Source: Octopus vulgaris (lineage: Eukaryota). Taken from it: 64,000 bases of DNA. The notes beneath the pieces were generated by a model. The model was not told where the DNA came from. It worked only from the letters and a program-made list of their open reading frames with translations, and did no database searches. Numbering within the stretch: the first letter of the stretch is position 1; the number at the start of each line of letters is the position of its first letter. The stretch covers positions 45,942,001 through 46,006,000 of the forward strand of contig OX597822.1 of the NCBI GenBank assembly GCA_951406725.2, in the 5' to 3' direction. Positions 1-64,000 of this stretch are shown in pieces. The position numbers were made by a program, and so were the translations under genes.

Positions 1-75
1 ACCAATTTGTTTACATTACCATCACATATGTATCAATCATTTTCGCATCCTAAACCGATGCATCTATCTATATTC

Positions 76-126
76 GCATTCTGAAGAGATTTACTTACCC
101 CAGTAAATTGAAATGATCATAAATGC
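76..126 (+). ncRNA. Type I hammerhead ribozyme motif, canonical core
   Basis: gcatt-CTGAAGA-gatttact(tacccc)agtaaatt-GAAA-tgatca-TA-aatgc. All three stems pair. Predicted cleavage after 121. Confidence 0.85.
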
Positions 127-596
127 CACCCTCATCTCTTCTTCTTACTTCTTTGTTACCTATATCTAATTAAAGACATGCCAGTGTAAACCATGAGTTT
201 CCCATTGTTATCATATCCATTTTCTCCTTTTATATATATATACGAGAAAGGTTGAGTTCAATTAGAATATTTTTATTTTGTGGGGTCCAAAGTTAGATTT
301 CTAATAAAGATTCTTCATATTAAATTTGTAGCTTACTATTGTAAGCATTTTATTAAAAATATGAAAATTATACAAGTATAAGGTGTATTATGAGCATTTA
401 TAGAGCACAGTCCTATATAAATTCAACAAAACAATTTAAGATGGAGAAGAGATGTTAAAAGTTTGATAGCCTTTTAATCCATTAAAATGTTATCAAACTT
501 TGAACATCTTTTCTTCTCCATCTTTAATGGTTTGTTGAGATGATACAGGACTGTGTTTTATAAATGTTCATAACACATCAAATACTTATATATATG

Positions 597-658
<62 letters not shown>

Positions 659-676
659 ATATGTGTGTGTATGTAT

Positions 677-715
<39 letters not shown>

Positions 716-1239
716 ACAGAGTTATTAGTGAGAGATTATCAATCTGGGCAAAATACTTTATAAGCTTTCTGTTGGTACACCATGCTAACAATAATGTTTA
801 GATTATGAAAGAACTCTGTGTGTTCTTGTGGTAGGGTCTGAGGTCATAGTTTATCACCATTCTGTATTGTGAATCCATGATTGTGTTCCAGTTAGACTGG
901 TTTTAAGTCAGAGCGATATACAAGACAAAGGTATAAATAATGGTCATTACATATTTTTCTTTATTGCAGTAAACATGACTTGCAGCTGTTTCCAGTGGTC
1001 ATCATAGGTTTGTTATTGATAGGTTTATTCAAATGGCCCCTTGATCAATTGAAAAAAGTTGAACAACCTAAAGACATTAATGCTGCTTTCATTAGAGTCA
1101 TTTCTGATTATAACAAACAGAACACTGAAGGAAGAGTGCTTGTCAATAATGAACCTACAATGACTACCAGAAACATCTGTAAGCCAAATTTACTACAATA
1201 TGAAAAAAAATGTAATGGCCATTATTTATACCTTGTATG

Positions 1240-1279
<40 letters not shown>

Positions 1280-1529
1280 TATATATACACACATATATAC
1301 ATATATATATAATCCAACCCATGCTAGCATGGAAAGCGGACATTAAATGATGATGATGATACATATATATACACACATATATATGCATATATACTCATAG
1401 ATATACATACATACATATACATACACACACACACACATATACATATACATATATATACACATACACACACACATATATTTATACACACACACACACACAT
1501 ATATATATCAAAAGGATATGTTATGATTC

Positions 1530-2254
1530 TATTCCACACCCATACCAACAATCCAACATACCTCCATCATCAGTTGCTCCTCAGATATCATTATGGTTTC
1601 GACACCTAGGCGGTACCATTCGATCTGGCGATTTCAACAGCACTAAAATAAGTGTTGTTTGGGAACAAACAAACCAAAGAAGGGAACTTCATGGGGAAAA
1701 GGTTCTTCTCTCTATCTGGTGGGATTGCAAAGGAGTAATTCACTTTGAATTGTTGCCACCTAATGCAACAATCAATACTCAATGTACTTTCCCTGGTTAT
1801 CAGCAATTAGAGCGTTTGAACCAAGCTTTGAAGAAAAGAAGACCCGCTTTAGTGAATCAAAAAGGAGTGATGTTTCATCAGGAAAATGCGTGACCCCACA
1901 CTACAAAGATCACATCACAGAAGATTGAAGAGCTTGGTTGGGAAAAAAACCTCTCATCCACCTTATTCTCCCGACCTTAACTCCTTCAAACTACCATTTG
2001 TTTCTTAGTTTACAGAATCATTTGGGGGACATAACTTTCACAAAGCAGGAGGAGGTCGAAACTGGCATTTCAGAGTTCTTTGCTTTGAAACCAAAAGAGT
2101 TATACATTGATGGGATTAAAAAGCTTGTAAATACATGGAAGGAAGTCATAGATAACTAGGGAAAGTACATTGATGATTAAATTTCAATTAAATATAACAT
2201 TTGATCATTTGTTTGCTTTATTCAAAATTTGGATAGAATTTATGGGATGACCTG

Positions 2255-2256
<2 letters not shown>
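1530..2256 (+). mobile_element. Decayed mariner (DD34D-type) transposon, 3' half
   Basis: Disrupted frame KKVLLSIWWDCKGVIHFELL...VMFHQENA*PH...YHLFLSLQNHL. Terminal repeat atttatgggatgacctgata. Confidence 0.88.
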
Positions 2257-2317
<61 letters not shown>

Positions 2318-2890
2318 TATATAGACATATACTATGCAATATAATTGCTTCTCAGATGTGCTTTGTACTTTTTTGCTTAGAACAGTGCTTCTGATTTCTT
2401 TTAATTACTAAAAATTAAATTACTGGAAATTTGTTATCTTCGAGGTCGTTGCCAGTGCAACTGGACTGGCTCCTGTGCAGGTGGCACATAAAAAACTCCA
2501 TTTGAGTATGTCCACTGCTTGACTGGCCCTCGTGCCAGTGACACATAAAAGCACCCACTACACTCTCAGTGTGGTTGGCATTAGGAAGGGCATCCAGCTG
2601 TAGAAACTCTGCCAGATCAGATTGGAGCCTGGTGCAGCCATCTGGCTCGCCAGTCCTCAGTCAAACCATCCAACCCATACCAGCATGGAAAGCGGATGTT
2701 AAACGATGATGATGATGATGATGATACATACACCCACTACACTCACGGAGTGGTTGGCGTTAGGAAGGGCATCCAGCTGTAGAAACATTGCCAGATCAGA
2801 CTGGGCCAGGTGCAGCCTTCTGGCTTCCCAGACCCCGGTCGAGCTGTCTAACCCATGCTAGCATGGGAAGCGGACGCTAAACGATGATGA

Positions 2891-2931
<41 letters not shown>

Positions 2932-2932
2932 T

Positions 2933-2964
<32 letters not shown>

Positions 2965-3995
2965 CAATATAAGGGTAGCAAAAAATTCAATAGAAATTTT
3001 TTCGGCACCAGCGGTCTTGTGAGAAAGAAAAAATAGTCAATGGACTATATAATGTACATTCAACAATAATATTAAGGAATGGCCTTAATAGGCCATTCAA
3101 CTCACTAAAACGAGCAGCTAAACTCAAACCGCTAAATAGTAGTAATTCAGAAATCAAAGGAAAATTAAAAACATTTACCCTAATCATCTTTGGACTATGC
3201 ATAGTTTCAACGTACTTTTAGGTAAACCAGCCTAACCAAATTAAATTTAATTTAATCAAGTCAATTTACCACTGGCCCATCTCATCGGCAAAGAAGCCAG
3301 GAGGAATAAATATTCCACGAGGCAACAGCATCGATGCCTTGGGAATATATACTGGTTTATATAGGCTGGTCTACCAAAAAGTATGTCGAAACTATGCATA
3401 GTCCAAAGATGATTAGGGTAAATGTTTTTAATTTTCCTTTGATTTCTAAATTACTACTATTTAGCGGTTTGAGTTTGGCTGCTCGTTTTATTGAGTTGAA
3501 TGGCCTATTAAGGCCATTCCTTAATATTATTGTTGAATGTACATTATATAGTCTGTTGACTATTTTTTCTTTCTCACTAGACCGCTGGTGGCAAAAAAAT
3601 TTCTATTGAATTTTTTGCTACCCTTATATTGATTAATTAATGATTTTTTGCTAATTCTGAAATTAAATCAGCAGTTTATATTTGCTGCTGATAAGTTGGC
3701 GCGATGACAGTAGATTTTGAAAATTTAGAGTATATATTCCCAAGGCACCAATGCTGTTGCCTCGTGGAATATTTATTCCTCCTGGCTTCTTTGCCGATGA
3801 GTGGTAAATTGACTTGATTAAATTTAATTTAATTTAATTAGGCTGGTTTACCCAAAAGTACGTCGAAACTATGCATAGTCCAAAAATGTTTTTAATTTTC
3901 CTTTGATTCTGAATTACTACTATTTAGCGGTTTGAGTTTAGCTGCTCGTTTTAGTGGGTTGAATGGCCTATTAAGGCCATTCCTTAATATTATTG
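2965..3995. mobile_element. Second Penelope-like/retrozyme element: inverted copy plus partial tandem (~480-bp period), in (TA)n
   Basis: 2965-3351 is inverted relative to 3361-3632 and 3729-3995. ctatgcatag recurs at 3392 and 3869. Mirrored ORFs 2987..3202 and 3334..3609. Confidence 0.72.
3187..3294 (-). ncRNA. Type I hammerhead ribozyme motif with long stem II (core variant CCGAUGA)
   Basis: tctttg-CCGATGA-gatg/ggccagt...gctggtt/cgtt-GAAA-ctatgcatag-TC-caaaga. Stem III is palindromic; cleavage triplet GUC. Confidence 0.75.
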
Positions 3996-4063
3996 TTATA
4001 TATATATATATATATATATCATCATCATCATCATCATCATCGTTTAGCGTCCGTTTTCCATGC

Positions 4064-4100
<37 letters not shown>

Positions 4101-4221
4101 ATATATATATATATATTATATACATATATATATATGTATATACAGATATATATATACATACACATATATATATATATACACACACATACACACACAAACA
4201 TATATATATATATATGTATAT

Positions 4222-4265
<44 letters not shown>

Positions 4266-4266
4266 G

Positions 4267-4323
<57 letters not shown>

Positions 4324-4356
4324 GTACATACAGACAGATATACATGCATGCATGCA

Positions 4357-4388
<32 letters not shown>

Positions 4389-4760
4389 CTCTTTTACTTG
4401 TTTCAGTCATTTGACTGTGGCCATGCTGGAGCACCGCCTTTTGTTGAACAAATCAACCCCAGGACTTATTCTTTGTAACCCTAGAATTTATTCTATCGGC
4501 CTCTTTTGCCGAACCGGTTGTCAAGCAATGTTGGGGGGAAAACACAGACACACAAACACACACACGCATATATACACCTACATATATACAACAGGCTTCT
4601 TTCAGTTTCTGTCTACCAAATCCATTCACAAGGCTTTGGTCAGCCCGAGGCTATAGTAGAAGACACTTGCTCAAGGTGCCACGCAGTGGGACTGAGCCCT
4701 GAACCATGTGGTTGGTAAGCAAGCTACTTACCACATGGCCACTCCTGCAATATATATATA

Positions 4761-5040
4761 AAGCCTTTGATTACACTTCCAAGTTGCAGGAACATGTCAT
4801 TGCTCACCTGAAAAAGCTGATTCATAAGTGGTGCCAATATTGCAAGGAAGCATTTGATAATATAGATAAGTGGCACATACCCTTGATAGCAGAATGTGCA
4901 GATAAATATTTTGCAAATGTTTGAACTGTGAAGAGACATTTTGCTGCCAATACACTATTTCAAAAAACCTTTTGCATGTGATACATGCGCAGATGCATTT
5001 TCCAGCTGCTCTGCCCTGACAATGCATCAGTAAAACATAA
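4761..5040 (+). pseudogene. C2H2 zinc-finger array relic
   Basis: KAFDYTSKLQEHVIAH...CQYCKEAF... and IHYFKKPFACDTCADAFSSCSALTMHQ*, with stops and frameshifts. Confidence 0.6.
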
Positions 5041-5158
5041 TATACTTTACTTTTATTTGTTAAGCATATCTCTACAGACTTCCTAGAGAGTTTAGAGCCA
5101 GCTCTGAAAGTTATATTTTGTATATGAATACATCTATGTAAATAATGCAATAGAATAT

Positions 5159-5210
5159 AGGTGTATATACATATTTCAAGAGCTGTTGGTCCCTCATCAG
5201 TATTACATCC
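5159..5210 (-). ncRNA. Type I hammerhead ribozyme motif (canonical core, weakened stems)
   Basis: ggatgtaata-CTGATGA-ggga(ccaacagc)tctt-GAAA-tatg-TA-tatacacc. Confidence 0.6.
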
Positions 5211-7074
5211 AACCCATTAACTATCTCCAAATACATTGCTTATCTAACCACTAAGTTTAGTGATGTAACACAAATGGATGAAGCAATTTTCCATATTATT
5301 TTTACTTTTATAAATACTAGGAAAGTACCCTTGGGTTGTAGGGTGACATGCCATGCATGAGGAAACCTATTGAGTCAAGTACATCAACATCGAAATGAAA
5401 TCAAATTACAATCAAATGGAATTTGTAGTTGAGGTCCCTACGCCAGCGGTACATAAAAAGCACCATCCAAGCATGGCTGATGCCAATCCCCTTACCCCAA
5501 CTGATTTCTGTGCCAGTGGCATGTAAAAAGCACCATCGGAATGTGGTCAATGCCAGCACCATTTTGACTGGCTCCTGTCCGGTGGCACGTAAAAAGCACC
5601 ATCTGATCGTGGTCGATGTCAGCCTCCACTGGCCTCTGTGCCAGTGGCACGTAAAAAGCACTCACTACACTCTTGGAGTGGTTGGTGTTAGGAAGGGCAT
5701 CCAGCAGTAGAAGCATTGCCAGATCAGATTGGAGCCTGGTGCAGCCTCCTGGCTTTTCAGACCCTAGTTGAACCATCCAATCCATGCCAGCATGGAAAAC
5801 TGACGTTAAACGATGATGATGATGATGACAATGATGATAGGAAACACTTGTATGTGTACCAAAGAGAGGAATCAGCAACATCTTGCAAAATAGCTGTTCA
5901 AAAGTTGTTTCTACACAGCAACATTCTCCAGTTGCTACAATCTATTGAAACATTGCTGTGATATGCTGATTAACACAATTTGATAGGTTTATCAGTTGCT
6001 GTGTATGATTAGATCCAAGGAATCTTGTATGGATTCAGTCTTGGGATGGGCTACTTGGCACAGTTTGATGGTGACAGTAGTAGCTGTATATAAATAAGTA
6101 TTGTGCTGTGTGTGAGTGTGTATTTGTTATCAAGATGAATGGTAATATGCTGTACTTAAGAAAACTTGTCCATTTGAGCAAAAGTGAGTTCCTGTCAAGC
6201 CTTCCCCTACGACTCATCTTGTAACGCTCATTCATCCATCAGTCTTCTGCCGGACCCTATTTTCTTCCTTCACTTCTCCTCCACTGAACTCAATCCCCAT
6301 CTCTAATCTCTGTCACACTATTCTCGCACCCACGCACTCACCTCCCTGACCACCTTTTCTGCTCCTCTATCTTATTCTGTCTTATATATTCACTTTGTAC
6401 TTCGACCTCACATCTCTCTCTATGAAAGAGTCATGAGGCCTTGTATGCATACATACATACATATACATATACAGGTGTATGTGTATAAAGATTTGATAGC
6501 CTTCAATAAATGTATAAAATCTATCATCTGTGTGTATTTTTAATACACACACACATTTACATATATTCCGTCCAACCTATGCAAGCATGGAAAAGTTGAT
6601 CTTAAAATTATATATATATCATCGTCATCGATTAATGTCCGTTTTCCATTCTGGCATGGGTTGGACGATTTGACTGAAAACTAGTAAGTTAAGGAGCTGC
6701 ACCAGGCTCCAAACTGACTTGGCAAGGCTTCTACAGCAGGATGTCCTTCCTAACGCCAACCACTTCAAGAGTGTAGTAGATGATTTTATTTGTCACCAGC
6801 ATGGGTGCCATTGACCTGACACCGGCATCAGCCAAGACTACGGTCTCACTTGGCTTGACAAGTCTACACAAGCACAGCATATCACCAAAGGTCTTGGTCA
6901 CTTGTCACTGCCTCCATGACGTCCAGCACAGGTGCCAGTCAGACAGCACTGGCTTTGGCCACGACTATGATTTTCCTGGCTTGACAGATCTTCTCAGCAC
7001 AGTATATCGCCCTACATTTGAAAGGTGCTTTTTATGTGCCAGTTACGTGACACACACACACATATATGTTTGTA

Positions 7075-7121
<47 letters not shown>

Positions 7122-7125
<4 letters not shown>

Positions 7126-7508
7126 GAGTGGCTGTGTGGTAAGTAGCTTGCTTACCAACCACATGGTTCCAGGTTCAGTCAAACTGTATGGCACCTTGGG
7201 CAAGTGTCTTCTACTATAGCCTTGGGCCGACCAAGGCCTTGTGAGTGGATTCGGTAAACAGAAACTGAAAGAAGCCTGTTGTATATATGTATATGTATAT
7301 ATATGTGTGTGTGTTTGTCCCCCAAACATCACTTGACAACCGATGCTGGTGTGTTTACGTCCCCATAACTTAGTGGTTCGACAAAAGAGGTCAATAGAAT
7401 AAGTACTAGGCTTACAAAGAATAAGTCCTGGAGTTGATTTGCTCGACTAAAGGCGGTGCTCCAGCATGCCCACAGTCAAATGACTGAAACAAGTAAAAGA
7501 GTAAAAGT
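7122..7508 (+). mobile_element. tRNA-derived SINE family B
   Basis: Head gtggctgtgtggtaag...ggttcagtc (pol III A/B-box-like). Copies at 4388-4748(-), 10140-10740(+), 25120-25470(-), 28688-28920(+), 37410-37890(-) and 63280-63597(+). Confidence 0.8.
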
Positions 7509-8539
7509 TATATATATATAAACACACATATATATGTATGCGTGTGTGCTTGGTGGAACAAGCAGGAGAAACAGAACTGAATACATAAATGCATTCATTG
7601 CTTTTGAGGAGTGGGGGACGGATGATTTATGAGAGTTGCTTAAGAGTTCCAGGCATGGCACTTACCAAACAATTACAACTTTTCTGCTGATTAAAGAACA
7701 AAGTGTGTGTGTGCATGTGTGTGTGTTTAAGCTATAAGATAAAATAAAACGAAATATAAACCACAAGTTTATATAAATTAAAATAAATGGTAATTAAGTC
7801 AGTTTAATTAGTCGAGAAGCTGGCAGAAGCATTAACACATCATCATCATCATCGTCGTCGTCGTCATCATCATTCAATGTCCGTTTTCCATGCTGGTATG
7901 GGTTGGGTGGTTAGATGGGAGTTGGCAAGCCAGAGAGTTCGGCTAGGGTCTAGTCATCTGTTACGGTATGGTTTTTAGAGCCGGATGCCCTTCCTAACAC
8001 CAACCACCTTACACAGTGTACCTGGGTGTCTTTAACATGGCACCAACACAGGTGCTCTTTTGTGGTGCCTTTTACGTGACGCCAATATGGGTGCCTTTTA
8101 TGTGGTGTTAGCACAGGTGCCATCATGTGGTGCCAGCACAGGTGCCAGCACAGGTGCCACAACAAAAAACTCAACTGCATTTCTTCTGGCTGTTTACATT
8201 CTGAGTTCAAATGCTGCCAAGGTAGACTTTGCCTTTCATCCTTTCATCCTTTCATCAACTATCCCCAAACCCCACCACCACCATCACCATCAAAATTCTG
8301 ACCTTGGGCTAAAATTAGAAAGTATAAGTGAAAATAAATGTATAATAAAATAAAATCATATTTTTAATAAATATATTTCATTATTTGTTTTCTTTTTAAG
8401 TCTTATTGTTTACATAAATTACATTCTGATTTAGCTGTTTATATTAATTAGCATTCTGATATGGCCATACAAAATTATTGAGCATTTTCAGAAATTCTTA
8501 CCTGAAAATACAGCAGTGAGTTTGGTTTCAAATATATTT

Positions 8540-8847
8540 ACACATGTGCACACATGCATGCACATGCACACATGTATGCACATATGCATACTAACGCACA
8601 TATGCAGATACAGACATATATACAAATACAGATGCACACACACACACACACACCATATACAGATATACACACACACATACACGTGCAGATACAGACATAT
8701 ATACACATACACATCACACACACATACACATTTGCACACACATATGCAGATACAGACATATAAACATACAAACACACATGCTCACACACACATACACGCT
8801 CCCACACACATATCACACACACATTCACACACACACATGCAAATACA

Positions 8848-8903
<56 letters not shown>

Positions 8904-9455
8904 CAAACACACACATGCAGATACAGACATATATACACATGCAAATACACACACACATACCACATACACATACACATGCAGATACAGACATATATATACA
9001 CATTCAAACACACACACTGCACACACATACACACTCACACACACATGCAGATACTGACATAAACACATACAAACACACATACATGCACACACACACCACA
9101 CAAACATTCACACACACACACACATGCAGATAGACATATACACATACAAACACACAGACACACACATACACACACACCATACACACACACCATACACACA
9201 CACACACCACATGCACACACACATACACACATGCAGATAGATATATACACATACACACACACAGACACACACATACACACACACACACACCACACACACA
9301 TGCAGATACACACACACCACATGCACACACACACATGCAGATACACACACACACACATGCAGATAGACATATACACATACAAACACACATATACACACAC
9401 TTATACACACACACGCACGCACACACATGCACACACATACATCATATACACATAC
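8540..9455. repeat. Compound CA-rich micro/minisatellite with recurring cacatgcagata(c/g)a unit
   Basis: Seen directly in sequence. Confidence 0.95.
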
Positions 9456-9656
9456 AAACTTTTTGTCAACCAACTCAACATTGCATTCTGGATCCATTGT
9501 AAATCGTGACAGAAACGATGTTCCCCACCCATTTTCATGAAGGAAAAACACAAGGAAATGTCAGAACTTCATTATTAATCTCTATTCTATATAAATATGC
9601 TTTATAAGAAAATAAACCCTGAAATTGTGTATGTTGGGTTGTTGTGTATTATCAGC

Positions 9657-9975
9657 TGTGGAGGCACAATGGCTTAGTGGTTAGTGCAACAGACTTGTGG
9701 TCATAGGTTTGCGGTTTCGATTCCCATACAGGCGTTGTGAATGTTTATTGAGCAGAAACACTTTCTCTCACTCTTTCTTCCTGTTCCTGTTGTACTTGTA
9801 TTTCAAAGGGCCAGCCTTGTCACATTCTGTGTCACGCTTAATCTCTCTGAGAACTACATTAAGGGTATACATGTCTGTGGAATACTCAGCCACTTGCACG
9901 TTAATTTCACAAGCAGGCTGTTCTGTTGATCGGATCAAGTGGGACCCTCATCATCGTAACCGACAGAGTGCCGTT
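9657..9975 (+). mobile_element. tRNA-derived SINE family A
   Basis: tggcttagtggttag...gtttcgattccc A/B boxes. Copies at 30341-30717, 32262-32760 and 54360-54572. Confidence 0.8.
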
Positions 9976-10946
9976 TATCAACTGTTCTCAGTCTTGGTTT
10001 GGCTGTGTAGGTTAGAAGCATGGGGTCTTGGGTTCAATTTCTCTGTGAGGCAGCTTATGTAAACATCTTCTATTATAGACCCTGGCCAACCAAAGCCTTG
10101 CGAGTGAGTTTTGTTGAGGAATACTGAAAGAAGCCTATTGAGGGCACGGCTGTGAGGTAAAAAGTGTGTTTCCCAACCACATGGTTCTGGGTTCAGTCCC
10201 ACTGTGTGGCACCTTGAGCAAATGTTTTCTACTATATAGCTCCAGGCAGACCAAGTCTTGTAAATGAATTTGGTAGAGGGAAACAGAAAGAAGCTTGCTA
10301 TGTGTGTGTGTGTGTGTCTTTGTATGTATATATGTTTGTATCTGCATGTATATGTGTGTGTGATGTGGTGTGTGTGTGTATGTGTGTTTGTATGCGTATG
10401 TATGTCTTATCAACATGTGTGTGTGCGTGTTTGTGTATGTATTTATGCGTGCTTGTATGTATCTGTGTGTCTGTGTATTTGTATGTGTTTCGTGTGTATG
10501 TATATGCATATGTGCATGCATGTGTGTGTGTATGTTGTGACATTCTTTGTCCCCACCACTACCATCACCACCACTGCTTTATAACTTGTATTGGTGAATT
10601 TACATTCTTGTAACTTAGCAGTTGGACAAAAGAAACCGATAAAATAAGTACCAAGCGCAATTCAATCAACTAAAAATTCTTCAAGGCAATGCTCCAGCAT
10701 GGCCGCAGTCAAATGATTGAAACAAACACGAGATTGAAGATATAGGTATTCTTTTGTTCTTTTGTTCATATATTTGTTTCAGAGCACCGCCTTTAGTCGA
10801 ACAAATCGACCCCAGGACTTATTCTTTGCAAGCTTAGTACTTATTCTATCGTTTACTTTAGCCAAACTGCTAAGTTACAGGGATGTAAACACTCCAACAT
10901 TGGTTGCCAAGCGATGGTGGGGGGGGGGACAGATACAGACACACAA

Positions 10947-10984
<38 letters not shown>

Positions 10985-11106
10985 GCGCGCGCACACACAC
11001 ACACACACACACATATAGTTGGAATTTACAAAAAACAAAAGACAAAGACAAGTGTATAAACAACAAAAGAGGTGTATTAGTTTAATGCTTGGGAAGGTGA
11101 GAAAGT

Positions 11107-11142
11107 CTTTTACATTTCGAGCCTATGCTCTTCAACAGAAAG
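11107..11142 (-). ncRNA. Minimal hammerhead-like motif (gagc/gctc family), core CTGTTGA
   Basis: cttt-CTGTTGA-a-gagc(atag)gctc-GAAA-tg-TA-aaag. Related copies at 20212-20246(-), 23124-23159(+) and 62563-62597(-). Confidence 0.55.
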
Positions 11143-11224
11143 GAACATGAGAAAATAAACAGAGAAGGAATAAAAAAAGCTTTAGTGGTTAAAAAAAGCT
11201 GATATATATATATATATATATATA

Positions 11225-11840
11225 GGAAAACCTGGGACGAGGTGGTGAAGCACGACCTTCGAACTTTAGGTCTCACCAAGGAAATGACTAGAGACTGAGA
11301 CCTATGGAAGTATGCTGTGCGTGAGAAGACCCGGCAAGACTAGTGAGAACATAACCTGTGGCCTACATACTTTTCCTTCTTGGGACACAAAACTCCACTT
11401 GTGAAGACCCGTTGAGGCAAGTGAAAATCAAAATCAAAATCAAACCAAATCAAATCCGATATCAGAAAGCAGAACCAAAATCGAAGTCAATCAACATCAA
11501 TGGAAATTGCAGCTGTGGTACCAGTGCTGGTGACAAGTAAGCGAGCCATCCGATCGTGGCCGTTGCCAGCGCCGTCCCGACTGGCCTCCGTGCTGGTGGC
11601 ACGTAAAAGCACCATCCGTTCATGGCTGTTGCCAGCCTCGCCTGGCCCCCGTGCCGGTGGCACGTAAAAAGCACCCACTACACTCACAGAGTGGTTGGCG
11701 TTAGGAAAGGCATCCAGCCGTAGAAACACTGCCAGATCAGACTGGGCCTGATGCAGCCTTCTGGCTTCACAGACCCCAGTTGAACCGTCCAACCCATGCT
11801 AGCATGGAAAGCGGACGCTAAATGATGATGATGATGATGA
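11225..11840 (+). mobile_element. RTE LINE 3' end/3'UTR with (GAT)n tail (very abundant family)
   Basis: KTWDEVVKHD followed by gtggcacgtaaaaagcacc subrepeats and ggaagggcatccagc...cccatgc(t/c)agcatggaaagcggac...(gat)n. Other copies near 2440-2893, 5330-5838, 6620-7050, 7840-8160, 13910-14318, 18968-19628, 29160-29543, 60935-61455 and 62930-63270. Confidence 0.8.
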
Positions 11841-12437
11841 TATATACGATGGGCTTCTTTCAATTTCTGTCTACCAAATCCATTCACAAGGCTTTGGCTG
11901 GCCTGAGGCTATAATAGAAGACACTTGCCCAAGGTGCCATAGAATGGGACTGAACCTGGATATATCATCATTGTAGAGGTGTGTGGCTTGGTGGTTAGGG
12001 TATTGGATTCGTGATCAATTGTGGTTTCAATTCCTCGACCAGATGATGTGTTCTGTTCTTGAGCAAAACACTTCATTTTACATTGGTCCAGTCCACTGAG
12101 CTGGCCAAAATTAGTAATCTTACAATGGACCAGCATCCCATCCAGGTATGAAATATATAACACCATGAAACCAGGAAACTGGCTTTATGATTCAGCTTGT
12201 CTCAAAAATTTAACTTTACCTTTTACCTTATATTCCCCTCCTCCTCCTCCTCCTCATCATCATCATCATCATCATTATTAGTTAACATCCATGTTTTATG
12301 CTGGCATGGGATGGATAGTTTAACAGGATTTGATGGGCCCAAGGCCTGCATCATGCTCCAGTCTCTGCTTTGGCAGGGTTTCTACAACCGGACGTTCTTC
12401 TTAATGCCAAACACTTTACAGTGTTAACCAGTATGTA

Positions 12438-13335
12438 TACAAGGTGTTCGGGGGCTGAATTTGACAGTTTGCATTCAAGGAAAGGAAAACAGTAAACCAT
12501 CCAAAAATAAAAGTATATCCAAAAATCAAAAATTTATCAACCAGATCATGGCAGGGAGATAACAGTTTACTCAAATTAGCTGCCCTCAGCTTCCACCCTG
12601 GCCTCAAAACAGCTCCAGAACCTGGTACATGCATTCCTGTATCCCTTGGAAGATCTTCAAACACCTCCTTGATCTTGGTCACAGGTTCGGCCTTGGTGTT
12701 GCAGCCAGAGTGATTGGTGTCTTTCTCAACTGCACCCCACCCACAGTAATCCATGGGATTACAATCAGGGGGATTAGGAGGCCAGAAATTAGGGATAGAA
12801 AAGTTGTAAAAAGTTTCTAACATCCACTTCTCTTTCCAGAGGTATGGCAAGGTGGGTAAATCCTGCTGCTACACATATGGCCTTCCAGCAGTAACCCTTT
12901 CCAGCCAAGGATTGACCACAGTCCCCAGTAGCTTCGCGTAGCTGTCTGAATTGAGCCTAAGGCCCTGTTCAAAGATGTGGAGTGGCATAACATCATATTC
13001 ATTGGAGACACACCCAAAGACCATCACAATTTGGGGGAACTTGGTTTTCATAATACGTGGCACATCATAGCCTTTACAATATTCACAGAACACTGAGCAG
13101 CAATCATGACGCTGGCATTTTGACACCTGGCATGAATCATCATTATACAGGTAACTCTTTTCCAATATTCAGATGGCTTCCAGTCTTCCATGACAGTTAA
13201 TTTTCTCTCAACTACAACTTACATCTCCAAAACTTTTACTCTCCAACACCATTTTCACTTTTCACCAATACGTTGAGCTATTCCTGAAAAAAAGGAGATG
13301 TAAAAATCATAAAATTTAGCCTGAACATTCTGTGT
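12438..13335 (-). mobile_element. Decayed Tc1/mariner-superfamily transposon
   Basis: ORFs 12869..13165 and 12416..12850 (KTKFPQIVMVFG...WPPNPPDCNPMDY). Imperfect TIRs tacaaggtgttcggg / cctgaacattctgtg. Confidence 0.85.
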
Positions 13336-13628
13336 GTATGTGCTTTTATGTATATCCTTATTTATGCATCATGGGAAGGTTGAAAATGAGCCTCATTGTC
13401 ATACAGGGGAGGTTGTTTATTCCCAATCGTCCAGTGAGAAATATGTCTGGCCATTGCGGAAATGTTAACTGGCTTGGAAACAGGTGATGGTTGGTGACAG
13501 GAAAAGCATCCTGCTGTAGAAAACTTGCTTCAGCAAATTCCTAGCAAGAGGCAACTGTTTTCTAATAAAGAAACAAGAACTCTGTCACTGGAATTGCATA
13601 TGTGTGTGTGTGTGTGTGTGTGTATTTG

Positions 13629-13714
13629 TGCAGCTGAAGATGGAAAAGCATTTAAATTGATGTAATGATTGCATTGTTCAATTAAACGGAGCTGCTTGAA
13701 ATAGTTGTAGTGCA
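13629..13714 (+). ncRNA. Degenerate type I hammerhead motif with long stem II
   Basis: tgcag-CTGAAGA-[57-nt foldback]-GAAA-tagttg-TA-gtgca. Stem III looks like a decayed cagctg. Confidence 0.5.
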
Positions 13715-13771
13715 TCACTACTTGATACCCTGTTGCTTATTTTGATCATATAAATATATATATACATACAT

Positions 13772-13821
<50 letters not shown>

Positions 13822-13864
13822 ATATGTATGTATGTATATATATATATGTATGTATGTATGTATG

Positions 13865-13910
<46 letters not shown>

Positions 13911-14317
13911 TCATCATCATCGTTTAACGTCCGTTTTCCGTGCTAGCACAGGTTGGATGGTTCGACCAGGGTTTGGGAAGCCAGGAGGCTGCGCCAGGCT
14001 CCAGTCTGATCTGGCAGTGTTTCTATAGCTGGATGCCCTTCCTAATGCCAACCACTCCGTGAGTGTAGTGGGTGCTTTTTACGTGCCACCAGCACAGGTG
14101 CCAGGGGAGGCTGGCAGCGGCCACGATCAGTTGGTGCTTTTTACGTGCCACCGGCACAGGTATCACAACTACAATTTCCATTTGATATTTATTTTGATGT
14201 TGATGTACTTGACTCAATAGGTCTCCCCAAGCATAGCAAGTAACATGCCACCGGCACAGAAGCCAGTCAAGGCAGTGCTGGCATCGGCCACGTTCGAATG
14301 GTGCTGTTTACGTGCCA

Positions 14318-14699
14318 TGTATGTATATCTGTATACATGTATGTATATCTGTGTATACATGTATGTATGTATATGTGTGTATACATGTATGTATATATAT
14401 GTATGCATATGTATATAAGCTATGAACATACACATTGTTATTTTGGGGCGTAGTGCTGTTTATAGAATCATAAATGTAATCACAGGGAGTTGAGTGCAAC
14501 ACCAATATGTTTTTTTTATAACAAAAGTTAGACACCGATTGTGTTAATTGTGAGTAAGCTTGAAAGGGCGTGTGCTCGACTTCGTGATATCTGTGTCTGT
14601 GTGTCTGCAGGTTAGTTTTTTTTTGTTTGTATGTATGTATGTATGTATGTATGAATGTATACATGCATGTATGTATGTATGTATGCATGTATGTATGTG

Positions 14700-14733
<34 letters not shown>

Positions 14734-14821
14734 TGTATGTATGTATGCATGCATGCATGTATGTATGTATGTATGCATGCATACATGTATGTATGTATGT
14801 ATGCATGCATATATGTATGTG

Positions 14822-14855
<34 letters not shown>

Positions 14856-14945
14856 TGCATACATGTATGTATGCATATATGTATGTGTGTATGTATGTAT
14901 GTATGTATGTATGTATGCATACAGGTATGTATGTATTAATGTATT
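14318..14945. repeat. (TATG)n compound microsatellite blocks
   Basis: Seen directly in sequence. Similar TA/CA tracts at 590-712, 4064-4388 and 20317-20610. Confidence 0.95.
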
Positions 14946-15039
14946 TATACAATAAGATTATTCTCCACTTGTTTTAATTACACAATACATATATTTAAAA
15001 GAAACTTTTGACACCTTTTCAACTTTCAACTTTCTCGCT

Positions 15040-15977
15040 GTATGTGGCCAAGAACACCTTGATGGAAGAACACCTTTCATCTTGAAATCAAAGATGGTTG
15101 TTTTTCTTCTAGTGCTGACTTAAGCCGCTCAAGCTGCTTGCAGTAGATCTCCTTTTTTATTGCTTGGTTTGGATTTAAAACTTCAAAGTGGACTAAACCT
15201 TTCATATCCCACCAAACAGATAACAACACCTTATGTGGGTGAAAACCTTCTTTAGTTTGGGGTGCCGGTGTTTCTTCTTTCCCTACCCATTGTCTTCGGT
15301 TCCTGACATTTTCATAGAGAACCCATTTCTCATCACCAGTCACTATTCAGTCCAAAAAAGTTTCATTTGTGAGGTATGACAGCAAAGAAAAGCACACATT
15401 CACTCTCTATGTGTGATTAGACTCAGATGGTTTGCAAGGAACCCATTGACCCAATTTGCTGTCTTTTCCAGTGTCACGCAGGTATCGATGAATGGTTGAA
15501 TGACTAAATCCAAGCTTCTCTGCTAGTTCTTCAACAGTTATGATGGGATTTTGTCCCACCAGGGTTTGCAAAATGTCCTCATTGAGCTCTACAGATCTTC
15601 CAGGGCAAGGCTCATTTTCCAGGCTGTAATTTCCAGCCTGGAATTTCTGGAACCACCGCTCACATTGGCTTACACTTATTGTTCAAGCCCCATATACTGC
15701 ATTAACGTTTCCTTGCATTTTCCATTGTGTTGTTGCCTTTATTGAATTCATAAAGCAATATAAGACAAATATTCTCCTTTGTCACTTCCATGATAGCTTT
15801 TAACAAAAATATATGTTAAAATCAAACTGCACTCTTCAAAACTTGCACTAAGAATAAGCATAAGGTAAAATAACTACCTGCATTATAACAAGTTGATGCA
15901 GGTAGTTTATCCAGTTCCTCTCTGACTTTTAGTTCATGCAAGTGAAAAACCCACATTATTTATGGGATGACTCAATA
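15040..15977 (-). mobile_element. Decayed mariner transposon, 5' half
   Basis: ORF 15077..15343 TGDEKWVLYEN...KVLLSVWWDMKG. Terminus atttatgggatgactcaata is related to that of the 1.5-2.2 kb copy. Confidence 0.9.
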
Positions 15978-15980
15978 TAT

Positions 15981-16444
15981 ATATAAATTTATAAATAAGA
16001 ATAATATTGATATTTAAGTATCGATCTTAAATATCAATTTTATCCTTATTTATAAATTTATATATTTTGTCATTGTATTCACTGCGGTATTTATTTTGAT
16101 AATATCACATGGGGAGCTGTCAGGCAGGCAAATTTAAGCTGGTCGTGTACATACGTGCATATATATGTATGGGCATTCATATATGTGAGTATAATGTATG
16201 TTCTGTATATATATATATCTGTATTTATGTGCTATCTGGTATATTCAACTGAAGAAGGCAGAGCTTCTCTTATGCAAAGTCAGAAATCCAGGATCTTGAA
16301 TTATCCAGAAAAATCTTTTTTGCTAGTTTATTTTGCCTGTCTACTCTCCTAGTGCTATATGAACATTTAATGTGGCCTTAGGGTCAGGGTTTTGACTGCT
16401 ATTTCAGCGTGGTGGTATCTCTCAGGTACCCTAATTTATAGTTT

Positions 16445-16450
<6 letters not shown>
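15981..16450 (+). mobile_element. Older single copy of the 480-bp HHR element family with a short inverted 5' end
   Basis: Colinear similarity to the 21.5-22.8 kb unit (ttcactgcggt, catacgtgcatat, gatcttgaattat, tatgaacatttaa, gactgctattt). Ends in (TA)n. Confidence 0.75.
16236..16308 (+). ncRNA. Type I hammerhead ribozyme motif (diverged relative of the 480-bp array HHR)
   Basis: ctgg.tat.attcaa-CTGAAGA-a.ggc...gtc.a-GAAA-tcc(a)gga-TC-ttgaat.tat.ccag. Predicted cleavage after 16295. Confidence 0.75.
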
Positions 16451-16510
<60 letters not shown>

Positions 16511-16989
16511 CCACCCAACCACACACACATGTATGTATGCGTGAATATATGTATGTACATTTGTACGTATGTATATCTGTGTGTGTGTGTCTATGTACAT
16601 GTTACATATGTGTATAAATAACTATTTGAATAGAATATTTTGTTGCATTCAAAATTTTGTTGGATTATGAGCCAAATTCTTATTCAAGCAAAATAAAATT
16701 TGTAAAGAAATATCTTCCTTTTACATGTTTTATAAAAAGCGGGTGTGGCAAATAAAACCTTTTCTCTTTTCCTTTGAACTGGTGACTGATTATTTCTATA
16801 TTCATATTTTATTTGTTCTTCATTAATAGAAATAAACTCAAGTTCCGTCAGTCAAGGTTGTACTCAACACTTATCGCAAATACTGGCTTATTATTTATTT
16901 GTGAGGCCGCGTTACAGTTGATTTGATGTAAAGGTTGTTAACAAATTTAATAAGACTCTTACATCAAAAATGCTATATGATCCTTTTGG

Positions 16990-17450
16990 ATGTGTAATGC
17001 CAGTGTGCATACACAACAGAGTGTAAGTGCCCTGAGGGAAAAGTTGGACATAAGAAGCATCTGATGTGGTGTGCAAGAGAGATGACTGTGCTGGTATGGT
17101 CATGTGTTATGTATGGATGAGGACAGCTCTGTGAAGAAGTGCAACACCTTAACAGTGGAGGAAACCAGTGGAAGGGGTAGGCCCAGAAACACCTGGGATG
17201 AGATGGTGAAGCATGACTTTCAAATGTTGGACTTCTCAAGGGCAATGACAAATGACCAAGACCTTTGGAGATATGCTGTGCTTGAGAAGACACAGCAAGC
17301 CAAGTGAGACTATAGGTGTGGCCCAGGCCAGAGTCATATAACCGGCCTATTTAAACATATCCTTCAATTGTCAGGCAATATGCTGTGCTTGAGAAAACCT
17401 GTTGAGTCAAATGAAATCATTGTTGTGGCTGTTGCCAATACCACCTGACT
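16990..17450 (+). mobile_element. RTE-clade LINE ORF 3' fragment
   Basis: WYGHVLCMDEDSSVKKCNTLTVEETSGRGRPRNTWDEMVKHD. Related pieces at 11225-11460 and 24430-24900. Confidence 0.8.
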
Positions 17451-20074
17451 GTTCATTCTTTAAAACCAGCACTTGGTATTCTTGGTCATCAATACATTTA
17501 CCATCAAAATGCAATGATCAGTTTTCTAAATGTAGCGTTTTCTTCATTTTCTTTTTTTATCTTAACAGCTTTGATAGTTGGTCTATAAATACTGGTTTGG
17601 GAAGGAGTCTTGGCATTGATTCCATCTTGATATCACTGTCAACAAACTGTTGCTGCTTTTTAGATAGATAGCTTGGAAGATATTACTAACTTGGTTGCAG
17701 TTCCAGTTTTGCTATACTTCCTCCTTGTTTGTGTGGATTCTTCATCTGATTTTTCAGATTCACTTTCAGTCTCTGCTTCAGACGTTGATGATGACACTGG
17801 AGTTGCTCTGGTTGAAGTTGGATGGATGGCTAGTTTTGGAACTGACTGCTTTTCCAGTTCCATACTCAACCTGTCCCTTGCTTTCATTTGAAGATAATTT
17901 AACCTTCAAGCCTCACTGCACAGCCATTCACCGTTTTCCGTTGTGATATCAAAAATTCCTTTCAGTGAATCATATTTTCCTTGTTTTACACATTTATCGT
18001 TGGTATTCAGCACTTTTTCTACTTTTGCTTGTATATTTTAAATTCATAAATATGGGAAATTTAATTTCTTTTGCCATATAAAAGTTACTTCTTTTGGAAT
18101 TTCTTTTATTGTTTCTTTCCTTTCCTTTGATGGTACCTCCAAGAAACAGGTAGCGACCAACAATTTGAAGTTTCATTGGTGTCCTGTAGTTGTTTTCCAA
18201 AGAATGTCTTCTAGAGGAACAAGTCTTCTTTTTCTATGTGAGTCTTAAAATTGCACAAGATTCTGTGACATAGGCACTTCTCTTATGAGACATTATTTTA
18301 GATACTCTAGTTGGATAAGCCTAATATTCTGAAAAACAATTAATATTGGCAGGATTTTTAGCATCACAGAAATAAAAAGGAGAGGTAGAAGATATTTCCT
18401 AAAGTAGGGCCTGAGTTGTAACAAATTAAAAACTCTATAACTCCTAAACTACTCAAACATGAAAGCTGAAATTTGAGATATACTGCTTCTGCATGGCATT
18501 AAGTCAGCAGACCAAGTTTGGTAAAATTTTCAGTAGGCATGACACCCCCACCCACTGAAATTATGCATGATTTGGGTCAAAAGTGGTGTTAGATTTCTTC
18601 AGTTGGGAGTGACGTTTTTTAACTTTTTGAAATTGTTCATCGACTTCTGATACAGGAAATTGTTTACTTCCATAAAGATCAAAAAGTCATAACTCTAATA
18701 TGTGTATTTAAATATACTAGCTTAAAAGCTGCACTCAGTGTAGACTTTTAAGATAGCTCCTGTGGATAGCTAATAGGGCTTGTGGCCCAAAACTAAAGAG
18801 GACTAAATAACATGACTGTAATGCATCTATAATGACTATATGACCTGGTGGTGTTTGATCAGAGGTCAAGGATGGATAAGAATTAATTCTGTAATGCAAT
18901 CATTCTATTGTTCCAGTCTTAATTTGAAATCCAGCTGTTGGCCAATTTGTTCCAAAGTTCTTATCTCATCATCATCATCATCATCATCATAATCGGTTAA
19001 CGTCCGTTTTCCATGCTAACATGGGTTGGATGGTTCGACCAGGGTCTGGGAAGCCAGGAGGCTGCACCAGGCTCCAGTCTGATCTGGCAGTGTTTCTACA
19101 GCTGGATGCCCTTCCTAACGCCAACCACTCCGTGAGTGTAGTGGGTGCTTTTTATGTGCCAGGCGAGGCTGACAACTGCCACAATCAGTTGGTGCTTTTT
19201 ATGTGCCCCTAGCAAAATATATATATATATGTATATATATATCATCATCATTTAATGTCCGTTTTCCATGCTAACATGGGTTGGACAGTTCAACCGGGGT
19301 CTGGGAAGCCAGGAGGCTGCACCAGGCTCCAGTCTGATCTGGCAGTGTTTCTACAGCTGGATGCCCTTCCTAACGCCAACCACTCCATGAGTGTAGTGGG
19401 TGCTTTTTACGTGCCACTGGCACAGATGCCAAGGGAGGCTGGCAATGGCCACGATCGGTTGGTGCTTTTTACGTGCCACTGGCACGGAAGCCAGTCAAGG
19501 CAGCGCTGGCAGCGGCCACGTTCGGATGGTGCATTTTACATGCCACCGGCACAGGTATCACAACTACAATTTCCATTTGATTTTTTGATGTTGATGTACT
19601 TGACTCAATAGGTCTCCTCAAGCACAGTATGTGTATAGATATATCATCGTCATCATCACAGTGTGTGTATATATATATACACACACCAGGGACATGCTGC
19701 CTAGGTAGCCAGTGCCTACCTTGAATAAAATAGATTGATAGCAATATTTTCCTTTCATGGCAAAACATGTACCTAATTCAATAAAATTATGAAGGTTACT
19801 CTGATTACTATGCATAAAATGCAAAATATTATATTTTTTGTAGATTAGGTAGGCATAATTCGTCCTTGCCTTTCAATCTCAATATATAAGTAATGCATAG
19901 AACTGCTATAGTACATGTGCTACGTACACTCTTACAACAATGTTTTCTTTACGTGTTACAAAGGCAAAAGTAAATCTGCCTTCAACTCAGTCACGTGTTT
20001 CACTTATTTTTTGTGTGTTTTACAACATAAATGTCACCAACTGCCTACCCTGAGTAATTACTGACAGCATGTGC

Positions 20075-20114
<40 letters not shown>

Positions 20115-20330
20115 ATCCAAACATGAAAACACAAAGAGAAAGCACAACAATACGAGGACGTGGAACAAATATAGTATTATTGGACACTCAGGAAGGAAGG
20201 GAAGAAGGAGGGTTTTACATTTTGAGCGGAGCTCTTTGTCAGAAACATAGGAAAAGGAAAGATCCAGAGAAGGGAAGACGGAGGAAAAAAAAATCACCAA
20301 CGGTACACACGCAGTCACACACACACACAC

Positions 20331-20414
<84 letters not shown>

Positions 20415-20417
20415 GTG

Positions 20418-20498
<81 letters not shown>

Positions 20499-20510
20499 CG
20501 TATATATCTA

Positions 20511-20544
<34 letters not shown>

Positions 20545-20552
20545 CGTGTATA

Positions 20553-20604
<52 letters not shown>

Positions 20605-20609
20605 AATAA

Positions 20610-21002
20610 TTGTGTACAGTGCTCAGGTGCACTACAACTCATCTAAAGTGTATATATAATCAGGTGTAGTTTCGGCGGATTTCGGAAAGCATGAGGGCCT
20701 TAAAGGATGCAGTGTCATGGCAGTCAACAACTGACGCAGGCAGTTTATTCCATGCTTCAGCAACTCTGAGCGTGAAAAAATGTTTCCGAAAGTCATGGGA
20801 GCTGTGTTGTTTTCTGACTTTGTAGGCATGTCCATGTGTGTTAGACACATGGAGATCAAAAAGGTGTTCAGTGTTGTTGTTGGTGAGGTGGATGATAACT
20901 TTGTGGGTGTTTACCAAGTCCATCGCCAGATGCCGGAGCTTCAGTGAATCCATACCCAGGGAAACAAGGCGCTCAGAATATGGTAGGTGTCTGATGGAGG
21001 GT
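20610..21002 (-). mobile_element. 5'-truncated CR1-clade LINE 3' end
   Basis: ORF 20660..20953 with THGHAYKV...RKHFFTLRVAEAWNKLP...FK, the CR1-type ORF2 C-terminus. (ATT)n tail. Confidence 0.85.
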
Positions 21003-21037
21003 ATATATATATAAATATATATATACGTGTATATCTA

Positions 21038-21090
<53 letters not shown>

Positions 21091-21316
21091 TTATATATGA
21101 GGATAATATCGATATTTAAGTATCAAATTATCAAGTGGCCAGCATGAAAAAAATACCTTACAAAGGTAAAAAATTTTTTAACAATTAAAAATGAGGGTGT
21201 CTAAAAGACACCAACATGCCGAAATAGCAGTCGAAATTCTGACTATAAAACCACGTTAAATGTTCATATCGCACCATGAGGTAAAGCGGAGGGACAAAAC
21301 ATACAAGCAAAAATTA

Positions 21317-21390
21317 TTGAATAATTCAAGATCCAAGGATTTCTGGTTCTGCTTTAAATAAGCTTTACCGTCATCAATTGAATATATCAA
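21317..21390 (-). ncRNA. Hammerhead motif in the inverted 480-bp unit
   Basis: Reverse complement of 21683-21756. Confidence 0.72.
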
Positions 21391-21682
21391 GGGTACATAA
21401 ATACAGATATATATATGCACAGCAAACGATATACTTACATATACGAGCGCCGTACATACATACATATGCACGTATGGACACAGCCATTTTAATTGCCCGC
21501 CAAATCACCGCATAAATACGATATGGTTAAAATACGATATGGTTAACCATATCGTATTTATGCGGTGATTTGGTGGGCAATTAAAATGGCTGTGTCCATA
21601 CGTGCATATGTATGTATGTGCGACGCTCGTATATGTAAGTATATCGTTTGCTGTGCATATATATATCTGTATTTATGTACCC

Positions 21683-21756
21683 TTGATATATTCAATTGAT
21701 GACGGTAAAGCTTATTTAAAGCAGAACCAGAAATCCTTGGATCTTGAATTATTCAA
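21683..21756 (+). ncRNA. Type I hammerhead motif, unit 1 (core UUGAUGA, C3U variant)
   Basis: ttga.tat.attcaa-TTGATGA-c.ggt...gctt...aagc...acc.a-GAAA-tcc(tt)gga-TC-ttgaat.tat.tcaa. Predicted cleavage after 21743. Confidence 0.75.
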
Positions 21757-22162
21757 TAATTTTTGCTTGTATGTTTTGTCCCTCCGCTTTACCTCATGGT
21801 GCGATATGAACATTTAACGTGGTTTTATAGTCAGAATTTTGACTGCTATTTCGGCATGTTGGTGTCTTTTAGACACCCTCATTTTTAATTGTTAAAAAAT
21901 TTTTTACCTTTGTAAGGTATTTTTTTCATGCTGGCCACTTGATAATTTGATACTTAAATATCGATATTATCCTCATATATAAATTTATATAATTCGTTAT
22001 TATATTCACTGCGGTGCTTATTTTAACCATATCGTATTTATGCGGTGATTTGGTGGGCAATTCAAATGGCTGTGTCCATACGTGCATATGTATGTATGTG
22101 CGACACTCGTATATGTAAGTATATCGTTTGCTGTGCATATATATATCTGTATTTATGTACCC

Positions 22163-22236
22163 TTGATATATTCAATTGATGACGGTAAAGCTTATTTAAA
22201 GCAGAACCAGAAATCCTTGGATCTTGAATTATTCAA
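22163..22236 (+). ncRNA. Type I hammerhead motif, unit 2
   Basis: Identical to unit 1, shifted by 480 nt. Confidence 0.75.
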
Positions 22237-22642
22237 TAATTTTTGCTTGTATGTTTTGTCCCTCCGCTTTACCTCATGGTGCGATATGAACATTTAACGT
22301 GGTTTTATAGTCAGAATTTTGACTGCTATTTCGGCATGTTGGTGTCTTTTAGACACCCTCATTTTTAATTGTTAAAAAATTTTTTACCTTTGTAAGGTAT
22401 TTTTTTCATGCTGGCCACTTGATAATTTGATACTTAAATATCGATATTATCCTCATATATAAATTTATATAATTCGTTATTATATTCACTGCGGTGCTTA
22501 TTTTAACCATATCGTATTTATGCGGTGATTTGGTGGGCAATTCAAATGGCTGTGTCCATACGTGCATATGTATGTATGTGCGACACTCGTATATGTAAGT
22601 ATATCGTTTGCTGTGCATATATATATCTGTATTTATGTACCC

Positions 22643-22716
22643 TTGATATATTCAATTGATGAAGGTAAAGCTTATTTAAAGCAGAACCAGAAATCCTTGG
22701 ATCTTGAATTATTCAA
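22643..22716 (+). ncRNA. Type I hammerhead motif, unit 3
   Basis: Shifted by 960 nt from unit 1; one substitution (gatgaagg versus gatgacgg). Confidence 0.75.
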
Positions 22717-23259
22717 TAATTTTTGCTTGTATGTTTTGTCCCTCCGCTTTACCTCATGGTGCGATATGAACATTTAACGTGGTTTTATAGTCAGAATTTC
22801 GACTGCTATTTCGGCATGTTGGTGTCTTTTAGACACCCTCATTTTTAATTATATATATATATATATATGTAAACACAATAGAGGACATTAAAACATTTGG
22901 ACAGATGATACAAAGGCGGACAAGAGAAATATCAATTAGAAGGACAGGCAAAAAAAGTCAGGTCATTTGTGGCTTTCTTTCCTCAGTCAAATTCCAGAAG
23001 TCACGACCATTTCAGGCAGTTACACTTGAGATGATACGATCTGGTTGCCCTTCAATCATTTGCCATGCCTGACTGCTAATTCCACAAGTATTTTATTCTC
23101 TCTCTGTATATTTTCTCATATTCCTTTCTATTGAAGAGTGTAGGCTCAAAACGTAAAAAAATTTGTCACTTTCCCAAGTGTCAAACTAATACACCTGTTT
23201 GTTGTTCATACACCTGTCTTCGTCTCTGGTTTAACTGTAAATTTCAACTATATATATTC

Positions 23260-23290
<31 letters not shown>

Positions 23291-23292
<2 letters not shown>

Positions 23293-24119
23293 CTGTATAC
23301 ACCCGAGTAATTGTTGATCTTATGTAAAAGTCGACCCCCTAGTTTTGGCCAAAAAATTGAGAATATTCCATAGGCTCTGTATAAAATTCAACCCTAGTAT
23401 TTTCCGAACAACAGGACAACATTTGTGGGTCAAGGCATCGTATTATTCTGCACGTAGAAATAACACTGTTACAAAACTCTGTGGCTACTTTACTGTAGCC
23501 TGTTCTGTGGGTAGAATGCTTGGTACTTATAATGGAATGCTCGGTGCTTATAATAAAACACCATTTAATAGCGAGCACTGCACATGCGTTGATGGGTGCC
23601 ACATCACAATGACCAAAATGTATGCACAGGATATGCTGCAAGCATATTTCTTTTCCACTTCTGAAATCTCGATTTCACTTACACTAATTAACTTTTCAAG
23701 AGCGAACAGAAACAGAGTCTCTTTCCACGATACTTGACATCCAAAAACAACAATCTCAAAATCCTTCCTGTCCCCGAGAGAGCGGTTTTCTGAGCATATA
23801 CTACCTGATGTCTACCCCAAGGTCTCCAACACACTTCTCAAACTTGGTTGTTAATGATCCCAGTGTTCCTACAACTGCCCAGATGACAATTACTTCCTTC
23901 ATTACCCACATCATGCAATTTCATCTTTTAATGGATTGTATCATCATTATCACCATCATCATTGTCGTCATCAGTTAGGTTTCGCTGCTGATACGGTACT
24001 TCGGATTCTAGCTTGAATTTCAGCCCCTCAAAAGTAGTATCCGTGTAATAGTCGACCCCATAAATTTTACCTTAAAAAATTGTCTAAAAATTTCAACTTT
24101 GACACGTGTATATACGGTA
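23291..24119. mobile_element. Non-autonomous pogo/Tc1-type DNA element with TIRs and a nested LINE fragment (~23735-23975)
   Basis: 5' tactgtatacacccgagtaattgttga versus reverse complement of 3' taccgtatatacacgtgtcaaagttga. TA flanks; subterminal agtcgacccc repeats. Confidence 0.7.
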
Positions 24120-25549
24120 AATCATGTGTTTGTGCGCGCATGCAAGTTTTATTATTTAAACTTTGTAATGCGGCTCTTCTCAATATGCAGACTAAGGGGC
24201 ATAACTTATTTTTGTCTACTAAGAGTTATTGCCCTTGTTATTTCTTTCTCTGTTTTTTCTCATTTTGTCTATAAATGATGTTATGTTTGTGAGTTTTATG
24301 CCGATTAAAAACATATAAACCTGCAGAATCTCTTTTCAAGACATGAAACTTGAATTGACATGCTCAATCAGAGGTTTCTATTGCATCACACATACACACA
24401 ACTCGATAATTTAGACATCATGCTATATATGATTAAAGGCTCTTTAGATGCAGTTGCTAATTTCTGTTTCTTAGACGAGGATGTTCGGAGAGAATAGTCG
24501 TTAAAGTGAGGTGTATAAAGTTCAAGTTGCTATTATCTCTGCTGACAACAAGGGGAGTCTCTTTCCAAGCAAAGGTTAGATTGTACAATGCTTGTGTACA
24601 AACTGATGTTGTTAAGACAAATCGACGTAGGCAGTGAATGCAGAGGACGCGCAAAGGTTGGAGAAAAATATATCTACGATTGTGTAGATGTGAAATGCTA
24701 GTTTGATAAACGTCATGGCGTTAATGGAGAGAAAAACTGGGAATAAAAACTGTGTTGGTGCGTATGTGTAACGTATATGGCTGATGATAGTTGAGTAATG
24801 AAATGCTAGGAGATGCAAATGAAAGGAAACTGGAAGAGCAAGATAATAAGCTAAAGCAGTGAAAGCTGATCTTAAGAAGAAATTTCCACAAGGCACTTTG
24901 TCAACGGTGCTAATGATCCTATAAATCAACAACAACAACAACGATAATGGTTTCAAATTTTGGCCCATGGCCTGAAGTTTCATAAAACTTTTATGTAAGG
25001 CGAAGTTGACTGAGCTAGGATATGAAATCAGTGTGTCAAGGGAGATAACTCAATACTGCAACACTTCATTCTTCGTGGATGACTAATTCTAACAGGCTTC
25101 AGTTTCTTTATCATTCAATCTTTTACTTGTTTCAGTCGTAGGACTGTGGCCATGCTGGAGCACCGCCTTGAAGTGTTCAGTCAAACGAATCGATCACAGT
25201 ACTTCTTTTTTTTTAAAGTGTGGGATATAAAAAGTGTGGCATCGGTCACTTACCAGATCAGTAAGTTGAGAGGATGTAAATAAACCAATGCAGGTTTTCA
25301 AACGGTATTGGAAAACAAACAAACAAACGCACACAGGCGCGGGCGTGATAGACTTCTTTCAGTTTCCGTCTACCAGATCCACTCACAAGACTTTGGTGCT
25401 CCCGGGGCTAGAGGAGAAGACATTTGCCTATAGTGCTGAACCGAAGACCACATGGATGGGAAGCAAGATTCCATATTTATTTATTCCATAACATCAAAGG
25501 TAAAGCCTGTCTCATAATATTTCTAATGGGAAAGTAATATATAACATCT

Positions 25550-25811
25550 GTGACAGTGTTACTCTATCAGACCACCGTCATCACTCTGCAATCATTATAC
25601 TATCTCACTATTCTCTGTTACCATTCCACTATTGTCTTCAACAGCGTCTGCCACCGTTTTCCTATGATTTTAACTATCTCTTCTGTTATTCTATTGTCAC
25701 TATTCGGTCTCTGTTGCCATTCCACTGGCACTCACCATCTGTTGTCATTCTGCTATTCCTCTACAGTCTCAAATAGCATTTTGCTGCCCCTCTGCAACCA
25801 TTCAACTGTCC

Positions 25812-25857
<46 letters not shown>

Positions 25858-26700
25858 TTTTCTGCTAATCCGCTATCCTTCTACTTCTCTGCATCCATTT
25901 TACTGGATGCCCTCTACTGTACCTGCTGTTTTTCAACTCTCATCCTGCAGTCCTTGCCTACAGTTTTCTGTCTCTCTGCAATTTAGGAGGATTTCCAGTC
26001 TCTGTTGCCCACCACCTCTTTTGTCTCTGCTGATATTCTATTGCCTTCTTAGCACATGCTGCCATTCTGCTCTCCTGTTGCAGTCTTTGCTGCTCCTATT
26101 CTACTGTTACACTGCATTTTTAACCCTCCCTTCTGCTGCCATTCCACTTTCACACTGGAGCCCCTGCTTTCAATCTACAGTCTGTTTACAGTTTCCAGCT
26201 ATATCCCGCCAACTTTCTGTAGTCTCTGCTGTCATTCTACTGTCCCTCTACAGTCTTTGCTGTTATTCTACTGATCCTCTGCTGCCATTCTACTGTCTCT
26301 GTTGTCATCCTAGTGATTCTCTACTGCTATTCTACTGTCCTGTACAGTCTCTGCTGATCCCTTGCTCTGTCCCTGTACTGTCTCCGGTGTCATTCTACAT
26401 ATCCTCTTCTGCCATTTTATTGACACATTAGTCTCTACTGCTATTCTACTGTCCCTCTGCACTTCTCTACTGTTATTCCACTGTCCCTGTACAGTCTCTG
26501 CTGTTGTTCTACCGATCCTCTGCTGCCATTCTACTGATTATCTACTGTTATTCTACTTTCCCTGTACTATCTCTGCTACCATTCTACTGATCCTATACTG
26601 CTATCCCTATACAGTCGCTGCTGTTATTCTACTGATTCTCTACTGCCATTCTGCACTTTCTACTGCCATTTTGCTGTCATTCTACTGATACATTACCATA
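25550..26700. repeat. Degenerate minisatellite built from ctctgctgccattctactg(tccctgtacagt) ~21/31-nt units
   Basis: Recurring ctgcc/gttattctactg motif; strong CT bias on the + strand. Confidence 0.8.
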
Positions 26701-27344
26701 TGTGTTTCTCTAACAAGAATTATCTTGACACATATTTCTACAAGAGTGTACCGTAAGCATGGTTCATTGACTTGCCACAAGTGAATGACTGGTACCATTT
26801 GTGTTTTATGCTTCTTTAAAAAAGAGAAAACGCAAACACAGCCGAATACTATTAAGTAATTTTAAATTCTCTGTTCTAGGAATTCAGTGCTTCAGTAATA
26901 ATATCTTTGATCTTGGAAGTTTTGTGGAAGCATGTTGATTACATTGACCCCAGTGCTCAAATGATACATATTTAATCAACCCTGAAAGGATGAAAGACAA
27001 AGTTGACCTGGGTGGAATTTGAACTTGGAACATAAGAATGAACAAAATGTCACTAGGCGTTTTGTTTGGTGTGTTGTCAGTCCTGTCAGCTCACCACCTT
27101 TTCAGGAATAATAATTAATTTTTATTATTTTTAATTCAGGCACCAAATCAGTAATTTTCAATTTAATAAATGGCATTGATCCTAGCATTTTACTAGTATG
27201 TATTGACTCCGTAGCAGTAGTTGACACCAATAACTTGATGGTGGGAAGGACTAAAAAATAGTAATGTATTCAATTGCATGATCTGTTCCTATCACCTATA
27301 ATTCATTGCTGTGTTAATGATGATGATGGTGATGATGATGGTAG

Positions 27345-27375
<31 letters not shown>

Positions 27376-28625
27376 GATGACGACGACTGCACAATGTTTG
27401 TAGATCTGGTTAAATCATGTGTATTGTAGTAAAACTGGTATAGTTAGCATATAACTAGGTGGACAGGATAGGATGATTAACTTTATATATATATATAAGG
27501 ATGATCTGGAAACTTGATTGATGAGAGAAGGCTGCGAATGACCCATCCTTGTTTTTTTCCTGTCTGTCCTTGTATCATCTATCAGTCTGGTTGTTTTATC
27601 GTTCTTGTTCCATTTTTTTGATTTATATATAGAGTGGTGTACGTACACTTCTGCTCACCTTGTAAGTATCCATGTTTGTTTTTGTTTGGTTTCCTTGTAT
27701 ATCTCCACTGTCCTGTTTTTGTTCCCAACTTTGACCCTCCATAAATCCCAAATTTTATTTTGGTACTTATGGGAGCAACTGTCTTCAAATACTCATATTG
27801 TTGTTCAATGCTTGAAATGAGGAGTAAATGGACAGCCGACAACTGATGAAGGGTCGTTCTTTGTGTTACTTGTTCTGTTTCCCATTTGTTTCCGTATTTC
27901 ATGTTGTTTACTGTTGGTGACATCCTGTACACCTATATATGCATGTGTGTGTGTGTGTGTATGCATATATGTGTATGTGTGTGTATGTGTATATATATGC
28001 ATATATATAATATAAATGATATATATATATATATGTATATAAATATATGCATATATACATACATATATGTACATACTTATATCTATATGTATAAATATAT
28101 ATATATATGTGTGTGTATGTGGGCAGAGGATGTCACAAAATGTGTACAACAAAAAATACGAAGCACGAGTACATGGAACATGAACTATTCTTTCAAATAA
28201 TGAAAGACACAAATGGAAAACAAAACAAACAACCTAAAGAACGACCCTTCGTCAGTTATTGGCCGTTTTTCTAGTCTCATATTTTGAGCATTTAACAACA
28301 ATATATGCTTTTGACAAAACAGTTGCTCCCGCAAAGCAAATTAAATGAAATTTGGGATTTCACAGAGGGTCAAAATAAATAACACAAACAAGACAGTGAA
28401 AACAAACAGGAAGGGCTTATAAGCCTAAATGAGGTTGTGGTGGCAAACGCATAAATCAAGCTAGGACAAGAGACAAACAAGAACATGTCTTCCCTGTTCC
28501 AGCTACAACGGAGAGAAAGAAAGATGGATGGATGGCTGATGGTCACATGGTACCATGTGAGTAAGGGAGAGAGAGTGACAGAGTAATAGGATAGAATAGT
28601 GAGAGAAGAGGAGAAACTCTTCCAA

Positions 28626-28684
<59 letters not shown>

Positions 28685-30189
28685 AAGCATGGTTGTGTGT
28701 TTGAGAAGCTTACTTTGCAACCATGAGCTTTCAGGTTCAGTTCCACCGTGTGGTACCTTGGGCAAGTGTCTTCTATTATAGCCCTGGATCAATTTATTAT
28801 GAGTGAATTTCTTAGACAGGAGGAAGCCTGTCATAAATAATTGTATATATGTGTGTATTTGAGTATATATATCTCCTCCACCAACACTTGACAAACGGTG
28901 TTGGTTTGTGTAGGGCCAATTCCACTTAAGGTTCATAGTCTTGCAAGCTGCATGGCATCCTCCCTTGTTCTGGTGGCACACAAAAAACCCCACCCACTAC
29001 AGTGGTAAAGCATTGGGCATTAGAAAGAGTATCCAGCCATGGAAGCCATATCAAAACAGATGCTGGAGCACAATGTAGTCCTTGAGCTCATTGGATCCTG
29101 TCAGGTTCCTACAGTGTCATATGGATGTTGTTAATGAATGGGGTGAATAGGAGTTTCTCAAGTGGCACATAAAAAGCACCATTTGAGCATGATCGTTACC
29201 AGTGTCACCTTACTGACACTTGTGCCGGTGGCATGTGAAAAAGCATTCAGGCGAGGTCATTACCAGTGCTGCTGGACTGGCTCCTGTGCAGGTGACACGT
29301 AAAAAACACCATTTGAGCGTGGCCGTTGCCAGTACTGCCTGACTGGTCCTCGTGCCGGTGGCACATAAAAGCACCCACTACACTCTTGGAGTGGTTGGTG
29401 TGAAGAAGGGCATCTAGCTGTAGAAACACTGCCAGATCAGATTGGAGCCTGGTGCAGCCATCTGGTTTGCCAGTCCTCAGTCAAATCGTCCAACCCATGC
29501 TAGCATGGAAAGCTGATGCTAAACGAGGATGATGATGATGATGTTTGTTGTTTACTCAGACAGCAGCAACAATTGCAATTAAAAAAAAATTGCCTATTTC
29601 AAATACTTTTTCTAGAGGTGGTCATTGTTGTATACCATCCCACGGTCCAATACTTTTTATGGTGTGGGGACCTGTGTGGTTCAGTGATCCTGAGAGGTAT
29701 ACCAGCAGAGCACAAGTTCCTGGTAGGGCTTCCCATACAGGACAAGTCAAAGGACTTCGGCCAGACTTATATGGACCACGTCTGCCCAGAGGTAAAAATA
29801 GGTTTGCATAGGACCAACACTTCTATGCAGAAAAAACCCACAAAGTTACAGAAGCATTAATGACAAAACAAAACCAACAAGACTGGGGAGAAAAGGCCTT
29901 CTTTCAGGGAATTGAGGAAATGAGATGATGAAAGGAAGAACAGGTCCTGAAGCACAAGTGGGGATGGATAGGCCATCCCTCAAGGGAAGCAACATCTTGC
30001 ATTACATGTCAGGCCCTGATCTGACCTGAAACCCACAAGAGAGGTGGAACAAAGGATGATCTAAAAATAGCTGAAGGCAGGATACTGAGACAGAGCTGAA
30101 AAAGTAGGGATCCAATTCAAGAAAAGCAGAAAAGACAGCCCTTAGTCAAAAACAGGGGAGAAGAGTCACTGATGGTGTTTGCTTTACAA

Positions 30190-30856
30190 TCGTGGTTCTC
30201 AAATGGGGCCCATGCAAGCAAAATAGTAAACTGAGGATCCACAATATTATTTTAAGGGTCCGTGAAAAGATTTTGTGCTAGATGTATTTATGTGTTGCAG
30301 GAAACAGTTTGGTTTCTTTCTCTAATATTTATATAATTTAAGTGGAGGTGCCCAGCGGTTAGAGCAGCGGACTCGCTGTCGTAGGATCGCGGTTTCAATT
30401 CTATGACTGGGCGTTGTGAGTGTTTATTGAGTGAAAACACCTAAACCTCCATGTGGCGCTGGCAGGAGGTGGTGGCAAACCCTGCTGTACTCTTTCACCA
30501 CAACTTTCTCTCATTCTATCTTCCTCTTTCTGTTGTACTTGTATTTCAAAGGGGCCAGCCTTGTCACACTCTGTGTCACACTGAATCTCTGAGAACTACG
30601 TTAATGGTACACATGTCTGTGGAGTGCTCAGCCACTTGCACATCAATTTCACAAGCAAGCTGTTCCATTGATTGGATCAACTGGAACCCTCGTCGTTGTA
30701 ACCGACGGAGTGCCACGATATAATTTAACATTTCCAGTCAAACCTACACAAATGAACATGTGAAAAAAAATGGAAAATTTGAACAAAGTAGCTGTAAAAC
30801 TAGCATAAAATAGCAATCAAAGGGGTCCACAGGCAAAAAATAGTTGAGAACCCTTT
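30190..30856. mobile_element. hAT-like MITE with a nested family A SINE
   Basis: Termini gtggttctcaaa / gttgagaaccc. A similar class of element is at 49270-49630 (cagtagttcccaaa / ttaggaaccactg). Confidence 0.6.
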
Positions 30857-33800
30857 CTCTACAAGGTGTGAGGGGTTTAAGTAAGGGAGTAAGAGTTGTT
30901 GTTGTTGCTGTTTAGCTCCAGGTCAACACTGATAATGCAGGTTTATGGTTAAAGGGGTTTCAGACTTGATTATTCTGTCTGTCTAAGGGTATCAAGGATT
31001 ACTTAATTCAACTTATGTGCACTTTCCTTCTATAAGTCACAGTATGATTTGAGGGAAATTTAGCTGATATTTCTAGGAGATTGAACAATCATGTCAGGCT
31101 TCTTGTGGAGATGCAGCAGATTTAATCAACACTCAGTATATCACTGGTATTTGTTTTATAGACTTCAGTGAGATTTGAACTGATAAACAGAACGAGATGC
31201 AATTAAATATTGAGAAGCCAAGTACCTTGAACCTTGAGAGTTCACTCTGACATCTTATCATCCAATTCCATCTACACCGCCTCACCCCACCCCACCCCCT
31301 CGCAGTCGTGGCAGATACGCACCCCAGTGTCATGCAAATGGCACATAAAAGCACCCAGAGTGGTTGGCGTTAAGAAGGGCATCCAGCTGTAGAAAACCAT
31401 GCCAAACTAGACTGAAGTCTGGTACAGCCTTCCAGCATGGACACGGATGTTAAATGATGATGGTGATGATGTTAATAGCCATGTAGCCCCTTAACAACAA
31501 GGAACCTATTCTGTTCCAGCCCTTTTCCCTCAGACATCACACCTCTCTACTCCTTATTCTTCAAACACCACAAGAGCAAGTCCTTATAGCACTAGATTAG
31601 CTTACGTGCTTCACTGATCCTGAAAGCTGTCCCAGTGAAGCACGCGCTCCTAATAGGGTCTCTTGTGCTGGACAGGTCAAAGGATAGAGGTCAGACTTAT
31701 ATGGCAGAGTTTCTACAGCTGGATGCCCTTCCTGTCATCAACCCTCCCATTTCCAGGTAAGGCAATATTTTCTTTAAGACACGTTTTCCATGAAAGACAG
31801 GAAATGAACAACTCTCGCTTGTATGATGATGATGATGCTTATTTACAACCATTATGTGATATCTAGACAAGGGGACACACAGACACAACACATACATACA
31901 CATAAGGCTTCTTTCAGTTTACATCTACCAAATCCATTCACAAGGCTTTGGTCAGTCTGGAGCAATAGTAGAAGACACTGCCCTGCCCTGCCCAAGATGT
32001 GGTAGTGCAGTGGGATTATGGACAACCTTATTGGACTCTCATCAGAGACGTCTACATCAATCTAACCGATCTCTGAGAAACAAGCAGCCAATTTGTTTAT
32101 ATATTCAACAATTACAATAGCTACAGAGGATTGCAGGTACTAATCTGTATACTGTTGGTGTTCACACTCTATTTAATAACAAGGAGCCTCTCAATGAGAA
32201 TCTCAGTCCACACAGTATCAAGGTATGATAACTAATATTTATTACACTATATCTTATACTCTGTGGAGGCACATAGCCTAGTGGTTACAGTAGCAGACTC
32301 GAGGTCGAGGGAACATGGGTTCGAATTTCAGACCGGGCGATGTGTGTGTTTATGAGTGAAACACCTAAGCTCCACATGGCTCTGGCAGAAAGTAATGGTG
32401 AAAGTAAAGGCGGCGATCTAGCAGAATTGTTAGGACACCGGGCAAAATGCTTAGCGGTATTTCGTCTGCCTTTACGTTCTGAGTCGAAATTCCACTGTGG
32501 TCGACTTTGCCTTTCATCCTTTCAGGGTCAATAAATTAAGTACCAGTGACACACTTCAGTCGATGTAATCGACTTAATCCCTTTGTCTGTCCCCTTGTGG
32601 ACAATAAAGAAATAAGAAAGTAATGGTGAACTTCTGCTGACTCTTTCACCACAACTTTCCTAGCTGCTCACCTGTGATGGACCAGTGTCTCATTCAGGTG
32701 GGGAACCTATACACCAAGGAAACTGACCCTTATGATCCAGGCATGGATCAAGAAGGAACAAACAACAGCAACAACATATTATACTTCACCTTTCTGTAAC
32801 CTGAGGGTACACTGATACTTCTTTATGACCATCTTCTGTTCTTTTCAGCTGGGGTAGCCATCTATCTCCTCTATATCAAAAAACTTGTTTCTGTCCCTTT
32901 ATCATACTTTAGCCTCTCATTATCTGGCATTCCCACTCAATGGGGGAGGGTGGTCAGTGGAGGTTCTTGTCTTGCGAGTTCCTTGGTGGCCTCACTGGTG
33001 CTAGAGTCACATAAAAAGCACCTTGTACACTCTATGAAGTGGTTGACATTAGGGAGGACATGCAACTGTAACAACCATGCCAAAGGAGACATTGGAGCTT
33101 GGTGCAGTCCTCTAGCTTAATGGCTCCTGTCAAACTCTCCACCCTCCCAGCATGGACAGGGTGGACAGTAAACGATGATGATTATTATATACAAGATTTA
33201 GAAACCATTTTCCCTCAAATTACACCCATCTTTAAAAAAAAAGGGAAATAAAGACACACTTAATGTATTTCTAGATATATCTAAATAAAAATTAGTTGGG
33301 ATGGTCATAAATAAAACACTTTTGATCACAATTCTGCTGGATCAGGTTAACCTGGGGTTAAATAACAACAATAAAAAGAATATTTTAGAAATGAAAGAAA
33401 TCTCAAATGCAGGAAGAAGAGCTATGAAAACAGGGATGGGTAGAAAAGAGTGACCAGCAAGTTGCAACAGAGAATCTAACTCTAAACCATAATTCTTGCT
33501 GGCTCTGCCCCCTTTTTTTCCCATCTATAAGCAGTATTAGGACAATTACCTCCCTAGGACAACTACCCCCTCTCCAATATATTAACAGGTTTTAAATCAT
33601 CATCTGTCGTCCATGGGGGTTATTGTTCTAGACTCTATTTTACCTGATACTCTGTTTTCACAGCTGTTCTCCAGCATTTGAGATTTCCTTCATTTTTAAA
33701 ATACCAACTCACTCAGCTTTTTTAGTGTTTGTTTATAAAAATGAAAAGAATGTATTTTAGTACAGAACCAGACTTCTTATCCAGCTGTCAGAAATCTAGG

Positions 33801-36406
33801 ATTAATGTGCATTAACATACCATTTTGGAAGTTGGTTGATTTGTTAAACATAGTTCCATTCTTGACTTTTGTGTTTTGATAAAAATTAAACCTACTCAGC
33901 ATTAGAACTGTATTAATTTGTACCTGTTTCTGTTAAATAGAATCATGTTCTTTACTTTGCTTCATTTAATTTTCATCCTATAAACATTATACTGTGTACA
34001 TGGAATAATATAATGTATTTTAAGAATTTGAATCTGTTAAATACAATTTAGCTCTTTACTTTTCATCATTTACTTTATATTTCAACCTTTAGCATGCAGC
34101 AGGTGCATCATGTCAATGTAAGTATTTTCTCCCCTTTCAATGTGACATGATGTGCGTAAGCATGCTAAAGGTTAAGTATACATTTAGACTGTCTCCAGAG
34201 AATCAGAAAATCCAGAAATCCAGTACACTTCCAGCCCCAAGGTCAATAGATAATCAGTCCAGTACTGTACAACATTTGCTGGTGATGAGATCAAATTTTT
34301 GTCTGGTCATTCTTTGACAATGGAAACAGAGGAGACGAAGAGAGGAGGGTGTGTGGGGTTGTTTCAAATAAAAGACCAGTAACATTTGGAGGAAATTCAG
34401 GTTACTGTACCACCATTGTTTCTCTAAGACAAATTTGTGATGTCATAAAGCATTCTACACCAGTGCCTGGTTATTTTCTTCAAGCGAGAAAAAACATAGC
34501 TGTAAACAAAGTGATGATGACAATGATGATGACGATGATGATGATAATTAATTATAATGATATTGATAATTATGATGCTAACTGCAAATATTGTATTCCC
34601 CTATAATATTCTCATTTATTCAAGAAAAATAAATAAATAAAAAAAACAACAAACACCTGTTCTTCACCCCCTCCCTTTTTTTTCCTTTTTTTTTTCTGGG
34701 TCACATTTTGACTTTTGACATTGGCACAATGTAACAAAATTTGTAAAGGAGGTTTTTTTTGGTCTGGTCGGTTGGCCACTTGTTTGAATTGAACCCACAT
34801 CACTGGGCTCGGCTCGTGTCTTTTATTTATTTCATCAAACACCGGAGAGATGAAAGGGGAAAAGTTGATTTCTGATGGGGTTTGAAGTGAATGGGGGGAG
34901 AGAGAGAGAGAGAGAGAGAGAGAGACGAAGTGAGAGAGAGAGAGAGAGTGTGTGTGTGTGTATGTGTGTGTGTGTGTATGTGTGAGAGGGAGGAGTGAGA
35001 GCTAATATGTAAGTACTATGTGGCATATAGGTCGTCTGATACACTTTTGAAGCTTTCATGATGAGTAGTTATACAAGTCAAAGGATGGTGATAATTATAA
35101 TTATGATGATGATGATGACGAGGTTTGTAGAACATAAATGCTTTTCCACCAAAGTATTAGTTACAACATCATAGCTGGGAATTGAAACCAGATCACTGGG
35201 ACTGCAGTGGTCTGCTGAACAACAAACAGCATTCACAGCGAACTGGCTAATGTTGCTGCTGCTGCTGTCGATGATGATGATGTAGCTAGTGGTGGTAATG
35301 ATGATGATGACAAGAGACAAGATAGAAGTGATGCTGACAGCTTCATCAAGACCATTTGCACAACTGGAGAGGACCAATGTTTTGGGAAAGTGGACAATCC
35401 TCCCTTTCTATTTGGCTGTGACAGTAATGGTTAATGGGAAGACAATCACAGCAGACATTGTGGTAGAGCAGGTTTTGTAGACATAGCCAACCCTACTAGG
35501 TGTAATCTTCCAGATGTGCAGTCGCAAAGATCTCACCAAGGGCCAGTGGTAATAAGGTGTAAACTGGTGAAAGGGGGTTTGGACTGATCGATAGAGCCAA
35601 ATGAACTGGATTAGCAGGCTGGATAACAAAAAGAATGGGGAAGATATAAAAAAAAAATGAAACAAAAAAAAAAACGAGGAAAAAGGGGGAAAAGAAGACA
35701 AGAGGAAGAAGAGAGAAAGGTATACAAAGTATATAAAGTTTTCTTGTTCAATTGAAAAGTATATACAGAATCTATCAGTCTTTATCTCAATATGAGAGAA
35801 GATGATTCCAGCCTGCTCCATCGTAACATCTGATCGATTAAAGGTAACAAGGAGATGCGGTGGTACACATCTTTCATCACACGGAATCTGAGAAATATAT
35901 TTTATACATCCTATCAAACGTTTTGTTAAAATCTACATTTGTTGGTGGCAATGGATTAGAGACGGAGATAATTTAGAGTGGCTGGGGGCAAAGTACACAG
36001 TTTTGATGTTATGGAGGAATATCGAGGCAGGAGTGATACAGATTTATGTTGTAGTAGAGTACAGAGGCAAGAGTACCACAGTTTTATGAAGTAGTAGAAT
36101 CCTGAGGCATTTTGACAAAATGGACTATTGAGGCAGGAGTAATACAATTTGGTTAGGAGCAGCTCAGTTTTATGATGTAGTGGAGTGTTGAGGCAGGATA
36201 AAAACAGTTTAATGTTCAAACACAGCCATATAATGTGGGTACGCATGCACTCAAAATGAAATGACTTGAATGAAAAGTATGCTCAATATGAGAGTAGAGT
36301 AAGACATACATATATACATACACATACGTACATATGATGAGTGTGTGTCTGTATAAAGTAGTAAATTGTACATTGATTATACCAATATAATACATATGTG
36401 TATACA

Positions 36407-36444
<38 letters not shown>

Positions 36445-38338
36445 CACACACATATATATATAAATTTCAGGTGATCAAGCAGACTATCAGATGCTGTTAT
36501 ACACCGCTGGTCACAATGTGCTTTGCATTATTTTTGCTTTCAAATGATGCCAGTCCATCACAGGGTTACCCAGTTAATGTTGAGTGAACTGAAGCAATGA
36601 AGTGTTTTGCTCAAGAACACAATGCATTGCTCAATCCAGGAATCAAACTTATGATGGCAAGATTGTGAGCGCAATGCACTTAACCACTAGGCCACACACC
36701 TTCACACACACACACACACACACACACATAATATTGGTATAAAACTTGAGAAACACCAGACAATCTATAACCAGCAAGTGACCTTCCACGAAAGCAGTGA
36801 AACTCGTTAACAAAGCCAATCAAGCAATAGATAATATCAGATCAACGACCGTTTAATGAGCCTCAAAGTCTTTATGGAAGGTCACAGGTCTTATACTGTC
36901 CAAAGAGCACACTGCATTTTCCTTATTCTATCAAGAACACATACAGAGAGAGACAGACAGACGGACAGAGAGTGAGAGAGAGGGAGAGGAAACAAGGAGA
37001 TAGAAACGAGGCAGAGATGGAAAACTTTGACAAAGCAATACATATTTTGAAAGACTCTGATTTCTGAAATAGCCAAATCATCCTACATGTAGAAGAGAAA
37101 TTTGTCTGAAACAGTGAGACAAGGAGGAATCAGAAGACATGACAATATCATTCTCATCATCATTATCACTATTTTAATATCTACTTTTCTAGGCTGGCAT
37201 GTGTTGAACAGAATTTGTTCAGGCAGACTTCTACAGCAGGATGCTCTTCCTGTCGTTAACCCTCACCTATCTCCAAGTAAAGTGAGCGAATATTTCCTCA
37301 TGGCCAGACGTGTTTTTCATCGAAGATTGGAAATAAACAGCATCACTTCTAGGAAGGTGATGCGTATTTACAACCATCACATGATGTCAGGATAAGGACA
37401 ACACATACACAAACAGGCTTCCTTCAGTTTCTGTCTACTAAATCCACTCATAAGGCGCCACACATTAGAACTGAACCCAGAACCATGTGGTTGAGAAGCA
37501 AGCATCTTACCACACAGCCATGTCTGCACCTCTCTCTCTCTAAATATATATATATATTCTTTCATTTGTTTGTCACTTGACTGCGACCATGCTGGAGCAC
37601 TGCCTTTAGCTGAACAAATCAACCCTAGGATTCATTCTTTGTAAGCTTAGTACTTATTCTATCGTTCTCTTTTGTCAAACTGCAAATTTACAGGGGATGT
37701 AAACACACCAACACCGGTGGTGGTGGGACAAACAAACATATACATACATACATATATATATATATACATGATGAGCTTCTTTCTGTTTCCGTCTATCAAA
37801 TCCACTCACAAGGTACCACACAGTGGGACTGAACATGAGACCATGTGATTGGTATGCAAAATACTTACCACGCAGCCACTCCTGCGCTTATATTTATCTT
37901 GTATTTGTTTCACCACCACCTCAAAGAAATTTTAGTCGAGCAAATTGACCCCAGGACTTACATTTTTTTAAAAACTTGGTATTTATTCTATTGGTCTCTT
38001 CTGGTGAACCACTAAGTTGTGGGGATGTAAACTCACAAACATATGTATGATGTAGCAGTGTGCTTTGCAATCACATGGTGTTTGGTTCAATCTCATTGCA
38101 TGCCATCTTGAGCAAGTGTCTTCTACTAAAGCCCTGGGCTGAACAAACCCTTGCAATTTGGTTTGGGAACAGGGAAACTGAAAGAAGCCCATTTTGTATG
38201 TGTGTTTGTGGTCATGGAAAATATTACCTTGTTCGGAAACAGATGAGGGTTGGTAACAGGATAGGGCATTCAGTTATAGAAAATTTGCCTTAACAAATTC
38301 TATCCAACCCATGCAAGCTGATAATTATGATGATGATA

Positions 38339-38375
<37 letters not shown>

Positions 38376-38689
38376 CCTGTAAATATCCGTCTCTCTCCTT
38401 TTTCTTCCCTCATATTCTCTAGAGGTATTGCTTTTATTGTAATTATGGGGGTTTTTTCACCCCTCCACCTGATTTCCTTTTGTAAATTCCTCACATACAC
38501 ACACACACACACATAAAATGAGACACCAACAACAACAAACCAAATACTTAGAAACAGAGAAAGAAGGAGAGAGAGAGAGAGGGGGGGGAAATAGACTGAA
38601 ATAAAAAAAAATATACAAAACACAAATTCCATGAGGATGGTGATGATGATGACGATGATGATGCTGATGACAAAGATAACAAAACCTGA

Positions 38690-39208
38690 TAACAATGGTT
38701 TCAATTTTGGCACAAGGCCAGCAATTACAGGGGGAGGGGGTTGGGGTGGAGGGTTTAGTCGATGACATCAACCCCCCAGCGCATGACTGGCACTTATTTT
38801 ATCACCCCACCCCCACCCCCAAAAGGATGAAAGGAGAAAGTCGACCTCGGTGGAATCTGAACTCAGAACGCAAGCACATACAAAACGCCACCAAGCATTT
38901 CGTCCGGCATGCTACCAATTCTGCCAGCCTGCCGCCTTAATAATAATAATAAGAATACGAATAATAATAAAGGTATCAAATTTTGGCACAAGGCCAGCAA
39001 TTTTAGGGGAAGGAGTCGAGTCGATTACATCGACCATCCCCACCAACCCCACTGCTCAATCAGTACTTATTTTATCGACGACCCCCGAAAAGATGAAAGA
39101 CAAAGTCAAACCTTGGCAGGATTTGAACTTAGAACGCAAAGACAGACAAAACGCGGCCAAGCATTTCGCCCAGCGTGCTAACGGCCCTGCAAACTCACTG
39201 CCTTACTA

Positions 39209-39240
<32 letters not shown>
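38690..39240 (-). mobile_element. Two tandem SINE family C copies in (TAA)n
   Basis: On the minus strand, aaggcggc...ggcagaa...ctgagttcaaat...gaggtcgactttgcctttcatcc. Further copies at 26900-27100, 32405-32618, 51650-52255, 53195-53420, 56980-57195, 57790-57997 and 58540-58750(+). Confidence 0.8.
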
Positions 39241-39243
<3 letters not shown>

Positions 39244-40387
39244 TACAACAGTGATGACCAGGAATGAGTTAAGAGTAGGAGGAAGAAGAAAAAGGAGAAA
39301 TACACAAGAATTCATTTTTATTATTATTATTATTATTTTTTTTTAGCTTGTTTCTATGTCAGTTTTTCTTTTTGTTTATTTTTTTCAATGTGTTTATTTG
39401 TTTATATTATTCTTTTCTCTTTCTTTCTTACTTATTTTCTTTCTTTCGTTCTTACTTTCTTTCTTTCTGTCTTTTTCTCAAATAAAGAGTCACTATCGGG
39501 TAGGGGGAGGGAACAGGGGGGAGGGTGAGCTAGTGAACTTGGCAAGGAGTGATCAGCCATGTTTGCCTTCCTCTCTCTCTCTCTCTCTTTTCCCTCTTTC
39601 TCTCACCTTTGTGTTTGTGTGTGTGTGTGTGTGCATTTGCTAATGTGATTTGACATCAGTGTGTGATTATGCATTACTGAGTGTAAGTGGTGACTCAGCG
39701 AGTGTGTATGTGTGAGTAAATGAGTGAATGTGTGTGTGTTTATACATTTATACATACATATATATATCTGTGTGTGTGTATGTATACACACACACTTTAC
39801 TTATAAATACACAAATACAAACACATACACTATAATGTGTATGTGTGTATGTGTTATTGTGTGTGTGTGTGTGTGAGGTTGGATGGCTTGTGTCATTGGG
39901 AGGGGAGAGAAGGGGGTGTGATGGCGGACCAGAGCAGAAAGTGACAGCAGCAAGCAGCGCCATCTACAATAGGCATGTATTTGCAAGAATGAAGAGGGGG
40001 GAAAGAAGAGGAGGAGGACTGACAGTGGTAGTAGTAGGAGGCTCAGCTGGAGGAGGAGGAAGAGGAAGAGAATCTCTACTTGTACATCTTCTTTTGGTGG
40101 TGGTGGTGGTGGTAGTAGTAGTTGTAGTGGTTATGATAGTGTGGGTGTTGGTGATGATGGTGGTGATAATGATGATGATGATGATGGTAATGGTGGTGGT
40201 GGTCACAGATGATCAGTTTGCCACAAGAGATGATGTAAATATCCACTCATGGGATCTTCCAGTCTTCTTCTTCGTCGTCGTCATCGTCATCTTAAACAAC
40301 CGAATGAAAATGACCAACAAAACTCTGGCGCAGTGGACAGTGGTGGAGGTGTTTGTGGCGACACAGTGTTGGTGGTGGTGGTGACGG

Positions 40388-40419
<32 letters not shown>

Positions 40420-41092
40420 GTGGTGGTCAGTGTTAGCAGCTTGGTTCCTTGATAGAAATAGCAGCTCCCTCCACCTTGTTGAAGTTCTCTTATAGTTGCT
40501 GTTGTAGTTGTTGTTGTAGTAGTTGTGGTAAATGTCGATGCTGTTGTTGTTGCTTGTGTCTTTTTTTTTTATATTTCCTTCTTCTTCTTTTCCTTTCTGA
40601 GACGGATGAGAGGCGGGCAGAAGTGTTGGTGTTCTTTATCAAACCCCCAACCCCACACCCTACCCATCCACCCCATTCTATCTCGTCTTTCTTCGCCCAA
40701 CCAAACACTCATTAGATTGTCCTCTCTCTTTCTCTTCATCTGTGTCTGTCTTTCCTTCCTTTCTCTCTACACACCGATTCTTCCGATTCTTCGTTTCAAT
40801 CTCACCTTTCACCCTCTCTCTTTCTCTTCTCTCTCTCTCACTATCTCACATACACACACACTTCCCCCCCACCGCTTCCCGCATATACATACATATATAT
40901 ACATACATGTGCCTTTGCCTACTCCAACTACTACCACCAACAACAACACAACCACCCTATCTCTCTCTCTCTCTTTCTCTTTTTTTTTCTCCCTCTTAAT
41001 GCCCACACTCCCTCTCTCTCATCATCGCTAGCTCCCCGACCATTTCTCTTCCTGATGACTGAACCACGTTATAGCGGTGACATTAATAGTGG

Positions 41093-41207
41093 CTATGAAT
41101 GCTTATCTCCAAATGTGAAGTTGGGAGTTTGACTGATGGTGAGTGATGGCCCCGGCAAGGGAGTGGAAGAAACACCAGATGAGCCACAAATGCTTTCACC
41201 AAAATGT
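41093..41207 (-). CDS. TLK: Probable last TLK coding exon: HFGESICGSSGVSSTPLPGPSLTISQTPNFTFGDKHS*
   Basis: Strong polypyrimidine tract (A-run 41212-41235 on +) and CAG acceptor. Phase fits the previous exon. Ser/Gly/Pro-rich tail ending in TAG at 41095-41093. Tail homology is weak. Confidence 0.8.
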
Positions 41208-41569
41208 CTGCAAAAGAAAAAAAAAAAAAAAAAAAGAAATTATTTAAAATAAGAATTCACAATCATGGTTTCTGTTTCTTCAAATACAAATTTACAGTAC
41301 TCCACACACATTTTCTCAAATAAAAATACAGAAAAATTAGACACACATCTTTGCTAAGATGCAGAGAAACTACAGACATCACTCCAAATGGAATATGACA
41401 TGGTCATATGTACCAATTAATGCTCATTTATTCATGTTGTTTTGTATTAATCATGCATTATCTTATGGCTCTGAGATTTCAATGATGTGCTGGTTTAGTT
41501 TTAGAGTGACATTGTAGGGTGGGTGTGAAAGGCCTGTTTCTGAATTATCATGTTACTATTAAGAGTAAG

Positions 41570-41893
41570 AAGTAAAGATCCCATAAGATTGCACCTAGAA
41601 AGTTATTCTCTGAGGCACAAGTCTGAGCAAGGTTGTTTTATGGAAGACCAGCAGTTGCCCGTGCATACCAGCCTCCCCTCTCCACGCCACTGATGTTATC
41701 CAAGAGAAAGGCAAAGGTTAATACAGCTTGGTACCAGTGATGTTGCAACTCATTTCTACAGCTGAGTGAACTGGAGCAATGTGAAATAGAGTGTCTTGCT
41801 GAAGAACACAACACACAGCCCAGTCCAGGAATCAAACTCACAACCTCACGATTGTAAGCTAAATGCTCTAACCACTGAGCCATGTGCCTTCAC
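41570..41893 (-). mobile_element. tRNA-derived SINE family E
   Basis: gtgaaggcacatggctcagtggttagagc...gtgagtttgattcc. Copies at 57240-57578 and 47545-47668. Confidence 0.8.
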
Positions 41894-42502
41894 TTCCAGC
41901 CATGTTACTATTTCCATATTACTATTTATTCAAAATACAAGCCTGCAATATCTCAAACATATTTTCTAAAATAAACTGAAGATAGTTGTTTATTTATGTT
42001 GGTTTTTCTGGGTTGAGCAGGGGTAGCTTATATGAGAAATTATTTTTGCAACTAGATGCTCTTCCTGTCACCAACCTTTACCTGTTTAATAAACAAAAGA
42101 AGGAAGCGGTTACTCTACTACTTTGAGAGCATGCAAGAACTATAAGATGTATTACTGTTGGAATGAAAACACCATGACACCATTTCTTCACTCAGGCAAT
42201 TTCACACAGGAAACAATAATGATACTTTTCAAATCAGACACACATACACACACGACAGGCTTCCATGCAGTTTCCATCCCTAGCAATTTCACTCTAAGAG
42301 ACTGGTCAGCCTGGGGCTATAGAAGAAAACAGTTGCTTGGGGTGTCACACTAGGAATGAACCTAAGGATAAAACCAACGAACACCGATATTCAAATGAAC
42401 AAACAACACCCAGAGTAAAAGTGGGTGAGGTACAGTTTACCGAATGTAGCCTGATGAATGAGTTCCAATCCATCTACCCAAGATGCTTCCAATAAACTTT
42501 AT

Positions 42503-43945
42503 TTAACCCTTTTAATATCAACCTGTCTCAGAATGCCCCTAGTTCTATCATACAAATTCCATTTTGAAATGATCTAAATTAAACACTCCCATCAAAATTT
42601 CATACTAATTCATATTCCAAACACCAGCTTAATAACGACAAAGTTATTTTACAAAATGCTTCATTGTTTTCGAAATTATTTGAAGGAAAAGCAATGTACT
42701 TCACACATGAATATGATAAATGCTTTTCACATTAACTCATCTTTATTAGTTTGATTCACAGGATTTATGTCCCCTGACCAAATGGTTGGCTGAATTCAGT
42801 TTAGACCCCCATGGATCAATGAAACAATCAAGTGTGTCCACCAGGCTACATGTGTTTAAAAAACCATATCATTTGATTGTTCATTTTTATACCTGTTTTT
42901 CGATGCTAACATGGGTTAGATGAATACATATCACTGAATACAAGGTGGTGAAGCATGGTCTTTGAGCTTTGGGCTTCATAGAAACCATGCCAAATCAGAC
43001 TGCAATTTGGTGCAGCTTGCCAGCCCTGGTCAAACTATCCAACTCATGCCAGCATAGACAACGGACATTAAATGATGATGATAATGTCTTGTAGCCTTGA
43101 TATCATGTGATGGTTTTGAGCAAATGTTACCATCATGCAAGCAGGGTCCTTTGTTACCAATCTTCTGTGGAAACTTATCTGGCCACGAGGAAACACTGCC
43201 CTACTTGGATATAAGTAATGGTTGGCTACAGGAAAGGCATCCAGCCATGGAAAATCTGCTTCAACAAATTCTGTTCAACTCATGTGAGTATGGAAACATG
43301 GATGTTAAATGACAATGATGAATTGTTTTACAGCAAGATATTCTTCTTGTTGTTGACCCCTTGTTCATCTTCCAAAAGAGGGATCTCTTATTCCACAAGC
43401 CATCAAAAGCACAGAGCCAACACCTAATTTATTGCAGGAAGATAACAACAAGCTTCACCACTTGTAGCTCAGCACTTTTTCATATGAAACATTTAGGATG
43501 TAAACCAGGGGTCGGCAAAGTGGTCACTACTGCTTCTTGAAGGTCTACGTGGCTATCCAAGGGGTCAATAAACACCAAAATGATTTTGAGCATTGACGGT
43601 ATTGAATTATTAGTAAACTGAATCTGAAAGGGTGTGGGTAATTTGGGGCTAAAACTCACTAATTTCCAGCCAAATATCAATGCAATATTCTCTAGTATTC
43701 GTCAAAGACACATTCCACATTAAATATTCCAACTATATCAAATTAAAATGACTGAATTTTTATTGTCCTTTTACCAATTCCATGAAGTATTTTCATTAAA
43801 TTTCTTCAAATATTTGTCATTAAAAACAATAATGACACAAATAACGAAGGATATGGCCAGTTTTAAGGCTAAAGGGTTAAAATAGAAAGATTGTATGAAA
43901 GTACCAGGGGTGTGGTTTCAAGCAGGTTAGTATCGAAAAGGGTAA
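42503..43945. mobile_element. piggyBac-like MITE ends (TTAA-CCCT) with nested insertions
   Basis: ttaaccctttt...aacctg at the left; caggttagtatcgaaaagggtaa at the right. A related reverse piece is at 61850-62048. Confidence 0.5.
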
Positions 43946-45421
43946 GTATATTTTCTAAGCAGTCAAAAATTTAAATGTTTTTCATGGAACTGTCTTTCTT
44001 GTTTGTAATATGTCTCTCTCAGACACATCTATAGTTCTAAGAACAGCCACCTGTACCAGATACAATGTAATAGCGCTCTCGCGCTCTCTCTCTCATATAC
44101 ATCCAAACTACTAACAGTTACTTACACTGCTTAAGATGTAAAAGCTCTGTCAAGCATATCAATTAGTTGTGTGTCAGGCATGGCCATGTAGTTAAGAAGT
44201 TTGCCCTTTAACTTTGTGGCTTTGGGCTCGGTCACATTGTGCATTACTTTGAGCAAGTATCTTCTGCTATAGCTCCAGGCAACTAATACTTTGGGAAGGT
44301 ATTTGGTAGATGGAAACTTAAAGGAATCCATTATGTGTGTGTGCGCATATGCATGTCTGTGTAAATGCTTATAATCCATGCTGTGTTATGGCTACAAATG
44401 AGGATGTCACTGTTTGTTGTTGAGCTGCAACTGGTGACACCTGTTGACATTTCATGTTATAATCATCTGCTAGCAATGTGCTTTTGAAATTTTCTTGAAC
44501 CCTGCCCCACCTTATTTGAAAAGCAGGTAGGGGTTAGTGACAAGGAGAGTATTCAACTATAAAAATCTTGCCTCAGTTACTTAACAATCTTAATCATGCC
44601 TGCATGGAAAAACAGACATTAAAATAAAATGAAACAAACCAAAAAAATGATTTTTTTTTCTATGCAAAGCAGGCTTGGTTCTGAGGAATCATTTTTGGTG
44701 TTATTTTAAACTGCATCCAGTAGTGGAGCCCCACTTTGAAAGTTGCAGGATTTTGGAGGATTGTGGAACCACTCTCTTAGCTACTATTGCTCTCTGCTCT
44801 ACTTTGATCTGGAATAGCAGAATCCGCAAGGGCCCCAGTTGTAGGTTGATCAGCATGTCATAGAATTGCCCCCGGAAGTGGTCATTCACAGACACCCCAA
44901 CAGACCCAGAGCAGATGAGGTCCTTCAGCCCTTTAAGATAAATCCAAGCAAATTTTGCATCCTGACAATCACTGGGTTTGTGGCACTTGTTGAACCAGAC
45001 TAACACAAGTTTGAAGGACAAGAGAGCAGGACTGGTTCTGCACAAATCCTGTCCAATATGATAAAATTCATCAAGCAGGTTGCTCCGTAAACCAAGACAC
45101 CAGCAGCAATACAAACACACTTTCTTCATAAGTCCAGTGACAAAAAGGTAGAGATGATAGGGGACAGGTAGATGCTACTGGAAGGTTTTAGCTTTGACCC
45201 TGCACACAGGTGACTATAGGGTGATGGTCATTATTATGCTGTGTCTAGCTGAACCCTCATTTGTCAAAGAGATGAGAGAGAGAGAGAGAGAGTCTACCAC
45301 TTTAGTGTTCACACCAAAAGGATTCAGGACAGATATTTTTTAATATAAACACAAGGAATATTTGGGAAAGACAACGAGCAATGAAAGAGTTGTTTGTGAA
45401 GGATTTCATTTTTATACTCAC

Positions 45422-45522
45422 TTTGACTTTAAAGCTGTGGGTTTGAGATAGTCGTCGAAGGAAAGTGTTAACACATCAGGTCTGTCTTCTTTTCTGTATT
45501 GTAAGCATTTCCTTATAAACGA
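45422..45522 (-). CDS. TLK: TLK exon: SFIRKCLQYRKEDRPDVLTLSFDDYLKPTALKS(K)
   Basis: CAG/GTGAG sites, 101 nt. Matches the TLK kinase C-lobe end AFIRRCLAYRKEDR. Confidence 0.95.
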
Positions 45523-47108
45523 CTGTAAAGAAGAAAACAACACCGAAAATTAGAGAAAACCTACATTCTGTTATGTGTGTGTGTGTGTGTCATAGTTGTT
45601 ATATAAGGTTGCCTACTGTTGTGTTAACAAATACTATGTACACTTTGTAGAAGATAATTTTATACTGAAGAGTTCTAATAAAAATGAAATATGCCCTGAG
45701 TTGTCTCCATTATCAAGATAATGATGATTAATGTTTTACTTTCCTCACACATCTGATTTTACTGAAGATTTTTAATGTCTTCCTCACTAAAATATGTTTT
45801 TACTCATGTCTGTGATGTTTCAGAATTAATTAACTGATAATTGCTGATAGTAAATGTTTTTCGTACATGAAATTAGTTTAAAAGTTTTCTGCTTAGTCAA
45901 AAGCCTTCCTACAGATTTGTGAGTGTATGTATATAAAGGCTTATGATAGTGTGACTTCCCTATAATTAAAGGATGTGTGCCCTCTCTTCTCTAACATGAT
46001 ACTGTGGTTCAAATATTTACATATCATAAGCTTTTAAGTTTCCAGGCCATTGCAAGCTAGTGTCTTGTACAAAAGTTCAGACTCAGACCTGAAGGATTTG
46101 AATGATGTTGGCTTAACAGACTGCATGAAGTTTGTTGAACAATCTGTCTTAAAAGTCATGTGTTGTCACATACAATATAGTGAGTCTACCAGACTTTATT
46201 ACAGAAAATAGGTGATGTGCCATTAGTGTTTATTTTTCATACTAAACTTTGGTATTGGATATATCCATAGATTTTTAGCCATCACTGCATCTGTAAATTA
46301 ATTAAAACTTACATGATACATTCTTGTAAGACAGTTGCAAACATCTGTTATGTTTATACAACCTTATTGCATAGCTGTCAGAATTGTTGGAGCATCAGAC
46401 AAAATGCCAAGTAGTATTGCTTCTGGATGAATGATTTGTCTCATCATCAATATCATTTAATGTCTGCTTTCCATGCTGGTATGAGATGGACAAGTTGACA
46501 GGAACTGGCCAGGCAGAAGACTGCACCAGGCTTTTGTGCCTGTTTTGGCATAGTTTTTACAGCAGGATGCCCTTCTTAACACCAACCACTCAGCACAGGT
46601 GAGGTCAGTTTTAGCATGGCTTTTGTTTATAGTGATCAAATATTTCTGCTGCACTCCCATCATCAGTTTGACATTACCTGTACAGGTATACAGTGTGTCA
46701 TATGTCAGATGCTTAAGTGATTGTAGAGCAACATGAAATGAAGTGTTTTACTCAATAACACAAGACACCACCGAGTCCAGAAATTGATCTCATGATCACG
46801 AATGCAACATACTAACCACTAAACCATGTGCTCTCACTGTTACATGTATAATACATATACATTACCTATGTAATGCAAAACACACCGCAGGGGTGCCACA
46901 GGCAATAAAATACAAATAAAATTTACAGATTTATTATTTCTTTGCTGCTGGGTACCAGATGATCTTTGACCTGTATCGGCCAGTACAGGTCATGGAATAC
47001 AGATTGTGAAGATGGAAGTTTGGATAAGAAGAAGGAAAGAAAAAGTAATTATAAATAAAAAACAACAACAAAATGAAATCGACATCTGGTTGTTGAGGTG
47101 GTCCATAC

Positions 47109-47216
47109 CTTTGCTTCACTACTAACTGGCGGTCTTGAAGGAAATTCTACATCTGTAGCTTTCAATATCGTGTTTTCTTCCAGAATGGCAGCTTGAGACA
47201 GATTGTGCCCAAAAGG
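47109..47216 (-). CDS. TLK: TLK exon: [36 protein letters not shown]
   Basis: Within ORF 47049..47363. CAG/GTATG sites, 108 nt. Confidence 0.96.
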
Positions 47217-48129
47217 CTGGAAAGACACAATAGAAATATAATAATAATAATAATAGTAATAACAACAACAATAACAACAATAATAATAATCCTTTGTATT
47301 TTGGTGCAAGGCCTGAAATATGTGGGAGGAGGACAGTTGATTACATGAACCCCAGTACTCCACTGGTACTTATTTTATTGACTTTAGAAGAATTTGAACT
47401 TAGAATGAACTCAGAATGTCACTGTCATACAATTGGACTACAGAGAAAATGTTACCTTGCTTAGAAGCAGGTGAGAGCTGGTAACAGGAAGGGCATCTGG
47501 CTGTAGAAAAAGCTGCCTTAACAAATTCTGAGTGACCCAGATGAATGAACAAGAGCAACGTGAAATAAAGTGTCTTGCTCAAGAACACAACACACAGCCC
47601 GGTCCGGGAATCAAACTCACAACCTCACAATCGTAAGCCTGACGCTCTAACCACTGAGCCATGCGCCTTAACATGTTTAATATATCCTATAGTATATTAT
47701 GGTTGCATCAGGGAATACCACATCCCTACAAGTCATTAGTACCCAATGTGAATAGTCATGTAGCTCTTCCAGCAAGAAACCTGTTCTTCTCCAGCCCCTC
47801 TCTCTCCTACTTTACCCCCCACCCCCACCCCACCACTCCGCATTCTCCTAGCATAAAGTCTCCCCACCCTCTCCACTCATGATTTAAAGATTTGGGATTT
47901 GCATAGCAACCACACTTATGCTGGCGGCATTAGGAAGGGCATCCAGCCAAAGAAGCCAAGCCAAAGCTGACACTGGGGCACGATGTAGTCCTTGGGCCCA
48001 TCGGATCCTGCCAAACCATCACCGCATGTCATCACAGAACAAAGACATTAAATGATGGTGATGATGATGACGATGACGACAATGGAATCAAAAGCAAGAA
48101 AAGAAAGGAAAAAAAGATGACTACTGTAC

Positions 48130-48241
48130 CTTTTTACCATATAGGCACTGGTAAAATATCACACCAACAGACCAAACATCCACTCGGGAAGAAATTTTCG
48201 GAGGAGTCTTGCCAACCACAAAACATTCTGGTGGCAAATAC
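48130..48241 (-). CDS. TLK: TLK exon: [37 protein letters not shown]
   Basis: Manual translation. CAG/GTACAG sites, 112 nt. PPE and DVWS motifs. Confidence 0.96.
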
Positions 48242-48624
48242 CTGGCAAAGAGAAAAACAAAATTAGGATTAGAACAGTGAAGTCAAAATACAGTTGGTGG
48301 CTTTACAATGTCTGATGATGTTTCATAGCTTTGTTAGAGTAATTTTTTAAGCCAGGCAGAGGCAGCCTTTTTCAAGAAGTGAACAACATAAAACATGGTT
48401 CATCATCAGATGGACCACACTACAAAAAAAATTTAAGGTAATTTTTCCATAGGTGTGTTCTTCAGAAAGTCCACATTTTGCGCTTGACTGCTCTGGTCTT
48501 TATATGGTTAGGTATTGGTGGGGGTGATAGAGAGAGAGAGAGAAAGAGAGAGTGTGTGTATATGTCATTATGTGAATTCATCAGAGGCTGTAAAAGCAGT
48601 GGACAGTGTTACTGTTCATGGCAT

Positions 48625-48745
48625 AGTAGGCACGTAATAACAGACCAAACATTGCACCCATCCAAGAAGAAATATTTTCGAAGGAGTTTTTGACGACCAC
48701 AAAACATTTTCAAATGGAGGTTTAAAAATTTGTCGGGAAGAAATA
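48625..48745 (-). pseudogene. Degenerate intronic duplicate of TLK exon 48130-48241
   Basis: Shared blocks in the same orientation: aacagaccaaacat, gaagaaat, tttcg, aggagt, accacaaaacatt, tcgggaagaaat. Frameshifted. Confidence 0.75.
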
Positions 48746-51095
48746 CAGTCAAGTTCACTTGAGCATACACACACACACACCAATAAAAATCACACACACA
48801 GAGCATGATGAAAGGCAAATTGGCACAGGTGTTAGAGTATCAGATGAAATGCTTTGTGATAATACTATAATCCCTCGTCATATCACAGTTCACTTATTGC
48901 ACACTCTGTACATCGTGGATTTTTCTGGCTAACATATATAAATTTATATTTCAGACTTCTTTGATTAATAGATATTTATATTTTAGATTTTAATTATTGC
49001 TGTTGGCGGTTTTAGAATGTAAAAGCTGCGATAGTCGAGGGGTTACTGTATACATATAGACTGACCCACTAGGTTCTGAGTTCAAATTCTGCGGAAATCA
49101 ACCATGCCTTTTATTCTTCCAGGGTTAGTAAATAAAACAGCAGGGACTTAAAGGGTATAAATAGTACCGGTTAGAGGTAGTACCTTTGGTGTCTGGCATG
49201 CTCCGGCATACTAGGAAGGGTGCACAGTCATCACTATCCTCTGTAGACTCCAAATAGTAATATTTTACACCAGTAGTTCCCAAACTCTTTTGGGTTGCCA
49301 CCTCTTTGACACCCAGGCCAAATTCCTAGCACTGCCCCACCCCCAACTTACCATCACAAACATAGACCTCTTTCTGAAGTAAATTCAAAGCAACTGTATT
49401 TCACAAATAAAATTTAATAAACCCATTATTTTGTTGTTTTTACATGAATCAGTACCTCATTATCACCCCACTTTTTACATGTATCGCTACTCCATTATCA
49501 TTCCACTTTTTACATGTATCACTACCCATTATCACCCCATTTTCTACATGAATTGCTACCCTATTATCACCCCACTTTTCTTTAATGCCCCCTTGGTGTG
49601 TGCAATACTGCCTACTTTAGGAACCACTGTTCTATACCACTAACTTATAGTGCTTCTCCTCTGCCCCTTCAACTCCAGTTACAACAAACCTTGTTTCTGG
49701 GAATAAATAAAACATATAACGCTCCTACCTAACTACTCGTGATATACTTACTCATATCATTCTTCATTCTCTTTCAACCACTTCTGTCCCATATGACATA
49801 ATGTCCCTAAAATTGTAGCTATGCACTTCCTCTAACCCCACCTGCCAAGACCTCTTTTCTCCCCTCTCTCTCTTTGTTTTTCAAGAATGTCTAACCTTGT
49901 TTATCGCTGAGTCATTCATCACAGATTTGAGATAACACAGTAAGGGTAAGCTCAATTGCCTAACACACATTGATCTCTGATAACATGGGTCAGTGATCAG
50001 TCAAAGACTCTGCCTGCACCACAAAAACGTGCCCCAGACACCACCCAGAATGCACTATCACTTGTGTTTATATGACTGTGCTACAAGGTTGCATGTATTT
50101 TATTCAATTCCATACTCATATCCATCAACATGGGACTAGAGAGCAGAAAAAATATGGAAACACCTGATCCTAAAAAAAAAATGATGTGGATAAGTGTATT
50201 CTCTACAGGAAACGGTAGAGATGATCAAGAAAATACGTAACTGTGGAAGTTTGGGGGCAGTGGGCTGTGAGTTTGGTGTCAATGAGTCTAACATTTGTTC
50301 CATTTACATGGAAATGATTCTTTTATCAGTGGCTCATTTATCACTGGGTTTTTTAAAACCAAACTCTCATGATACATGAGGATAGATGTATTAATTTATA
50401 ACTATTACTTCTATGGCAGAAAATGTAAAATGATCTGACAGTTGCTGACTGAGGTGCTTCCTTTTCTTTCTTTTATCTGTTAGGCAAAATGAAGTAAACA
50501 GAGTAAATTTTTTCTTTGCCCAAGAACACAACAGAATGATTATACCAGGGTTTGAACATACGCTGTAGTTTGCTACACATTCAGTTCCAAAGAAAGTGGA
50601 TTTTTTTTTTTTGAGAGACAGTTATGTGCCTTGACTGGTAAGTGAGTATGGTCAGTCTTCTAAATATCTTGACCTTGCAGGCTTTTTGACTCCAATCCCA
50701 AAACACCTTGACCTTGTGGAGTTTCTGTACTTCAACTGCCAAGTACTTTGATCAGAAATTATTAGTGGGAGGACGACAATTACGACTTGTACTTTAGTTT
50801 ATCAACCCAAGAAAAATGAAAGGCAATTTAGGTTTCAGCACGATTTGAAATCCATAACTAAACACTGAAAAGCATTTTGTTTGACGCACTAACAATAGTG
50901 CCAAGACAACATCTTCAAACACATTCAGACACAGGTTTATCAGTTGATTCAGAAACGAGGTAGACGTAGAATACGCACTGTTTCACACAGATCATGGTAC
51001 ACAGCAGATATATAAGTAATCCTGTCAAGTTTACGTACAAAGACACATACAAAAACCATTCAGATGTAAACCTGAGTAAATATTATCATACATAC

Positions 51096-51231
51096 CAGTA
51101 AGTACCAGCACCTTGAGACGTTAGGTCCATGCCTGCATCAGAATAATTTTCATCATCCATGATCTTGCTTAGACCAAAGTCTGTAATTTTAATCTCTCCA
51201 CTCACTGACCCACTCCCTAGCAGAATGTTAC
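51096..51231 (-). CDS. TLK: TLK exon: [44 protein letters not shown](W)
   Basis: Within ORF 51086..51274. DFG motif and [10 protein letters not shown] activation segment. CAG/GTATG sites, 136 nt. Confidence 0.97.
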
Positions 51232-51372
51232 CTGGAAGAATAGAAGAAAAAAAATGGTTTTCACTGATTACCAAAATAAAATAAAATATAAAAACAAATA
51301 TATTTCTGCTGCTGTCTAATGACCCTACTTCGACACACTTATGGGTGACTAACCTAAGGAATGGTTACTTAC

Positions 51373-51542
51373 CAGGTTTAAGGTCATAATGTATCACAGG
51401 TGGCTTAATTTCATTTAGGTATTTGAGAGCACTGACAGTCTGACAGATAATGGAGCGTGCCTCCTTTTCAGGAATGCACTTGTTCTGCTTGAGGTAGAAA
51501 TCCAAGTCGTTGCCATCACAGTATTCTAACACAGTACAGAAG
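51373..51542 (-). CDS. TLK: TLK exon: [56 protein letters not shown](G)
   Basis: Within ORF 51365..51709. HYDLKP catalytic loop typical of TLKs. CAG/GTAAG sites, 170 nt. Confidence 0.97.
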
Positions 51543-51586
51543 CTGAAAGTAACAAAAAAAGCAACAAATATGAAATCAGTGCAGAT

Positions 51587-51649
<63 letters not shown>

Positions 51650-52599
51650 TCTTTCTATAGACATAGGGCCTGAAAATTTGGGAGGCAGGGTGTTTATTCC
51701 ACCACTCAAGTGGTATTTATCTCATCAAACCCAAAAGGATGAAAAGCAAATTTGAACTCAGAATATTTTGTCTGGCATGCTAACGATTCTGGTTTAAATA
51801 ACAATCCTTCCTACTAAAGGCACAAGGCCTTAAATTTCGTGGGGTGGGGAACAGTTGATTACATCGACCCCAGTATTTCACTGGTACTTAATCTATTGAC
51901 TCTGAAGGGATGAACAGTAAAGTCAACTTCAACGGAATTTGAACCCAGGACATAAAGACAGACGAAATACGACTAAGCATTTCGCCTGGTGTGTTAATGA
52001 TTCTGCCAGCTTGCTACCTTACTGCTTTAGATAATAATGGCTTCAAATTTTCCCACAATTTTTGGGTGGGGGATGGGGGTAAGTTGGTCACATCACCCCC
52101 CCCCCCCCCACACACACACCGTATTCAACCGTTATTATCTTTGTTGATTCGGAAAGAATGAAAAGCAAAGTCGACCTCGGTAGCATTTGAACTCAGAATG
52201 TAAAGATGGACAGAATGCCGCTAAGCATTCTGTCCAGTGTACTAACAATCCTGCTATAAATGGTAAGAATGATAATAATTTGTGTGACTGTCGTTACACA
52301 TACCATTAAGAATATGTGTGACTGGTGCATGTCTTCTGCACATATTTTGAATATGGAAATATTATGTTCAAACAATTTAGGAATTGATGAATTACCCCTA
52401 AAAGAAATGAAGTTATCAAGACGGACAAAACAATTCGTTTTATTGCTTAGAAGATGCTTAAAAAAGTGACAAAAAAATTCATGTCTGGAAGAGGAATTTA
52501 GAGCTGTGAGGCCTGGAAATAAAAACTGTAATAACAACAAATTATGGAGTCTAAAAAAAATATAAAATATAAAGTTTGAATGATTTAATAGCCACTCAC

Positions 52600-52689
52600 G
52601 AATTTGTATCAATTTCAAACACATCATATAGCCGTACTATCCGCGGGTGGTCAAGGCTTTTGTGTATATTATATTCTCTTAAAGCATGT
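52600..52689 (-). CDS. TLK: TLK exon: [29 protein letters not shown](S)
   Basis: CAG/GTGAG splice sites, 90 nt, phase 2-2. Confidence 0.96.
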
Positions 52690-52827
52690 CTGAAATGGAA
52701 TAAAAGAAACGATTAGATCAGAAAGGAAGTCAAGTAAACGACTGCATGTTGAGTTATCTCCCTTAAAATGCGTACTCAATTTTACAACCTATGTACACAC
52801 ACACACAATGTGTGTGTGTAAATATAA

Positions 52828-52870
<43 letters not shown>

Positions 52871-54914
52871 CACATGACCTCCCCACCTCACTCTGTATGC
52901 ATGTGTGTGTGTGTGTGTGTGAGTAAATGTTCAGCCGTCATTTATTTTGAAAATGACCAGATTAGCAACTTTTCTCTTTGCGGGTCTTGAGATGGTTTAT
53001 CAGGCATAAAATCCACGGTTACAGTGGCGGCAGATAATAGCAAAATCAGGACTCGGTGGGACTCTTGCTTACCATGTAGAAGACCTCTTCTCTTTTGTTT
53101 CTCTGATCATACATACATACATATATGTATATACACTCCCTCTCTCTCTCCCTCCTTTTGTGTGAAAAGTCTAATTTGACAAACTGTCAATAATAATCCT
53201 CTCTACTATAGGCATAAGGCCTGAAGTTTTTTTGGGAGGCAGGGATAGTTGATTATATCAGCCCCAGTGCTGCACAGCTAATTCATGCCATCAACACCAA
53301 AAGGATGAAAGGCAAAGTTGACCTCGGCAGAATTTGAACTTAGAACATGAAGACTAATAAAATACTGAAATATTGCTAAGCATTTCGTCTGGCACACTGA
53401 TGATTCTGTCAGTCTGCCACTTTACAAATTTTCAATAATAATATAAACTAAATATATAGAGAGATTTTCATACTGAACTCTGTAAAGAAAATTCTAGATT
53501 TCTGCAAGATAAGGTGTCTTCTACTTTGTAAAAAAATTATCTGGTAAAAACAAATGTTCTTCACTAGTTTCTATATGTTATTGTATGTTTATTTTTTAAT
53601 ATGAATAAATTCTCTCCCTAAAATAGTTTTTGGTTCATTTAATGTCCTATGAAAATAATAGTGTTAGAAAAAATATAGGTTTGGATCTGCAACTTTTTCA
53701 AAAATTATACAAGAATTCGGCAATGAAATAATCTGGGGATTTGCTGTACTATGTCATAAGCATCACTTGATAGAGTTAATTAACATTGTTTAATGGTAAT
53801 TAAGTCTTTATTTTCCAGTATCAAATGAAGAAATTAACAAAACAGAGCCATATAACTTTTAAGCTCTAAAGATTCTAAATAATGAAATATGTAGAAGGAG
53901 GATTCTTATTGTGAAGTCATTACAAAGACCCAGCGTTCAGTAAAAGGAGAGTGATAAGTATAAAGATTTTTATGTATGTATGTGTTTGTGTGTATGGGTG
54001 GGTGAGTTTGTACAGTGTGTGTGTGTGTGTGCATATATATATGTATACTTTATTATAATTAAAGCTGCAAAAACATAACAAAAAACTGCTACTCAGAGTT
54101 TCACATTCCCATTCGTCGGACAATAAAGCATATTACTCTACCTATGGTATTTGAGGACTGTTTTTTCCCCATTTTGTTTCACATTTACATGCTTACTTTG
54201 GTGTGTATATATATACACACACACACACACACACAGCATCCAACCTATAAAGGACAGTGGCAGGACGGATTAAAAAGATCATTGTACAAAATAAAGAATT
54301 ATACCAATTCCATCTTCTGTTTACTTAATTGATCATTACCTCAACTAATATTGTGGAATTCTTGCTCTAGTCCACTCAGCTGGCAAAAGTGAGTAGTACT
54401 TGTATTTCAAAGGGCCAACCTTGTCACACTTTGTTACACTGAATCTCCCTGAGAAGTATGTTAAAGGTACAGGTGACTGTAGAGTGTTCGGCCACTTGCA
54501 TGTAAATTTCACAAGCAGGTCATTCTGTTGATTGGATCAGCTGGAACTCTTGTCATCGTAACCGACGGAGTACCTCCTATGTATATAAGTACAGGCATGG
54601 GTAAATGGTAAAGAAGCCCACTTCTGAACAATGTGGTTTTGGTTTTGCATGCACTGCACAGCACCTTGAGTAAGTGCTTCCTGCTATAACTTAAGACCTG
54701 AAATTCTGGTGGAGGGGGCTTGTCAGTTACAAAGCACAAAGCCTCAAATTTTGGGGAAGGGATTAAGTCAATTACACTGACCCTAGTGTGTAACTGGTAC
54801 TTATTTAATCAACCCTGAATGAAAGCAAAGTTCACCTCGGCAGAATTTGAACTCAGAACACAACAACAGACAAACTACTGTGTCACCTTAATAATAATGA
54901 ATAGTAAAAAATCA

Positions 54915-55395
54915 CAATAAAACATGTCTGTTTATAGATATGTCAATCCCAGCAGACTGCAACTCTTCTGTAAAAAACATTTGATAAGTAAATATAAGGC
55001 CCTTGAGAAAGGGGTCTAAGAAATTGTGGCATCTAATGACAACAACTGTACCTGTGATTATCGCAGCTTTTGGGACAATACCAAAAGTTGCTATGGCTGG
55101 ATATCAGGAAAACCCAAGGTATCAGAACAACAAAGATATTGTTCTTATGGATACTGCCCACATCTTAAGAAAAACATTGTCAACTTGAAAAAAAATAATT
55201 CTAATCAAAGTCTTTCAAAACTGAAATATTACAAATTTAACAGAATCTTAATTTTCACATTCTCGTCTCCTTCCTGTACAACATATCATTGCTAATCATA
55301 AATAACATCTACAGTAAAATGTCTGATTTGCTGTCACTTGAGGTCTCTAGATGAGACTTGAAACAACTGGTACAAAACAAAGCAACAATAATGTA
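54915..55395 (+). mobile_element. R4/Dong-like (RLE) LINE 3' fragment
   Basis: Decayed CLFIDMSIPAD...KLWHLMTTTVPVIIAAFGTIPK...DTAHILRKTLS. Confidence 0.65.
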
Positions 55396-55729
55396 AATAC
55401 CGATGGACTTTCCCATCAAAGATGGTGCAAGAGCGTTCAGCGTTTTGCCGAATGACCTGCACAAATGCTTTGTTTAAAGTAACCAAATGCATGTGCCACA
55501 CGTTAGCTCACTCTGTCCATCAAATTTACATTGTTTGAACAGGTGCACTGTGTACCATGTGTCAGGTGTCAAAGTGATCGCAAAGCAATGTGAGATTAAG
55601 TGTTTTGCTCAAGAACAAAACATACCACCTGATCTAGGAACTGAAACTATGATCCTGAAATTGTGAGGTCATAACCCTAACCATTAAGCCATGCACCCTC
55701 TAAATGTAAATAACAATAACAATAATAAT

Positions 55730-56310
55730 AAATGCCCTGATGCAGTAACAGGCAGTGGCTCTTGATCTTAACTGATTGGAAATGTTATCATTTACATTGT
55801 TTTGTCTTGGTATAAAAGATAGGTTACTGCAAATATTTTGCTCATTACCACAGATTTGCTTGTCAGTTGTTTGACCTTAACCAGTTGAGCATGTCCCTTA
55901 GTGGCTGACAATATGTGCATCTCTGATCACGAGCAGAAGTAATGAGGGAGCATCATAGCTATATGTTGAGAGGGATTCTTTGGGGTTTGAATAATTCACC
56001 TCTGAAAACTTGGGTGTTTTGTTCAACATCCTTAAACAACCCTTATTCAGGGACCTTTTGAGCGGGATGGGTTACTCGACCAGAATAAAATTCTAACTGG
56101 GCCCCACCTGCAAGGTTATGTGCTGTTTATCTTGATATGAGGTCACCATGTCGTGCACATATGGTTGTGATGCATGCGCCTAGTGTACCCTTATCAGACG
56201 GGTAGTCATGATGGATATACTGAGCTTCGAATATTTTACTCCAGTGTCACTTTGATGGCATGCACTGCTCTCTCACTCAATAATAATAATAATAATAATA
56301 ATAATTATTA
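55730..56310 (+). repeat. Interspersed repeat with (TAA)n tail; second direct copy at 58012-58530
   Basis: Colinear similarity over ~520 nt between the two copies. Confidence 0.8.
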
Positions 56311-56620
56311 TTATTATTATTATTATGATGTTTAATATGACACATGGCTACAAATATGTGGAGGGCTAAAGTTGAATGAATTGATCTCAGTACCTAGCTG
56401 GTACTTCTATATACTTGCACAACTACTAGAAATAGCAACCAAAGCTTCATCAGGAAGGTATTGTTTACTATATCTATCTGTATCATGTTGTACAGCTACG
56501 AGAGGCTCTATTTACTTTACACATTTGCAACATTTTGCAAGGTGGAGAGATGTACTGCTCATTGTACTTATGTTTACCATGTGACTCTATGACTCTGTTA
56601 GAAGTGGCTGATACACTTAC

Positions 56621-56712
56621 TTGATATAATTGGCTTTTTTATCATCTTTCCAGTCTTTGTTAAGCTGATGAATTTTACAGGCAACATATCTCTGTTCTTT
56701 TAAATCAAACCC
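56621..56712 (-). CDS. TLK: TLK exon: [30 protein letters not shown](K)
   Basis: CAG/GTAAG splice sites, 92 nt, in phase with neighbours. Contains the catalytic Lys (VACK). Confidence 0.96.
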
Positions 56713-57196
56713 CTGAAACAACAAAGAAAATAACAAGAATTATTATTATTACTAAGAAAATAAACAAAAATTTAATTATTATTACCAAAAGACATGATGA
56801 TGATGATGGTGATGTCAGTGGTTGTGGTGGCAGCAGCAGCAGTAGTTTTTTCTTTTATAGGCACAAGGCCAGAAATTTTAGAGGTGAGGCATAGCAGAGT
56901 CAACCTTTTGAACGCAGAATGTAAAGATGGACAAAATGCCACTAAGCATTTTATCCAGCTCATCACATAATAATAACAATGATCCTTTCTACTAAAGGCA
57001 CAAGGCCTGGAATATTGGGAGAGGGGACTAGTCGATTACATCGACCCCAGTGCTTCACTGGTGCTTAATTTATCAACCAAGAAAGGTTGAAAGGCAAAGT
57101 CGACCTCAGTGGAGTTTGAACTCAGAACATAGCAGCGGGCCAAATACCGCTAAGCATTTCATCCAGTGTCCTAACGACTGCCAGCTTACTGCCTTC

Positions 57197-57232
<36 letters not shown>

Positions 57233-60200
57233 GTAATGCTGAGAAACCCCCTTTAGTAATGACTGACTGTGGGATTGCACCTAGAAATTTACCCTCCCAG
57301 GCACAAGTCCGGGCAACATTGTTTATGGAAGACCAGCAGTCGCCCATGCATACCAGCCTCCCCTCTCCATGCCACCAGTGTTTTCCAAGGGAAAGGCAAA
57401 GGCCAATACAGCTTGGCACCTGTGACGTCGCAACTCATTTCTACAGACGAGTGAACTGGAGCAACATGAAATAAAGTGTCTTGCTCAAGAGCACAACACG
57501 CAGCCTGGTCCGGGATTCAAACTCACAACCTCATGATCGTAAGCTCAACGCTCTAACCACTGAGCCATGCGCCTTCACAATAATAGTAATAATAATAACA
57601 ATAATAATAGTTGGGGACAGCTAGGATTTTTGAGACTGATACTTGGATTAGTAATCGAGTATCAAAGGTTATAATGTGCCGAAAGAGACCCTGTGAGACC
57701 TCTGATATCAGGCTGCTGTTGGCTCTCACAGAATCGACCAGAGCAAACAAGACTGAGCACTCTGAGTAGTAAAACAACAACAATAATAATAATGGTTTCA
57801 AATTTTGGCACAAGGTCAGCATGTTCAGTGGATGGTGCTAGTCGATTTCATCAACCCCAGTATTCAACTGGTACTTATTTTATTGAGCCCAAAACGATGG
57901 AAGATGAACTCGACCTTGGCAGAATTTGAACTCAGGATGACAAAATGCTATAAGCATTTTGCCTGACGTGCTAACTATCTTGCCAGCTTGACACCTTATA
58001 ATAATAATAATAAATATCCCTGATGCAATGCTAGGCAGTAGCTCTCATGGCTTTTGATCTTAAGTGTTGTCTGGGTATAAAAGATGGGCTACAGCAAATA
58101 TTCTGTTCAATACCACTGATTTGCTTGACCATAACCAGTTGAGCATGTCCCTTACTGGTTGACAATACGTGCACCTTTGATGACAAGCAGGAGTATTGGG
58201 GGAGCATCACAGCCATGTATTGTTGGGGATTCTTTGGGGTTTAAATAAATCACCCCTGGAAACATAGGTGCTTTGTTCATCATCCCTAAACAACCCTTAT
58301 TCAAGGACCTTTTGAGTGGGATGGGCTACTCAATCTGAAGAAAATTCTAACTAGGCATCACCTGCAGGGTCATGTGCCGTCTATCTCGATATGAGGTCAC
58401 CATGTCACACACATATAGTTGTGATGCATGTGCCTAGTGTACCCTTATTAGATGGGTAGTCATGATGAGTATATTGAGCTTTGTGGTCACTTTCATGGTG
58501 TGCACTGCCCTCTCACTCAGTAACAGTAATAATATACTTAGCACTCCAGGTGAAATGCTTAGCAGTATTTCGTCTGTCTTTACGTTCTGGGTTCAAATTC
58601 CATTGAGGTCAACTTTGCCTTTCATCCTTTCAGGGTCAATAAATTAAGTGCCAGTTATGCACTGGGGTCAATTTATCGATTTAATCCGTTTGTCTGTCCT
58701 TGTTTGTCCCCTCTATGTTTAGCCCCTTGTGGGCAATAAAGAAATAAGTAATAATATACAGGCATACACAGAGAAAGATAAAATTAATGTTCTAGATCTA
58801 AATTTAGCAACTCTAGAAACTAAAAGAGAAACTGCTTTTTCTTTTTTTTTTATGTGATAACATTAGTTGGTGATGTCAGATATGGTCTGGGTCAGTACAG
58901 AACCAAACTTTGTTGTATGAAATAACAATGTTTTACAAATTATTTATAGCCCACAATCATGGGCTGACATGATGAGCAATGCATGTATGTGTTTGAGTGT
59001 GTGATTGTGTGTAGGGAATGCTAAAAATGGTTGCATCATTACACAGGGAGAAAGTGAAATATTTCTTCTTTTCTTCTTTACTATTGATTGAAAGAAAGCT
59101 CGGCTGAAATTGAGACTGTTGTACACTGACAAAATGTATATCTGTATCTATATATGCTGGGTGAATCAATAAAACATCCGAACAATAAGATGTAATTCTA
59201 TTCAAGCTAATGCAAGAGAATCTCCAAGTTCTCAAAAACTCAATAATAAAACTATTAGGAGAGGGAGAGAGAGGGGGGAGAGAGAGAGAGAGAGAGAAAA
59301 GATACTCAAGGGAAATTTGAATCAATAAAGGGCCAATGTAACAAAAAACATGTTCAGGTGAAATGGTTGTGTGATTAAGATACTGGGCTGAATCCTCATG
59401 GGATATTAGAGGTAGCACTGCCTTAGGGCAGGAGCACACTAGGCTGTTGCCTGAGGCATGACAGGTATAGGGGCTCAATTCTGATTTCTTTTATGCTGTA
59501 GAGTTGCTGTCAATACATAAATACTATAGGGCCCAGACTATTGATTGGTCCTGGGGCCTATAATGTTGCTAAGACAACCCTGATTAGAGGGTTATGGAAT
59601 TAATGACAGTGCTAACGAAGGAGGGGATACTCTTTATTGCTGAAATGAATTCTGGCCACAACAGGTCAAAACATAAAAGTAGTAAAAAAATAAGGTGTAT
59701 TTTAGCTTTAGTTTAATTCACATAACGAACTCCTTAATGAATTACTACAATATGAGGAGCCATAACCCCAGTATTTAACTGGTACTTTATTTTGAGATGA
59801 AAGGTTGACCATGCCACAACTTTATCTCAGAGTCTCAAGTAACGTAACTACTTACCTCAAAGTAGCAGTTTGGTTTGCCACTCTGATCATTTTGCCAATC
59901 TAAGGGCATCCAGCTGTAGAAACTTTGCCAGATCAAATTGGAGCCTGGTGCAGCCTTTTGGCATGCCAGCCCTCAATCAAACTGTCCAACCCATGCCAGC
60001 ATGGAAAGTGGACGTTAAACGATGATGATCACTCTTTTCCCAAACAACAACAAATGTTGTTTTTCATAGGTGCAAGGTAAGCTTATACATGAACATAGAC
60101 AACTAATTCCCACAGACCTCATATTTTTATAGTTTTTGGGTTCAATCCCACTGCATGGCATCTTGATCAAATATCTTCTACGACAGACCCAAGTTGACAA

Positions 60201-61589
60201 AAGCCTTGAGAGTGGAACTGGTAGAGAATAAAAAAAGCCTAGGGGGTTAGACAACTTGCTGGAGGATACTGATAATGAAGGGGTACAGGAACTGAGGACC
60301 ATTATATGGAAGATCGAGAGTGGGGGAAAACGTGAGGAAACAGTCTTGGGGCATCCTGAGGGACAACCTAGATAGAGATAGTGGTTAGAATGTTGCACTC
60401 ACTATTGCAAGATGGCGGTTTCAATTCCCAGTCCAGGCAGCACATTGCGTTCTTGAGCAAAACACTTCAATTCACATTGCCTCAGTCTGCTCATGTGTAA
60501 ATAGGTCACACTGAGATGGACTGATGTCCCATCTACGGGAATGTTGGCCTACTTGCCTGCTTAGCCAGTGGGGTGTCATCATTTAACAGCTACAACAATG
60601 CAAAGAGGCACACTGTGTCCAGTGGTGTATCACGATAGCTGATATTTTGGTCGATGCAGTGGTAGTGATGTATGTGCGCGTGGTTATATGTTTGTGTCTA
60701 TTTTTTTGTTGGCATCGCATAACAGTTGTAAATGAGTATCACTGTCATAGAAGTAGTGTCACTCAATTCAAATACTCTGCAAAAACATGTCTGGCCATGG
60801 GGAAATATTACCTTGCTAGGAAACAGGTGAGGATTGGTAACAGGAAGGGCATCTGGCCATAGAAAATCTGCTTCAACAAACTCCGACCCACGCAAGCATG
60901 GGTTGGATGGTTTGATGGGAGTTATACCAGATTCCATCATCATCATCATTTAACATCTGCTTTCCATGCTGGCATGGGTTAGACAGCTTGACTGGAACTA
61001 GTAAGCTGCACCCAGCTCTAATTGTCTGTTGTGGGATGGTTTCTACATCTTGATGCCCTTCTTAATGCCAACCACTCTGAGAGTGTAGTGGGTGCCTTTT
61101 ACATGTCACTGGCATGGGTGCTTTCACGTATCACCATATAAATATGGCATTATGAAGGGCATCCAGCCAAAGAAACCATGCCAAATCGGACTGGAGTTTG
61201 GTGCAGCCTTACATCTTGCCAGCCCTGGTCAAACAGTCCAACTAATAAGAGCATGGACAACAGATGTTAAATGATGATGATGATATGTAAAAAAGCACTC
61301 ACTACACCCTTGGAGTGGTTGGTGTTAGGAAGAGCATCCAGGTGTAGAAACCTTGCCAGAACAAATTGGAGCCAGGGGCAGCCGCCTGGCTCGCCAGTCC
61401 TCAAACTGTCCAACCCATGCCAGCATGGAAAGCAGAAGTTAAACAATGACAATGATATATATATATATATATATATCACAAGGGGAGTTGTGTGTGTGTG
61501 TGTATGTGTGTCTTGGAGACTTTGTTGTGTGTATGACTTGTTCCCTAAACAACAAATATTGTTTCAAACACATTGTCCAAGATACTTAC

Positions 61590-61671
61590 CTTATGTACCT
61601 CACTAAAACCACCTTTTCCTAACAAACACAGCAGCAAATACCTTTCATTCAATATGGGATGATCTTTAAAT
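61590..61671 (-). CDS. TLK: Tousled-like kinase coding exon (kinase subdomain I): [27 protein letters not shown]
   Basis: Manual translation. CAG acceptor (ctg at 61672-74 on +), GTAAG donor, 82 nt. Matches TLK1/2 [27 protein letters not shown], including the Gly-rich loop. Confidence 0.96.
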
Positions 61672-62285
61672 CTGAAAAACATGTTGGAGCAATAAATTTA
61701 ATAACTCATTAGTCAAGCTAACAAAATAAACGATACTGAGGAAGAGGAATCATATTAACTTTCAAGTGAATATCTGAGTTAACGAAGTAATCATACAACA
61801 GAAGTCATTTAGTCAACATTATTATTACCATATTTCTGTTGACACTCACTGCCATGTCTCAATTAATTTTAAAAACATAAATTTCATAAATTAACTTTGT
61901 CATTATTAAGCTGGTGCTTAGAACATAAATTAGCATGGAATTTTGATGGAGGAGTTTTTCCAACTTTGATGATAATCTTTTTAAAATAGAGAGTTTGCTT
62001 TACAGAACCAAGGGCAGTTTCAGGTGGGTTGGCATCAAAAGAGACTAAAGCACATATATATATAGTTAATTCAAGGAAGCTATATCCTCATTAGGGATAT
62101 AATCCAAGGTATTCTACTGGCTAATCCCTATCATATAATATGAAACTGATGTATTATCAATATTGAAGGAAAAAGAAAATGGACATATAAATAATTTATT
62201 TGAATGTTTTAAAATGATGAAAATTTCTTATAAAAAACATAACAGTACAAATAAATTACAAGTTCTAAAGTTCAAAAAATAAAGG

Positions 62286-62402
62286 AACCTACATATATGC
62301 TTCAGTCCTATCACCTCGTTGATCAGAAGTTCTAAGCATTTAGTTAAATGCTAAGAAAGGTATCGTATTCTAACTATATGGGGGTAGGACTTCTTCAGAG
62401 TT
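62286..62402 (-). ncRNA. Type I hammerhead motif with long stem II (GAAG core variant), intronic and sense to TLK
   Basis: aact-CTGAAGA-agtccta...taggact-GAAG-catatatg-TA-ggtt. Inner hairpin agcattta/taaatgct; palindromic stem III. Confidence 0.72.
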
Positions 62403-62745
62403 AATTATGAGCTTTTGGAACTTAGGTAATCATTTTTCTTTTGAAGGATGCATACAGAATATATATATATATATGGTCAATTCAAATAAATGAAAAATAA
62501 AATTAACAATAACAGACGATGAGAGGATGTTCACAAAGAATATATTAGTAAAAAGAGAGAGATCTTGACATTTTGAGCAAAGCTCTTTATCAGAAGAGAG
62601 AAAAGGAAAAGTCCAAAGAAGGAAAAAGAATTGTCAACAGCAAGTGTGTAGTTACATCATATATCTATCTATCTATCTATATATATATAATGAATTCTGC
62701 TAAAATGGATTCATAAGCACATGTATAACATGCAAATGTATATCT

Positions 62746-62832
62746 TTTTTCCTCTGATGATATTGTGCTCATGTCACATTAATGTAAATTTAATGCTTAT
62801 AGAGTATTAATAGAAACGGCTGTAAGTGAAGA
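62746..62832 (+). ncRNA. Type I hammerhead motif, canonical core, intronic and antisense to TLK
   Basis: tttttcct-CTGATGA-tattgtgctc...gagtattaata-GAAA-cggctg-TA-agtgaaga. Predicted cleavage after 62824. Confidence 0.72.
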
Positions 62833-63729
62833 TGACCAATTTTCTGTTAATAATAAACTATTATTAACTTCCTAATCTCCATTTTCTTTTCTTCTTTTAA
62901 ATGAATATAAACTATATATATATATACATGGTGCCTGACTGGTTCCCGTGCCGGCAGCACATAAAAAATACCATTCAAGCAGCTTGGTTGATGCCAGTGC
63001 CGCCTGACTGGCTCCCATGCCAGTGACATGCAAAAAGCACTATTCAAGCATAGTTGATGCCAGTGCCACCTGATTGGCCCTCGTGCTGGTGGCACATAAA
63101 AAGTACCCATTACACTCTTGGAGTGATTGGCATTAGGAAGGGCATCCAGCTGTAGAAACCTTGCCAGATCAGATTGGAGCCTGGTGCAGCCTCCTGGCTC
63201 TCCAGACCTCAGTCACAATGTCCAACCCATGCCAGCACAGAAAGCAGACATTAAACAATGATAATGATGATATAAGATGCAAGCATGGTTGTGTGGTTAA
63301 GAAGCTTCCTTTGCAACCACTGAGTTTCAGGTTCAGTCCTACTGTGCAGCACCTTGGGAAGTGTCTTCTTCTATAACATAGGGCCAAAATTTTGGAAGAC
63401 CAAAACTGTGTGGAGCTCATGGTGTGCGTGTGTGTGTTTCTGATTGCTTGACAACCGGTGTTGGTTTCTTTGCATCCCTGTAACTTGGCAGTTCAGCAAA
63501 AGACGGTCGACAGGATAAGTACCAGATTTAAAAACAAGTACTTCAACATAGTGCCCTGGTGTGGCCACAGCCCAATGACTGAAACAAGCAAAAGATGATA
63601 GGTAAATGTTCAATAACCGAGAGATGGATGGGAAATTAAAAGAGTCTAATTCTGTATATCATGACAACCAGAAATGTTGTCTTGCATTCGTTTACAATAA
63701 ATACAGTTTATGAAATCCTTCTTCATGAA

Positions 63730-63922
63730 TACAGTAATTCCTTGCTATATCGCAGTTCACCTATCGTGGTTTATTAGTTAACCTACACCGATTCCTCCGT
63801 GGTGTTATTTGGCATTTATAATAAAATAAATATATACAAATTATAAAAATATACAGTAATGTTTCTATTTCGCAGGTGGTTGTTTAGGATGTATCACCTG
63901 TGATAGTCGAGGGATTACCGTA
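63730..63922. mobile_element. Tigger/pogo-like MITE (second copy 48863-49050)
   Basis: tacagtaattccttgctatatcgc ... gatagtcgagggattaccgta with TA target sites. Confidence 0.7.
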
Positions 63923-64000
63923 TTCCTTATTCTTGTTTATTTCTGCTTTACCAAATGCGTTTTTGTCCTAAAGAATCATAGAACTTTTACCATGTTGCCA

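What the first reader, a model, noticed from the sequence alone, without database searches (positions are those of the whole stretch)
2965..3995. Independent element with the same inverted-plus-tandem ~480-bp architecture and a long-stem-II HHR
Seen: the sequence is unrelated to the 21-kb array but has the same layout. Only the inverted copy has a complete HHR (3187-3294, minus: CCGAUGA, ~75-nt branched stem II, palindromic ctatgcatag, GUC). The first direct copy starts within stem II, and the second has a 9-nt deletion right after the core. Inference: both families are mobilised by the same PLE-type mechanism.
Basis: partly seen in the sequence, partly recalled or inferred. Interest (0 to 1): 0.75.

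Follow-up and report, generated by a model that had tools for sequence, protein, structure and literature searches.

The report
Octopus ribozyme-bearing mini retrotransposon insertion
A decayed, protein-less jumping element in octopus DNA that carries a self-cutting RNA motif with an unusually long side arm; it is a variant of a known kind (Penelope-like retrotransposon derivatives), and its ends hint at how such small RNAs get pasted into genomes.

Summary
2963-3997 is one insertion in a (TA)n run of an Octopus genome: an inverted 5'-truncated copy (A) joined head-to-head to about 1.3 direct units (B, C; period 477, 486 before a deletion). It is unrelated in sequence to the 21-kb array. Only A keeps a whole type I hammerhead (3294-3187, cut after 3193; 0 comparable hits in 40 shuffled windows). 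Corrections: stem II (73 nt) is an unbranched rod, and C has a second, 13-nt deletion in stem I. U4C is in both surviving cores, so it came from the template. The layout is the textbook Penelope-like element (PLE) footprint, and the ribozyme most resembles Hydra-clade PLE hammerheads. Best reading: a non-autonomous PLE derivative (retrozyme-like), a few million years old, probably inactive here. What differs from print: stem II three times the longest in the Hydra table, and an inverted end lying 99-101 nt beyond the direct end in three insertions of two unrelated families (published tail 30-40 bp). No family consensus, partner element or cleavage could be tested. New variant of a known kind.

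The parts
2893..2964 (.). Left part of the TA-rich microsatellite target
2963..3353 (-). Copy A: inverted, 5'-truncated copy (391 nt) carrying the only complete hammerhead
2963..3061 (-). 99-nt extension (PLE-type 'tail') present at the inverted end and read through in B, absent from the direct end C
3187..3294 (-). Type I hammerhead ribozyme motif; predicted cut after 3193
3282..3288 (-). Core CCGAUGA (U4C variant), identical in copy C at 3794-3800
3209..3281 (-). 73-nt unbranched stem II; 22-bp rod at 3270-3221, stable only on the ribozyme strand (-16.9 vs -4.3 kcal/mol)
3194..3205 (-). Stem III, 12-nt perfect palindrome; predicted dimer interface (-15.9 kcal/mol duplex)
3354..3361 (.). Head-to-head (5'-5') junction, ambiguous, TA-rich
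3362..3633 (+). Copy B: direct, 5'-truncated, starts in the 3' arm of stem II; keeps GAAA, stem III and cut site (3403) but no core
3634..3728 (+). Single-copy part of the inferred monomer
3729..3997 (+). Copy C: direct copy; hammerhead broken by a 9-nt deletion (stem II 5' arm) and a 13-nt deletion (stem I 3' arm)
3961..3982 (+). 9-bp hairpin 15 nt before the direct 3' end; an analogous hairpin precedes the direct ends of the 21-kb and 16-kb elements
3998..4019 (.). Right part of the (TA)n target

Best explanation
A single, now decaying insertion of a non-coding, non-autonomous derivative of an endonuclease-bearing Penelope-like retrotransposon (a retrozyme-like element with a ~486-nt monomer). 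Shown: layout, (TA)n flanks, hammerhead motif, strand-biased RNA structure, absence of a recognisable ORF. Inferred: (1) a multimeric or circular RNA of the monomer is bound in trans by the RT/GIY-YIG protein of a (TA)n-targeting PLE, most likely of Hydra type, with Neptune not excluded. (2) The endonuclease nicks both strands of a (TA)n run. (3) Each free end primes reverse transcription at an internal, fixed RNA site, 131 and 230 nt downstream of the ribozyme cut. (4) The two cDNAs are joined at their truncated 5' ends, giving the head-to-head structure with a 99-nt tail on one side. (5) In the parent RNA the hammerhead, probably as a stem III dimer or with protein help, trims multimers to monomers. 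Since insertion the copies have drifted about 2% each, and the ribozyme at this locus is probably slow or off.
For: Five PLE hallmarks together (against PMC8557442 and PMC3846280). Both outer ends are 3' ends of the unit. A purified PLE protein nicks and extends both strands of AT-rich DNA and starts RT at two internal sites whose spacing is the tail (PMC11167929). The end offset is 99 nt here and 101 nt in the unrelated 21-kb family, whose 16-kb relative (81% identical) ends at the same two sites. One period folds at z -6.9 on the ribozyme strand, against -2.6 to +2.6 for 14 of 69 background tiles. Hydra-clade PLEs occur in Octopus, prefer (TA)n, and have hammerheads with a ~4-bp palindromic stem III; 11 of 24 end 88-153 nt past the cut, as here (131 nt). 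Host: a kinase exon in the window is 57/57 identical to Octopus bimaculoides TLK2.
Against: Only one locus: no other copy in the window, so the monomer, the ends and U4C are not checked on a family. No sequence link to any autonomous PLE: motif look-ups in the PMC8557442 consensus files found no matching element, and the 76-81-codon open frame has no homolog. Rfam gives no hammerhead hit, though it also misses the canonical-core motif at 81. The 108-nt motif alone is not more stable than shuffles (z -1.4). The active monomer fold has predicted probability 0.006-0.01, falling to about 1e-5 with flanks because a rival hairpin buries the core. The antisense strand also folds well (z -5.5). No target-site duplication can be read in (TA)n.
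Confidence: 0.72

Rival explanations
1. It is the remnant of an autonomous PLE insertion whose ORF was deleted at this locus only, so B and C are pLTRs and there is no 486-nt non-autonomous family.
For: 3634-3728 is single-copy and the period rests on one junction. pLTR-internal-pLTR plus an inverted pLTR is the standard autonomous layout (PMC3846280). C carries other deletions.
Against: No ORF remnant or protein homology. The whole period is highly structured like a retrozyme RNA (z -6.9). The 21-kb family proves that 480-nt monomers with the same geometry exist in this genome.
Confidence: 0.15
2. The parent RNA no longer used its hammerhead: U4C and the long insert mark a dead ribozyme carried passively, since PLE insertion does not need cleavage. 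This is compatible with the best explanation and changes only step 5.
For: U4C lowers activity in vitro (PMC3088659). Hammerhead mutants do not affect insertion by the anole PLE in vitro (PMC11167929). 8 of 9 Xenopus retrozyme dimers did not cleave (bioRxiv 10.64898/2026.07.22.740005). A rival hairpin is predicted.
Against: All three stems close exactly on the core. The rod keeps pairing with 7 G.U against 1 A.C in A (p 0.035) and 5 against 1 in C (p 0.11). U4C is a natural variant sufficient for viroid infectivity. The active dimer is within 1.4 kcal/mol of the best dimer in the minimal context.
Confidence: 0.3
3. A TIR DNA transposon (MITE or fold-back element): A and B are its 272-bp inverted repeats.
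For: A and B are 96% complementary arms around a 127-nt spacer. The left flank is TA-rich, and mariner remnants exist nearby.
Against: The right flank of B is not a TA duplication and runs on into more element sequence. C repeats the 'spacer' and the arm collinearly, which a TIR model does not explain. The true ends are staggered by 99 nt, and a strand-specific ribozyme is present.
Confidence: 0.04
4. Local rearrangement or assembly artefact of one sequence in a microsatellite, with a chance hammerhead-like match.
For: Microsatellite-rich, palindrome-prone region; such structures trouble assemblies (PMC8557442).
Against: The three copies differ by 3-4.5% with private substitutions, CpG-type decay and indels. 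The motif is beyond shuffled expectation. The same geometry recurs in an unrelated family.
Confidence: 0.04

Closest known systems
Hydra-clade Penelope-like elements, e.g. Hydra-1_Obim (PMC8557442, Files S1-S2)
   Same: (TA)n target; type I hammerhead near the 3' end with a palindromic ~4-bp stem III; cut-to-end distance in the 88-153-nt cluster; present in Octopus; inverted 5' copy recorded for Penelope-13_HM.
   Different: No ORF. Stem II spans 73 nt against 10-24 nt in 24 of 24 Hydra rows; the longest in that table is about 53 nt, in plant PLE-X, flagged as deviating. U4C core. No sequence match found.
Metazoan non-LTR retrozymes (PMC7229834; bioRxiv 10.64898/2026.07.22.740005)
   Same: Non-coding tandem unit with a type I hammerhead, low GC, highly self-paired RNA; proposed PLE mobilisation; 486 nt lies within the 51-972 bp range of the preprint.
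   Different: Larger than the 170-400 nt of the 2020 paper. No two consecutive intact ribozymes. Carries an inverted 5' copy and a tail, which neither text describes for retrozymes ('inverted' 0 hits in the first; 1 reference-list hit and 'tail' 0 in the second). RNA expression and circles untested.
Penelope/Poseidon element PAc of Anolis (PMC11167929)
   Same: AT-rich target, both strands primed, two internal RT start sites downstream of the hammerhead that define a tail.
   Different: Autonomous, ORF starts in stem II, tail 30-40 bp; here the offset is 99 nt and there is no ORF.
Non-autonomous Chlamys elements (MRC1) and pLTR-driven trans-mobilisation in Adineta (PMC8557442, PMC3846280)
   Same: Non-coding or foreign sequence moved in trans with pLTR, tandem and inverted structure.
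   Different: Chlamys mostly lack hammerheads; different hosts and targets.
PLE minimal hammerheads (PMC4209133)
   Same: Palindromic stem III for dimer cleavage, enlarged helix II, pairs of motifs 100-700 bp apart on opposite strands already noted in Schistosoma.
   Different: Helix II there is 7-8 bp; here about 28 bp in a 73-nt arm, and stem III can close on its own (4 bp plus loop).

Membership tests
Type I hammerhead ribozyme | Three stems closing on the core, stem I open | tested here: met
   6, 4 (+rod) and 4-6 bp in copy A
Type I hammerhead ribozyme | Core CUGANGA / GAAA / UH | tested here: inconclusive
   One deviation, U4C, in 2 of 2 cores; a known natural, slower variant (PMC3088659)
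Type I hammerhead ribozyme | Match to an Rfam hammerhead model | tested here: not met
   No hit at E<=10; the canonical-core motif at 81 is also missed, so the test is weak
Type I hammerhead ribozyme | Self-cleavage | not testable with these tools
   Needs in vitro transcription
Penelope-like element (structural signature) | Partial tandem forming pLTR-like direct repeats | tested here: met
   B/C, period 477
Penelope-like element (structural signature) | Inverted 5'-truncated copy adjacent at the 5' end | tested here: met
   Copy A, head-to-head
Penelope-like element (structural signature) | Tail at one end, 30-40 bp | tested here: inconclusive
   An extension is present but is 99 nt
Penelope-like element (structural signature) | Hammerhead within the repeat; microsatellite target | tested here: met
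Autonomous PLE (Hydra, Neptune, Poseidon, Naiad) | RT plus GIY-YIG ORF | tested here: not met
   Longest open frames 76-81 codons, no homologs
Hydra-clade derivative | Sequence similarity to the 3' end of an autonomous Hydra element | tested here: inconclusive
   Only exact short-motif look-ups in published consensus files, negative; one Octopus Hydra family is listed there
Non-LTR retrozyme | Non-coding tandem unit with a type I hammerhead | tested here: met
Non-LTR retrozyme | [quoted passage not shown] | tested here: not met
   B lacks the core and C is doubly deleted
Non-LTR retrozyme | Multi-copy family; expressed linear and circular RNA | not testable with these tools
   No animal genome or transcriptome collection available; no further copy in the window
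TIR DNA transposon / MITE | Inverted repeats at both termini with a target-site duplication | tested here: not met
   Ends staggered by 99 nt; no TA duplication around A-B

The most novel reading that the evidence does not exclude
Octopus carries several unrelated ~480-nt non-coding RNA parasites of a (TA)n-targeting PLE. Their hammerheads have stem II arms (22-73 nt) too long for standard descriptors and tolerate core changes (U4C, C3U). Each target strand is primed at its own fixed RT start site, the two sites ~100 nt apart, with the distal site always on the inverted copy (3 of 3 insertions). The 5' arm of stem II doubles as a switch that keeps the ribozyme off until dimer formation or RT binding. 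This would be direct footprint evidence that retrozyme-type RNAs are inserted by PLE machinery, and a compact substrate for the unsolved origin of PLE inverted and tail structures.
Probability: 0.2. Interest if true: 0.65.

Novelty: new variant of a known kind. Interest (0 to 1): 0.4.

Why it matters
How PLEs make tandem/inverted insertions and tails, and whether retrozymes ride on PLE proteins, are stated open points (PMC8557442; PMC7229834; the 2026 preprint). Short non-coding elements that show the complete PLE footprint give minimal test templates, and two unrelated families sharing a ~100-nt end offset point to a geometric rule. A 73-nt stem II also means hammerhead surveys with short spacers (7-17 nt in the core search of PMC8557442) would miss such motifs. 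The locus itself is an old, probably inactive copy with no sign of a host function.

Tried and rejected
Rfam, whole window (150 of 162 rows shown) and local: no hammerhead family; the miRNA-type hits are microsatellite noise. Search for more copies in the window by blastn and nhmmer: none beyond A, B, C. Remote homology to the 21-kb family, local and anchored at the cut site in four segments: all at shuffle level; also none to the element at 81. The 76-81-codon frame running from stem III as a PLE N-terminus: no Pfam family, 0 of 178 candidates among longer proteins, 0 hits among 1.84 billion representatives; rejected as chance. PLE RT or GIY-YIG in the window: none among 45 frames scanned (43 of the 64 frames of 110 aa or more, microsatellite frames dropped, plus the two element frames); shorter fragments were not scanned. 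The SINE-like ends on both flanks look like an inverted target duplication, but the right piece differs at 4 of 37 positions from the left one and at 2-3 from five other copies; rejected. An intronic position in TLK2: the last coding match is at 41096, about 37 kb away. 'Branched' stem II: not in any fold. Lunse et al. 2017 (PMC5785218) was not held; it, the Terminon paper and the preprint's supplements were not seen and could contain long-stem-II variants. Bacterial, phage and plasmid collections were not searched, as the host is an animal; viral and metagenome collections stayed unchecked.

Full report
Setting. The window is octopus DNA. A kinase exon at 51371-51541 is 57/57 identical to Octopus bimaculoides TLK2 and 93-98% identical to other molluscs; the species is not pinned. 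TLK2 coding matches run from 61673 to 41096 on the minus strand, so the finding lies about 37 kb beyond the gene, among microsatellites and SINE-like repeats.

Anatomy. Between two TA runs (2893-2964, 3998-4019) lie three copies of one sequence: A on the minus strand (3353->2963), B (3362-3633) and C (3729-3997) on the plus strand, with 95 single-copy bases between B and C. A and B are joined at their 5' ends, so both outer ends of the insertion are 3' ends of the unit. The B->C period is 477 nt, or 486 with C's 9-nt deletion counted. Pairwise JC distances are 0.030-0.046. Three of the 12 A-B differences were flagged as CpG transitions, and two more adjacent ones read as reciprocal CpG decay. 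With the calibration quoted in PMC13282606 (JC 0.09 = 25 My) this gives roughly 4-6 My, assuming identical copies at insertion. The 21-kb array is much younger (0.4-0.9%). The two are unrelated in sequence by blastn, local alignment and cut-site-anchored alignment. No further copy of the element is in the window.

The ribozyme. Copy A holds a type I hammerhead at 3294-3187: stem I 6 bp, core CCGAUGA, a 73-nt stem II, GAAA, a 12-nt palindromic stem III and a cut after 3193. A relaxed descriptor found 7 motifs scoring 11 or more in the window (this one 14; position 81, 17; 16249, 13; four in the 21-kb array, 11) against 0.1 per shuffled window, with none of 13 or more in 40 shuffles. Stem II is unbranched: 4 bp, a mismatch, 2 bp, a 4x5 loop and a 22-bp rod. 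The rod is stable on the ribozyme strand only (-16.9 vs -4.3 kcal/mol; z -6.0), with 7 G.U to 1 A.C pairs in A and 5 to 1 in C (p 0.035 and 0.11). The rod is complete in C and partly present in B, so it belonged to the template. The 9 nt missing in C supply most of the 5' arm that pairs with a segment present in all three copies, so C lost them rather than A gaining them (inference). C also lacks 13 nt of the stem I 3' arm. U4C is in both surviving cores. Because CpG decay would turn it back towards U, it most likely came from the template (inference). U4C is a natural variant with lower activity in vitro that still supports viroid infectivity (PMC3088659).

Evidence against easy activity. Rfam finds no hammerhead here, but it also misses the canonical-core motif at 81. 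The 108-nt motif folds no better than shuffles (z -1.4). The active monomer fold has predicted probability 0.006-0.01, or 0.10 if one position takes the base seen in B and C, and about 1e-5 once the 5' flank is included, because a hairpin between the flank and the stem II 5' arm buries the core. The three other hammerheads folded in that call score 2e-5 to 1e-3, so this measure does not discriminate. As a dimer through stem III the active fold is -62.7 kcal/mol against -64.1 for the best dimer and -48.6 for two monomers; with flanks it lies 7-12 kcal/mol above the best dimer. Cleavage is plausible for the parent RNA and doubtful for this copy.

The ends. The direct end lies 131 nt past the cut and 15 nt past a 9-bp hairpin; the inverted end lies 230 nt past the cut. 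In the 21-kb family the figures are 147 and 248, also with a hairpin before the direct end, and its 16-kb relative (81% identical) ends at the same two sites. So the offset is 99 and 101 nt, on the inverted copy in 3 of 3 insertions. One period folds at z -6.9 (antisense -5.5); the 21-kb period at -6.0 (antisense -2.6); 14 of 69 microsatellite-free background tiles gave -2.6 to +2.6.

Mechanism. PLE insertions are described as partial tandems, often with an inverted 5'-truncated copy adjacent at the 5' end, a 30-40-bp tail at one end, a hammerhead in the repeat and a microsatellite bias (PMC8557442; PMC3846280). A purified anole PLE protein nicks and extends both strands of AT-rich DNA, starts reverse transcription at two internal RNA sites whose spacing is the tail, and inserts without needing hammerhead cleavage, which is itself protein-assisted (PMC11167929). 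I therefore infer two primings from the two strands of a nicked (TA)n run, at sites 99 nt apart on a multimeric or circular RNA, with the two cDNAs joined at their truncated 5' ends. PMC3846280 offers an alternative for the inverted junction, self-priming on an antisense template, which these data do not exclude. The element codes for nothing recognisable, so the protein must come in trans. Hydra-clade PLEs fit best: they occur in Octopus, prefer (TA)n and have palindromic ~4-bp stem III hammerheads, and 11 of 24 end 88-153 nt past the cut, 10 at 30-48, 2 at 63-70 and 1 at 355. That fit is architectural; no sequence link was found.

Rivals. (a) A one-off internal deletion of an autonomous PLE (0.15): not excluded, because 3634-3728 is single-copy. 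(b) A passively carried dead ribozyme (0.3; compatible with the main model). (c) A TIR element (0.04): the ends are staggered, A-B has no TA duplication, and C is unexplained. (d) An artefact (0.04): the copies carry private changes.

Comparison and novelty. It works like a PLE insertion and resembles non-LTR retrozymes, which are argued to be non-autonomous PLE derivatives (PMC7229834; bioRxiv 10.64898/2026.07.22.740005). It is not an autonomous PLE, and it fails the preprint's criterion for an active retrozyme. Opposite-strand hammerhead pairs 100-700 bp apart were already noted (PMC4209133). What I did not find in print: a metazoan PLE-type hammerhead with a stem II of this length (maximum 24 nt in 24 Hydra rows; about 53 nt in a plant PLE-X row), a ~100-nt tail, or retrozyme-size units with inverted copy and tail. 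This rests on ten library searches of open-licence papers only; Lunse et al. 2017 was not held and the preprint's supplements were closed.

What I saw of each paper. PMC8557442: passages, supplement searches, and supplement parts 1, 2, 24 and 52 of 59. PMC4209133 and PMC11167929: parts 1-2 of 4. The 2026 preprint: parts 1-3 of 5 and passages. PMC7229834, PMC3088659, PMC3846280, PMC6765202, PMC8969392, PMC13282606 and PMC10085705: passages. Hammerhead numbering (C3, U4, C17) and the label 'SINE-like' for the flanking repeats are from my own knowledge.

Verdict. A real, well-formed but ageing insertion of a non-autonomous PLE derivative. The architecture is known; the long stem II, the templated U4C and the shared ~100-nt end offset are the new details, each resting on very few copies. 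New variant of a known kind; interest 0.4.

Noticed in passing
window 76-126 (+), ending in (TA)5 near 230: A third hammerhead family: canonical core, 8-bp stem II (22 nt), palindromic stem III, score 17; a TA run follows about 109 nt after the cut. Its 5' part may lie before the window start.
   Followed up: partly
window 15979-16443: Older relative (81%) of the 21-kb array with a canonical core where the array has C3U, a short inverted 5' piece, and the same two end sites.
   Followed up: partly
window 21082-22850: Young array (0.4-0.9% between copies): inverted 453-nt copy plus 2.7 direct 480-nt units, four hammerheads with a 27-nt stem II and a mismatch at the stem II base; near-perfect palindromic junction with a 16-nt duplication.
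   Followed up: partly
window 54047-54125 (-): Weak hammerhead-like motif with a second U4C core and a stem III like several Hydra entries, 43 nt from a TA run; stem II is poor and the relaxed score (below 11) is near chance.
   Followed up: partly
window 369-592: 224-nt imperfect palindrome (81%) ending in (TA)n; MITE or fold-back remnant.
   Followed up: no
window 55799-56278 and 58064-58518: Another ~480-nt repeat pair (81%), the first followed by (AAT)n; no hammerhead hit in the scan.
   Followed up: no
window 41096-61673 (-): Exons of tousled-like kinase 2.
   Followed up: yes
window about 1670-1860 (+): Mariner-type transposase remnant, PF01359, E 9e-17.
   Followed up: no
window 11013-11175 and 23091-23253: Dispersed repeat (84%) that by eye carries a decayed minimal-hammerhead-like motif; not picked up by the descriptors.
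   Followed up: no
PMC8557442 File S5, Naiad_Obim and Naiad_Ovul 3' ends: By eye the 'half core' motif has GAAA before CUGAUGA, with a hairpin upstream of GAAA, as in a permuted hammerhead; not tested.
   Followed up: no

Follow-up and report, generated by a model that had tools for sequence, protein, structure and literature searches.

A dispersed 480-nt hammerhead repeat of Octopus vulgaris with insertion ends of the Penelope type

How does a short non-coding repeat with a hammerhead ribozyme (HHR) motif come to stand in inverted and tandem copies between TA runs of the Octopus vulgaris genome, and does its ribozyme still work? The array that raises the question lies at positions 21002-22869 of the window, which here means the whole 64,000-nt stretch analysed (GCA_951406725.2, contig OX597822.1, positions 45,942,001 to 46,006,000, forward strand). 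A sequence-only reading had taken it for a recently active, non-autonomous ribozyme retroelement related to retrozymes or Penelope-like elements (PLEs). The explanation that we favour, at a probability of just under 60%, is a dispersed non-coding HHR repeat whose tandem RNA is predicted to cleave itself and would be reverse-transcribed in trans by PLE machinery. Taken separately, the judgement that this is a PLE-driven non-autonomous retroelement is very probably right, on the genomic patterns described below. Published sources are cited for those portions of their text that were available. The features of the locus are as follows.

21002..21081, no strand: left (TA)n target run (sequence reading, tandem-repeat search)
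21082..21182, minus strand: outer 101-nt tail of the inverted arm, unit positions 1-101 (locus L001, end analysis)
21183..21534, minus strand: inverted arm, unit positions 129-480 (complementarity to the array)
21324..21383, minus strand: type I HHR motif of the inverted arm, predicted cleavage after 21330 (motif reading)
21514..21546, no strand: junction of the inversion, containing a short palindrome and a duplication of 16 nt (sequence reading)
21543..21890, plus strand: direct unit 1, 5'-truncated, unit positions 133-480 (tandem-repeat search)
21690..21749, plus strand: HHR motif 1, with its cleavage site predicted after 21743; co-transcription with the inverted arm is predicted to trap it (motif, fold)
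21891..22370, plus strand: direct unit 2, full, likely a local duplication (variant pattern, inference)
22170..22229, plus strand: HHR motif 2, predicted cleavage after 22223 (motif, alignment)
22224..22703, plus strand: predicted 480-nt monomer between HHR motifs 2 and 3 (inference)
22371..22850, plus strand: direct unit 3, full, stopping at the primary 3' end of the family, position 480 (end analysis)
22650..22709, plus strand: HHR motif 3, with its cleavage site predicted after 22703 and a private change at 22663 (motif)
22851..22869, no strand: right (TA)n target run (sequence reading)

Unit positions 1-480 are numbered on window positions 22371-22850. Tandem Repeats Finder reports a period of 480 with 2.7 copies and 99% matches at 21543-22850, preceded by an inverted arm (21082-21534) that is 98-99% complementary to the direct array. 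The direct units differ from one another by 2, 2 and 4 substitutions, and the inverted arm differs from units 1 and 2 by 4 and 6. The outline given by the sequence-only reading, with a 480-nt period, few substitutions between copies, one inverted copy ahead of about 2.7 direct ones, and (TA)n bordering the array on either side, is borne out in full. So is the absence of coding capacity: no stop-free frame of at least 120 aa overlaps 21083-22850, frames of about 100 codons are present in the 480-nt unit, and 12 window ORFs compared with Pfam gave no match. Unit 2 shares the variants of unit 3 on the 5' side of position 216 and the variant of unit 1 at position 430. A single duplication with a crossover between 216 and 292 would explain this mosaic, and the three direct units probably owe some of their near-identity to local duplication after insertion. 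Immediately before the array, between two TA runs, lies a LINE-like 3' end (20594-20990, minus strand) with a frame resembling the C-terminus of a reverse transcriptase (RT) and an AAT tail, labelled by eye without a Pfam match. Another abundant repeat, with mutually related 66-67-nt tandem units, occurs in the window at 11524-11675, 19399-19554 and 62934-63107.

A type I HHR motif is found in all four units of the locus, with the elements that had been described for it. The cleavage-site nucleotide C17 is unit position 333; the three positions earlier proposed on the plus strand (21743, 22223 and 22703) are correct, and a fourth lies at 21330 on the minus strand. The AUC triplet and the G10.1-C11.1 pair are present, and an extra A stands between C11.1 and G12 in 22 of 22 aligned sequences. 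One detail of the earlier description needs revision, namely the single unpaired base of stem II, which is instead an extra base on both sides (C on the 5' side, A on the 3' side); in unit 3, A replaces the extra C 5' of stem II (22663). U3 occurs in 126 of 126 copies of the young family to which the window copy belongs and G8 in 127 of 127. The canonical C3-G8 (or U3-A8) pair is absent from the core of this family, whereas older sister families have C3-G8. The change from C3 to U3 is a state of the family and not decay of the window copy. The Rfam search that had been proposed as a check gave 49 matches for the window region at E≤5, none to a hammerhead family, and six C3 sister loci likewise gave no hammerhead match at E≤1 (release 15); the microRNA matches obtained stem from TA repeats and inverted arms.

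The evidence that the motif is a hammerhead comes from these sisters. A search pattern combining the canonical CUGAUGA core with stem II of the window motif (the C3 pattern) matched 37 genome sites against 1 in the control, and its U3 version matched 263 against 1. The C3 sites belong to older sister families, 65-90% identical, which share the layout of an HHR, a primary end about 150-165 nt downstream, and a tail; a tandem period of 440-520 nt was seen in eight of 26 older sister loci, with 4 probable chance matches left out. At least five older HHR-repeat sister families can be told apart (L136-L165, L256-L270), which have different stems I and III and the same end and tail motifs. An alignment of 22 sequences was made from the window motif and 21 of the first 30 C3 sites, leaving out 4 probable chance matches, two near-duplicates and three poorly pairing members. 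In it, all six stem I pairs are altered on both sides (44 both-side changes), and 90.9% of cells are paired, a value reached in 0 of 500 shuffles. Across 31 unselected sequences, the 4 probable chance matches included, stem I arms pair at 4.3 of 6 positions with their own partner and at 2.6 of 6 when crossed. The invariance of stem II is partly set by the search pattern itself. Stem III is palindromic in every sister group and has no stability as a hairpin; as a duplex it reaches -8.9 kcal/mol in the young form, which corresponds to the dimer arrangement known as a double hammerhead (PMC4209133). A three-helix layout with the open end in stem I, backed by covariation, is that of a type I HHR, and the conservation of the stems upholds the identification made from the window sequence. 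With stem I covarying in this way, the motif can be taken to descend from a selected ribozyme, and almost certainly from a functional HHR.

The sister families also give an order of events, from C3 with a 1-nt loop III (87-90% identical to the young consensus), through U3 with a 1-nt loop (90-92%), to U3 with a 2-nt loop. The U3·G8 core therefore predates two later amplification waves, and the lineage went on amplifying after its core had changed. Between the young family and its closest sisters there are 27 fixed differences, none in the core or stems, a comparison biased by the partial use of HHR patterns to pick both sets; those within the motif, two of the 27 together with one inserted base, all fall in loops.

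The genome searched comprises 2.8 Gb in 227 contigs. The unit search gave 1792 candidates, and among the 40 scored there are full-length copies 95-98% identical on many contigs. An exact 20-mer from the 3' half of the HHR occurs 241 times (control 0). The first 100 of these matches listed define 60 loci on contigs 1-5 (5 in part), a sample unbiased with respect to copy length, from which a family of about 145-150 loci is scaled. Copies are 1.3% off the consensus, and divergence is 1.0% within loci (73 pairs) versus 2.2% between loci. If a calibration in which a distance of 0.09 equals 25 million years (PMC13282606) applies, the family would be about 1.5-3.5 million years old. The proposal that the element was recently active is therefore well supported by its low divergence and its near-identical full-length copies. 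Occurrence on many contigs, variable 5' truncation and fixed 3' ends indicate dispersal by retrotransposition, with a presumed RNA step. Duplications or deletions inside an arm at four loci (L111, L124, L098, L120) suggest template jumps in reverse transcription.

Could the array nevertheless have been produced in assembly? Inverted repeats next to TA runs are difficult for assemblers, and unit 2 seems to combine parts of units 1 and 3. Against this, the arms are several substitutions apart, the architecture of the window locus recurs at 32 independent loci, and contigs of independent public runs contain the unit and both TA-bounded ends. Since the same architecture is found at dozens of loci, the array is not an assembly artefact, and the chance that it is can be regarded as negligible.

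The ends of the 60 loci carry most of the argument about mobility. Thirty-seven are head-to-head inversions and 23 are single arms. In 32 of the 37 inversions, one outer end at position 480 is paired with one at position 101 of the next unit; the remaining five have one irregular end, and in no inversion do both ends belong to one class. Of the single arms, 15 stop at 480, 7 at 101 and 1 at another position. TA runs come directly after 49 of 49 position-480 ends and after 39 of 42 position-101 ends, against a background of 8%, and the window copy obeys the same rule. The inner junctions of the 37 inverted loci are scattered, and neither simple twin priming nor simple fold-back, both considered as explanations, is supported. 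PLEs are described as having an adjacent inverted copy and a 30-40-bp tail at one end, attributed to their endonuclease (PMC8557442, in the portion available). The window family shows the corresponding features of PLE-type integration, namely an inverted, 5'-truncated copy on the 5' side, a tail at one end only, and a bias to (TA)n, as judged from its insertion ends.

A purely DNA-level origin, with an incidental HHR inside a minisatellite, a fold-back or MITE-like element, or a DNA circle, would account for the long inverted arms, which resemble those of fold-back elements, and for the likely local duplication at the window locus. It is very improbable: the arms are unequal, variably 5'-truncated and have different fixed end points, which strongly disfavours it, stem I covaries, and an RT-encoding family of the same genome shows the same end rule.

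That family is a young PLE of the Hydra clade, with the motifs RWK, DKT, CxCx5C, CxxC and CxH in a 947-aa open frame; PLE clade labels here come from motifs and not from a tree. Four copies (L206-L209, at C1:99.95 Mb, C4:45.38 Mb, C3:162.99 Mb and C3:108.28 Mb) are 99.0-99.7% identical over 600 nt, and the element has a type I HHR of its own, in which loop II contains a long insertion. Among 20 loci examined, eight are two-arm copies; six of these eight have a tail on one arm only, with the arm ends about 110 nt from each other, and the other two end early. The link to Penelope that had been proposed is thus supported by genome-wide data, among them TA targeting and the one-tail rule, which this PLE follows as well. 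A second, very young PLE, Neptune-like (L271, L272 and many more sites), has many 781-aa open frames matching RVT_1 and GIY-YIG. It inserts at TA targets with a tail of about 35-40 nt, and close to its 3' end lies a U3-A8 hammerhead. In some Neptune-like copies the 3' UTR contains a second core-like repeat, of the U3·G8 type. Among possible helpers the Hydra-clade PLE ranks first, its tail length being the closest match, and we put this assignment a little short of an even chance.

Is the unit then a detached part of some PLE? The sequence-only reading had suggested looking for copies joined to an ORF with PLE RT and GIY-YIG domains. No such ORF was found between two unit copies in 140 unit or sister locus records or in 141 PLE locus records (overlapping sets), nor any joined copy among the same records. 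Profiles of the HHR and of the end plus tail, run against 141 PLE-bearing records, found only nested insertions or weak TA-rich matches. The unit has no similarity to the 3' end of the Hydra family (score 20, shuffle mean 22), and 3' sequence shared with an autonomous PLE family was not found in the sampled part of PLE diversity; the searches covered the best 141-150 scored of 5,900-18,594 candidates, so that a partner could have escaped. PLE ORFs do lie near some units; those followed either end in 3' sequence of their own or come from families that are old and broken, and the nesting of PLEs and units can be attributed to the TA targets of both. The ORF beside the unit at L018/L031 was rejected as a partner since it has its own 3' end; its family is old, the other members being mostly broken and reaching about 80% protein identity at most, and a search of this ORF against external proteins (longer proteins only) gave no match at E≤1e-10, which is weak evidence. 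Four other candidates (L166, L186, L110, L058) are nested or neighbouring insertions. A GIY-YIG match at L243 (C30:5.22 Mb) is unlike the PLE ones, probably represents an exon of a host nuclease, and was left out of the 141-record profile search.

These results bear on the idea that an autonomous PLE left the units behind as 5'-truncated pseudo-LTR remnants, which unequal exchange later made into arrays. PLE copies are indeed mostly 5'-truncated (PMC8557442; bioRxiv 10.64898/2026.07.22.740005, as far as their available text goes), a local duplication is probable at the window locus, and the sampling, unbiased for about 60 of about 145 loci and limited to the best 141-150 of thousands in the PLE searches, leaves room for such a parent. 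We nevertheless consider it improbable. Arms that reach upstream enter the tail and the previous unit, at 58 tail-to-body junctions in 60 loci, with the end of the previous unit still present at 32 of the 58, and never a 3' UTR or an ORF; all 37 C3-core loci lack a same-strand upstream ORF in the flanking DNA examined; and PLE ORFs beside units end in their own 3' sequence. In the loci examined no copy is attached to an ORF as a terminal repeat, and the element is therefore of the non-autonomous, non-LTR retrozyme type, as had been supposed.

Whether the ribozyme is active in its present form is a separate matter. A U3·G8 wobble probably lowers activity, and the extra A before G12 is atypical. 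When the 63-nt motif is folded on its own, the structure of lowest energy mis-pairs the 5' strand of stem I with stem III bases. Holding the sequence in the HHR fold takes 4-5 kcal/mol for one unit and 19.5 for two, the dimer pseudoknot lying outside the model, and for unit 1 it takes 96 kcal/mol when the inverted arm is included. Read-through of the inverted arm is thus predicted to trap the first ribozyme in a long hairpin, for which reason three cleavages in a read-through transcript are unlikely. The 480-nt monomer is well structured (z -4.5, 0 of 100 shuffles). RNAalifold found no consensus structure in the end-plus-tail region, and a 7-bp helix around the primary end is 91% paired, yet not above shuffles. 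The natural covariant of the C3-G8 pair is U3-A8 (PMC3088659; PMC4209133, in the text available), and the literature yielded nothing specific on U3·G8 or C3U activity beyond the U3-A8 work. Of nine predicted frog dimers, one cleaved in vitro, according to the available part of bioRxiv 10.64898/2026.07.22.740005. We give the present U3·G8 form a slightly better than even chance of still cleaving usefully.

The template is addressed by variants shared within loci. At diagnostic sites, units of one locus have the same base in 85 of 85 pairs at site 414 (50% expected), 65 of 65 at site 306 and 54 of 54 at site 61; the sharing covers direct and inverted units, and haplotypes differ widely between loci. 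One haplotype per locus fits repeated copying of a single monomer, as from a circle; homogeneous linear multimers could give it too. Contigs of public runs guessed to be RNA contain a joint going back 480 nt, as tandem DNA would also give; no starts, ends or circles are seen in these contigs, which by their nature cannot display ends or circles. Two or more same-strand cores occur in only 15 of the 60 loci. A few A/G sites are discordant within loci, in 10 of 35 pair comparisons over 77 loci, six of them from the window locus, and these differences count against one monomer circle alone as the template.

The same PLE-mobilised element could also have a ribozyme that is now weak or vestigial, with linear read-through of tandem copies as the template; loss of C3 may even have helped by sparing templates from cutting. 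The wave with the most copies has U3·G8 as its fixed core (263 U3 against 37 C3 cores), the HHR is not the lowest-energy fold, and the insertion ends differ from the cleavage site at position 333, lying 147 and 248 nt beyond it. Naiad PLEs spread without canonical HHRs (PMC8557442, in part), and the A/G discordance fits units copied from different RNA units. Two observations speak against a vestigial ribozyme: none of the 27 fixed differences falls in the core or stems, in sets biased by their picking on HHR patterns, and the near-perfect single haplotype per locus fits a monomer bottleneck. We judge it unlikely, though to be taken seriously. The favoured reading of a self-cleaving repeat would run as follows. 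The family would be transcribed as tandem RNA, which a ribozyme dimer is predicted to cleave into 480-nt monomers, and these may circularise. A PLE protein with RT and GIY-YIG domains would reverse-transcribe the RNA in trans into (TA)n sites, priming presumably at two TA-like stretches at unit positions 480 and 101. That a monomer circle serves as the template is, in our estimate, only just the better bet.

In its genomic pattern the element appears to work like a non-LTR retrozyme integrated by PLE machinery, and the genomic evidence for PLE integration is clear. It has the sequence characters of such retrozymes, namely tandem HHR units of a few hundred bases, non-coding and with no attached RT in the loci examined. 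The metazoan non-LTR retrozymes described in the available text of PMC7229834 and bioRxiv 10.64898/2026.07.22.740005 likewise consist of non-coding, low-GC tandem units with one type I HHR each, occur as dispersed monomers and multimers with PLEs alongside, and have structured monomers. The window family differs from those in its U3·G8 core and in the extra bases on both sides of stem II. Its 480-nt unit exceeds the 170-400 nt of tested invertebrate circles and falls within the 51-972 bp of the preprint. It consists mostly of head-to-head inversions with a one-sided 101-nt tail, whereas the word 'inverted' is absent from the available portion of PMC7229834; no homologous pseudo-LTR was found for it. 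PLEs are a strong candidate for the autonomous mover of animal retrozymes (PMC7229834), and in frogs PLE co-occurrence is accompanied by pseudo-LTR homology (bioRxiv 10.64898/2026.07.22.740005), to go by the same portions.

Endonuclease-bearing (EN+) PLEs, including the Hydra clade, likewise show tandem and inverted insertions, a tail at one end and (TA)n, and their HHRs are likewise type I, near the 3' end, with a palindromic stem III and an extra base between A9 and G10.1 (PMC4209133; PMC8557442, both in part). The window family differs in having no ORF, in its tail of 101 nt against the 30-40 bp described (PMC8557442), and in showing no resemblance in sequence to those PLE families that were examined. 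MRC1 and other non-autonomous Chlamys derivatives of Chlamydomonas also form multicopy head-to-tail insertions by PLE machinery; those derivatives generally share 3' sequence with autonomous families, whereas the window family has no matched partner, and most Chlamys elements lack the canonical HHRs, whereas the window family carries an HHR (PMC8557442, in the portion available). With the Rfam hammerhead families it shares the core and the layout of three helices, as read by eye and from covariation, yet none of their models matches the window region or the six sister loci. No description of an octopus retrozyme was found in the literature searched; the supplements of PMC8557442, PMC4209133 and bioRxiv 10.64898/2026.07.22.740005, or the repeat library of PMC13282606, may name the family otherwise. 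A squid genome paper reports 235 Rfam hammerhead matches.

The family makes the signature of PLE integration countable, with one tail per inverted insertion and TA targets, in a genome where young open-frame PLEs of two clades are testable helpers. Its fixed U3·G8 core raises the question of whether hammerheads of this form function or whether retrozymes can do without cleavage in their spread. In both cases genomic searches for hammerheads are affected, because Rfam and canonical descriptors miss the family. No host function is suggested. More speculatively, and in our view doubtfully, the family could be an old, self-perpetuating ribozyme-circle lineage of about 480 nt that is no living PLE's terminal repeat, that has amplified in several waves (65-99% identity) as a parasite of PLE enzymes via its two TA-like priming sites, that has fixed an active U3·G8 core, and into which A-to-I edits may be written back. 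Were this so, it would be a minimal substrate for working out the one-sided tails and inversions of PLEs.

Traces that could reflect such editing are seen in the copies. Recurrent A>G sites outnumber T>C sites by 8 to 1, with one of the eight mis-polarised, and 20 of 23 A>G sites follow T. Fixed lineage changes comprise ten T>C versus four A>G, and single-locus changes are strand-symmetric. The pattern is suggestive of A-to-I editing of the family RNA, with TA/TG slippage as a rival explanation for the A>G sites. In contigs of public runs guessed to be RNA, at low depth, clustered A>G differences were observed at window positions 22126-22261 (run X7) and recurrent A>G at 22307, 22328 and 22351 (runs X9 and X10), possibly from editing of double-stranded transcripts of the inverted arms.
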